DNA of 48,730 nt, filler included, from Catajapyx aquilonaris (taxonomy: Eukaryota): assembly GCA_000934665.2 (NCBI GenBank). It is 2 parts of 2 records of this genome, joined end to end, with 100 filler letters (N's around TTAATTAATTAA, not from the genome) between each part and the next. Parts side by side here need not be neighbours in the genome. Positions count along the whole stretch, not along the records: positions 24,414 to 48,730 come from KZ539375.1; 1 more part is not named here. One strand, 5' to 3'. A program made the translations under genes and the position numbers. The notes below the pieces were generated by a model. The model made no database searches. It had not been told where the DNA came from and saw only the letters and a program-made list of their open reading frames with translations. Shown in pieces: positions 1-48,730 of this stretch (positions within the stretch are counted from its first letter, which is position 1; the number at the start of each line of letters is the position of its first letter).

Positions 1-55
1 GGGGGGGGGGGGCGTGCCCCAGTGCCCCCCGCCCGCCCCCATAAATCCGCCACTG
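1..55. mobile_element. End of a CAGTGGCGGA-type MITE, cut by the window edge
   Basis: Ends in ...ATAAATCCGCCACTG, matching the terminus of the element at 17215-17398. Confidence 0.55.
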
Positions 56-185
56 CGTGTAATTAAATGGGCAAAAAACCCGTAAAACCGCACACGTGGA
101 CAAACGACCCTAAGGCACACCAATACTTTTGATGTGCGAATAATGTTCTGCGTATAGGATTGAGACATTGTGCTAAGTGAATGTT

Positions 186-430
186 AATAATGAATACCCC
201 GTGATAGGCCTTGGGCCTCTTAGGGGATCATCTTTTCGTGAACCGACTTTAATCATTGTCTGCGTGTGATTGCGGGAGGAAACGGGAGAACCCCGAGAAA
301 ACCCACGCGAACACGGAGAGAACCCATCGAAACAATATCCACATAAGTATCCTCTGTCCGATTCAGGGATCGAACTCGGGATCTTAGAGGTGGAAGGCTG
401 CGGCGCTAACCACTCCGCCACCAAACGCGA
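186..430 (-). mobile_element. tRNA-derived SINE, family A
   Basis: Minus-strand head has A-box TGGCGGAGTGG and B-box GAGTTCGATCC. Near-identical to the copy at 32485-32803. Flanked by direct repeat TAAGTGAAT(G/A)TT at 174-185 and 431-442. Confidence 0.85.
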
Positions 431-640
431 TAAGTGAATATTCAAATTTTTGAAATTGAAATAAAGGTCCGATAGCAGTAATGTCGTTTTTAAACATTGA
501 ACTATTAATATAACGCCTTTATTTCAATTTCAAAAATTTGAACATTCACTTATCGCGTTTGGTGGCGGAGTGGTTAGCGCCGCAGCCTTCCACCTCTAAG
601 GTCCCGAGTTCGATCCCCGGGTCGCGCAGAGGATACTTAA
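341..640. repeat. Inverted repeat (arms 341-467 and 516-640) duplicating the SINE head and its flank
   Basis: Direct reverse-complement match between the arms. Confidence 0.85.
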
Positions 641-1346
641 TATGTGGATTTATTCCCCCTCTTTATATCACGCTTTTTTTTCTAAGCCTACATTAGGTCT
701 AATTTTTCAAGCCGCGATGATCGTACGATTCGTACCTGTTCCGGACCGTACAAAAACAACAACAACAACAAAAAAAACATCAACGGCCCAACATGTTAGA
801 ACGGGTCCCCTTTCGAGGAGAAAAATTCATTATAGGAACGTATATTTTGGTGGCTGATAGGGTCACTTGAACCGGGATGGCAGCAGATCAAACGAAAATG
901 TTATTTTTTCCCTGAAAAGTTGGAAAATGTGCATTATTTATACAGTTTTGCCTTGATCCCCCCCGCGGGGGAGTGTTGCCCGGGTCGTGGCCATTGCCTC
1001 ATCCGCCCCTCCCGCCCCCTGTCCCCAATTCACCCCAAATAAACACCTTTTCACATACACCATACAACGCAACGCACCTCCCACTCCCGCCCGCCTCCCA
1101 AGACCCCGACCGTGCGGCCATGGGACCCTGGGGCCGTGGGGCCGCGACCGTGACCCGTGATCACAGTTCTGTGAATTCCGGAATAACGCCAAATAAACAA
1201 CCACGGTAACCTAGCAGCGCCCAAGATAGCAAACACATAAACACATAAGAAATAAACAGTGAGGACAATCTTTTTGAACGTGATAGTACATTATTGTCTT
1301 GTATGGACCAGCACCATTGATTTATTTCAGATCAGGGATTAGAGTA

Positions 1347-1688
1347 ATGCAGAAGGACTATTACGAGATCCTGGGCGTTGTATCCAACGCTGTAGATGCA
1401 GACATCAGAAAAGCTTATCTCAAGCTGGCCCTCATGTGGCATCCAGACAAGAACAAGGATCCTGGGGCTGAAGAGAAGTTCAAAGAGATTTACGGAGCCT
1501 ACCAGGTGCTGATCGACAAGGAGAAACGCAGGGCATACGAGGAGGAAAGGGCTCGTGCATCTGATCAGAAGAGGCGTGGACAAAGAAGTCCGACATGTTA
1601 TGCACCAGGATGGCCAAACAGTCAGCACGAATTTGTGTCGTGGCTAAGGGGTGATCCTCCATTTCATGGACCTCGAAAGTCTCGCTAA
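1347..1688 (+). CDS. Small DnaJ/Hsp40 J-domain protein, 113 aa
   Basis: [11 protein letters not shown]...[18 protein letters not shown]...[15 protein letters not shown] with intact HPD motif. Acceptor-like TTTATTTCAG ends at 1330; AATAAA near 1923. Confidence 0.85.
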
Positions 1689-2096
1689 GGCTTCAATTGC
1701 CAGTACACTATTGTGTTGTAGACAACTGACAACCTTGTGGTGATAATTATAGTAGTCGTATTTGTCCATGAAGTAGTGGATTATGATGCAAGGCATCTTT
1801 GTATTCTTCTCCACTGGTAACTAGTAAACTCTCATGTACCATGTACAATTGTGTATGTCATTTCATGAAGCCTTTAGGTCATGTGGTTGCAGCGCTGCTG
1901 AGCCCAGCATATCCACACTACCAATAAAACCTGAAACACAGCCATGAATGGCCATGATCATGTTCAACTGATTGTAGTTAGAAAAAGAGTGTCCCAACTG
2001 AGTCAATAACTGGGAGCAAAAGTGACCAGTCTCAAACCCAATACAGCTTTAAAATTCTGCACAGATTCCTGGAGGTGAGATAATTATATATTTTAA

Positions 2097-2344
2097 AAGC
2101 TGCTATACCCGTTCTTTGCACGGAAAAAAAGCGTTCAGATTTGTACAAAGATATTTCCAAGCATTATTTCCAAGCATTATTATTATTCAAGAACAAACCA
2201 GAATTTTACACTCTTCCATTTCCTGCTGCATATATGCAAGGGAATGAGCAATATTATTGCTTTAATAATAATAATGCTTTGAAAGATCTTTGTATAAATC
2301 TGAACGCTTTTTACCCCGTGCGAAGAGCGGGTATCGCAGCTAGT
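2097..2344 (+). mobile_element. Non-autonomous Helitron-like or foldback element
   Basis: About 70-bp imperfect inverted arms; 3' end reads CCCGTGCGAAGAGCGGGTATCGCAGCTAGT (GC hairpin followed by CTAGT). Confidence 0.5.
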
Positions 2345-3012
2345 CACAAATACGTAATATTAAAAAATGGACACTATGCTCCCGTTTTATTACTTCAAGA
2401 AATTTGACATAGAATGATATACACTTGATGGGTTCAGGGAATTGCATAACTTGTTAATACAGTTGAAACCAGTAGTTGTAACAGACTCGAAAGGCTGACG
2501 TTCCAGCATCCCATAAGACCATGTGTATTTTTTACTCCTGCTGACATAGCGGACACATTTTCACCTCACGTCGGCTGTAACAGACCATTTCTTGGTCCCT
2601 ATGTGGAAAAATATGCTGCTTTTGATTACTCAGGTTGATATTAAGTATATCTTAACATAGGCTATTATTTTCATAATTAAATCAGACTAACAGTAGTTGG
2701 CCAGTAGCACTCGAATTTCGTTTTTTATTACATCGGTCTTATGAAAATCATTTTAGGGAATTCTAGACGAGGAAAATCGTATCCGCATAGTGTAGACCTT
2801 AGAGAAGTGGTTCCCAACCCTTTTCGGGTCGCGACCCCCCTTTTATGACAGTCAAGTCACCTGCGACCCCCCCCCCCCNCCCCCCCCTCCCCGAGTGTTA
2901 GTAGATGTTGAAAAAATCATTGTGATGAAATTCCCTATAAAATTTATTTTATTTATTCTTTAACATTATAGTTATTCTTTAAGTTATAAAAATAACCGCG
3001 GTCTCTCATACA

Positions 3013-3091
3013 TATCATATTTCCAAGGGGGCCACGGAGCAGATCCAGGGGGCCCCTGGACCTGCTCCGTGGCCCCCTTGGAAATATGATA
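3013..3091. repeat. Near-perfect 79-bp palindrome
   Basis: TATCATATTTCCAAGGGGGCCACGGAGCAG...CTGCTCCGTGGCCCCCTTGGAAATATGATA. Confidence 0.85.
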
Positions 3092-3948
3092 GGTATAGCA
3101 CTATAGCTGTTATTATTTGTAAAATATTTTGTCCTTATCTTCAGAATACGTGTATGAGAAAATCTTGGCGATGGTGGTATAGCTGGTAGCAACGGGATTT
3201 AAAAAAAAAACTGAAATAAGAGCAAAAACATGCCCTTCAGTGAGAAAAAGGGGTAGTAAGACCTCCGTGGCGGAATGAAAGTACTGAAACAAGGCAGGCG
3301 CATGTAAGACCTTCCCAAATTGATTTAAGCTGTACAGTGTGTACCATAGGTCTTACTCAAGCAATTCTGAAGTACTGTGTGGAAGGACTCGTAAAAAATC
3401 GCTGCTGCAAACTACTCAGAGCAGTGGGAAGGGTTTCATTTTGAAAAGGAAAAAGAGGTGGAAAAACTGAACCCATCCTCACAGACTTGGACATTTTCCC
3501 TCCTGAAAATACAGAATCCAATAGAAAAACAGCACCCTCGAAAAAAATCACCAATATATTTACATGTGAAAATTAGTCTACATGTGAAAATTACATATTA
3601 CAGTTAAATCAGTATCTGAAAGAGGTGACAATATTTAAAGGGCGATAGCCCCTTAGTAAGACCGTAGCATAGATTTCAACAATGAATTTCTTCAACATCT
3701 TCTTCTTCTTCTTCTTGTTACGCTTTTTTTATTCGCCCTAACTCAAGTTCTGCTGTAGGTAGAGCTTCCAAATTTTGAAAACAGATGCCCACCGTCGTGA
3801 AGTGCATTCCTACCATTTACGGCTAAACTCAATTCCTCTTCAAAACGCCGCAAAAAATTTAAAACCACCAAAAAATACGTCTATATTTATTTGCTCAATA
3901 ACTATTCTGAATTCGGTTCCTTCTTCAAAGGGCCGAAGGTGCAGTGGG

Positions 3949-6231
3949 ATGGTGCGGATCTATGTTCAAAATCTCACAGTTCCCACTGCTACAGGCAGAA
4001 AGCCTATGTTGCTTAGCGACGAATACATGGCAAAATTGGTACTGAAGCTAAACACCACTTCTAAGTCTCTTATGTTTTTGCATTGCAGACCAAGACGCCA
4101 ACGCAGCACCGGTATTCAAGAACCCTGGAACAGCCATGGATTTGATGGCAGTGGCATTCCAAACCAGGATTTTGCCCCAGAATACTTCGTACCTACCGGA
4201 GCCTGTGCTCCTCCTTTTGTTCCCAGATCTGAAGTGCATCTTTACCCGGTTGTACACATGGTGAACTCAATCCCACAGCACATGATGCCCACGGTAGGTG
4301 GATCGTTCTATACCATATGACAACAAGGAGGGCTTGTGAATATTATTTTAGGGGTTTCAAATAATATTACGTCAAGATGTTCTCGCGATTTTCAGTCCTG
4401 ATGATTTCACTTCAGTGTCATCAAAAGTTGCAAGAATAAATTAATATGGTGCAGTACGTGTAAACAGTAAATGGTGGTATGAAAGGTGCGGGCTAACCTT
4501 CCTCTCGGACCCTATACGTTTCTCGGAACATTTCGATATGATATTATTATTCTAGTTCATTTTTGCGATTTATAATCTATTATGCAGATAATGGCATGTT
4601 AAGGTCACTCGCATAATTATATGCAAAGGGAGTTATTCTGCAGGTTAAACCAATCCTCACCTATCATTGCTACACGGTTCCCATGATGCACAGGATGTAA
4701 CAGTTTGGAGATAATAATATTAACAATATGCCTGAAGTTTTCAACTTTACAACTATAATTGTATTTCGGCGTTGACATAGAAAAAGGTTGTAAGTCAATG
4801 AATACATCCATTGCCTTACAACCGATGACTCTTCAATTTTTCTACTCGAAATTTAACCCACTTTTTCTGTTACCTTGACATCAGCCAGGCATAATGTTTG
4901 GGGCACAGTACCAGTACCTATACTGTATGTTGTACCTTATGCATTTGTCACCGTGAAGCATATCTTTCAAAAGTAGGCCTAAAATTCACAAACATTACTG
5001 TGAAGATATTATAAATCATAATCCATCATTATCTCCAATTTTGGCAAATTGTCATTTTCAGGTTCAGCCAGCTCCAATGGGCAATGTCATATACGTTCAT
5101 CCAGCTCTGCCCCCTAACCAAGCAGCAGTACTCCCAACATCGTACTACATAGACGGGGGCCCTGGGATGACATTTCCTTCCCTGTTTGCCCAACCGTCGG
5201 AGACATCTGCTATTGACCACAACGAAGAAGAATGGACGTCTATAAATGCTATGTGCGATCCTGTCAGTTATACTTGGATGGAGGGCGTCGTCAACACCGG
5301 TTCACCTCTGGAAAACCAACCAGGCAACCCCTCAGAAGACAGAAATGCTATGCCAAGTTCGGTCCAAGAAGCAGTGTCCTCCCAGGCTGAGATATTGCAA
5401 GAGGAAGATTCATATCCGCACTTGATTACCAAGGGAGGTTTGTTTATACCCTATGGAAAATTGCGAAGGACTGCGAATAACTTCGGTAGGCCTACCGTAA
5501 GGGTTAAGATACTGAAAGATAAGGCCAGGAATTATAACAAACCGACCTTGCCACCTGATGAAGCGCCTATAATTCAGGAATCCAGGGAAAGAATCCCGGA
5601 ACGAAAACGCATAGTCTGGCAGGGGATTTTGATTACCGGTAGTGACAAGCTGAGTTGGCACATGCCAGATTACGAGGAAGCTTTCGATGACCAACTTGAT
5701 GCATGCAAGGCCCAAATAACTTATGAGGGTAGGAAGGACAATGATGAGAACGACGAAGATCGTAAGAACAAGGATTGCGAGGACAAGGACATGGGGAACA
5801 GTTCTATAATGGATACGGCTAGGGACGAGAAACCTGAAGAAGGTAATAATAAGAAAGATATGGCTATGGAGACAAAGCTAACAGAAACCAAGATTGAGGA
5901 GAACAAGGAAGAGGACAAGACCGAGGAAACAGGAGAAACGACTTTGGAACTAAGGGAGGAGGAAACCTGTGATGGTACAGGGAAAGAGGAAGTCCAATCA
6001 TCAAGCGAGGATTCCCCTCAAATAGACGCACGGGGTCTCGACACCGCTTCCGAAGATGTCTTGATACATCCAGGCACGGACCCTAAGAAAACCATTGCGT
6101 GGCAGTCAGACATTGCAAATTCCAACGATCCAAGCAATCCATGTGCCTGGACCTTTACGAGAAAGGGGAAAGGCAAGAAGGGGAAAATAGTTCGCAGTAC
6201 TGTGGCTGAGAGTATTCGACCATCTCTGTAG
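3949..6231 (+). CDS. Putative two-exon orphan protein, about 504 aa (exons 3949-4293 and 5062-6231), Pro-rich then acidic and low-complexity
   Basis: Two long ORFs join in frame through a phase-0 donor ACG|GTAGGT and acceptor CATTTTCAG|GTT. Composition is continuous across the junction (PQHMMPT|VQPAPMG). AATAAA near 6522. Start codon uncertain; no recognisable domain. Confidence 0.6.
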
Positions 6232-6868
6232 AGAAGGGAAGGAGTCGTTCATGTTTCTTAGCCCAGGATGAAGTCACAAATTGAGCCTAAGGTCATGGTG
6301 ATAAAATATGAGGAAGCCTGGATACAAGAAGAAATGATACATGGAAGAGGCGTCCACATGCAGATTTTGTTGTTATTACGTTGACCATTAAATAGGAATA
6401 TTTTTTCCCTTCCCCCTATATTAAAAAAATTGCAACCGTCTCCACACCAAGCCCCTGAGATTATTTTATTATTCTGCTCCATGTATATTCTTCACATACC
6501 TATTCGTACCATATCATATGCAATAAAATACGATATGTCTTCCCTAGGCCTACCTGTAAAAGTCATTACAAACCCTGTGACCCAATAAAAGTTTCACAAA
6601 TGAGACGAGCAACGAGTGAGAACTTGGCTTTGTTAAGCATAAAATCGGGCTTGTTTAAGGACAATTTATAATATAAGCACAGATAATTATTTGAGGACGG
6701 GAAGAAGGTCACAGCCAGGGGAATGCAGGGCAAGTCCTCGAAGCTCTGACTCACAGCCGTCTTTTTACTAACTCTCTCCAGTGGAAAGGAGTTGAGGGAG
6801 GAAATGGGAAAAAATTAAACACTCTAAGAATGGTAACTCTTTGTTATTACAGTAATAATTTACAATAT

Positions 6869-7001
6869 TGGGGATGGATTCATTAAATGTCGTAAGTCAA
6901 ATATTTTCGTCGTAACCGGTAGTAACCATAGTGACTAATTAACTATGGTTACGACCGGTTACGAAGAAAATGTGACTTACGACATTTGATGAATCCACCC
7001 A
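6869..7001. mobile_element. Palindromic MITE or hairpin
   Basis: About 60-bp arms GGATTCATTAAATGTCGTAAGTCA.../...TGACTTACGACATTTGATGAATCC with a short loop. Confidence 0.7.
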
Positions 7002-7611
7002 CAGGCTAAGAAGTCCCAACCGGATTGATTTATTTCTTGCTTAACACGTCATCCATTTATGATTTGCATCATTATTGTCTTAAATATTCAAAGGAGATTT
7101 AGAAATGCACCATATAAAATTGGAAGATTAGAAAAGTACTTGTGCATACAATGACAGTTAGTACCATACTGTACTGTCTACATCTCCTGGTATGTTCCAT
7201 CTTGGGCCACACAAGTGCAATGGAATAAACTATTTCGGCATTATACCGATCTTCTGGATATTAATAGTGTGTCGTGATTGTCTGTTGTCTGTTGTACCTG
7301 GCTCCTGGGTAGAGTTTTGAGAGATCATTTTAAGTACTCTCAGTCATAATATTAGTAAATGCAATTTACCTCAGATGTTGATGAAAGAGTAGTGAAACAA
7401 TTAATCCTGATTTTTCATTATTTATTTGCAATGTTTTAAAGAAAATTGATACTATCTTGCAGCTAATCAGCTGCTGTTAATAGGGACACCCTAATTGAAA
7501 TCGCGATTACTTTGAAACTAAGCCTGCACAAACGACCAAATTTGAGCACAGATGAGTACAACCCGAGTACAAACGATTGGCCCAATTGAAATTTTGAAAT
7601 TCGCGAAAGTA

Positions 7612-8332
7612 CCGGGGTTATTCAAAATGAAGTACCTGGTTTCGTGATTTTTTATTGCCAGTGCCTTTAAAAATACGACAATGATAGCTACACAGTTGGA
7701 TAGCGAAAGTGTTCAAGTTTTATTTCGTACCACCCACCATCCAGTAGCTTTCGTCTCTGGCCGCCAAAGGACAGTTTTTTTTTTTTTTTTTGCAAAATGG
7801 CAACTAATGGTAGTGAGAACAGCATCTATGGTGAGAAGGCATTTTGAGTGCTGTATCTTCATCAAAATCAGTCCATAATCACCGATCAGCGGCACTTTCG
7901 CAAGAAATTTGGAAAAAAGCGAATGAAAAGCGATGGATCGGACGTGGGACAGAGACTGATCAGAAGCTCTTGTCCTGGGCACCTCGTTCTCCTGACCTAA
8001 CCCCATCCGATTTCTTCCTCTGGGGCTATGTGAAGGATAAAGTTTTGTTCCTCGTCCACCAACGACTATCCCGGCACTGCAGGAGCGTATCAGAAGCGCC
8101 ATTGAAAGCATCACCCCTGACATGCTGGGACGTGTATGGGAAGAAAAATGTATTTTCGGGTGGATGTCTGCGGAGTGACAAAGGGCGCACATATTGAGCA
8201 TTTGTAATGCAGCTAAAAAAACTTGAATAGTTTTCTAATACAACTGAAAAATAATTTTCATCCTGTCTCAAGTACCGGTACTTTACATGTGACGATTTTT
8301 TGAAACCAGGTAATTCATTTTGAATAGCCCTG
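7612..8332 (+). mobile_element. Internally deleted Tc1/mariner-superfamily transposon
   Basis: TA-flanked TIRs of about 32 bp. Transposase remnants EKAF*VLYLHQNQSIITDQRHFRKKFGK and WAPRSPDLTPSDFFLWGYVKDKV. Confidence 0.9.
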
Positions 8333-9937
8333 TACAGTACTAGTAGTGCTGCAGTGGCCAGGGTTAACTTCAACCCTACCATAAAATTGACCTAGCTGTC
8401 ACTCGGGAACGGTTGCAACACAAATCTCCATCTTCGGGGGCACAAATCAGCACAAACGATTGACATTATTGAAATGTTGAAATTCGAAAGTGGTGGGGAC
8501 AAGTTAACGGACGCCAAGAAGCTGGTTTTGTACCCTCTCCCTCTTCTTCCTGGCATCTTAGTGTAGGGAACTTATAGAAAATTCAACCACCAGGAAGTCC
8601 AGTCAAAGACCATGTGACACAGAGGTTAATTCAATTTAATTCAAACTACGTGACTTGATCTGCAAATCAAGTCTTCATTGGAGCTAGTGCGGCCCCACAT
8701 GAATCTATTGGGGGGGGGGGGGACGGATTCGAATGGCTAGCAGCGATAGATGCCAGTGGAGATGCGCCAGTGCAAAAATTCCGGGCTGGTGGAGACTACT
8801 GGGAGACTATGTAATTAAACTACCGTCTTGTAGGAGTAACAGGGGGCTGTTCTGGAGTTACCATCAATTGAGAACATCCCTAATAAAACCTTGATAAATT
8901 AACGACTTCATGTCACATTATATTGACAGTGTTGTAATAAAGAGCAGTTCGTTAGTTGCTTTTGAAAACTTTGGTGTGTTCATTGGGAATGTGGATTTCA
9001 ATTGGAAGTTACTAGGAAAATGGGAGCTGTTTCAGTTGGAGATTGATAAGTGCAAGTAGAACTACAGGCAGTACATAGCAAGTTGGCAATCACAGTAATT
9101 CCAGAGATCTTGAATGTTCCAGTTGTTGATTTGAACGATTTGAACTTTGCGCGTAGTTACTGCTGCTCCTGCCATCTGTCGATATTCGAATCGAAAGCCT
9201 CATCTGGTAGCTACTTATAGCTTATTCCTGTCCGTCAGGTGGATATCGCGTAGTAGCTGTTGCAATAATCCTCGTCCACCAGACACCAGAGAACGTGCAA
9301 GAAACACTGTTGAGTTCTGTTAGTTCTTCTTGTGGTATTTTGGCGGCTGACCATTCACTCAAGAATCTCCGGTTGCTCCTGTTAAGGCGACCTGCTTGCT
9401 GATTGCCTGAAGGTGAGGGGAACACCTGGACCAGACTGCAGGGGGTTGTTTTGGGTTGTTTTGTGTGATTGGTTGCAGAGGGATGATATGAGGACAGTGC
9501 ATTCATTCATGCTGGTGCCACACATTCAACCCCACACTGCAGGGTCATGGCCAATATAATAAGAGCAGGGTAAGGCCTGCTATAAATGCACTTTGGTAAT
9601 AAATTTGTCAGGATTTTGAAGACTTGTAATGGAAGTTTGCCAATAACAGCAGGTTGTGGAACTTGTTTTTGCCCTGATGTGAATGAACCCTTAAGAGCAA
9701 CTGGCAAAAACATGTTAGGTACATTCGTGTTCTGCCCTGCGCAATTCTGGTGCAGCAGCACTGCAAGCACTGCATTCATTTATACCAATGCATAAGCTCT
9801 CGTACAAGCTCTACTACACTGGCCAATAAACAAGTAAGGCCTATTGTGAAATAAGGGACAATAGATTTTATTATTGTTCTTGTTAAGTATTTATTACTAA
9901 TATAAACTTTATCATATAGTAGTTGTAAACTTAATTA

Positions 9938-11193
9938 CAGTTGAATCTGGATATAACAGCCTTGGCTATAACAGATTTTCAGCTATAACATACTCCAAAA
10001 GGCCAGTCAATGCAAACTTCCATATATGGCTCGTGTATTCTGTTGTAATCCCTGCCCAAATGTAGGAAGGCTGAGAAGTGAGGAGCGAAGGAAAAGTATG
10101 TCTTCTCTGTGGTGTCTGTAGCAATAGCGATCTTCTGCGCCATATCAAAAGTAAGCGTTGTCTCCTCCAGCAACTTTGGCCGTATATTCTCATCTGCAAT
10201 ACCCACCACAGGCTGATCTCTCAGGTGTTTGATAATGTCAGTGAAGTTGCAGGGTTCCGTTAGTCGCGTAGGTCATTAATGTAATTGAGGTGCTCAGAGG
10301 AAGAACAGCATATCCCAACAGGAGTTCATTTGTAGATAAATGACTTTTTGTGTTGTAAGACAGTAGGTTTTTCCATTACAGACCAATTTTACAAGTGGAA
10401 TATGTGAGCTTTGACATTATCCCAATTCATTTGGTACTTCAGCACATGAAAGGTAGATGGCAGGGGAGTACAACAGCACTACAATCTCAATATTGGGGTT
10501 GGTTGGGATATGCCATTCTTCCTCTGAGAGCCTCAATTACTAACAGATTCTCCTAGCTGCTGTCGGCATAGGTGAAACTTGCATCGCTGCACTATCTCTG
10601 ATGGTGTGGTGTTGAAGTGGTCTCCCACTGCAGCTTTGACATCATTGTAGGACATGTCGGACAGCTTCTTCGGAGCTACCACTGCACATATGGTGTGGAG
10701 TGTAGAAGGTCCCACGGCACTCAGCAGAACAGCCAGCCTCTCTCCCTCTCTGATCTTGTTAGCAGTAAAAAAGAACTCTTCTCGCTCCAGGTACTCGTCC
10801 CATGTCTCACTAAATTCGTTTGATGGGTCGAACACTCCCAATTGTCCGTGATTTGGCATGATGAGCTCTTGTAGTACATTGTACTAGGTTAGTACTAAGA
10901 TTCACACTGGGAGATCTTCGCAGCACAGCGTAGCCCTGTTGTAGGTATTACGTTATCTGCCTCATCACCAATTGTTGTAATCCCTGCCGAACGCAGGAGG
11001 GCTGGGAAGTGAGGAAGCAGGAAGGAAAAGTAAGTCTGTTCTGTAGTTCTGCTAGTCATAGAGTCCTTTATTTATCTTCGTCACTATCCAACCTCGCAAT
11101 ACATTACAATGCATCCATCACTACGCAACATATTTGGCTATAACAGACTGATTTCCGCGGTCCCTTGAAGTCTGTTATATCCTGATTCAACTG
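9938..11193. mobile_element. pogo/Tigger-like MITE carrying a nested LTR element
   Basis: TA|CAGTTGAATCTGGATATAACAG ... CTGTTATATCCTGATTCAACTG|TA. Confidence 0.75.
10041..11108 (-). mobile_element. Deleted Ty3/gypsy LTR retrotransposon (short LTRs, gag remnant)
   Basis: 136-bp TG..CA LTR at 10973-11108 followed by PBS-like TGGTGATGAGG. Partial second LTR at 10041-10101. gag-like ORF 10533-10859 (WDEYLER.EFFFTANKI...LLSAVG) with a continuation near 10110-10230. Confidence 0.85.
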
Positions 11194-11205
11194 TATTATT
11201 ATATT

Positions 11206-11276
<71 letters not shown>

Positions 11277-11277
11277 C

Positions 11278-11646
11278 CAATGGGGAAGGCACCGCGCCTT
11301 TCCCATTGGCCAAGATGGTAACGTCTCCGCTTGCTGAGCGGAAGGTCCCGGGTTTGATCCCCGCCCAGGATTTCCCTTCCGCCTGCGTCAGTGGGTCTCT
11401 GCCGGCTCCTAAGAAGGTGTCTGGGCAACCTAGCCTTCTGGGGGACTGCACATGACCCATTTCCGACATTGCACTTCCACCTGTGTCCCATCCCCAAAAA
11501 TCCCTATCCTTATCCCATGTCCTTTCATCCTTGCACCGGAGTTAGAAGAAAAATTCAGAAAATTGCAGGAAAAATGGTGGTATTCCACCCCCCTATAAGG
11601 GCCTCTGGCCCTATCACGGGGTAATGTAATAATAATGATGATGATG

Positions 11647-11695
<49 letters not shown>
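11278..11695 (+). mobile_element. tRNA-derived SINE, family D, within (TAA)n microsatellites
   Basis: A/B-box-like head (TGGCCAAGATGGTAA ... GGGTTTGATCCC). Homologous to 41788-42142. (TAA)n tail. Confidence 0.75.
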
Positions 11696-11697
<2 letters not shown>

Positions 11698-11849
11698 TCA
11701 ACAATAACTTGTAAACTCACAAGATGTGAACAGGAAATCTTTTACTCTTTGTTTATGTTCAGCAAGCAATATATTTAAAGGATCTGGTCAGGTGTACTCT
11801 TCTGATATGAATATGCATATCACTGCACTTGTTGAAATGCACTGTTTTC

Positions 11850-11968
11850 CTGGGGTGACCTTGGGAAACCACAGAAAACCAAGGTCAGGATCGCCGGCCT
11901 CCGGGATTCGAACCCAGGACCTCCCGATTAGCAGTCGGACACCATATCCACTCCACCACTACTGCTTC
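11850..11968 (-). mobile_element. SINE family C head fragment
   Basis: Homologous to 13880-13996; B-box GGTTCGAATCCC on the minus strand. Confidence 0.7.
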
Positions 11969-13700
11969 GGTGACTGGTTTAACATTAGTGTTGGGGTTAA
12001 GCAGGGTTGTGTCATGTCTCCCTGGTTATTTAACTTGTACTTAGATGCATGTGACGGGGGAGGCGGAGTGGTGCTGCGGTAACGTATGCGCCCACGGATG
12101 TTAAGGTCCCGGGTTCGATCCCAACCCGGGGACACCCTCTTCATCTCGTGCAGAGTTCAGGGTCACCTCTGGCTTCGTCTCGGGTGGTATTTCCTCAGAC
12201 TAAACCACCCGGGGGAGTTCACTAAAAATGGCCACATAAAGACATTGCACTGCACCTTGCACATCCCCTCCTGTCATCCTGCCCGTGGGCCCGGGCGCTT
12301 CAATAATTAGGTTCCAAATATGTACATCGTACAAATAAAGGTCCGTGCTACATGCCGAGAAGGCCAAGCACTACCCGGATATTATTATTATTATTATTAT
12401 ATATACTTAGATGCATGTGTAAGGGAAGCTATGGTTGAAGGTGTAGGAGTGCAGTTTGGTGAGGAGTTAGTTAGTCACTTGCTGTATGCAGATGATTCTG
12501 CCCTTCTGGCGGAGAGAGAGGCTGATTTACAGTTGATCCTATGCAAGTTAGATAATGTTTGTGAAAAGAGGGGTATGAGGATTAATGTAGATAAGACTAA
12601 GGTATTGGTATTTGAGAGAGGACAGCAGGTTTATCCTTTTATGTTGCAGGTACAAGGAAAGCTGGTTGAGCAGGTCAACCAGTTTGTATACCTGGGTAGT
12701 GTCCTTGAGAGTAATGGTAGAATGGATGGGGAGATAGACAGGAGAGTTAGTTCTGGGTTGAAAGTGATAGGTGCCACAAGTACTTTTCTAGAAATAAGGA
12801 CTTATCTTCTGCCTGTAGGTTGTCTGTCTCTTCTCATGTTATTGTTCCTTCACTTATGTATGGTAGTGAAGCGTGGGTTTGGTCAGATAGGCATAAGAGT
12901 AGGGTGTTGGTTACAGAGATGCGTTATCTCCGTGCTGTTTGTGGGGTTACCAAGTTGGATAGGATTAGGAATGAGGAGATTTTGCAGAGGTGTGATGTTA
13001 AGGAGACTGTTAAAGATAAGGTGTATAGGTCTACTCTAAGGTGGTTTGGCCATGTGGAGAGGATGAAGGAGGAGGAGATTGTGAAGAAGGTTTATTTGGG
13101 TAGAGTACTTGGTAAGAGGGGCAAGTGTAGGCCTAGGAAGACAAAGACATGGTTGGACCAGGTGGGTCAGTGTCTTAAGGGTGTTGCTAGTGTTAATCCC
13201 AGACGTTCATGTGTCAATAGGACCATGGACGTGGATGAGGCTAAGGTTGTTTGTTTGGATAGGTGTAAATGGCCTAGGTTAATTAATGGGTAGAATATTC
13301 ACGGGTTTGTGAGGAATGGCAGTGTCCATTGAATTCTTCTGAATGGCTAGAATGTTTGCAGGTTGGTGGGAGGAGTCGGCGTCTGGAGGTTCATACTCTG
13401 ACTCTGGGTGCTGTGCAGAACTACAAGTTTGGCAAATATCTTTTGCACAGTAATGCATAGGTTGACACCGGGAGTCATGCTTGCAAGGGTATTTGCCTCT
13501 CTCTCTGTCCTGCACAGCACTTGGAGTTCGGGTGTGGATTTCCGTATGCTGGTTCTTCTTGCTGGCCTGTGGGTGTTCTGGTCGTTTGGAGGAGAATATT
13601 CTAGTCACTTGGAGGAATTTAACAGTTGCTGATTCCTCCTCCAGGGGGGGAGTGGGGGATACTTGATTTCTCAAGTAGGCCTACTGCGCTGCATAGTGTA
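11969..13700 (+). mobile_element. 5'-truncated RTE-like LINE (reverse-transcriptase pseudogene plus probable 3' UTR)
   Basis: GVKQGCVMSPWLFNLYLD, LLYADD, INVDKTKV, FVYLGS, LMYGSEAW and LRWFGHVERM motifs. Frameshifted and interrupted by a SINE. 3' boundary approximate. Confidence 0.9.
12054..12403 (+). mobile_element. tRNA-derived SINE, family B, inserted in the LINE
   Basis: 16-bp TSD TACTTAGATGCATGTG (12038-12053 and 12404-12419), B-box GGTTCGATCCC, (TAT)n tail. Confidence 0.92.
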
Positions 13701-13996
13701 ATAATAATAATAATTAATAATAATTCATACCCCGTTATGAGCCATCAGCTCTTTAGGGGGGAAGTTTGTTTTGGCTAGAACTCTTTGCTTTCATTTTACT
13801 GCACTCTTTGGAATAGGATAGGGACGGAAGGAAGCGGCTGTAGCCTATTAATTACGGAAGCAACTCCGGAATTTCCCTGGAAGGACCATGGGAAACCACA
13901 GAAAACCACGGTCAGAGTTGCCGGCCCCGGGATTCGAACCCAGGACCTCCTGATTAGCAGTCGGACGCCTTATCCACTATGCCAACCTGCTTTGGT
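13700..13996 (-). mobile_element. tRNA-derived SINE, family C (tRNA-Ser(GCT)-like head)
   Basis: Minus strand reads TGGCATAGTGGATAAGGCGTCCGACTGCTAATCAGGAGGTCCTGGGTTCGAATCCC; (TTA)n tail. Confidence 0.8.
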
Positions 13997-14163
13997 GCAT
14001 AGCGTAATATTTAGATTTAATATTGAGAGTTTGTCGTTTGAGATGGGCAGGGGTTGGGGGCGGGATGTTTATAGGTTTATTTTTACAAGTTTTAATTTAG
14101 TTATTATTTTGGGTTAGCTTGTGGCTCCCGTCATCGCTGACTACCCCTTATAGGGAAATGTCG

Positions 14164-14214
<51 letters not shown>

Positions 14215-15175
14215 GATAAGCATTGGAATTGAAGGTAACAAAAATTTTAAATGAAAAAAGCATTTTGTTTTGTTTTAAGTCTATTTAAGGCTAGAATTAT
14301 AGCCTACAACAATGGATATGACATTTTTATATTGTAAATTTGAATTAAGCTGCCACAGGTAATAATTTTCACTTGTATGTGGTCATGAAACTGTGGTTAA
14401 TATTGGTTTAGAAGAAATGATGCACATTGAAAAGGGCCTTTCATTGAAAAACAACAGGTGTCCCTGTTCACTCCACCTTCAGAGTGAATAGAAACAAAAT
14501 GAGCCCATTTATTTCAATGATAAGAATTACTTCCATTTTTTATGGGGTTCATAATTTTGTGTCAACTATGGAATCATCTCCAGCGATGCTGAAAAGTCTT
14601 AAACTGACCCAAAGTTGTGTAAATTCCTCAACCCATTAGTTTTCTAAAATATTGCCTCATACTTCTGGAAAGAAGTTGGCTTTCATTTTGAAATTCACAA
14701 GTTTGTGTCTGCAATATATAAGAATTGTCTTCAGAAACTGAAAAATATCTGGAAGCAACATCAGGATAGCAGTAATATCTAAAGAATCGTTTTTGAAAAT
14801 CAGCCCCCTATTTTGGAAAATTGGCTCGATTTTGAGAATCATGATAAATTTGGACTCATTCTCAGTGATGGGAAAATTGTGCCCAGACTAGAGTCCTAAA
14901 GGAATCTGGAAACAACACCAACATTAGAGAGAGAAAACACCACAATGTTAATTTTCGAAAAATTGTATTTTTCCCACTTTGAAAAATGGCCTCCAGGTTG
15001 GATCCTAAGGGACAGTTTTTGTGGCTCCACTTCTGAAATCAAAGGATCATAATAAATCTTCACGCCAATGGAAGTCTTTTGATCATCAATTGCAATGTGT
15101 GCCACTTTTGATGTCAAAGCCTACAACTAAAAGGATACTGGTAACTAATTTTTTAAATATTTTTCTGGTTTGTAG

Positions 15176-16639
15176 ATGGTTATCAAGACATTTGTGGACA
15201 AGAACCTGCAAGCCAAGCTTCGGGCTTTTACATATGACCAATTTAAGGACTTAGTGATTTATTGCAACGGAGGACAGCTAAGAGCTCATCGCATGTTACT
15301 GGCCACCAGTTCTGAACGGCTGCATAGTTATTTGCAAATAGTGGAAAACACGCTAGATTCCAGCATTATGCTCCCAGACTTCACTGTGGCATCAGTTGAG
15401 CTGCTTCTTCGATTCATTTATGTTGGAAAAATCGATGCAACTGCCGATGAGCTTCATGAATTGAGGCAACTCTGCCACCTACTGGCTGTTCCTTTTGGTG
15501 AAAGTGAATTTCATAAGGTATCCCCTCCTCAACCCAAGCCCAGCCATGACAATGCTGTAAGATCAAAACGCAGGAAGGAATCAGGCGCAGCACCACTTGC
15601 AGATTATTCTGAATGCCATGGAGCACCAAGCCGCAAGACAAGAAATAGAGGTGACATTAAATTGAAGCAGTCAAGAAAGGAACTGTACTCAGATTCTTCA
15701 GAAGGAGAGGGGGTTGGATCTGAGCTCTTGACAGCACCAGAAGTCAGAGTGCAGGAGCAAGTGTCAACACACAAGGACAACAGTGAAATTGAGAGCTGTG
15801 AATCTTCCCAAAGTAGCATTGATGGCAATGAAATGTGTAAGGCTTCTCATGGTGGGCTCAATGAGGACAATGTGATTATCACCGATGATGATGCATTAAG
15901 ATCTGAGACCGAAGTACAGGAACAAGTCACTGGCATCAATAATGACAACAGAGGGGAAGCTAACCTACACAGCAGCCTAGGAAAGGGAAAGAAGAGGAAG
16001 AAGGGATGCATGCTTCCAGGACAGGACCTCGACAAGGACAACTGCTGTACCAGTGAACCGGAATCTCCTCAAATGCCGATTCAGCCAAAGAGGATGCAGA
16101 ATCGGAGAAGACTTCCAATATCAGATTCTTCAGAGGAAGAGGGAGGGGGCCGGGAACAAGTCACTGGCATCAATAATGACAACAGAGGGGAAGCTGACCT
16201 ACGCAGAAGCCTAGGAAAGAGAAAGAAGAGGAAGAAGGGATGCATGCTTCCAGGACAGGACCTCGACAAGGACAACTGCTGTACCAGTGAACCGGAATCT
16301 CCTCAAATGCCGATTCAGCCAAAGAGGATGCAGAATCGGAGAAGACTTCCAATATCAGATTCTTCAGAGGAAGAAGGAGGGGGCCGGGAACAAGTCACTG
16401 CCATCAATAATGACAACAGAGGGGAAGCTAACCGGCGCAGAAGCCTAGGAAAGGGAAAGAAGAGGAAGAAGGGATGCATGCTTCCAGGACAGGACCTCGA
16501 CAAGGACAACTGCTGTACCAGTGAACCGGAATCTCCTCAAATGCCGATTCAGCCAAAGAGGAAGCAGAATCGGAGAAGGCTCCCAATATCAGATTCTTCA
16601 GAGGAAGAGGTAGGGGGCCAGTCGGCATCACAGATTTGA
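15176..16639 (+). CDS. BTB/POZ-domain protein with three 78-aa C-terminal repeats, 487 aa
   Basis: FKDLVIYCNGGQLRAHRMLLATSS...IMLPDFTVASVELLLRFIYVGKI is a typical insect BTB domain. Uninterrupted ORF; splice acceptor directly before the ATG. Confidence 0.85.
   Translation: MVIKTFVDKNLQAKLRAFTYDQFKDLVIYCNGGQLRAHRMLLATSSERLHSYLQIVENTLDSSIMLPDFTVASVELLLRFIYVGKIDATADELHELRQLCHLLAVPFGESEFHKVSPPQPKPSHDNAVRSKRRKESGAAPLADYSECHGAPSRKTRNRGDIKLKQSRKELYSDSSEGEGVGSELLTAPEVRVQEQVSTHKDNSEIESCESSQSSIDGNEMCKASHGGLNEDNVIITDDDALRSETEVQEQVTGINNDNRGEANLHSSLGKGKKRKKGCMLPGQDLDKDNCCTSEPESPQMPIQPKRMQNRRRLPISDSSEEEGGGREQVTGINNDNRGEADLRRSLGKRKKRKKGCMLPGQDLDKDNCCTSEPESPQMPIQPKRMQNRRRLPISDSSEEEGGGREQVTAINNDNRGEANRRRSLGKGKKRKKGCMLPGQDLDKDNCCTSEPESPQMPIQPKRKQNRRRLPISDSSEEEVGGQSASQI
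15919..16620 (+). repeat. Three 234-bp coding tandem repeats
   Basis: Units start at 15919, 16153 and 16387 (GGAACAAGTCACTG...) and are near-identical. Confidence 0.95.
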
Positions 16640-16682
16640 GCAGTGATCACCTTCCGAGTGCAGATGTTGGACAACAACGCCA

Positions 16683-17775
16683 CATATGTCGTAGCCCCAT
16701 AGCGCAATTGGGCACTTCATGAAATGTCTATTGAAATTGGACACATGCTGTAGTGCAATCTCCTGTGAAGAATTACAGCATGTGCCCAGAAATATTGGAC
16801 TGTTTGCGAAGTGTCATGAACGGGTTGGACTGATTCCGTAATTCAGAATCTACCCAGTGTACATGAGCAGCTGAGCAAAACCAGAAGGTGTGGAGGGCAT
16901 CGGGAGATGCAGAGTGCAGGCCATATCTGCCCATGACCTGGAGGGAATGTGAGGAGGGAATGTCTAGAAGTCCAGGAGTTGGTCCTGATTCTTGAGCCAA
17001 AGGGTAGTCCAGGAGACTGTACGGAAAGGTTGTCATCCGTACTGTGATTGCATCAGGAGTCTGCATATGACTGAGGTGACCAAATTGGTCATGAGAATGC
17101 TGAAGAGAGAAGATTTGCAGCAGTGCACTTTGGTTACTTCCTCGGACATGTCATTGCCCCACCAAATGACACTTATGATCAACCAATCAGACAAGTACTT
17201 GCTTTCACTCGAGTCAGTGGCAGATCTAGACGTCGTTGTTGGGGGCGGGGGGGGGGGGNNNNNNNNNNNNNNNNNNNNNNNNNNNNNNNNNNNNNNNNNN
17301 NNNNNNNNNNNNNNNGACATGGCCATTTTTCTGTTTCTTGCTTCAGCTTGGGGGTGATCACCCCGATCACCCCCCCCCCCCCCATAGATCCGCCACTGAC
17401 TCGAGTACGGATGACAACCTTTCTGTACAGTCACCTGGACTACCCTTTGGCTCAAGAGTCCAGACCAATTATTATTCAACTCCTGGACTTCCAGACATTC
17501 CCTCCTCACATTTCGTCCAGGTCATGTGGGCAGGTATGGCCTGCACTCTGCATCTCCCGATGTCCTCCACCCCTTCTGGTTTTGCTCAGCTGCTCATGTA
17601 TGCTGGATAGATTCTGATTTACGGAATCAGTCAAACCGGTTGCTGACAAATCACGAACAGTCCAATATTTCTGGGCACATGCTGTAATTCTTCACAGGAG
17701 ATTGCACTACAGCATGTGTCCAATTTCAGTAGACATTTCATGAAGTGCCCAATTTCTCTATGTGGCGACGACATA
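16683..17775. repeat. Long inverted repeat, arms about 360 bp (16683-17043 and about 17404-17775)
   Basis: For example GGACACATGCTGTAGTGCAATCTCCTGTGAAGAATTACAGCATGTGCCCAGAAATATTGGACTGTT is mirrored at about 17657-17721. Confidence 0.92.
17215..17398. mobile_element. hAT-type MITE (contains an assembly gap)
   Basis: TIR CAGTGGCAGATCTA/TAGATCCGCCACTG; 8-bp TSD ACTCGAGT at 17207-17214 and 17399-17406. Confidence 0.88.
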
Positions 17776-20700
17776 TATATTGCACTCATGTTTTATACCT
17801 GTTATCCCAGGGGTTGGGATAAAATGGGTAACTCGGGGGATAAAATTCACATTTTACCCCAGTTTGCTTACAAATCTCAAGTAAAAAAAATGAAAAGGGT
17901 AATTTCATACCTGTATACCTTATTACCTCATTTAAAGCGGCATACTGGTGTAGTCGAGGTCGACCAGTTTTTAGAAATGCACGATCTGGTGGCTATACCA
18001 GCATGCCGGTCTAAGTGAGGTGTGCCAGTATAAGGCGAGGCTTTCTTTAGCACAGCATTATCACGATCTCTGAAAATTATTATTACTCAAATTCATGCAT
18101 TACACCATGTTCTATGGTGCGGATACAGTCCAGAACACTTATAATGCCTGACACCTCCCATAAGATCGTTTGTTAAATTCTTTCACGGCAACATTTTCAA
18201 TATAATGCAAGGCTGCAAAAAGGGAAGCATACCTACCAAACCAGGATATTTCATAAGTTGTGTTTGGATTTTATTATTTGAGTAACAAGGCTTCTCAGAC
18301 AAATTGATACCACTACGTAAAGTGATCCTGTTGATTGCCAATGAGATCTGTGACCAGCGAACTATTGAGCAAAATGAAGGACTGAAGGAATGTGCCTTGA
18401 TCTTTTGTAATAAATGTTTAGGGAGGTTCTCAGAGAAAGCTGAATATGGAAACACTCTATACCCTGTGCAACAGATGAACTTGCATATTCTCCCAGCCCT
18501 GTACTTGCACATTTTTCACTGTAACATTATTTTAGTACAGTACCAGTGATGTATTCCCAAAAATTTGACAAGGACCAAAATAATCGAAAGCTACCTTGGT
18601 TATTGCAGCATGCCGGCCACCTCTGGGTTATACCGGCATGCTGTAATAATATCCCTTCAAGAATCTTTGACCTACCTTATTGAAAAAATATACTAATCTA
18701 ATAAGTGTATGTAAATAAAATTGGAGAGTTTTTTTTGTGTATTCACAAAGCATGTAACTGGATAAATATATTATTTTAGGACCCTTTTTTGGTCTCTGTA
18801 CTGTCAGTAACAAAGGAAGTACTCTCTGTATAAAAAACTACCAATTTTACCCCCACCTGACCCTACTCATTAGTTTAATTTAAATAGATTATTGAATGAT
18901 TTAATTAGGCTAGGGTGATTTTGCAGTAACAAAGTAATTTTTTAAACCAAGATGGTTTTTTTAAACCACTTGATTTAAACGATGGTTTAAACCAGCCAAC
19001 CCTGATGCAGTCCATAATATGTTAAACATGGCTTGATTTATTAAGAAGTTATTTCAGTTGTCTGATTATAATGCTGTTGACCTCTCTGTCTAAGGCTTGG
19101 CTGTATCAGAGCAAATTAAAGGGAAAAATTCTGATTATGCACTGACCTATGCAGACTTGTATAATCAGAGATTTTTCCTGCAATTTCAACTAGGACCAAA
19201 AAGTGCATGAGAAATCATATGCAGTTATTGGACATAGCAGTAGCGGATCTAGGGATTTCAAAAACAAAAGGCGGCGGGGGGAAGCAGTAAACTGGGTTGA
19301 CAGACTGATTGTTAAAATTTGGTAAATTGAGAATTAATTAAAATGCAGGTCTCCAGAACCTGATTTTATGGCCCTGCTTGTAAGACAATCTCATGTCAAT
19401 GCCTCCATTGGTGCTTGTAATAATTGTGAGCTTATATTACAGTACATGTTTGCAGTTTGTTATGATTAAATTTCAATTTGAGAAGCACACACCCACTAAC
19501 CGCATTACCCTGCAAGCACTGCAGTGTTTGACATTTGTCAATTTAATTGGATTTGAAGGGTTTGATGCAAAAACCAGATAAGTTCACTTTTGCTACTTTC
19601 GAAAAAACAAAGAAAAACGGAATTACCAGCTATATATTTTTTAATGTTTCTAATGATAATGTTTTGTTTGACAGGAGGAAGCCAAAGTCTGTAGTGAACT
19701 GTAGTGCAAAGCACACTTCCTTATGGGTGTATGGGTACAGGAACTTAAAGAAAAGTTACAGCCCATTATTTTTTCAGAATTAGGTCCCTAGAGACTATAT
19801 TTTCTCAGTGGAAAAAGTGGACATATCCAGTTTTTACACCATGCCCTTCATTTGTTTCACTTTTGTGTTATTGTTCAATTGTGTAAGTAAATGTGTTAAG
19901 GTGAGCAAGTTACCCAAAGGGTACCCAAGAGTGACAAGAATGGATGCCTTATTGTTTATAGAAGCTGTGACCAAGTGACCTGATCAGTGATCAATCCTTC
20001 ATCAGTCACAGAAGAAGTCTAAGGAGGTGAAAATGACAGGCAAAGTTGAGGAATGGATGAGGACAGCAGATTTTCTGATGAACCAGAATCTGGGGAAAAT
20101 GAGAAGTATGAGATGAAGAGACAAGAAGAGGGCAGGACTGTGCATTTCCTTCTGTTAAAACTGTATTATTGTAGACCAATGAAGTGTTGGTGCATTTGAA
20201 AAAGGCCCCCTCTATTAATCCATTTGTTCCTATATAGTACAGGCAGGAAATATTATTTCTCGCAGTTATGATTGTAAATCACAGATTAAGGGAGCTGCAC
20301 CTCTTCATGAAAGTCTACTCTAGTGGGAGAATGCAGATACATCACATTTCCGTGATTGAATCAGCCACAAATACAAGTTGAATGTTGGGAAATTGCCTAT
20401 TTCAGAATTGGCGTGATCGGACGCGATCTAGTAACTATTTCTTTGAATTATAGATACTTCTAGAGCTTTGAAAAATAAATACAGTGTATGGCTGTTGCAA
20501 AGGAAGGTTGTGGCTTGTGGAAAGCCACTATATAATATCTACATTGTTGGCCCTTATGAGTGGCGAATGGCAGCAACGGAAACAATGGTGTCCCACAATC
20601 CACAAATACTTTTGATAGCCATTAAAGTAACTGCTTAAATCACGTAGATTAGTGTCAACAACAGCCACAGCAATCGGAGAAGTATTTTAGATCACCCTGT

Positions 20701-21478
20701 ATAGCCATAGTGTTACATAGGGAAACTTGGGACCCATACTTTCCAATCTGAAAAAAAGAGAAAGGCCTCCGAGAAATTTATGCGACTCGTTACGATGGGC
20801 TGAAATACCTGAAGGATTGGGATATAATACGATTCCATCATTGCTACCAGCACTATGAGAATTCCCTTGTGAGAATTGCCACATTGCATTGCATGTAAAG
20901 TGAAGCAATGAGTGGAGAAAAAAATTATACGGATTGTCATAGCGTTCTACAGTATATCTAGGACACCTTGCAACTTCTGGTATAATTAAAATATTATGCT
21001 GAACTATTTTTTTCTATCTTAGTTTCCGCCTTCTAATGCATGCCTTAAAATATTATTAAAATATCATCAGTAGATCAACCTCAGAAACAAATGGGTTAAT
21101 AATATCTGTCAGTACCAATCGCCACAATGTGTTCAGTAGGTTTTAATTAGCCGCACAAAGTGAAGAAACAATGATTCAAGAAATGTTAAATAAATCGGTG
21201 CGCAATATCGTAGTTGTACTTGCCATTTGGTGATAAAAATCACCCTTGCTTGTTGGCTGAAGTCATGGAAAAATATCTTCCAAAACGTTTCTTACGACCA
21301 TTTGGCGTACGGTCGCTTTGGGGGATGATAGAGGGGTTCCAGGCGATCATTTTAAGTAATCGCATCATGGGTCTCCTCCGCATAGTTACCGAGATCATTA
21401 ATATTAAATAAAAAGTGCATTATACCAGCTTATACAGTAGGTTTCGGATACTCCTTACGACACTTCCATCGCCTAGGC

Positions 21479-21697
21479 CAGTGGTTTCCAACCTTTACCA
21501 ACTGCGACCCCCTAAACATGTTTCCATAAATGTGCGACCCCCTCCCCCCAGCCCCTTCTACAACTGCACCATTTCCAGAAAACATACAATATGTACGGTC
21601 GCAAAAATGGTTCAATTTACACAGAAATTGCAGCAAAAATAAAAAGTTTAACAAAGGCTCGCGACCCTGCCCGCGACCCCCAGGTTGGAAACTACTG
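21479..21697. mobile_element. hAT-type MITE
   Basis: TIR CAGTGGTTTCCAAC; 8-bp TSD GCCTAGGC; homologue at 27125-27359 in the opposite orientation. Confidence 0.92.
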
Positions 21698-23914
21698 GCC
21701 TAGGCCATTCCCTGCTACACTACACCTAATATAGTATCGCAAATTAAAATTGAATTACATGGTAAGTTAATACCTTAAAATGAAGAAGGTAAGGTAAGAA
21801 TTTGTCCGCGTGTATTTTCAAGGACCCAATCAGTACGCAAGACCTATACAGTATAATAGTACTGTACGTAGCCTAGTTTCACAAAGTCTCCCTTCAAATC
21901 TGACTCTGATGTTGTTGAATCTTCTTCGATCTGTTGACGCCCATTTTATTTGCTTTTGGATCGAATCTGCTAATAATTTCACTTCAATATTGCTCCTTTC
22001 TTGCCTCATTTCAGTTCACGCCACCACTAAATTTCCGATGATGGCACATAATTTGACTAATTTAATGAACCAGCTACTTGTATATGATTCAGAATTTTAC
22101 TGTATAATGGCGTACTGTACACATACGTGCAGTGTCATTCGCACGAAAAAAAATTAGGACACAGTGTTGCTACAGTATCTCTGCTTATTGTGTAGTCAAT
22201 ATTTATGTCACAGGGATGAAATGTCGGTTGCAGTGTCCTTGTCCACATGTCTAGAAAACCTTTGACATATCATCATCATCATCATTCGGAACGAAATGAT
22301 GAAGACATCCAGACTCATAGTCCACCTGTGAGGCCCCCACAAAGTCAAGATCCACCATGACTACTGCAGATTGAATTTGGGTGTCCCCACAGCATCTTGA
22401 AGGCTGTCTCTCTGTCTCTGGGTGTTGTGTGCTGCGTGCGTGCGTTTTGGGGAGGGGCTGGCTGGCTGTCAGGGAGAGGGAGGGAATGGGCGAGAGTGGG
22501 GAGGGAGGGAGGGACAGCCAGAGTCCTGGCTTTGTCATGTGGCGTCCGTTCGTCCGTCCCGCGAGACGCCGTGGTTAACTCGCTCACCCGCAGTGTAAAC
22601 GAAGCGCCAGCTCGTCAAAAGACCAAATAATGACATTAGCCGCGCACTCGGGGAGCCTAATCAAGTTTAGTCTAATTATTGTGGATAACGCGCTGCAATA
22701 TTCAACTCTAAAGCTGGCAGCAATTGAATCCCCCCGCCGGATAATCCGGTTAGCTCCCGTCAAGGGACGAACATGGCTGAGTTAAAGATTCGGAAAGAGG
22801 CTTTTACCTGCTTCTAGTATTTCTCAAATTTGATTTGGTGATTGTGTGAAAGGAATTTGGGTGATATTATATTGGAAAAAGAGCGCATTATCATCGGGCG
22901 TGTTAGCTCTTCCATTTGGGAAAAGAAAAAGCCGGGTAGGGAGGAGGATGGGAGGGGGAAGGCGGGGGATGGGAGGGCTAGAGGAGGGGGGTAGTTCGAT
23001 CCGATGTTTCTGCTCGTTTTCTTCTCCCTTTGATTGCAATTTTGCCTTCCAGGAACGTGGAGGCTCTTATTAGATTGCGCGGGCAACAGGGGTCGCCATG
23101 GCAACGAAGGAATTCCGCCTCACACTTTGCTAGCCGAAAATGGTAGGAAATCGAAGAGATTATCTGCGCTCGACTAGCTGGGAAAGGGGCAGAAAACTTG
23201 TCTAATGAGTGCAAATGATGAGTTGATTTTATCATCAGTTTTCATCAAAGAGGAAAGAGGGATAGAATTGCACAGCACTGCTCCTGAAGATACAAAAAAA
23301 AAAAAATGTTGAGTTGATTCCGGGATAAAATTATGATTTATAATTTCTTGATGTTTGATAAATGTTGTGAGATGACACCAGTACCTGTTACACATTATTT
23401 TTGAAAATGTTATTTACTTTGGTGGTGTGAAGATGTTAGGGCCACATTTTTAAATATGAGGAGGAGATTGGGTTATCTAAATGTATACTAGTCTTGCATA
23501 GTTACCAAGAACAGCTTTTGTGGGGTATCAATATTATTTGACATTGTTCCTTGTGCCAGCTGCAGGTGTCATTTTTTATATTAGCACACCATGTTAATGT
23601 GAGATATAGAGTATAAATAGTTGTGTTATTGGTGAAATGTATTTAGGGGCTATTTGAAGAATATTATCAAGAACTGCATACCAGAGCAGGGATGTAGGCT
23701 TTTATTCGTGAATGGCAAAAGAGCTACACTATTTTTTAAAGGTACGGTACCGAAGTTGAGTTAAAGTTTACCCCTTTTTTGGTTGATGGGGCTCCCACTC
23801 AACAAGGGTCAAAGGAGCCCAAAGAATTTCATAGATCAAATCTTCTCAAGTCATATTGCTGTGACCCACTCTCACCGATATGAAACACTGGCCGCCAAAC
23901 CTAATACACATTAT

Positions 23915-23963
23915 ATTAATAATAATCATCATCATCATCATTATTATGATTATGATTATTATG

Positions 23964-24030
<67 letters not shown>
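23915..24030. repeat. Compound (CAT)/(TAT) microsatellite, probably the tail of a minus-strand retroelement ending near 24030
   Basis: Long trinucleotide run seen directly. Confidence 0.85.
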
Positions 24031-24031
<1 letters not shown>

Positions 24032-24313
24032 ATTGGGTTTAGAGCGCCGCCCAACGAGCCGAGGGGCATCTGGCACGGTACCTTTATTTGCTTAATTATT
24101 GTACAGGCTGTAGTGTGTTGTATGAGTACAAGGTTGGAAATAAAGGGGGACTCCAGACAAGATGGCTGACCGAGTTGGACGTGTTTCACTAGGGGGGCTA
24201 AGTAAAAGACTCGAATAAAACATGGTGGCAGCGGTGGGATCCTGGATACTGACTGGCCAGCATCAGGAGACACCCCAGAACGAGTAACGAGTCGAAGTGA
24301 GCTGCAAAGAGGG

Positions 24314-24413
24314 NNNNNNNNNNNNNNNNNNNNNNNNNNNNNNNNNNNNNNNNNNNNTTAATTAATTAANNNNNNNNNNNNNNNNNNNNNNNNNNNNNNN
24401 NNNNNNNNNNNNN
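24314..24413. other. Assembly gap with an artificial TTAATTAATTAA spacer
   Basis: 44 N, TTAATTAATTAA, 44 N (100 nt total); the spacer has stops in all six frames. Confidence 0.85.
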
Positions 24414-24907
24414 TGATATGTGTATTTATGTAAGACACACAAGCCATATATGCATTTATTCATCAGAAACATGTGAAATAAACAAGCCATAAACATAAAT
24501 CAACTCTCTCGTCTCTTAACATCATCATCAGCAACTTAATAATGGCAGAGTACCACAAACGAGTGCACGAGAGCTCAAGCATGTACTTAGTACTCCACGG
24601 TGCTTCCACTCACCTGACACCACCCGCTCCATATTCATCCTCTGGCTTCTTGTCCGGCAGTGCTGCAGCTGAGATGTCCCCTGGAATCCTGGGTGCTCTG
24701 GGTGTAGCGAGAGGACCTGCACCTGTGCGGTGCCGACTGGCCCCCACCTCTTCCCAGCTGCCTTGTGTTCTAGATCACTCTGCACTCTGACCTGCAATGG
24801 GAACAGAGCACACTCAATAATGCAGCAGGTCTGTCTTGGCGCAACCAGGACAATGCCTGTGGGAGATGATGACCAACTGCCATATGATCTGCTCTACTAC
24901 GTCGCTT

Positions 24908-25084
24908 GATATGGCTTTGGTCGCACCTTTGGCCTCTGCCTTCTCAGCTTCAGCCTGTGTTTTCTTTCAGTTTCAGACTGTTTTCTTATCAGCTTCAGAC
25001 TGTTTTAAAACAGTCTGAAGCTGATAAGAAAACACAGGCTGAAGCTGAGAAGGCAGAGGCCAACAGTGCGACCAAAGCCATATC
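24908..25084. repeat. Foldback palindrome centred on TTTTAAAA (25006/25007)
   Basis: GATATGGCTTTGGTCGCAC...GTGCGACCAAAGCCATATC. Confidence 0.9.
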
Positions 25085-27124
25085 AGCTTCAGCTGGTGTT
25101 TTCTTCTCAGCTTCAGCCATCCTTTCAACAATGCAAATGACAAGCAGGTGACCACAATAATGCCGTAAGTTTTGTGCCAATGTCTTTTAGCTACTACCTG
25201 GCACTTCGCACACTATTTTACCCTGAAGGAAAACGGACGTACCTGTGACACCAACACCCTGCCAAATGTGGCGTTCCGACAAATAAAGATGGCGTCTCCT
25301 CACGCAGGGTATGCAACCCGGAATCTTGTGCAATCACAGCAAGTACATACACGCAATTGTTTAAACTTCACACCTAATATGTCATCAACAGTAATTATGT
25401 ACTGAGCATTTTTCCGGTTTTGTACGTACTTAAATGTTCTAAATTTATTTTAAGACAGGTGCAACTCCGGTGGTAGGTAGATGGCGGATAGCGAACGATA
25501 TAGCGCCCCCAGCGCTTTAATCCAGGCCTGGCGGAGACACACGAATGTAACTACCGTATCCATCGTATCCATACATCTAGGGGGGGAAGTGACATGGGGC
25601 TGTCAAAGATGGCCGCCTTTGAGGTCGATGCCTTAGACCATATATGGTCTATGGTATATATGGTATATATGGTCTAAGGTCGATGCCGCCAATTCGATCC
25701 GGCAACGTTGCAAAGTCGTTAACGGAGGCTCACGGACCAATCACGAGTAGCGTCAGTGTGACGTGTCATGAGCAGGAGAGTGGGTGGCATGTGGGTGGGT
25801 GGGTGCCAGGGGGAGTGCCTATTCACTGTTTCTTGAGGGGGAGGTCTGCCTCTTTGCTTCCGAGACCCCATATCAACGGTCGTGTTCCATTGTTCTTGCT
25901 TCTTGGTGTCTGAAGGCTACGGAGTAACTGGGAGATCTTCGAAAGATAGGTGGTCGCTTGTTTCTTAGTTGGGCTGCTTGTGGATGGTGCGACTTGGTGG
26001 GCGATATGCTGGGTGGTTTGGTCCCGAGGCGGCGGAAGGAATGGGAACGGGGGCCAGCCTCGGGTGGGTGGGGGAAGGCTAGACTCACCTCTTCTTGGGT
26101 GAAGTTATTCGGGGCCGAAGTGGCAAGCCCCGTTGCCTCTTTTCTGGATGAATCTTGTTTGGTCGGCGGGAGATGCTAGTCAAGGCTCTGCTTGGGGGGG
26201 GGGGGGGGGGNNNNNNNNNNNNNNNNNNNNNNNNNNNNNNNNNNNNNNNNCCCCCCCCCCTTCCCCCGGTGGGGGAAAGGACGCCATTGCATGGGGTGGG
26301 TGGTATCGCTATCTTTAATAACTCGCCCCAGCCTTTGTTCGCATCCGGGAGTCAGTCCAACCCACTTCCGCGACTGATGCCACGGGAAGAATCCGGGTCT
26401 TGGTGTCCTGGTCCCACTCCCACTGTAGGTATGGGAACGGATTCATCTTTAATGCCGGGAGAGCTTAGGAGTTAGTGTATGTAAAACAGAATGTCACGTT
26501 TTCCCCGCGAAACCGATGCAAGATATGCATAAGTAAAATACTGTATTATCCAGAAAACGTCTACTTTGCACATAATTATGGGGTGATCTGAAACGTCAGA
26601 CTAATGTGGCTCTTGTTACTATGCTGCTTATTTGTAGCATTTATTTTGAGTCGTTATCACAAGTATTAGCTACTGACATTAGGTTAAATGTACTGCAAAG
26701 TGGGTTCTGTCATCAAAGTGAGATGCAAATTGTTCCAATGGCCATTCCTAATTGGTAAGCAATGTCATCCTTATAATTTTAAGTGCATTTGTGAATAAAT
26801 CATGGGTTGTTTAATAAGAAATATTAAAATCAAATTTTGACTGCCATTTTTAATTTTCAATTTTTGGATTTTTAAAGCATGAGAATGATCATCTAATAGA
26901 CTCATAGAGAGTGAAAATGCCCTTCAAATGCACCCATCAAGTTTAAGATTTATCCTGATCTGAGAGTTATGGTTTTCCTAGTGACAGCATATGGAGCAAG
27001 AATGCTAGAATATCACACCTTGTAGTTTTGCAACCACTTTCCAAAATAATGCAGTACATTTCAATCATTTTTGGTTTCATGTAAGAACTGTAAAAAAGTG
27101 AGTGGATAGGATCAAGGTCTAGCT

Positions 27125-27359
27125 CAGTGGTTTCCAACTGGTGGGTCGCGGGCAGGGTCGCTGAGGGTCGTGAGCCATGGTTCAATTTATTTTTTTTGCA
27201 ATTTCTGTGTCAATTGAACCATTTTGCAGCTGTGCAGAGGGTATGTTTTCTGGAAAGGGGGCAATTGTAGGAGGGGCTGGGGGACGGGAGGAAGGGGAGC
27301 GTCGCACATCTATGGAAACATGTTTAGGGGGTCGCAGTTGGTAAAGTTGGAAACCACTG
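27125..27359. mobile_element. hAT-type MITE, same family as 21479-21697
   Basis: TIR CAGTGGTTTCCAAC; 8-bp TSD GTCTAGCT. Confidence 0.92.
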
Positions 27360-27509
27360 GTCTAGCTTAAGTCGACCAGGTCAGCAATTGCACAGGATGG
27401 AAACCAGTCTCTCCTGTGCCTTGCCTGCTCACCCTCTTGCTATGCAATGTGTGATTCAGCACAGTATTAGCATGCTTTGCAATTTGATAATACTGCAGTC
27501 ACATATTAA

Positions 27510-28398
27510 GTCCTACATTTAAGAAATGCATGATCCCATGATGACAGGTACAGGGTCAACATAAGGAACATTCATCTTCAAGACTTGGCATAGACCCCTG
27601 AAGCAGTTGACACCAGTGGGCCATGTATTGCCATGATATGCCAAAAATAAATCTCCCATTACTCGCAAATTACAAAAACTCATTTCTTGGCTTAGGTAAG
27701 GCCTACTTTGCTTGTGTACAGTGTCCACGACGTCTTGTCGCCAGCTTCACAGACACACCCTTACCATTTGGGAAATCTTTAAATAAAATTCCATGCTATT
27801 GAACCACAAATAAGCCAATTCTTCTGCTTCATTTAACAAAGGCAAAGTGCATCTACTTTTTTTCATTTTTTTTTGGCACCTTCAGATGCCACACTTGCAA
27901 GTAATTCCCCAGATAAGCAGTTGTACCTCAGGCCATCATGTATCTTGCCTCTCTCAACATGTGTTGAACATCCAGCACCTAGGCAATCATGTCTAACATT
28001 CAAGTAGAGTTATTTATCTGGCAAAAGGGAGCTTTTGTGGGATCTGAAGGTTCCAAAGAAAATGAAAAGAGTATATGGCTTTGTCTTTGTCGAATGAAGC
28101 AGAAGGATTGGCATATTTGGGCAGTGCAATAGCAAGGAAATTTGTTTAAAGGTTTCCCGAATGTTAGGGTTTGTCTGTGAAGCTGGCAAACACGACATCA
28201 TAGTCATCATACACGAGTAAGGGAGGCAAGCCAAGCAATGAGTTTGTCATTTGCGAGTAATGAACGATATATTTTTGGCATATCAAGGCAAGACATTGTG
28301 CACTGGTGTCGACTGTTTCAAGGGTCTATGCCAAGTGTTGAATATGAATGTCCCATATGTCCCTGTACCTGTCACGTATTTAGTAAAATGTAGGATTT
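27510..28398. repeat. Diverged inverted repeat or foldback element (arms about 27510-27690 and 28230-28398)
   Basis: TGACAGGTACAGGG...CTTGGCATAGACCC...TTACTCGCAAAT mirrored by ATTTGCGAGTAA...GGGTCTATGCCAAG...CCCTGTACCTGTCA. Confidence 0.8.
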
Positions 28399-28657
28399 TT
28401 GTTTCTTAGACATCTCAATGCATGTGTTAGGCTCAAACCCGAAAACGGCCATTGGGCGAAAAAACCGTCCAGACTGCAGAATGCTCTATGGCACTATGCC
28501 AAACCATCCATTCTGCAGAATGCCCCATGTCAAACCATCCATTCTGTAGAATGGACGTTTTAATGAAATGGCCAGACCCTGAAGTGCTTTTTAAAAATAG
28601 GCCAGAACGCTTTCCTGGGCTAAACTTAAATGTCGGGATGGCTGGTTTAGAAGACGC

Positions 28658-28875
28658 CAGTGACGTAGCCAGGATTACAGTTGGGGGGTGGGGAGGAGGC
28701 CCAGTGCAGCCGATTTTTTAAAGTTCAAGGTCACATGAAGGAGATTTGAATGCATGTGTTTGATGAAATTGGTAGCACTCCCCCCTCCCCCAATCATGAA
28801 TTAGTAATTTTGAAAACATGGGTTTTAAAAAATCCACAAGAGTTCCCCCCCCCCCTCCCCCTGGCTACATCACTG
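28658..28875. mobile_element. hAT-type MITE
   Basis: TIR CAGTGACGTAGCCAG/CTGGCTACATCACTG; 8-bp TSD GAAGACGC; the empty site is visible in the opposite arm near 30161-30170. Confidence 0.9.
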
Positions 28876-29821
28876 GAAGACGCCATAACTCGTTGTGGCA
28901 GTTTCCTGTTTTCCACTCTGCCATGCAGATCCAATGTAGATGCTCGAAATCAATCACCCTATTGTTGTTTGGCAAATGGTTGAAATACACAACATTTGAT
29001 GATTCTGTTCATTTTCCAGTGTGACTATTACCTTCATCATAAGAGGCGGGATTCCAATGTCCCCTAGGTCCATTTGTGTCCTTTAGAAATTCGAGTTTTT
29101 GTTGTCATAATGTATATATGGACTTACATGGCTTCGGAAAAATCCTCTGATTTCCGTGCTTGGACCCTAGACAATGAGCTTATAATTGCATCATAAGCTC
29201 TTTGGACCTAGAGACATTGGTGTATTCTGACCTCAGGAGGAGGTGGGGAGTACCATAAGCTACCAGTCGATGTCCTCAGCTCATTTTTCTTGAAAATGGA
29301 CTTCGGGGACCTTGGAATCCGTCTCTCGTGTTCTAACACTTAGTCACACTTAAAATTACATTTAGTATTACTTGAACAACATTTACATTTCTTATCAATG
29401 TAGTACTTTTTGCAACTGCAACTTACGAATCCCTACTTACGACCTGAACTTGAAAGCTGAAGCCTATCGAGGACGTTTGGCTGCCAGGAATGTGTTAGTG
29501 TTTGTTGTCGACGTTAAGTTGGGCACCAAAGAAGGAATTTTAGAGAGGCTGTATGCTTGCAATGAGTTCACACCTGCTGATTCCAATTTTATAGATCTGA
29601 ACGAAGTTCCTTCAACCAGTTCTGTATCTCTTCGATCGACTTCAGCTTGAAGTTCAGGTGGTAAGCAGGGATTCATAAGTTGCAGTTGAAAAAGTACTGC
29701 ACTGATAATAAATGTAAATGTCGATCAAGCAATATTAAGTGCCATTCTAAGTGTCATTCGAACAGTGCCTGCAAGAACAAATAGACAAATAATTGCAGGA
29801 TAACAGCTCCTGGAAGAAGTA

Positions 29822-29983
29822 CAGTGCTGGCCAATAATCGAGGCAACGACTAGCGACATTTTCCCGAAGCGGCAGAAGAAGGAATCGAAGATAAGCATGC
29901 CACAAGCCGGGCGAGCAAGATTCCTTCTTCTGCCGCTTCGGGAAAATGTCGCTAGTCGTTGCCTCGATTATTGGCCAGTACTG
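29822..29983. mobile_element. Tc1/mariner-type hairpin MITE
   Basis: TA|CAGTGCTGGCCAATAATCGAGG...CCTCGATTATTGGCCAGTACTG|TA; near-perfect arms of about 65 bp. Confidence 0.88.
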
Positions 29984-30325
29984 TACTAGTAATAATGGTA
30001 ATAAATATTTGGAGGTAATAGTTCGTGGAAAATAAACAGGATCATCAAATGTTAAGTATTTCAACCATTTGCCAAACAACAATAGGGTGATTTATTTCCA
30101 GCATCTACATTGGATCTACATGGCATGGTGGGAAACAGGAAACTGCCACACCGAGTTAAGGGCGTCTTCGAAACCAGCCATCCCGACAGGAAATTGGCAT
30201 CCTAGCGTTTAAGTTAAGTCCACAAAGGGTTCTGGCCTTATTAAAATGATCATTTCGGGGTCTGGCCGTTTCATTAAAACGTCCAGATTGCAGAATGCTC
30301 TATGTCAAACCGTCCATTCTGCATT

Positions 30326-30420
30326 CGATCTTCCATCATTTGTTTAGTACGTGATCTTACAATCTCAATTGTGTTTTTCAAGTACTTTCGGAAATCAAAA
30401 ATTATTAAATAGGATGACTG

Positions 30421-30467
<47 letters not shown>

Positions 30468-32736
30468 TACAGTTTTCGAGGTTTTCGTATCACCAGAAAT
30501 GGTTTACTGTTTTCCCAACAAATGTCATAATTCTATCTCGTAGGTTTTGTACCCTCATCATTCATCTATACATTTCCGTGTTCAGATCATAATGATTACT
30601 TTAACAATAATTATTACAAAAATATTTACATGGCAGTGTGACTTTGTAACAGTGTTCATTTCCTTAAGGTTAAAAATGGGAAACAAAAAAACATAATAAA
30701 GGAACCCGGCAAACTCCTTATTTTTAGACAAATTGTCGCCTTTGCAAGGATGTATCATGTTAAAAATTGACAATTCATAATTCATTATAAATCGGCATTT
30801 TTGCGATAGAGTGGACATGAAGCGACGATTATTTTTTTCGTTGAATACCGCATTTGATCACACCAATCGGATGCTCAACATCTCTACTAAACAATGCCAA
30901 CCTTAAAAATGGTCAGTGTTGCTGTTCTTTGGCACCAGCTGCTCATACGTTCGACTGTGCGCGCCAAAGGCCTTTTGGTGTCTGGGGACACGCGCGGCTT
31001 TTGGCGCCTCTGTAAGCATTGCCATTCATTCGATCACTTCTCAAGTGTGTCTGTTGGATGCAGCTTGATGTCCTCTTTCGATTGGTGTGCTTACATTGTC
31101 GGAGGGTGATCTCTGTGTGCTTCAGTTTCAGTAACTAACCAGAGTCATCCGAAAGCTTTGGTTCATTACCAAAAATTACAAAAAAATCCTGTACACACCT
31201 TATGCCAATGATTTGGAGCGTCAAACTTGGAAACCTCTGTGGGAGTTGCGTAATACAGCAGTGTGCAAAGATTCAGCCCAATTCCATACCTCCATGTATT
31301 TATTTGGACGGTAACGAACCAAGCCATTTTCCTGCCGTCGAGCGTGCTCCCTCCGATGTCGGCTCAGATAATAAGCAAATCCACGTCCAATAATGCAGAA
31401 ATTTTTATGTAATGGTTTTCAATGGCGCTGATTTCAGATCCGATGTCAGAAATTCAAAAATCAAAATGGTTGATCCAATATGGCAGACAGCATGTGCAGA
31501 GAATTGGACAGATATACAGCATTAGCGTCAAAATTAGTTTACGGCGGCTTTAGAGAGCTCTGATTTCAAATTCAATGTAAAAAGTTACAAATCAAAGTGG
31601 CGCGATGTGTTATCCGGATATGCCCTGATGCTACCACCGATTTTATTGGGAGGAAGGGGGAGAGATGCAGCTCTTCAATGGTTCTTATTTATGATGCTGA
31701 AAACAAATTTTCACGAATCCTTCATGTTATAAACAGTTGCCTCTATTTACAATGCCACTGCAAGATGGGTGGTCCGGAAGTTAATTGTCTCTAGCGGTCA
31801 AGGTGGCAGGTGGTGGCAGCTGGTCTTTGGTTCTTCTCAGTCATGAGAGCCTCCCGCTTTTTATAGGCCGTAAATCAAAAAATTTGCATTTATCTGAATT
31901 TTTGCAGGTCTGAATTTATTGGAAAATTGACTGAAATGACCCATTTTCAAATACCTTCATTTATAGGCTTAGTAAATTTTTATAGATGGTCACATTATAA
32001 CTCCTTATACAGTCATATGCATATGCATTACAATGTGGTGCAGCTAAAATGGCTGTGCTACGTCCAGGAAACTCGATACAAATAACATTGTCAAAATCAT
32101 CACTCTCAGGCGATAATGACCGAATTAATTTGCCCGTAATTTCCTCTTACATCAGTCGCTGTTTTCGTGGTTTTATGGGCACTTACGTGCCAAGCAATAA
32201 TGTGTCTCTGATGACCCCAATGTCTAATATTATCGTAATGCGAATATCATGTAGATATTTGCAAGTTGGAAAATCTATACCTATGGCCGTGTTTGAAAAT
32301 CATACGACCCAGCCATCTCAATCGACCAATACACGAGAATCCTCTGATGACTGGTCAGTGTCATGATGTGTCTCGTTTTAATTATGTGCGCCCTGAAGTG
32401 GTAAAACAGCTCAAAATACTACCCGTGAAAAGGTTCTGAACGGTGGAAAATCGCACGCCTTGGTTCGTTACTTTTTTTTCTTGGGGGCGACATGGTGGCG
32501 GAGTGGTTAGCGCCGCAGCCTATCACCTCTAAGGTTCCGAGTTCGATCCCCGGGTCGGACGGAGGATTCTTATGTGGATAGAGTTTCGATGGGTTCTCTC
32601 CGTGTTCGCGTGGGTTTTCTCGGGGTTCTCCCGTTTCCTCCCGCTATCAAAATCCATCACAGCGCAGGCAATGATTAAAGTCGGTTAAATAAAAGATGAT
32701 CCCCTAAGAGGCCCAAGGAGCCTAGCACGGGGTATC

Positions 32737-32802
<66 letters not shown>

Positions 32803-34267
32803 ATTTTTTCTTGGTTCGTTACCGAAAGTTTTGTTGCGCTACGATGCAAAGAAAAGCAGATACCGGCACGGCAAGGTGACCAATGGATTCCTCACACTTT
32901 TCTTCTCTAGAGCATCTCTATACTGCCATCAAAACCACTTAGAATTCACAGAGTTATTACGCAATGTAAACCCGGTGCAGAAATGCGTGTCCTCGAAACT
33001 TTGGTTCGTTACCGTGTTTGTTCTCGCTCCTCGGGCGCTATCGAATGATGTATTTTGTGTCGGATTTGTGGAAAAATTCAGCCCTCTGTACCTGGAACTC
33101 AATAGAAAAAAAAAGTATCCCCAAAGGTTTACCACAAGCATGGAAAATCCCAATGAAAGTTGAACAAAATCGTCCGAACCTTGGTTAGTTACCGCAAAAA
33201 TGCCCAAATATATTTTTTAAATTTGCAATTTTTTGCCCCACTGCATTCAAGTCCTTCACTTCGTAAAGTCATTGTCACCGGGAGTTGATTTTCCAATATT
33301 ATAGTAATTTCCGAGTTGTACGATCCCAAAAAGAACCGGTACATAGACCAAAACCTTAAATAATATCCGTGGCCTGACTTTGTGACTAGTTTATGCTGTC
33401 ACAAAGTCACTTGCAAAACAACTACATTAACTTTATACCCTTTTATCTTCTACAAAATAAGTTCAATCCTGCATCATCTTTTATGTCTTAGCCAATGTAT
33501 TTTCATACTGAAAATGTCAACATATTTTACTCTCCTTGCAGCTGTGCTGGTCGTTATTAGAGAAATTAATTAGTTGACATTGAGCTAACAATACTCGCAG
33601 TTTGCAAACTTGAAACGTGACCGCCAACAATGCACCAGGTATAGGAGCTTTCCAAGCTTGCCTCTATAGGTGGTCACCCATACGCAGCCATCTATTGGGG
33701 CCAGTTTTAGTGTAGTAGTTAATAGAATTGTGGTGCGATATTCGAAAAACTGACACGTCACAAAGTCACCGCACTTATGGTATTATTCGGGATTTAGGGG
33801 TCCAAGGGTACATGTACAAGCTCGATAAACAGTCCTCCCTATTAATTTTAGACGTTTTCTCATCGAAAAAAGTATGATAGAATGGCCTCTGCCCGTCTGT
33901 CTGTGTACAGGTATCAGGGCCTAATCTGTAAGAGATAACGATCGACGGGTTTGGGATTCAGATTTAGCGGACCCTAAATAGGTTTCATGGCCAACTTACT
34001 TTCCGGGTTCACTATATCTGCCAAGGTCACACCTACAGGCAGGCAACTGTATAAATTGGGTTCCTTGTCAATGAGAAATGAGACTGACAGCAATCAATAT
34101 CATTGTTGCCCAATTAGAATATTGCAGCCTCATTTTCTGCTGCTCAGTAAGGAAAAGTATACTCAAATCATGATCGCAGGATTTTCCAATCTTGTGTATC
34201 TCCGAAAGTACTTGAAAAACACAATTGAGATTGTAAGATCACGTACTAAACAAATGATGGAAGATCG
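30326..34267. repeat. Perfect 67-bp inverted repeats (30326-30392 and 34201-34267) bracketing about 3.9 kb
   Basis: Base-by-base reverse-complement identity over 67 bp. Confidence 0.85.
32485..32803 (+). mobile_element. tRNA-derived SINE, family A, full length
   Basis: A-box and B-box, (TTA)n tail, TSD TTTTTTCTTGG at 32474-32484 and 32804-32814. Confidence 0.9.
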
Positions 34268-34933
34268 CATGTTAATTTTGTAGCATTTTTTTCGACTTGA
34301 CAGGCAAGAAAGGTCAAAGGTCATCCAATTTTACCTCGACAAGAGGCGTCATTAACAGCCAAATGCAATTTATAGCAGGAGGATTCATACCGTTGCGTTG
34401 TAAAGAACTTTTCATTCATTTTGAGAATGCTTATGATGCACATGAATGCTAAAATGAGCAGTTATGTAATGGAAATTTTAGCAATTTTCTCCCTCCCTTC
34501 TCCATATTTAATTTATATCTCCGTAACTACGCGCGACACAAAATCGAAATTTTCGGGACCTTATAGAACACGGATGGATGATCATGTGAATATTTTTCAC
34601 ATATTTTTGTGACCTCATAGGGTCAAAAGGTCAAATGTCAAATATTTTGACCTCAAAAAATGAGAGGTCACATTTTGCAAAAAAAATCCTCTTTGGTACA
34701 GGAATATTGGGCAAACCTTCCAGAATTGAAATTCACTTCAACGATGTCAGTGGTGCCAATAGTTGCCAAAATATGGCAGCTGACGTGATGATCAAATTTT
34801 AGCACATGCAAATTTTCACCGGTCATTGCTCGTGACCTATGGATACATAACGTTTCTGTATGCCAAATTTCAAAATTTTAGAAAAATGCAGCGTGGACAT
34901 CGATATCTGATCTCACCTGGAATCACTGTGTAC

Positions 34934-35072
34934 CATCAGTCCAAAAAGAATTGTCCCAGTCATCCTGATGTGTGTGCTGCCCGCTCGACACACACCATGT
35001 AACTTACATGGTGTGTGTCGAGCGGCCAGCCCACACGTCAGGATGACTGGGACAGTTCTTTTTGGACTGATG
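34934..35072. repeat. Near-perfect 139-nt hairpin
   Basis: CATCAGTCCAAAAAGAA...CCATGTAA C TTACATGG...TTCTTTTTGGACTGATG. Confidence 0.92.
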
Positions 35073-35073
35073 A

Positions 35074-35786
35074 TACCACATGTGAAAAGGATATGCACTC
35101 TGCATGGTTATGCAGGTAAATTCCAGGTGTAATTTGAAATGTTTAACTTGTGTCAAATTACACCTGGAATTTACGTGGGGATTTGGTGGGTTCTTGTTGG
35201 GAAGGCTGGTGCAAATTGACTATTTCTGCGCCTCAGAGACACAAGAAGTTCTGTCAAATTAAATGGCATGATGCACTACTTTCATTGCAGATGGATGGAC
35301 AAGGGAGGGCAAGGGGTAGGGCCAGAGGCCGCGCACAGTCTCAGACCATGGGGGAAGGAGAGACCAGGCCAGGCTGTGAACTGGTGGCATCAGGATCCCA
35401 GACCCGCCCCCCAGTTGGAGGCGGAAGGGCCGCCTGCTCCAGGAAGGTCCCAGGCACCACCAGACCTGGAGGAGGGAGCTGCCCAGCCAGAGAGGGTCGT
35501 GACCGCTGGTGCCGCTAGCTTGCAGAAGGAGTTGTCCGCAATGGCTATCCAAGAGGGTGAGCCACTTCATTTGCTATCATTGCTTTTGTAGGCTCCTTCA
35601 AGTGCTCCAAGTACAAGGTGGAAGGGACTGGGGTTGCATTAATCTCCCACATGTGGCATGTTGATCAGGTGGCATGATTTTGCTTTTCCAGAAGGTGGCA
35701 ATGATGTGTTGGCGGGCAGGGGAGGCGCCAGGGAGCAACTGGATCGCCAAATGACGCAGGTATGCACATGTCCAGACCACGTCACC
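35074..35786 (+). pseudogene. Truncated, frameshifted tandem duplicate of the piwi 5' region
   Basis: Co-linear with 36218-36944 including intron 1. Lacks 20 nt (TGACTGCAGGGGAGGGGCCG) in exon 1 and ends early in exon 2. Confidence 0.9.
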
Positions 35787-36174
35787 CTGTAGATGATCTT
35801 CCCCCCGGCATTTTACATTTAAAAGGACCACCACAAATTAAAATAATTATTTTTGGAGCAAAGTTGTTATTCATTAATATCACTCCATCAATTTTTGAAC
35901 AAAAAAGAAGAAAACGGCCCAAAGACCTGCCAAAAACTCCGCCGTCAACAGGTTAAAGTTAATTGCACTGTTTGAAAAAAAATTGGAACACCCTGTAGAT
36001 GAATTTTTTCAGCATTTTACATTCAAAAGGACCACCATGAGTTAAAATGATAAATATTGGAGCATATTGTTTTTCATTAATATCACTCCTACTACATTTT
36101 GGTCAATAAAAGAAAAAAAGGCCCCAAAAAAAGGCCCAAAAAAGGCCCAAAAAACCCCGCCGTCAAAGGGTTAA
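35783..36174. mobile_element. Two diverged units of about 180 bp of a DNA-transposon end fragment
   Basis: Units start CACCCTGTAGATGA (35783 and about 35989) and end CGCCGTCAA..GGTTAA, a piggyBac-like TTAA terminus. Confidence 0.55.
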
Positions 36175-36428
36175 CCACAGAAGAGAACAGTACATTAACC
36201 CTTTCGAATTTAGCGTGTACCACATGTGAAAAGGATATGCACTCTGCATGGTTATGCAGGTAAATTCCAGGTGTAATTTGAAATGTTTAACTTGTGTCAA
36301 ATTTACCTGGGGATTTGGAGTGTTCTTGTTGGGAAGGCTGGTGCAAATTGACTATTTCTACCCCTCAGAGACACAAGAACAAGAAGTTCTGTCAAATTAA
36401 ATGGCATGATGTACTACTTTCATTGCAG

Positions 36429-39400
36429 ATGGGTGGACAAGGGAGGGCAAGGGGTAGGGCCAGAGGCCGCACACAGTCTCAGACCATGGGGGAAGGAGAG
36501 ACCAGGCCAGGCCGTGAACTGGTGGCATCAGGATCCCAGACCCGCCCCCCAGTTGGAGGCGGAAGGGCCGTGACTGCAGGGGAGGGGCCGCCTGCTCCAG
36601 GAAGGTCCCAGGCACCACCAGACCTGGAGGAGGGAGCTGCCCAGCCAGAGAGGGTCGTGACCGCTGGTGCCGCTAGCTTGCAGAAGGAGTTGTTCGCAAT
36701 GGCTATCCAAGAGGGTGAGCCACTTCATTTGCTATCATTGCTTTTGTAGGCTCCTTCAAGTGCTCCAAGTACAAGGTGGAAGGGATTGGGGTTGCATTAA
36801 TCTCCCACATGTGGCATGTTGATCAGGTGGCATGATTTTGCTTTTCCAGAAGGTGGCAATGACGTGTTGGTGGGCAGGGGAGGCGCCAAGGAGAATCTGG
36901 ATCGCCGCATGCAACAGGTTTGCACACATCCAGACCACTTCACCAGCAAGCAGGGAACCTCAGGCAGGGTCGTCAAGCTGATGGCCAATTACTTTGAAGT
37001 GGTCAAGCGGCCGGAGTGGACCTTGGTTCAATATCGGGTGGACTTCACCCCAGAAGAGGACCGCACATCTGTCCGGAAGAAGATGCTGCGTTTGTGCAAG
37101 GAGGAGTTGGGTGGTGCCTATATATTTGATGGAACTGTCCTGTACATGAATCGCCGCCTCCCAGGAGATCGCCTGAAAACCTGCTGCGAACGTGGGACCA
37201 ACCAGGAGAAGATACATGTGATGATCCGCATGGTGGGCGAACTGAAGCCATCCGACCACATGTTCCTGCAAGTTTTCAACATCCTGCTGAGGGAGGCCAT
37301 GGAGCACTTGAAGCTGGAGTTGATAAATCACCACTTCTACGACTGCCATGCAAGCATCAAGATCCCCGAATTTAACCTGGAGCTATGGCCTGGGTACATC
37401 ACCTCCATTCGCCAGCACGAACACCGTCTGCTTCTCTGCACTGAGATACACCACAAGGTCCTGAGGCAGGACACTGTATTGAAGCAGCTGTACGTGTTCC
37501 ATGGACATGACAAGCTTAACTATCAGAGGATGGCAGCGGAGGCCTTGCTCGGATCGATTGTCATGACCCGGTATAATGCCAAGACCTACAGGATTGATGA
37601 CATTGACTGGGAGAAGTCCCCAGAGGAAGTGTTTCCACGGCGTGATGGAGGGGACATCTCTTACGTGGAGTATTACAAGCAGCGCTACGGAGAGGTTGTG
37701 AAGGACATGCGCCAGCCTCTGCTGGTGTCGCGACCCCGCAGGAAGGACGTCCACCGGGGCCAGGTGGAGTCGCTGTACCTGGTTCCAGAGCTGTGCTTCA
37801 TGACAGGACTGGACCAGTCCATGCGCGAGAACTTCCAGCTGATGAAGGCCATAGGGCAGCACACCCACCAAGCCCCTGACAAGAAGGTGCAGGTCCTTCA
37901 GCGATTTATGAATCGCCTCAACAATGAGCCCAAGTGCATGGAGGAGCTCGGAGGCTTCGACTTGAAGTTTGGCAACAAGCTGGTGGAGCTGGACGGCCGG
38001 CTGCTGGAGCCTGAGCGCATAGTCCTGGGCAGAGCCAAACAAATTAGTGCGGGGATGCAGGCCGACTGGACCAGAGATCTTCGCAACAGCGCCATGCTGA
38101 GGGTAAGGGAACGTATTGCAACTTTTGCCATTGTCAGGAGGTCCCCCACAATACACAATACATGCTGATGGGGGGAGGCGAAGTGGCGCAACGGTAACGT
38201 TCGCGCCCACGGATGTTAAGGTCCCGGGTTCGATCCCGGCCCGGGGACACCCCCTTCATCTCGTGCAGAGTAAAGTGTCGTCTCTGACTTCGTCTCGGGT
38301 GGAATATCCACAGACTAATCCACCCAGGGGAGCTCACAAAACGACCACATGCGGACAAGGCACTGCACTTGCACATCCCCTCCTGTCATCCCTTCCTGCC
38401 CGTGGGCCCGGGCGCTATACAAATAGGAACCAGTTGTAGTTGATGTTTAATAATAAAGGTCCGGAAAAACCCCGATAGGGGTACGCCTACACCCAATTAT
38501 TATTATTATTATTATCAATACATGCTGATGTCAGTTGGGAAGTTGCACTTCCAAAAGTGAAATGTCATGTTAGGTTTTATGAAGCTAATGCAATGTAATG
38601 GACAGTATTGCAGGTTCAAGTGGGTTGTGTGTCCCAAAAATGCATGCATGCAATACAGAGTTCGTCATGAATGGTGGTGGTGTTCAGCATTAGGCATGGA
38701 AAAGGCATGGAAATTCCCTTCTCCTGCAGTACTGATCAATTTTCCATCCCTAGGTCGTTCCCCTGGCCAACTGGGCTGTCATTGTACCACAGTATAATGC
38801 AGGGGACCTGCCGGGATTCATCCAGACGCTACGCCAGGCTGGGGCAGGCATGTCCTTCTCAATGGTAGAGCCACTCGTTGTGTCCATAAAGGAGATTCGC
38901 CCCCAAGAGTACATGAAGGCCATTGACGAGTGTTATAGTAACGTGTCGCCACAGATACTCATGATAATCCTTGCCTCCAACCGCAAGGACATGTATGGGG
39001 CTATAAAGAAGCACTGCTATGTGGAGAGGGGCATGCCGTCTCAGGTGGTGGTAGCCCGCAACCTGAAGTCAAAAAACCTAATCTCCATCACCACCAAGAT
39101 AGCCATCCAGATCAACTGCAAGCTCGGAGGGGAGCCCTGGTCCGCCGACATCCCACTGAAGAATTGCATGATGGTCGGCTTCAACATCTATGGCAACACA
39201 AAGCAGAAGAGGACAACAGTGGGGGCCCTGGTCGCCTCCATGAATCCAGTGTACACAAGGTACTATACCACAGTAGCCATGCATCACCATCAGGAGAGGC
39301 TATCACACTTCATCGCCTCCAATATGGTGCAGGCCTTGCACAAGTACAAGGAGACGAATGGCAAGCTGCCGTCCCACATCCTGTTATATCGAGGAGGTGT

Positions 39401-40067
39401 TGGTGAGGGCGAGGTGAGCCAGTGGTTTTTCATAATAATTATGGGAGGGAACTTCCTAGTACTTTCCTCACTGCAAGTCTGACCTTGAAGTAGACAATGT
39501 CGTCCATGATTGTTGTGTGGCATGATAATTTTAATTGGAAGTTGTTCCTGGTAACATCAGATGGACAGTTTTTAAGTTCGGCTTGTATTTAAAAGCGATG
39601 TCCTTTGTCTGCAGGTTGGTTATGTGAAGGATCACGAGTTGACCCAGATCCAGGAATCTCTGGCCAAGATCTACAGCCCAAACGCCTACAAATTTGCATT
39701 TATCATCGTGAACAAGGGGCTGAATACGTCAATCATGACAGCCCAGCAGGGGAACCCCCACCCTGGAACGATTGTGGACGACATCATCACCCTTCCAGAC
39801 AGATACGACTTCTATCTGATCTCCCAGACGGTGTGGCAGGGCACTGTGTCACCAACAAGCTATTCCGTCATATTTGACACTCTCCACCTGGAGCCGGACA
39901 AGGTGCAGCGACTCACCTACAAGATGTGCCATTTGTACTTCAACCGGAGCGGATCCATCCGTGTTCCTGCCCCGTGCCAGTATGCCCACAAGCTGGCCTA
40001 CCTAGTTGGGGAGTACTTACACAGTGAGGTCCACGAGAACCTGAGGGACACACTGTACTTCCTCTAG
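36429..40067 (+). CDS. piwi: Piwi/Aubergine-clade Argonaute, 883 aa, predicted catalytically inactive; exons 36429-36714, 36850-38102, 38754-39413, 39615-40067
   Basis: GRARGRARGR N-terminus, LELWPGYITSI, PAZ (YNAKTYRIDDIDW, YLVPELC), MID (YGAIKK, PSQVV, KIAIQINCKLGG) and PIWI (YDFYLISQ, PAPCQYAHKLA, C-terminal LYFL). Three GT-AG introns are phase-compatible (1,0,0), total 2652 nt. Exact orthology within the Piwi/Aub clade not determined. Confidence 0.93.
38171..38515 (+). mobile_element. SINE family B in piwi intron 2
   Basis: 15-bp TSD CAATACATGCTGATG (38156-38170 and 38516-38530); homologous to 12054-12403. Confidence 0.92.
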
Positions 40068-40226
40068 TTGTGTGCTTTGTTTTGTTATTTTTTTAAAGGA
40101 CCCCCATCCATCTTGCCTGCTTTTTTAAACTTTTTTTGTAAGTTAATCCCATTTTCTACATAGTATGAACTTGTTTAGTTACGCTCATGTGATGCGTTTT
40201 GTAGGGGAGGTCACCAACCCGTTTAC

Positions 40227-40560
40227 CTATTGCGACCCCCTTGCTGTGTCATTTGTGCGTTTTAAAGTCTTGTCAATTGCTAACCATAGTCCACCTGATG
40301 CATGACCAAAATGGGACCTCCTCTCTGCTAAGGAATGCCACGCTAAATAGTTCTTATCACTATCTGCCGGTTTAATCTCCTCTTCAAGCCAGGTTTCTGT
40401 GAAGCCCACTATTTTAGCTGTTCTTAATTGTGATTGTGTTTTTTGCCATGCACTGGTTATATTCATCCCTGCTATGTTCCAAAAGGACACTTGAAGGGGG
40501 TAATAATTAGTTTGGGTATGCTGTAACTTGGAACCTCTGATTTTTTGCCAAGATTGTGGT
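40227..40560 (-). mobile_element. LINE AP-endonuclease fragment
   Basis: VSFWNIAGM...IVGFTETWL...SGGL motifs of the EEP endonuclease N-terminus. Confidence 0.7.
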
Positions 40561-40606
40561 TTGTTGCCTAGCGTTTCACTTGTAACCTTCCCACTGACCT
40601 GACTAC

Positions 40607-40735
40607 TGAAGCCAGAGGTGACCCTGAACTCTGCACGAGATGAAGGGGGTGTCCCCGGGGATCGAACCCGGGACCGTAACATCCGTGGGCACGTACGACG
40701 TACGTTACCGCAGAGCCACTTCGCCTCCCCCCCTA
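40607..40735 (-). mobile_element. SINE family B head, 3'-truncated
   Basis: Reverse-complement match to about 12056-12175. Confidence 0.85.
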
Positions 40736-40749
40736 CACCAAAGACAGTA

Positions 40750-41586
40750 CCCACACAACACAAATGCCCCTGGGACCGCCCACGGACGTCCCTTAAATCC
40801 CAGATTCATCCCGGATAATCGGTATGTCCGTAGTACGTCCTAGGGATGAAAGACTCTGACGTCCTAGGGACGCCCCCCACAAGGTATCCCAGGACCATCC
40901 CACAAGTCCCGTTCTCGTCCTGCCTGGGCGCCACATTGGCAGCTTCCCGCGTCCAGATGGCGCTGCCTGTTGGTGTATCATTGCAAGTCTTGTCCGATTT
41001 ATCCCACAACAAAGCGTATTAATTTTGGCCATTACACGTGTGCAAAGGTGGCAGGAAACTCCACTGCATGCGGCTCATTTACCCACGAGGTACTTCATTG
41101 TGACATTAATTTGCTAGAGTCATTCAATGGCAATGCTTATGGAGCGAGCAGGACCAATCCGCAGTATGGCTTTTTCTGCGAAGGCTCATCAAGAAGAGCC
41201 ATACAAGCCAGGCACCTCCAGACTTATTTGAAAACCAACCAACCAACCATGCAAAGAAGCGAATAATAAAAAGCGAAAAAGCCACTTTCCCAGCCGTGTG
41301 ATATCTGATTCCAGTCCCCATGTCATTCAGGTGACGTACCAAATCAGTGCACATGTTATCCCGCGGAAGTTCACGGGACGTACATGGGATGTCACAATCT
41401 GGTCCTTATGTGTGTATCCGGGGGATGTCCTTTGGCCCATTCCAGGGACTTTCCAGGGACATCAAAACTTTTCCAGTTCGTGATCCCTGAACTGTCCCAG
41501 GGACCTCCACATCCAGATCTTGGACGTCCCTTTATCCCAGTGTGTCATCCCTGGGACGTCCTAGGTACATCCTTGTGTTGTGTGGG
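40750..41586. mobile_element. Non-autonomous TIR element with GGGACGTCC-type subterminal repeats
   Basis: TA|CCCACACAACACAA ... TTGTGTTGTGTGGG|TA. Confidence 0.8.
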
Positions 41587-41787
41587 TAATTTTGTGCAAG
41601 TGCTATTTCAAAACACATTAGTTATTAGAAGACCTTGGGGGAAGAACGAGCAAGGTCCACCTCAGGTGGAACAGATAAAATAATTTTAAAATCCAAGGTC
41701 CATAAGGTTCCATTGTAAATCCCACTTTCGGGGCCTTCCATTGTGACCTATGACCATAACTCTATAACCACAACCAAACCATCATAT

Positions 41788-42142
41788 ATTTTTTTTTTTT
41801 TTTTACCCCGTGCTAGGCATCAAAGGCCTCTTTGGGGGGTGGCACACCACCATCAGTTTTCTCTGTGTATTACACTTTTTCTTCATTCACCGGTGCAAGG
41901 AGTCAAGGATGTCGGGTAGGGGTAGGGATTTTTTTGGGGAGGGAACATGGGTGCAAGTGCAATGTCTACAAATGGGTCATGTGCTGTCCCCCAGGAGGTT
42001 AGGTTGCCAGACACCTCCTTGGTGCAGGTCAGAGACCCTCCTGACGCAGGTGAAAGGAAAGTTCCCCAGGCGGGGATCGAACCTGGGGCCTTTCACTCAG
42101 CAAGCCGTGACTTTACCATCACGGCCACCACACCTCCCCAAA
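41788..42142 (-). mobile_element. SINE family D with poly(A) tail
   Basis: 19-bp TSD CACAACCAAACCATCATAT (41769-41787 and 42143-42161); B-box GGTTCGATCCC. Confidence 0.9.
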
Positions 42143-42182
42143 CACAACCAAACCATCATATTCTACACTAGTGAAGCTATCT

Positions 42183-42785
42183 TCTGACAAGGGAAGTGTA
42201 AGTGTTGTCGGTGGAGTTTCTGAATGAAACTTGGCACAATAATATACGCAGGTAAGTTATTAAAGAAAATGCAAACAATTTAGGCGGATGCCCACAAGGT
42301 AAAAAGTTATGACCTCTCGAACTCACAAGGGACACTTTCCAAGGTCTCACCGTTTTCTTGAAATTCGGTACATTGGTAGGCCACCCCAGGGGATGAAAAA
42401 CGCACCTAAAGTGACCTGCTCAAAATGACCAGGTGACCCATTTTTGGGGGGCAGAGGTCAACTCTTAAATGCCGAAATCTCACCCATTTTCTTAAAATTC
42501 GGTGCATTGGTTGCCCCCAAAAAGGGGTCACCGAGTCATTTTGAGCAGGTCACTTTAGGTGCGTTTTTCATCCCCTGGGGTGGCCTACCAATGTACCGAA
42601 TTTCAAGAAAATCGGTGAGACCTGGGAAAGTGTGCCTTGTGAGTTCGAGAGGTCATAACTTTTGACCTTGTGGGCATCCGCCTAAATTGTTTGCATTTTC
42701 TTTAATAACTTACCTGCCTATATTATTGTCCCAAGTTTCATTCAGAAACTCCACGGACAATAACACTTACACTTCCCTTGTGAGA
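42183..42785. repeat. Long, high-identity inverted repeat (arms about 255 bp, spacer about 85 bp), foldback MITE-like
   Basis: CAAGGGAAGTGTAAGTGTT...GACCTGCTCAAAATGAC mirrored by GTCATTTTGAGCAGGTC...AACACTTACACTTCCCTTG. Confidence 0.92.
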
Positions 42786-43845
42786 TATGTAACTCACTTT
42801 TGACAAAGAGTGGACCTTGATCGTTCTTCCCCTGGGGTCATTATTTGTTCTAGAAAATAACATTATTAGTTATTGTTACCTGTTGGCAACATTGCTTAAC
42901 TTTGTGTATAGTTGTTGACTCCTGCAAGTTCTCGATCTATCACCCTAGCAACCCAAGGGTGCAGGAATTATGCCCAAAACAGTGGGGTGATACTCATCAT
43001 ATACGTAGATCCCAAGTCATCTCCAAGTCCAATATGTCCATGTTGAAAGGGGACAGTGCAAGTAGGAAGACCCAACCAGTCATGGGTGCCTTTGTACCCT
43101 TCTTCTCGTAAAGCCACAACAGCAACGGACAGTTTCAAGCTCAAAGAGGATCCAAGTGAGACAGGGAAGTTACGATCTCAAAATAGAGTACACATAACGA
43201 AGGGTAGGCTGGAGAACATGTCAAGTACCGCTTCATACATCCCTCGAGCCAGTTGCATCATTGATGGTAAATCCAGAACAAGCAATTGATCCATGCTGCC
43301 CACATAGGATTAAGCACTTGTTCTGTATTTACTGGATTCATGCAACAAACCTTCACAATAATTAGTCCAAGATGGCTTCAGACGACGTTCATGAGTTATT
43401 TACGAGTTATCAATGGCACAAACATCTCCATTAGGACAATCAGTCTAGTTACTGCTTATGCTACTCAAAAAGGGAAATCATACCATAGTACCCCACATTC
43501 TGAGACATGCCAGTAATATCAGGGGCAAACCGTACAATGCATGGTTTGTCTACATTTTACCAGTAAAAAATACATGATGCCTTGTCAAAATACTTAGAAA
43601 CGGCACCTCGACTTAACGTAACCCTTTGTGCCCAGTAGTTCACTCTCAAGGATAATGTGAGGCATGTTTACCCCAAGTGACAGCGTTCGAGACGCCACCT
43701 GAAGCCACTTGTTACTGTGAGGACACATGTAATCATGTTACTTGGGGGAAGTCATCATTCAACCAACATTTTCCTGGTCTACGATTATTGTTAATTTCAA
43801 AACTACTACAGCATGATCACAAAGGGGACAGGTTGTTGGTCATAT

Positions 43846-44326
43846 TGTGACGAGTCCAGTACGGCGAATGCACTAACGGCGAAAACAATGTCCATATAAG
43901 GACATGGCTAACGGGCTCCTGGAATAGGAGTCACCTAACCACAAGACCACAAGCTGGGGGATTCGAGAAGAGGCGATCGGACAAATAAAAGGGGAGGACA
44001 CTGAGAGAGAAGAGGCAGAGTGAAAGGCAGAACGAGAGAGCAGAGAGTTGAAGACCAGACGAGATGCAGAGAAGACCTGAGGCTGGTACGAGGTCGTGCA
44101 GAGGAGGACCAGCCGAAGGCAACCCAACACAACATGAGAGATTGAGTATAAGTGTATTATATGGAAGTGTAAATAAATGTAATTAGTAGTGGAAGCAAGT
44201 CTAGTCAATTGGATTGCCCTGGTAACCCTCCTCAGTCTCGGCCAAGGAAGTGTTTACTTCTGAGCGCCCCAGTCTCTGTCAAGGTAAGGAGATGTTTTCG
44301 GAACATCAGGACAGAGCAACGTCACA
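43846..44326. mobile_element. Solo LTR, Ty3/gypsy-like
   Basis: TGTGACG...CGTCACA termini and 4-bp TSD ATAT; 481 bp. Confidence 0.8.
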
Positions 44327-44480
44327 ATATTTCAACACAATACCTTTTCCTCAGAAGACTGGAGATAAAAAATAACAGCATGCCCCAAGTGGGTCAATCA
44401 AATTATTTTAACTTCTTCTGGCCAATTTCAGTGACATAGCCACTGCTTAAATATTGTCCTCACTTGAAGTTTAACAAGCA

Positions 44481-45064
44481 CAGTAAAACTTCTATAAGTC
44501 GAATCTCCATGGGACCAGGAAAAAACTTCGAGTTATAGAAGATTCGAGTTAGAGAAGTTTGGAATTTGTAAAGCACAGAACTCTATAAGGAAGCCTACCT
44601 TTGCATCCAGCGACGAAAGGTGTTCAAAACTTTAAAATAACTGTCACTATCACACATACAATGTTCCTCGCTGTTTTGTTGTAAAACAATCTCTGTTATG
44701 GACATTTGCCTACTCTTAGATTCAAGGATTCAATTGTCAGAATTGAGTCAAACACTTCTTTCAGTACGTCTGATAGACGGAGATCAGGAAATTGAGCCTT
44801 TTCGTACATGTGCCCTACTCTCGACCCTTCGGCTGGGAAATGAGTGCATTTTCCGTCCTCGCCAACATGAACTTCGCCTTAGGGAGACTGAAAATGCATT
44901 GATATCCCATCCTAAGGCCCTGCCTGCACTTCGAGTTATGGAGAACTTTGAGTTATAGAAATTTGAGTTAGGGAAGTTTATTTCCTATTATTTTACATTG
45001 TGACAAACCAAGCTCATAATTTTCTTCAACTTGTAGGGAACTTCGACTTATAGAAGTTTTATTG
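44481..45064. mobile_element. pogo/Tigger-like MITE
   Basis: TIR CAGTAAAACTTCTATAAGTCGAA/TTCGACTTATAGAAGTTTTATTG; internal TTCGAGTTA repeats. Confidence 0.85.
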
Positions 45065-45767
45065 TATTTCCTAACAAGCGAAGCACACCCTGTAGTTGCC
45101 AATATTAATCAAATCACTTACAGACACAGATCAAGACATTTGCTGCCAAACTGAGATCTAGGCTTGAATTGGATTGTGGACATCAATTAATCCTGTTTAT
45201 TGCTAGTATGACCATCATGCATATGGCAAATAACTATTGTCATATTATGCATGGTGGCATCTAGTGATTGTTATTTTTGCAACAGTTCACTTGCTTCTAA
45301 TCAAGCTTCGTCCCAATCCATTTCAAGCACATACCAAAGGTAATAATATAAAATGGGCGTAAAAAAAGGTGGTATGAAAGTGAAAAAGTTAGAAATAACT
45401 TATTTGGTTGGTATATAAAATAAGAGCGATAATATTAACTATTTTAAAAAAGGAATGTAGTATCAGCACCATAAAGGGCATCTTCGGTGCCAAAAGTGAA
45501 ATATTCTGCTGCTTTTTCTGATGTTCCAACCCCACTATTTGGGATTTTTCCACTTCCAGTTTGGTTCAACTGGATCAATTATTCTTCCCAAACTTGGGGT
45601 CCCGAATATGTTTGGATTACAAGGAAGAGTAACCAATTGTTTTTGTAAAATGATTCTCTCTTGAAAAATATCACTGCAAACGAGATGATGTATTTTAAGC
45701 GTGGCCAAGTTGGATTGGATTAGAAATTCATTCCATTCCTGCGAAAAGAAAACTGACCTCCCACTTA

Positions 45768-46150
45768 GGGGCCGTGCAAATACCACGTGACCGATTTTAG
45801 GCCACTTTTTGACACCCCCCCCCCCTTTTCACGTGTGTGTGTGTGCTTTTTTTAATGTCAATGTTATCAGAAAAAACGCGTTCCAAAATGATAGCTCCTC
45901 AACAAAACTGTTTAAGCACGTAAAAAACATGTCTCCCCATGTTTTCGGGGTCGCTGATTTCGAATTTTAGGTTATTTTGAACCCTTGTGCACCTGTAAAA
46001 GCTCCCATACGTGCCAATTCACCGTGTTCAGAGATACCACGTGAATTTTCGCCGACCCCTCCCCTCCCCTCCCCCCTGTGACCAACCGTGGTATATCAGC
46101 AGATCCCCCCCCCTCCCCCCAAAATGGTCACGTGGTATTTGCATGACCCC
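45768..46150. mobile_element. PIF/Harbinger (Tourist-like) MITE
   Basis: TTA|GGGGCCGTGCAAATACCACGTGACC ... GGTCACGTGGTATTTGCATGACCCC|TTA. Confidence 0.85.
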
Positions 46151-47115
46151 TTACTCAAGGGGAACAGTTAATTGCCTTATCAGCAGACACGTGCCATCTA
46201 GCTTCCTTTTCAAATCTTCCCATTTCTGATTTTTGGTCCAGCATCAGAGAAGAGCACAAGGAATTGTCTCGTCATGCATTGAAGGGACTCGTACCTTCGC
46301 AACGTCCTACCTATATGAATCAGAATTTAGCTCAGCATTGGCTACCAATTCCAGATATCGTTCCTCACTGGACCTTTTGACAGAACTCACATAAGCGCTC
46401 TCCTCTACAAAGCCTGACTGATCATTTCTATGGTGACACTCAGGGCCACATCTCTTAACCCTGAGGCAAGTTACAGATACAGAACCATTAAGATCAGCGA
46501 CAATAATTACACTGGCCAACAACAACAACAATAAAAAATCTGCTGCATGAGATTTTTCAACTGATTCTATGTATTTTTTCAAAACTGATTTCAAATCTGA
46601 AATCGGTTTTCCTCTCCAAGCTCTAGTTTTCATGCCATTTGAGGCTTGTGATTTTCGCAATAAAGGACACCCCTTGCTGTTTACATTAGGGTTAGCTTGA
46701 GAATTAGGCTTAACTATCATCTATCATAACCTTAGCCCTTTCATGTCAAATGTGTTAAATGTGCCAAACCCCTATATAGTCCCTATAATGGTCCCTATAT
46801 AGAGCTTCGCGCCATCTTCCCAAAAGGTCCACTTTTGCCTTTACGCGGGCATAGGTACAGCATAGGCAAAGGAACGAACCACAGTTCTAAATCTCGAGCT
46901 TACAGAGAAAAACTAACATCATATTTGGATTCAGCACCCTTGAATTAGGTAAGAACAAGTGCTGGCATCAATGCCACAAAAAATTTGTTGGCCAGTGTTA
47001 TCATCAGTTATTATCATTGACTACCACTGGGTACACATCTTTACGATTTTCTAGGGTCACCAATGAAAAAAAATTAGAATCACTGCCCCAGACCCTCAGA
47101 GCCAGGCCCTGCTCA

Positions 47116-47426
47116 CTCCCCCCATTTTTGTGTGAGCTTAGCTGATCTCCCCCACTCAGGGGGGTTGCCACAGGTGGCGCTAGGATCACGCAACTAGATA
47201 GGTGGGCCCGCTACTAGAGAGAAATTCTTAACCATTTTGGTCAACTCTAATTGGCTTGAGCAGTTAAGGCCTCCTGTACTACCCCAGCCAATCAGAGTCG
47301 ATCGAAATGGTTCAGAATTACCCGCTAGTGGCTGCGCCACCCGCCACCTACCTAGTTGTGTGATCCTAGCGCCACCCATGGCAACCCCCGTCAGTGGGGG
47401 AGATGACCTAAGCTCACAGGGGGAGC
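47116..47426. repeat. Inverted repeat or MITE, arms about 75 bp
   Basis: GTTGCCACAGGTGGCGCTAGGATCAC mirrored by GTGATCCTAGCGCCACCCATGGCAAC. Confidence 0.8.
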
Positions 47427-47816
47427 AATGTGTAAGGTATACTCGTAACTGGGGGCTACTCAGAGCCAAGGAAGTGCTAAAAATGTCCCCTTTTGAGGTC
47501 AGCCTCAAGGTTCAGAATGTGGGCATTCACAAATGTCCTACACTGGTCCTTCAAGCCTGGGATTAAAAGCCAACACCTCAGTTTTTCACTGTGACTAGCC
47601 AATAGCCATGTCCTCACAAAAAAATTATAATTTCCTATTTTCATTTGCATGCAATTTCCTCATGGTAGTAGCCTAGTGCGAAACTTAAAGTGGACTGTAA
47701 ATATGCAGCATCTTGATGACTAGAATTCAAAGAGTACACAATATGAGATGTCTGCAAGTTTTTAATGCAGCCTAGAACCATACAATAGTAATGAAAAAAA
47801 ATAATTTGTTAGCATT

Positions 47817-48382
47817 TCATGAATGGCTTGCAAGGATGTTAAAAAAGTGGTACACTTCTTCTTTGTCCCGCACTGCAACCTGAGTTTTACATGTTGTGCA
47901 CCTGACAGGATGGTATACATCCGTATCTGATGCTGACTTGTCTTCATCTGGTTTTTTACTTCGCTGCTTCTTTTTTGGCTCACTGGCATACTCAAGGCGT
48001 TCTTCCTCATTTGTGGTGCAATTGAACACAAACATAGCACGATACTGTGTGCTGTACTTTACATGTCGCTGACAGTCCATACAAAGGAGTGTGAAACATG
48101 CAGGACAGTTCAACACTGCATCACTGTTAGGAAGCTTGGCTGGACAGAGTCCTGTTTTTCCAACCATCTTGGATCTCTTGCGGTCCATCCACTTCTGATC
48201 TTTGTCATCACTGGTTGGGTCATACAGTAACTCATCATTGGTGAGGACACGACGGTCTGGCTTTGATTCATCATCCGAGTCAGAATCAAAGTAGACTTTG
48301 TCATACATCTTTTCCTGAGGTGGTGCCTGACCGGATGGACCTGCTTGCGGTTGCGATTCGCCCAGTCCCTTCAGTGCAACCC
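47817..48382 (-). CDS. EAPP: E2F-associated phosphoprotein, terminal coding exon; upstream exons not identified
   Basis: YFDSDSDDE, NDELLYDP..DDKDQKW, SDAVLNCPACFTLLCMDCQRH..Y.TQYRAMFV.NC and YHPV.C..C.T.VAV.DKEEVYHFFNILASH. Acceptor TCTTTATTCGTAG at 48383. Confidence 0.9.
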
Positions 48383-48730
48383 CTACGAATAAAGATTGTT
48401 CAAGTTGTAATAGTTTAGTCCCAATATTTGTACTGACCTTGTGATGAATGTTGTTCATGAATTCTCTCAAGACGGCCAATTGGTAGACTATTGGCTGGCA
48501 CATAACAATCATCACATGATGTCAAGATTTTAATAAAACGCCTTTTAACATGTACCAACCAGATCAGTGGCTTATATCAAAACAGATACTAAGGTAGATG
48601 CTCCAGTGATGGACCCGTTAAGGAAAAAAATTTACGTTGGACACTCTATGCAGGGGAATTAGCGTAAGACATCCTCGAAAAAAATATCGTTAGAATCGTC
48701 GAAACTTGCTCTTTCATCCAGTGCACATTT

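Follow-up and report, generated by a model that had tools for sequence, protein, structure and literature searches.

Siwi of the silkworm Bombyx mori carries the catalytic tetrad D670/E708/D740/H874, according to PMC7015924. The same source reports that Siwi H874K is nearly inactive and that E708V has reduced activity, and a single tetrad mutation abolishes Siwi slicing (PMC13535231). The histidine equivalent to hAgo2 His600 hydrogen bonds with the plugged-in glutamate finger, and roles have been assigned to the residues of the guide-binding pocket, including a PIWI-specific metal-binding Gln that is Lys in AGOs (both from PMC7015924). The Drosophila Piwi loads piRNAs without slicing, and has been proposed to act as an RNA-guided binding platform (PMC7015924). 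In aphids, Piwi paralogues with degenerate catalytic sites were judged likely to be non-slicing (PMC3230593).

Here, we describe a Piwi gene of Catajapyx aquilonaris (assembly GCA_000934665.2). The window—the whole stretch of DNA analysed—spans 48,730 nt, and its positions 24,414–48,730 correspond to KZ539375.1. Slicer-dead Piwis are known already (Drosophila Piwi, with the DVDK tetrad, and the pea aphid Api-Piwi8), and the Catajapyx gene is not a new type of system. We consider it probable that the gene encodes a guide-binding, non-slicing Piwi that is still under selection.

Gene structure and domain architecture

The Piwi gene consists of four exons on the + strand (36429–40067), and all of its introns are GT...AG.

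36429..36714, + strand: exon 1 (95 codons and 1 base), encoding a disordered N-terminus with an RG/RA run; the start codon lies immediately 3′ of an AG acceptor
36441..36470, + strand: RG/RA run GRARGRARGR, residues 5–14
36850..38102, + strand: exon 2, encoding the N domain, L1, PAZ, and L2
38754..39413, + strand: exon 3, encoding the MID and the first PIWI half, with tetrad positions 1–3
39615..40067, + strand: exon 4, encoding the second PIWI half and the C-terminal LYFL, followed by TAG

The coding sequence of 2652 nt specifies 883 amino acids followed by TAG, and the protein terminates in LYFL. The first-pass annotation had described a reading frame that splices cleanly to 883 residues and keeps the RG/RA motifs, the PAZ domain, the MID residues, and LYFL; we obtained the same exons, GT-AG introns, and intact frame, and recovered each of these elements at its position. 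Pfam detects the PAZ domain (4.8e-34) and the Piwi domain as two halves (3.2e-35 and 7.7e-40). The ArgoN, Piwi_N, and ArgoL1 families also match, but below their own cut-offs, and the exon 1 product matches no Pfam family. The protein has the N-L1-PAZ-L2-MID-PIWI architecture of a PIWI-clade Argonaute. We take GRARGRARGR to be an Arg-Gly/Arg-Ala run of the kind whose methylation lets PIWI proteins dock Tudor partners.

Placement among the PIWI proteins

The best relative of solved structure is the silkworm Siwi (4.9e-55 for exon 3 and 3.4e-53 for exon 4). Among solved structures, the 12 best matches of exon 3 and the 11 best of exon 4 are all PIWI proteins, with AGO2 scoring about 1e-7 and 4e-20, respectively. 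In the tree, which was built without an AGO outgroup, the protein falls among the arthropod proteins of the Aub/Siwi/Piwi side and is separate from Ago3/PIWIL2. Its terminal branch is not long (0.61 versus a median of 0.52). As judged by these alignments and the tree, the protein belongs to the PIWI clade, not the AGO clade.

Overall, each of the nine arthropod Piwis used as named references is 0.40–0.44 identical to the protein. A word-index search with exon 3 gave 19 matches among 864 candidates, the best with 47% identity, and an exhaustive search of representatives with exon 2 gave 3689 matches at E<=0.001, the best 150 of which span 31–45% identity. In the public collections searched in these two ways, no relative more than 47% identical was found; the representatives were 50% clusters, in which a closer relative could hide, though the exon 3 search would probably find one. 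A fully aligned tetrad other than DEDH is present in 22 of the 115 sampled relatives. Non-slicing PIWI paralogues are common among these relatives and have been published (PMC7015924; PMC3230593).

The catalytic site

The tetrad was assigned by phmmer alignments to Siwi (5GUH), which are gap-free over these sites, with the residues counted along the chain. In this alignment, the catalytic tetrad of the Catajapyx protein reads N657/R695/G727/H858, versus D670/E708/D740/H874 in Siwi.

39183..39185, + strand: first catalytic Asp replaced by Asn, N657 (Siwi D670), codon AAC
39192..39194, + strand: hAgo2 His600/Siwi H673 position replaced by Gly, G660, codon GGC
39297..39299, + strand: glutamate-finger position replaced by Arg, R695 (Siwi E708), codon AGG
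39393..39395, + strand: second catalytic Asp replaced by Gly, G727 (Siwi D740), codon GGA
39714..39731, + strand: KGLNTS in place of the KRxNTR of relatives (R768G, R772S)
39987..39989, + strand: fourth tetrad residue kept, H858 (Siwi H874), codon CAC

The codons reported previously (AAC at 39183–39185, GGA at 39393–39395, and the His at 39987 as the only surviving tetrad residue) are all correct, as is the reading of KGLNTS for KRINTR at 39714–39731. The E-to-R change at 39297 had been considered possible and alignment-dependent. The Siwi and EfPiwi alignments agree on this assignment, and so does one made in MAFFT with 115 relatives; a Glu, E694, lies one residue ahead of the finger position. 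Each tetrad position is D, E, D, or H, respectively, in 77 of the 77 DEDH relatives, and the His600-equivalent position is His in 73 of the 77. The DEDH tetrad of the slicer-competent PIWI proteins (Siwi/Aub/Ago3 type) is absent from the Catajapyx protein. In the glutamate-finger network, R726 and E741 (equivalent to hAgo2 Arg668 and Glu683) are kept, T668 occupies the Ser610-equivalent position, and G660 the His600-equivalent one; this is not the network of a slicer.

Because both metal-binding Asp residues, the glutamate finger, and the His600 equivalent are all replaced, we infer from established knowledge of the slicing reaction that the Catajapyx Piwi has lost this activity. The four altered codons of the centre need at least seven nucleotide changes. 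Such multiple hits in active-site codons therefore suggest that a long time has passed since the catalytic loss. A-to-I editing was considered as a rescue and rejected: it could recode AAC (39183) to an Asp codon, but could never convert GGA to Asp.

The guide-binding pocket and the conservation pattern

How might the protein hold a guide RNA? The following region is relevant.

38994..39122, + strand: MID 5′-phosphate pocket, with Y594, K598, Q610, the PIWI-specific metal-binding Q632, and K636, all kept

The motifs YGAIKK, SQV, and QINCK begin at 38994, 39039, and 39108, respectively. Y594, K598, Q610, Q632, K636, and L883 align with the pocket residues of Dm Piwi and Siwi, and they constitute a pocket of the PIWI-clade type. 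PIWI-clade Argonautes bind piRNAs of 24–31 nt with a 2′-O-methylated 3′ end, and the kept residues predict that the Catajapyx Piwi binds such a guide. The KRxNTR motif contacts the guide backbone in AGO2, and the R768G and R772S substitutions may alter the guide handling, a point against our main reading. A further substitution, W844R, lies in or beside a motif near the guide path.

Over the whole protein, the conserved columns are changed in none of 12 cases in N-L1, none of 17 in PAZ, none of 10 in MID, two of four in L2 (R to K and W to F), and eight of 50 in PIWI. The changed columns comprise four of the seven in the catalytic network versus six of the 86 others (one-sided Fisher p=0.002, a value subject to ascertainment), consistent with the earlier claim that the substitutions cluster at the active site of an otherwise conserved protein. 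Among the non-catalytic conserved columns, 82 of 89 are kept (0.92). The DEDH set has a median of 0.97 and a minimum of 0.90, and the Catajapyx value is within this range, yet near its bottom. Against six insect Siwi/Aub proteins, the PIWI domain has an identity of 0.51, as compared to 0.52 for the DEDH-bearing Eriocheir Piwi2, and the per-domain identities to insect Siwi/Aub are on par with those of the DEDH-bearing crustacean and springtail Piwis.

DNA reads, diverged copies, and the upstream duplication

Exact DNA read contigs, with 0 differing letters, cover 38486–39050, 39344–39689 (including the GGA codon), and 39668–40307 (including KGLNTS, the His codon, and the stop); they originate from three runs, probably of the same sample as the assembly, and are not an independent confirmation. 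The reads match the assembly at G727, KGLNTS, H858, and the stop. Among the pieces listed, the segment 39051–39343, with the codons of N657, G660, and R695, lies outside the exact contigs, and the bin 39163–39343 has read depth. Of the five runs listed, none is of RNA; run X5 (kind unknown) touches only repeats, and the gene has no coverage from it.

The same reads contain copies that are about 8% diverged (contigs 6–9% different), one with a stop (37104 G>T, E181*) and one with a 1-nt deletion (37570). The 31 listed differences to these copies comprise 12 synonymous and 19 nonsynonymous changes (neutral expectation 28% synonymous, p=0.14), a count based on 40 of the 140 difference rows. In a simulation that excluded indels, an unconstrained frame of this length remained free of stops in 3.4% of cases at 4% divergence, and in 0.05% at 8%.

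A partial duplicate lies in tandem with the gene.

35074..35722, + strand: partial copy, about 98% identical, that reaches from the upstream region across exon 1 and intron 1 into the first ~30 nt of exon 2

The duplicated exon 1 lacks 20 nt and is frameshifted; the 20 nt are present in one read contig. The tandem-duplicated 5′ end makes the true transcription start ambiguous, and we count it against our main reading. In the same neighbourhood, an EAPP gene has vertebrate proteins as its best matches (about 40–56% identity). In the tRNA-like intron repeat, ARAGORN found no genes.

Evaluation of the explanations

We propose that a complete Aub/Siwi-type PIWI protein would load a small guide RNA without the ability to cut the target. 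The MID pocket (Y594, K598, Q610, Q632, K636, and the C-terminal Leu) and the PAZ domain would anchor the piRNA by its 5′ and 3′ ends, and the N-terminal RG/RA run would dock Tudor proteins. The RNase H-like centre lacks its metal-binding carboxylates (D to N and D to G), with the glutamate finger changed to Arg and the finger-holding His to Gly. The integrity of the frame, together with the normal conservation, argues for ongoing selection on the gene, and the broken copies of about 8% divergence in the same reads serve as an internal control for it. The family includes broken copies, and a recently silenced yet intact copy is possible. The first-pass annotation had favoured a functional, non-cleaving Piwi, acting as a transcriptional silencer, scaffold, or piRNA sink, over a decaying gene: the loss of the slicer site, the normal conservation, and the open frame of 883 codons sustain the non-cleaving, functional part of this proposal, while the broken diverged copies and the 12:19 ratio, not significantly different from neutral, weaken it.

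These last observations are what would be expected if the gene were a recently inactivated or never-expressed duplicate, in a young, decaying multi-copy Piwi family, with its frame still open for lack of time. The stop and the deletion in the 6–9% different contigs, a ratio of listed differences that is not significantly off neutral, and the recent partial 5′ duplication with its frameshifted exon copy all agree with such decay. However, 883 codons are in frame with canonical introns throughout, and the probability of escaping a stop at 4% neutral divergence is low even with indels not counted. No conserved column is altered in N-L1, PAZ, or MID, the branch length and the per-domain identities equal those of canonical Piwis, and the multiply hit active-site codons imply an old loss. 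We consider this decay unlikely. Errors in the sequence or assembly could also produce odd codons, and those of N657, G660, and R695 (39183–39299) lie outside the listed read pieces; but the exact contigs from three runs span G727 (GGA), KGLNTS, H858, and the stop, the bin 39163–39343 has read depth, and an error would not be expected to leave seven or more nucleotide changes in four codons with the frame intact. Such an origin of the codons is extremely improbable.

The protein might still be a nuclease, if a shifted register using E694 as the finger, H858, and other carboxylates rebuilt a working or altered centre. E694 precedes the finger position by a single residue, in a flexible loop, and H858, R726, and E741 are retained. 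Nevertheless, the two metal-binding positions, Asp in every one of the 77 DEDH relatives, have become Asn and Gly here, the aligned motifs contain no evident substitute carboxylates, and one mutation in the tetrad is enough to abolish or cripple slicing by Siwi (PMC7015924; PMC13535231), which makes a surviving nuclease very improbable. Alternatively, the protein may have been kept for protein contacts, such as Tudor docking via the RG run, with the small RNA unused. The RG run is still present, and R768G, R772S, and W844R lie in or beside motifs near the guide path. Without guide binding, however, we would not expect all five pocket residues and the C-terminal Leu to be kept, with 0/17 changes in PAZ and 0/10 in MID, and we regard this guide-independent scaffold as improbable.

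A guide-binding, non-slicing Piwi under selection would be another clean natural example of how duplicated PIWI genes repeatedly lose slicing and, if expressed, would provide a non-dipteran test of PIWI function without cutting. A more specific proposal, which we find quite doubtful, is that the protein serves the cytoplasmic (nuage) piRNA machinery of a non-fly lineage as a dedicated non-slicing component, with both Asp residues lost long ago but the Tudor-docking RG run, the guide pocket, and a normal evolutionary rate retained. If true, it could be a piRNA-guided tether or ping-pong brake that holds transcripts without consuming them, and the "binding platform" solution of the Drosophila Piwi would have been reinvented independently in another compartment.

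Comparison with known PIWI proteins

The Catajapyx protein and Siwi share a gap-free MID-PIWI alignment, the domain order, the 5′-phosphate pocket, the PIWI-specific Gln, and the terminal LYFL. In contrast, Siwi cuts RNA with its D/E/D/H tetrad (PMC7015924), while the Catajapyx protein has N/R/G/H, and Siwi has H673 and KRINTR where the Catajapyx protein has Gly and KGLNTS.

The Drosophila melanogaster Piwi (6KR6), the type of a nuclear co-transcriptional silencer, likewise has a non-canonical tetrad (DVDK). Its His600 equivalent is gone too (K617, versus G660 in Catajapyx), and in the alignment neither protein keeps the first Arg of KRxNTR. However, it keeps both Asp residues and loses the Glu and the His, whereas the Catajapyx protein loses both Asp residues and the Glu and keeps the His. 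The loss at the slicing site is fuller than in the Drosophila Piwi, and the remainder is conserved like that of cutting Piwis. The Drosophila Piwi also has an N-terminal NLS (PMC7015924), while none is evident in the Catajapyx protein: residues 1–110, read by eye, show no Lys-rich classical NLS, just the Arg-rich RG/RA run. The two are not placed as orthologues, as the tephritid DVDK Piwi (P0034) lies in a separate starred clade.

The pea aphid Api-Piwi8 (DDR triad) and the Melanaphis sacchari "Siwi" P0171 (N-Q-D-H) are also lineage-specific paralogues with a degenerate catalytic site, but these aphid proteins retain the second Asp. In P0171, too, the first Asp is replaced by Asn, within an ...NIY... 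context, and the KRxNTR motif is degenerate; the protein differs in its 36% identity to the Catajapyx protein and in keeping 0.86 of the conserved columns, versus 0.92. The nearest clade in the tree is that of the springtail Piwis, a weakly supported grouping (SH-aLRT 88, not starred). Its members Orchesella cincta P0032 (D-D-D-H) and Allacma fusca P0059 (D-A-I-H) also have non-canonical tetrads, but they are about 40% identical to the Catajapyx protein and carry other substitutions at each site. The substitutions differ site by site, and therefore the losses in the springtails and Catajapyx appear to be independent.

Gene structure and surroundings

The Piwi gene comprises four exons, which were delimited by their open frames and by splice junctions read from the sequence.

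36429-36714, plus strand: exon 1, matching no Pfam family
36850-38102, plus strand: exon 2, PAZ (Pfam, 4.8e-34)
38754-39413, plus strand: exon 3, half of the Piwi domain (Pfam, 3.2e-35)
39615-40067, plus strand: exon 4, half of the Piwi domain (Pfam, 7.7e-40)

All of the introns are canonical GT...AG, and the joined coding sequence of 2652 nt consists of 883 codons and a TAG stop, consistent with the clean splicing to 883 residues claimed by the first-pass annotation. Because the ATG directly abuts an AG acceptor, the gene likely has an untranslated exon upstream of exon 1. The GC content is ~0.51 in the exons, as compared to ~0.39-0.47 in the rest of the window. ArgoN, Piwi_N and ArgoL1 match the protein below their Pfam cut-offs. 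In a search of all solved structures, the slicing silkworm PIWI, Siwi (PDB 5GUH), is the top match of exon 3 (4.9e-55) and exon 4 (3.4e-53), followed by sponge, fly, mouse and human PIWIs, with the AGO-clade proteins far lower.

A partial tandem duplication (~98% identical, spacing ~1140-1158 nt) pairs 35074-35722 with 36218-36880, and takes in the gene's 5′ flank together with exon 1, intron 1 and ~30 nt at the start of exon 2. In the upstream copy, exon 1 begins MDGQ... and is frameshifted by the loss of 20 nt, which are present in one read contig (DNA run X3, depth 23); therefore, an in-frame allele or copy exists. Between the copies, 35724-36266 is high-copy repeat DNA (word depth 3,500-13,000) in which 53 nt recur in direct orientation at 35808 and 36012, and this high-copy repeat may have mediated the duplication. 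Intron 2 holds a tRNA-like, SINE-type repeat at 38172-38400 (word depth summed over the DNA runs reaches ~231,000 in its bin, against ~25 in flanking unique sequence), where ARAGORN called no tRNA, and then an (ATT)n run at ~38497-38515. The rest of the window contains the following features.

1287-1688, plus strand: DnaJ domain exon (1.3e-25)
10533-10883, minus strand: weak PNMA/Gag-like match (7.3e-04, under its cut-off)
12311-13039, plus strand: reverse-transcriptase fragment (RVT_1, 2.9e-07)
15176-16639, plus strand: frame of 487 aa with an N-terminal BTB/POZ domain (7.7e-12), then three near-identical ~70-aa tandem repeats rich in Ser, Glu and Lys
47817-48521, minus strand: E2F-associated phosphoprotein (EAPP), single open frame of 234 aa (Eapp_C, 1.3e-46)

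The best public relatives of the last frame are vertebrate EAPPs with only ~40-56% identity, and thus close kin of the organism are absent from the public collection. Long (TAT)n-type microsatellites with poly-Tyr/poly-Leu frames lie at ~11.1-11.5 kb and 32.7 kb, and an assembly gap (N run) at ~17260-17320 gives X in every frame.

The slicer site

The alignment with Siwi is gap-free near the catalytic sites. Counting positions along the chain, N657 (AAC, 39183), R695 (AGG, 39297) and G727 (GGA, 39393) stand opposite Siwi D670, E708 and D740, while the fourth tetrad residue, H858 (CAC, 39987), is retained opposite H874 (Siwi numbering from passages of PMC7015924). The tetrad and codons proposed from the sequence alone are thereby confirmed. 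In human Ago2, as described in part of PMC7015924, His600 and Arg668 hold the plugged-in Glu637 and are in turn stabilized by Ser610 and Glu683; the equivalents of His600, Arg668, Ser610 and Glu683 here are G660, R726, T668 and E741. Judged by these alignments, the site has lost the glutamate finger, the histidine that partners it and both metal-binding aspartates, and keeps the last residue of the tetrad along with half of the supporting network. Moreover, KGLNTS replaces KRxNTR (R768G, R772S) and NR replaces the NW motif (W844R).

How are the changes distributed? Our alignment set the spliced protein against the 115 relatives, out of 172 proteins, that reach 650 aa. Across the 77 with the DEDH tetrad, 93 columns show at least 90% conservation, and the query departs at 10: none in N-L1 (0/12), PAZ (0/17) or MID (0/10), two of four in L2 (R to K, W to F), and 8/50 in PIWI. 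The claimed concentration at the active site holds, with 4/7 catalytic-network columns changed versus 6/86 other conserved columns (one-sided Fisher p=0.002, ascertained, as the gene was chosen for these sites). The query keeps 82 of the 89 non-tetrad conserved columns (0.92), within the range of the DEDH set (median 0.97, minimum 0.90) and close to its lower end.

Evolutionary rate and constraint

A 43-row tree was built by a quick method (LG+G4, no AGO outgroup) from the query, 17 of 19 word-index matches (relatives P0017 and P0023 omitted) and 25 representatives, namely those of 800-1100 aa in P0024-P0074. It places the query within the arthropod Aub/Siwi/Piwi side, apart from Ago3/PIWIL2, and groups it weakly with a clade including springtail proteins of Orchesella and Allacma (SH-aLRT 88, unstarred). 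Its end branch is 0.61, versus a median of 0.52. Compared with six insect Siwi/Aub proteins, the query has an identity of 0.44 in N-L1, 0.45 in PAZ, 0.35 in L2, 0.42 in MID and 0.51 in PIWI, equal to or above that of the DEDH-bearing Eriocheir Piwi2 (0.37, 0.43, 0.29, 0.31 and 0.52) in four of five domains. Overall, it is 0.40-0.44 identical to each named arthropod Piwi tested, as compared to 0.45-0.55 among insect orders. These values, near those of canonical Piwis, show that the protein has undergone no global acceleration. No relative exceeds 47% identity in the word-index search (19 matches among 864 candidates), or 45% among the best 150 of 3689 matches (E<=0.001) of an exhaustive representative search.

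Is the gene an intact yet silent recent duplicate? The four altered centre codons require at least seven nucleotide changes, counted from any Asp/Glu/His codon, which suggests that the slicer loss is not very recent. A simulated unconstrained frame of this length stays stop-free in 42%, 17%, 3.4% and 0.05% of cases at 1%, 2%, 4% and 8% divergence; the simulation counts substitutions, and frameshifting indels would push these fractions lower. DNA-read contigs from runs X1-X3, spanning 36438-36668 and 37058-37817, differ from the window by 6-9% over parts of exons 1-2 (21/231, 29/381 and 22/269 other letters), and show that the organism has further Piwi copies, very diverged alleles being less likely. 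One carries G>T at 37104, turning E181 into a stop, and another lacks one base at 37570; therefore, at least some sister copies are broken while the query is whole. Two points weigh against constraint. Belonging to a family that includes dead members makes a silent copy more likely a priori. Of the 31 listed differences in exons 1-2 (from 40 of 140 rows), 12 are synonymous and 19 are non-synonymous, which does not differ significantly from the neutral 28% synonymous (p=0.14). A slicer loss that is not very recent, the intact frame and the broken sister copies indirectly favour constraint, and we consider the silent duplicate unlikely.

Other readings are still less probable. A sequence error is highly improbable. 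Exact contigs (0 other letters; three runs, one sample, probably the assembly's own) span 38486-39050, 39344-39689 and 39668-40307, and bear out the GGA codon at 39393, the KGLNTS motif, the His codon and the stop codon; among the pieces listed, none covers 39051-39343. Residual or altered nuclease activity is likewise highly improbable: E694 immediately precedes the finger position, and a register shift of the finger loop could possibly bring it in, but both aspartates would still be missing. A guide-independent scaffold is improbable.

Probable guide binding and proposed function

In Drosophila Piwi, Tyr551, Lys555, Gln567, Lys593 and the C-terminal carboxylate hold the piRNA 5′ phosphate, as does Gln589, the PIWI-specific metal-binding residue (passages of PMC7015924). 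All six have identical counterparts in the query (Y594, K598, Q610, K636, L883 and Q632, respectively), and GRARGRARGR is present at the N-terminus, in agreement with the reported retention of the MID residues and the RG/RA run. We regard as the probable reading a piRNA-loaded, non-slicing RNA-binding Piwi, which would load a piRNA and bind RNA without cleaving it. Its RG run, together with its affinity to the Aub/Siwi type, weakly hints that the protein may dock Tudor proteins in the cytoplasm; no classical nuclear signal is visible in it by eye. The first-pass proposal of a functional non-cleaving Piwi is partly supported: the slicing loss and selective retention are well grounded, and expression and selection of the gene are presumed.

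Comparison with known non-slicers

Dipteran Argonaute duplication is reportedly the subject of a published study (PMC4824172). A complete non-DEDH tetrad is found in 22 of the 115 relatives, and a further 16 are gapped at one or more tetrad positions. In seven of the 22, one or both aspartates are missing (DQRF, DDSY, DAIH, EGIR, DDNK, DTSH and NQDH); these are predicted proteins, some perhaps poorly modelled. The 22 include a tephritid Piwi (DVDK), an aphid “Siwi” (NQDH) and a springtail protein (DAIH). By this count, the predicted slicer loss is not very unusual among Piwis. Drosophila Piwi (DVDK) does not slice, and slicing returns upon restoring DEDH and two network residues; the authors propose that it gave up slicing to act as an RNA-guided binding platform (passages of PMC7015924). 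Retroelement silencing by Aedes Piwi6 is independent of its tetrad, according to part of PMC13535231.
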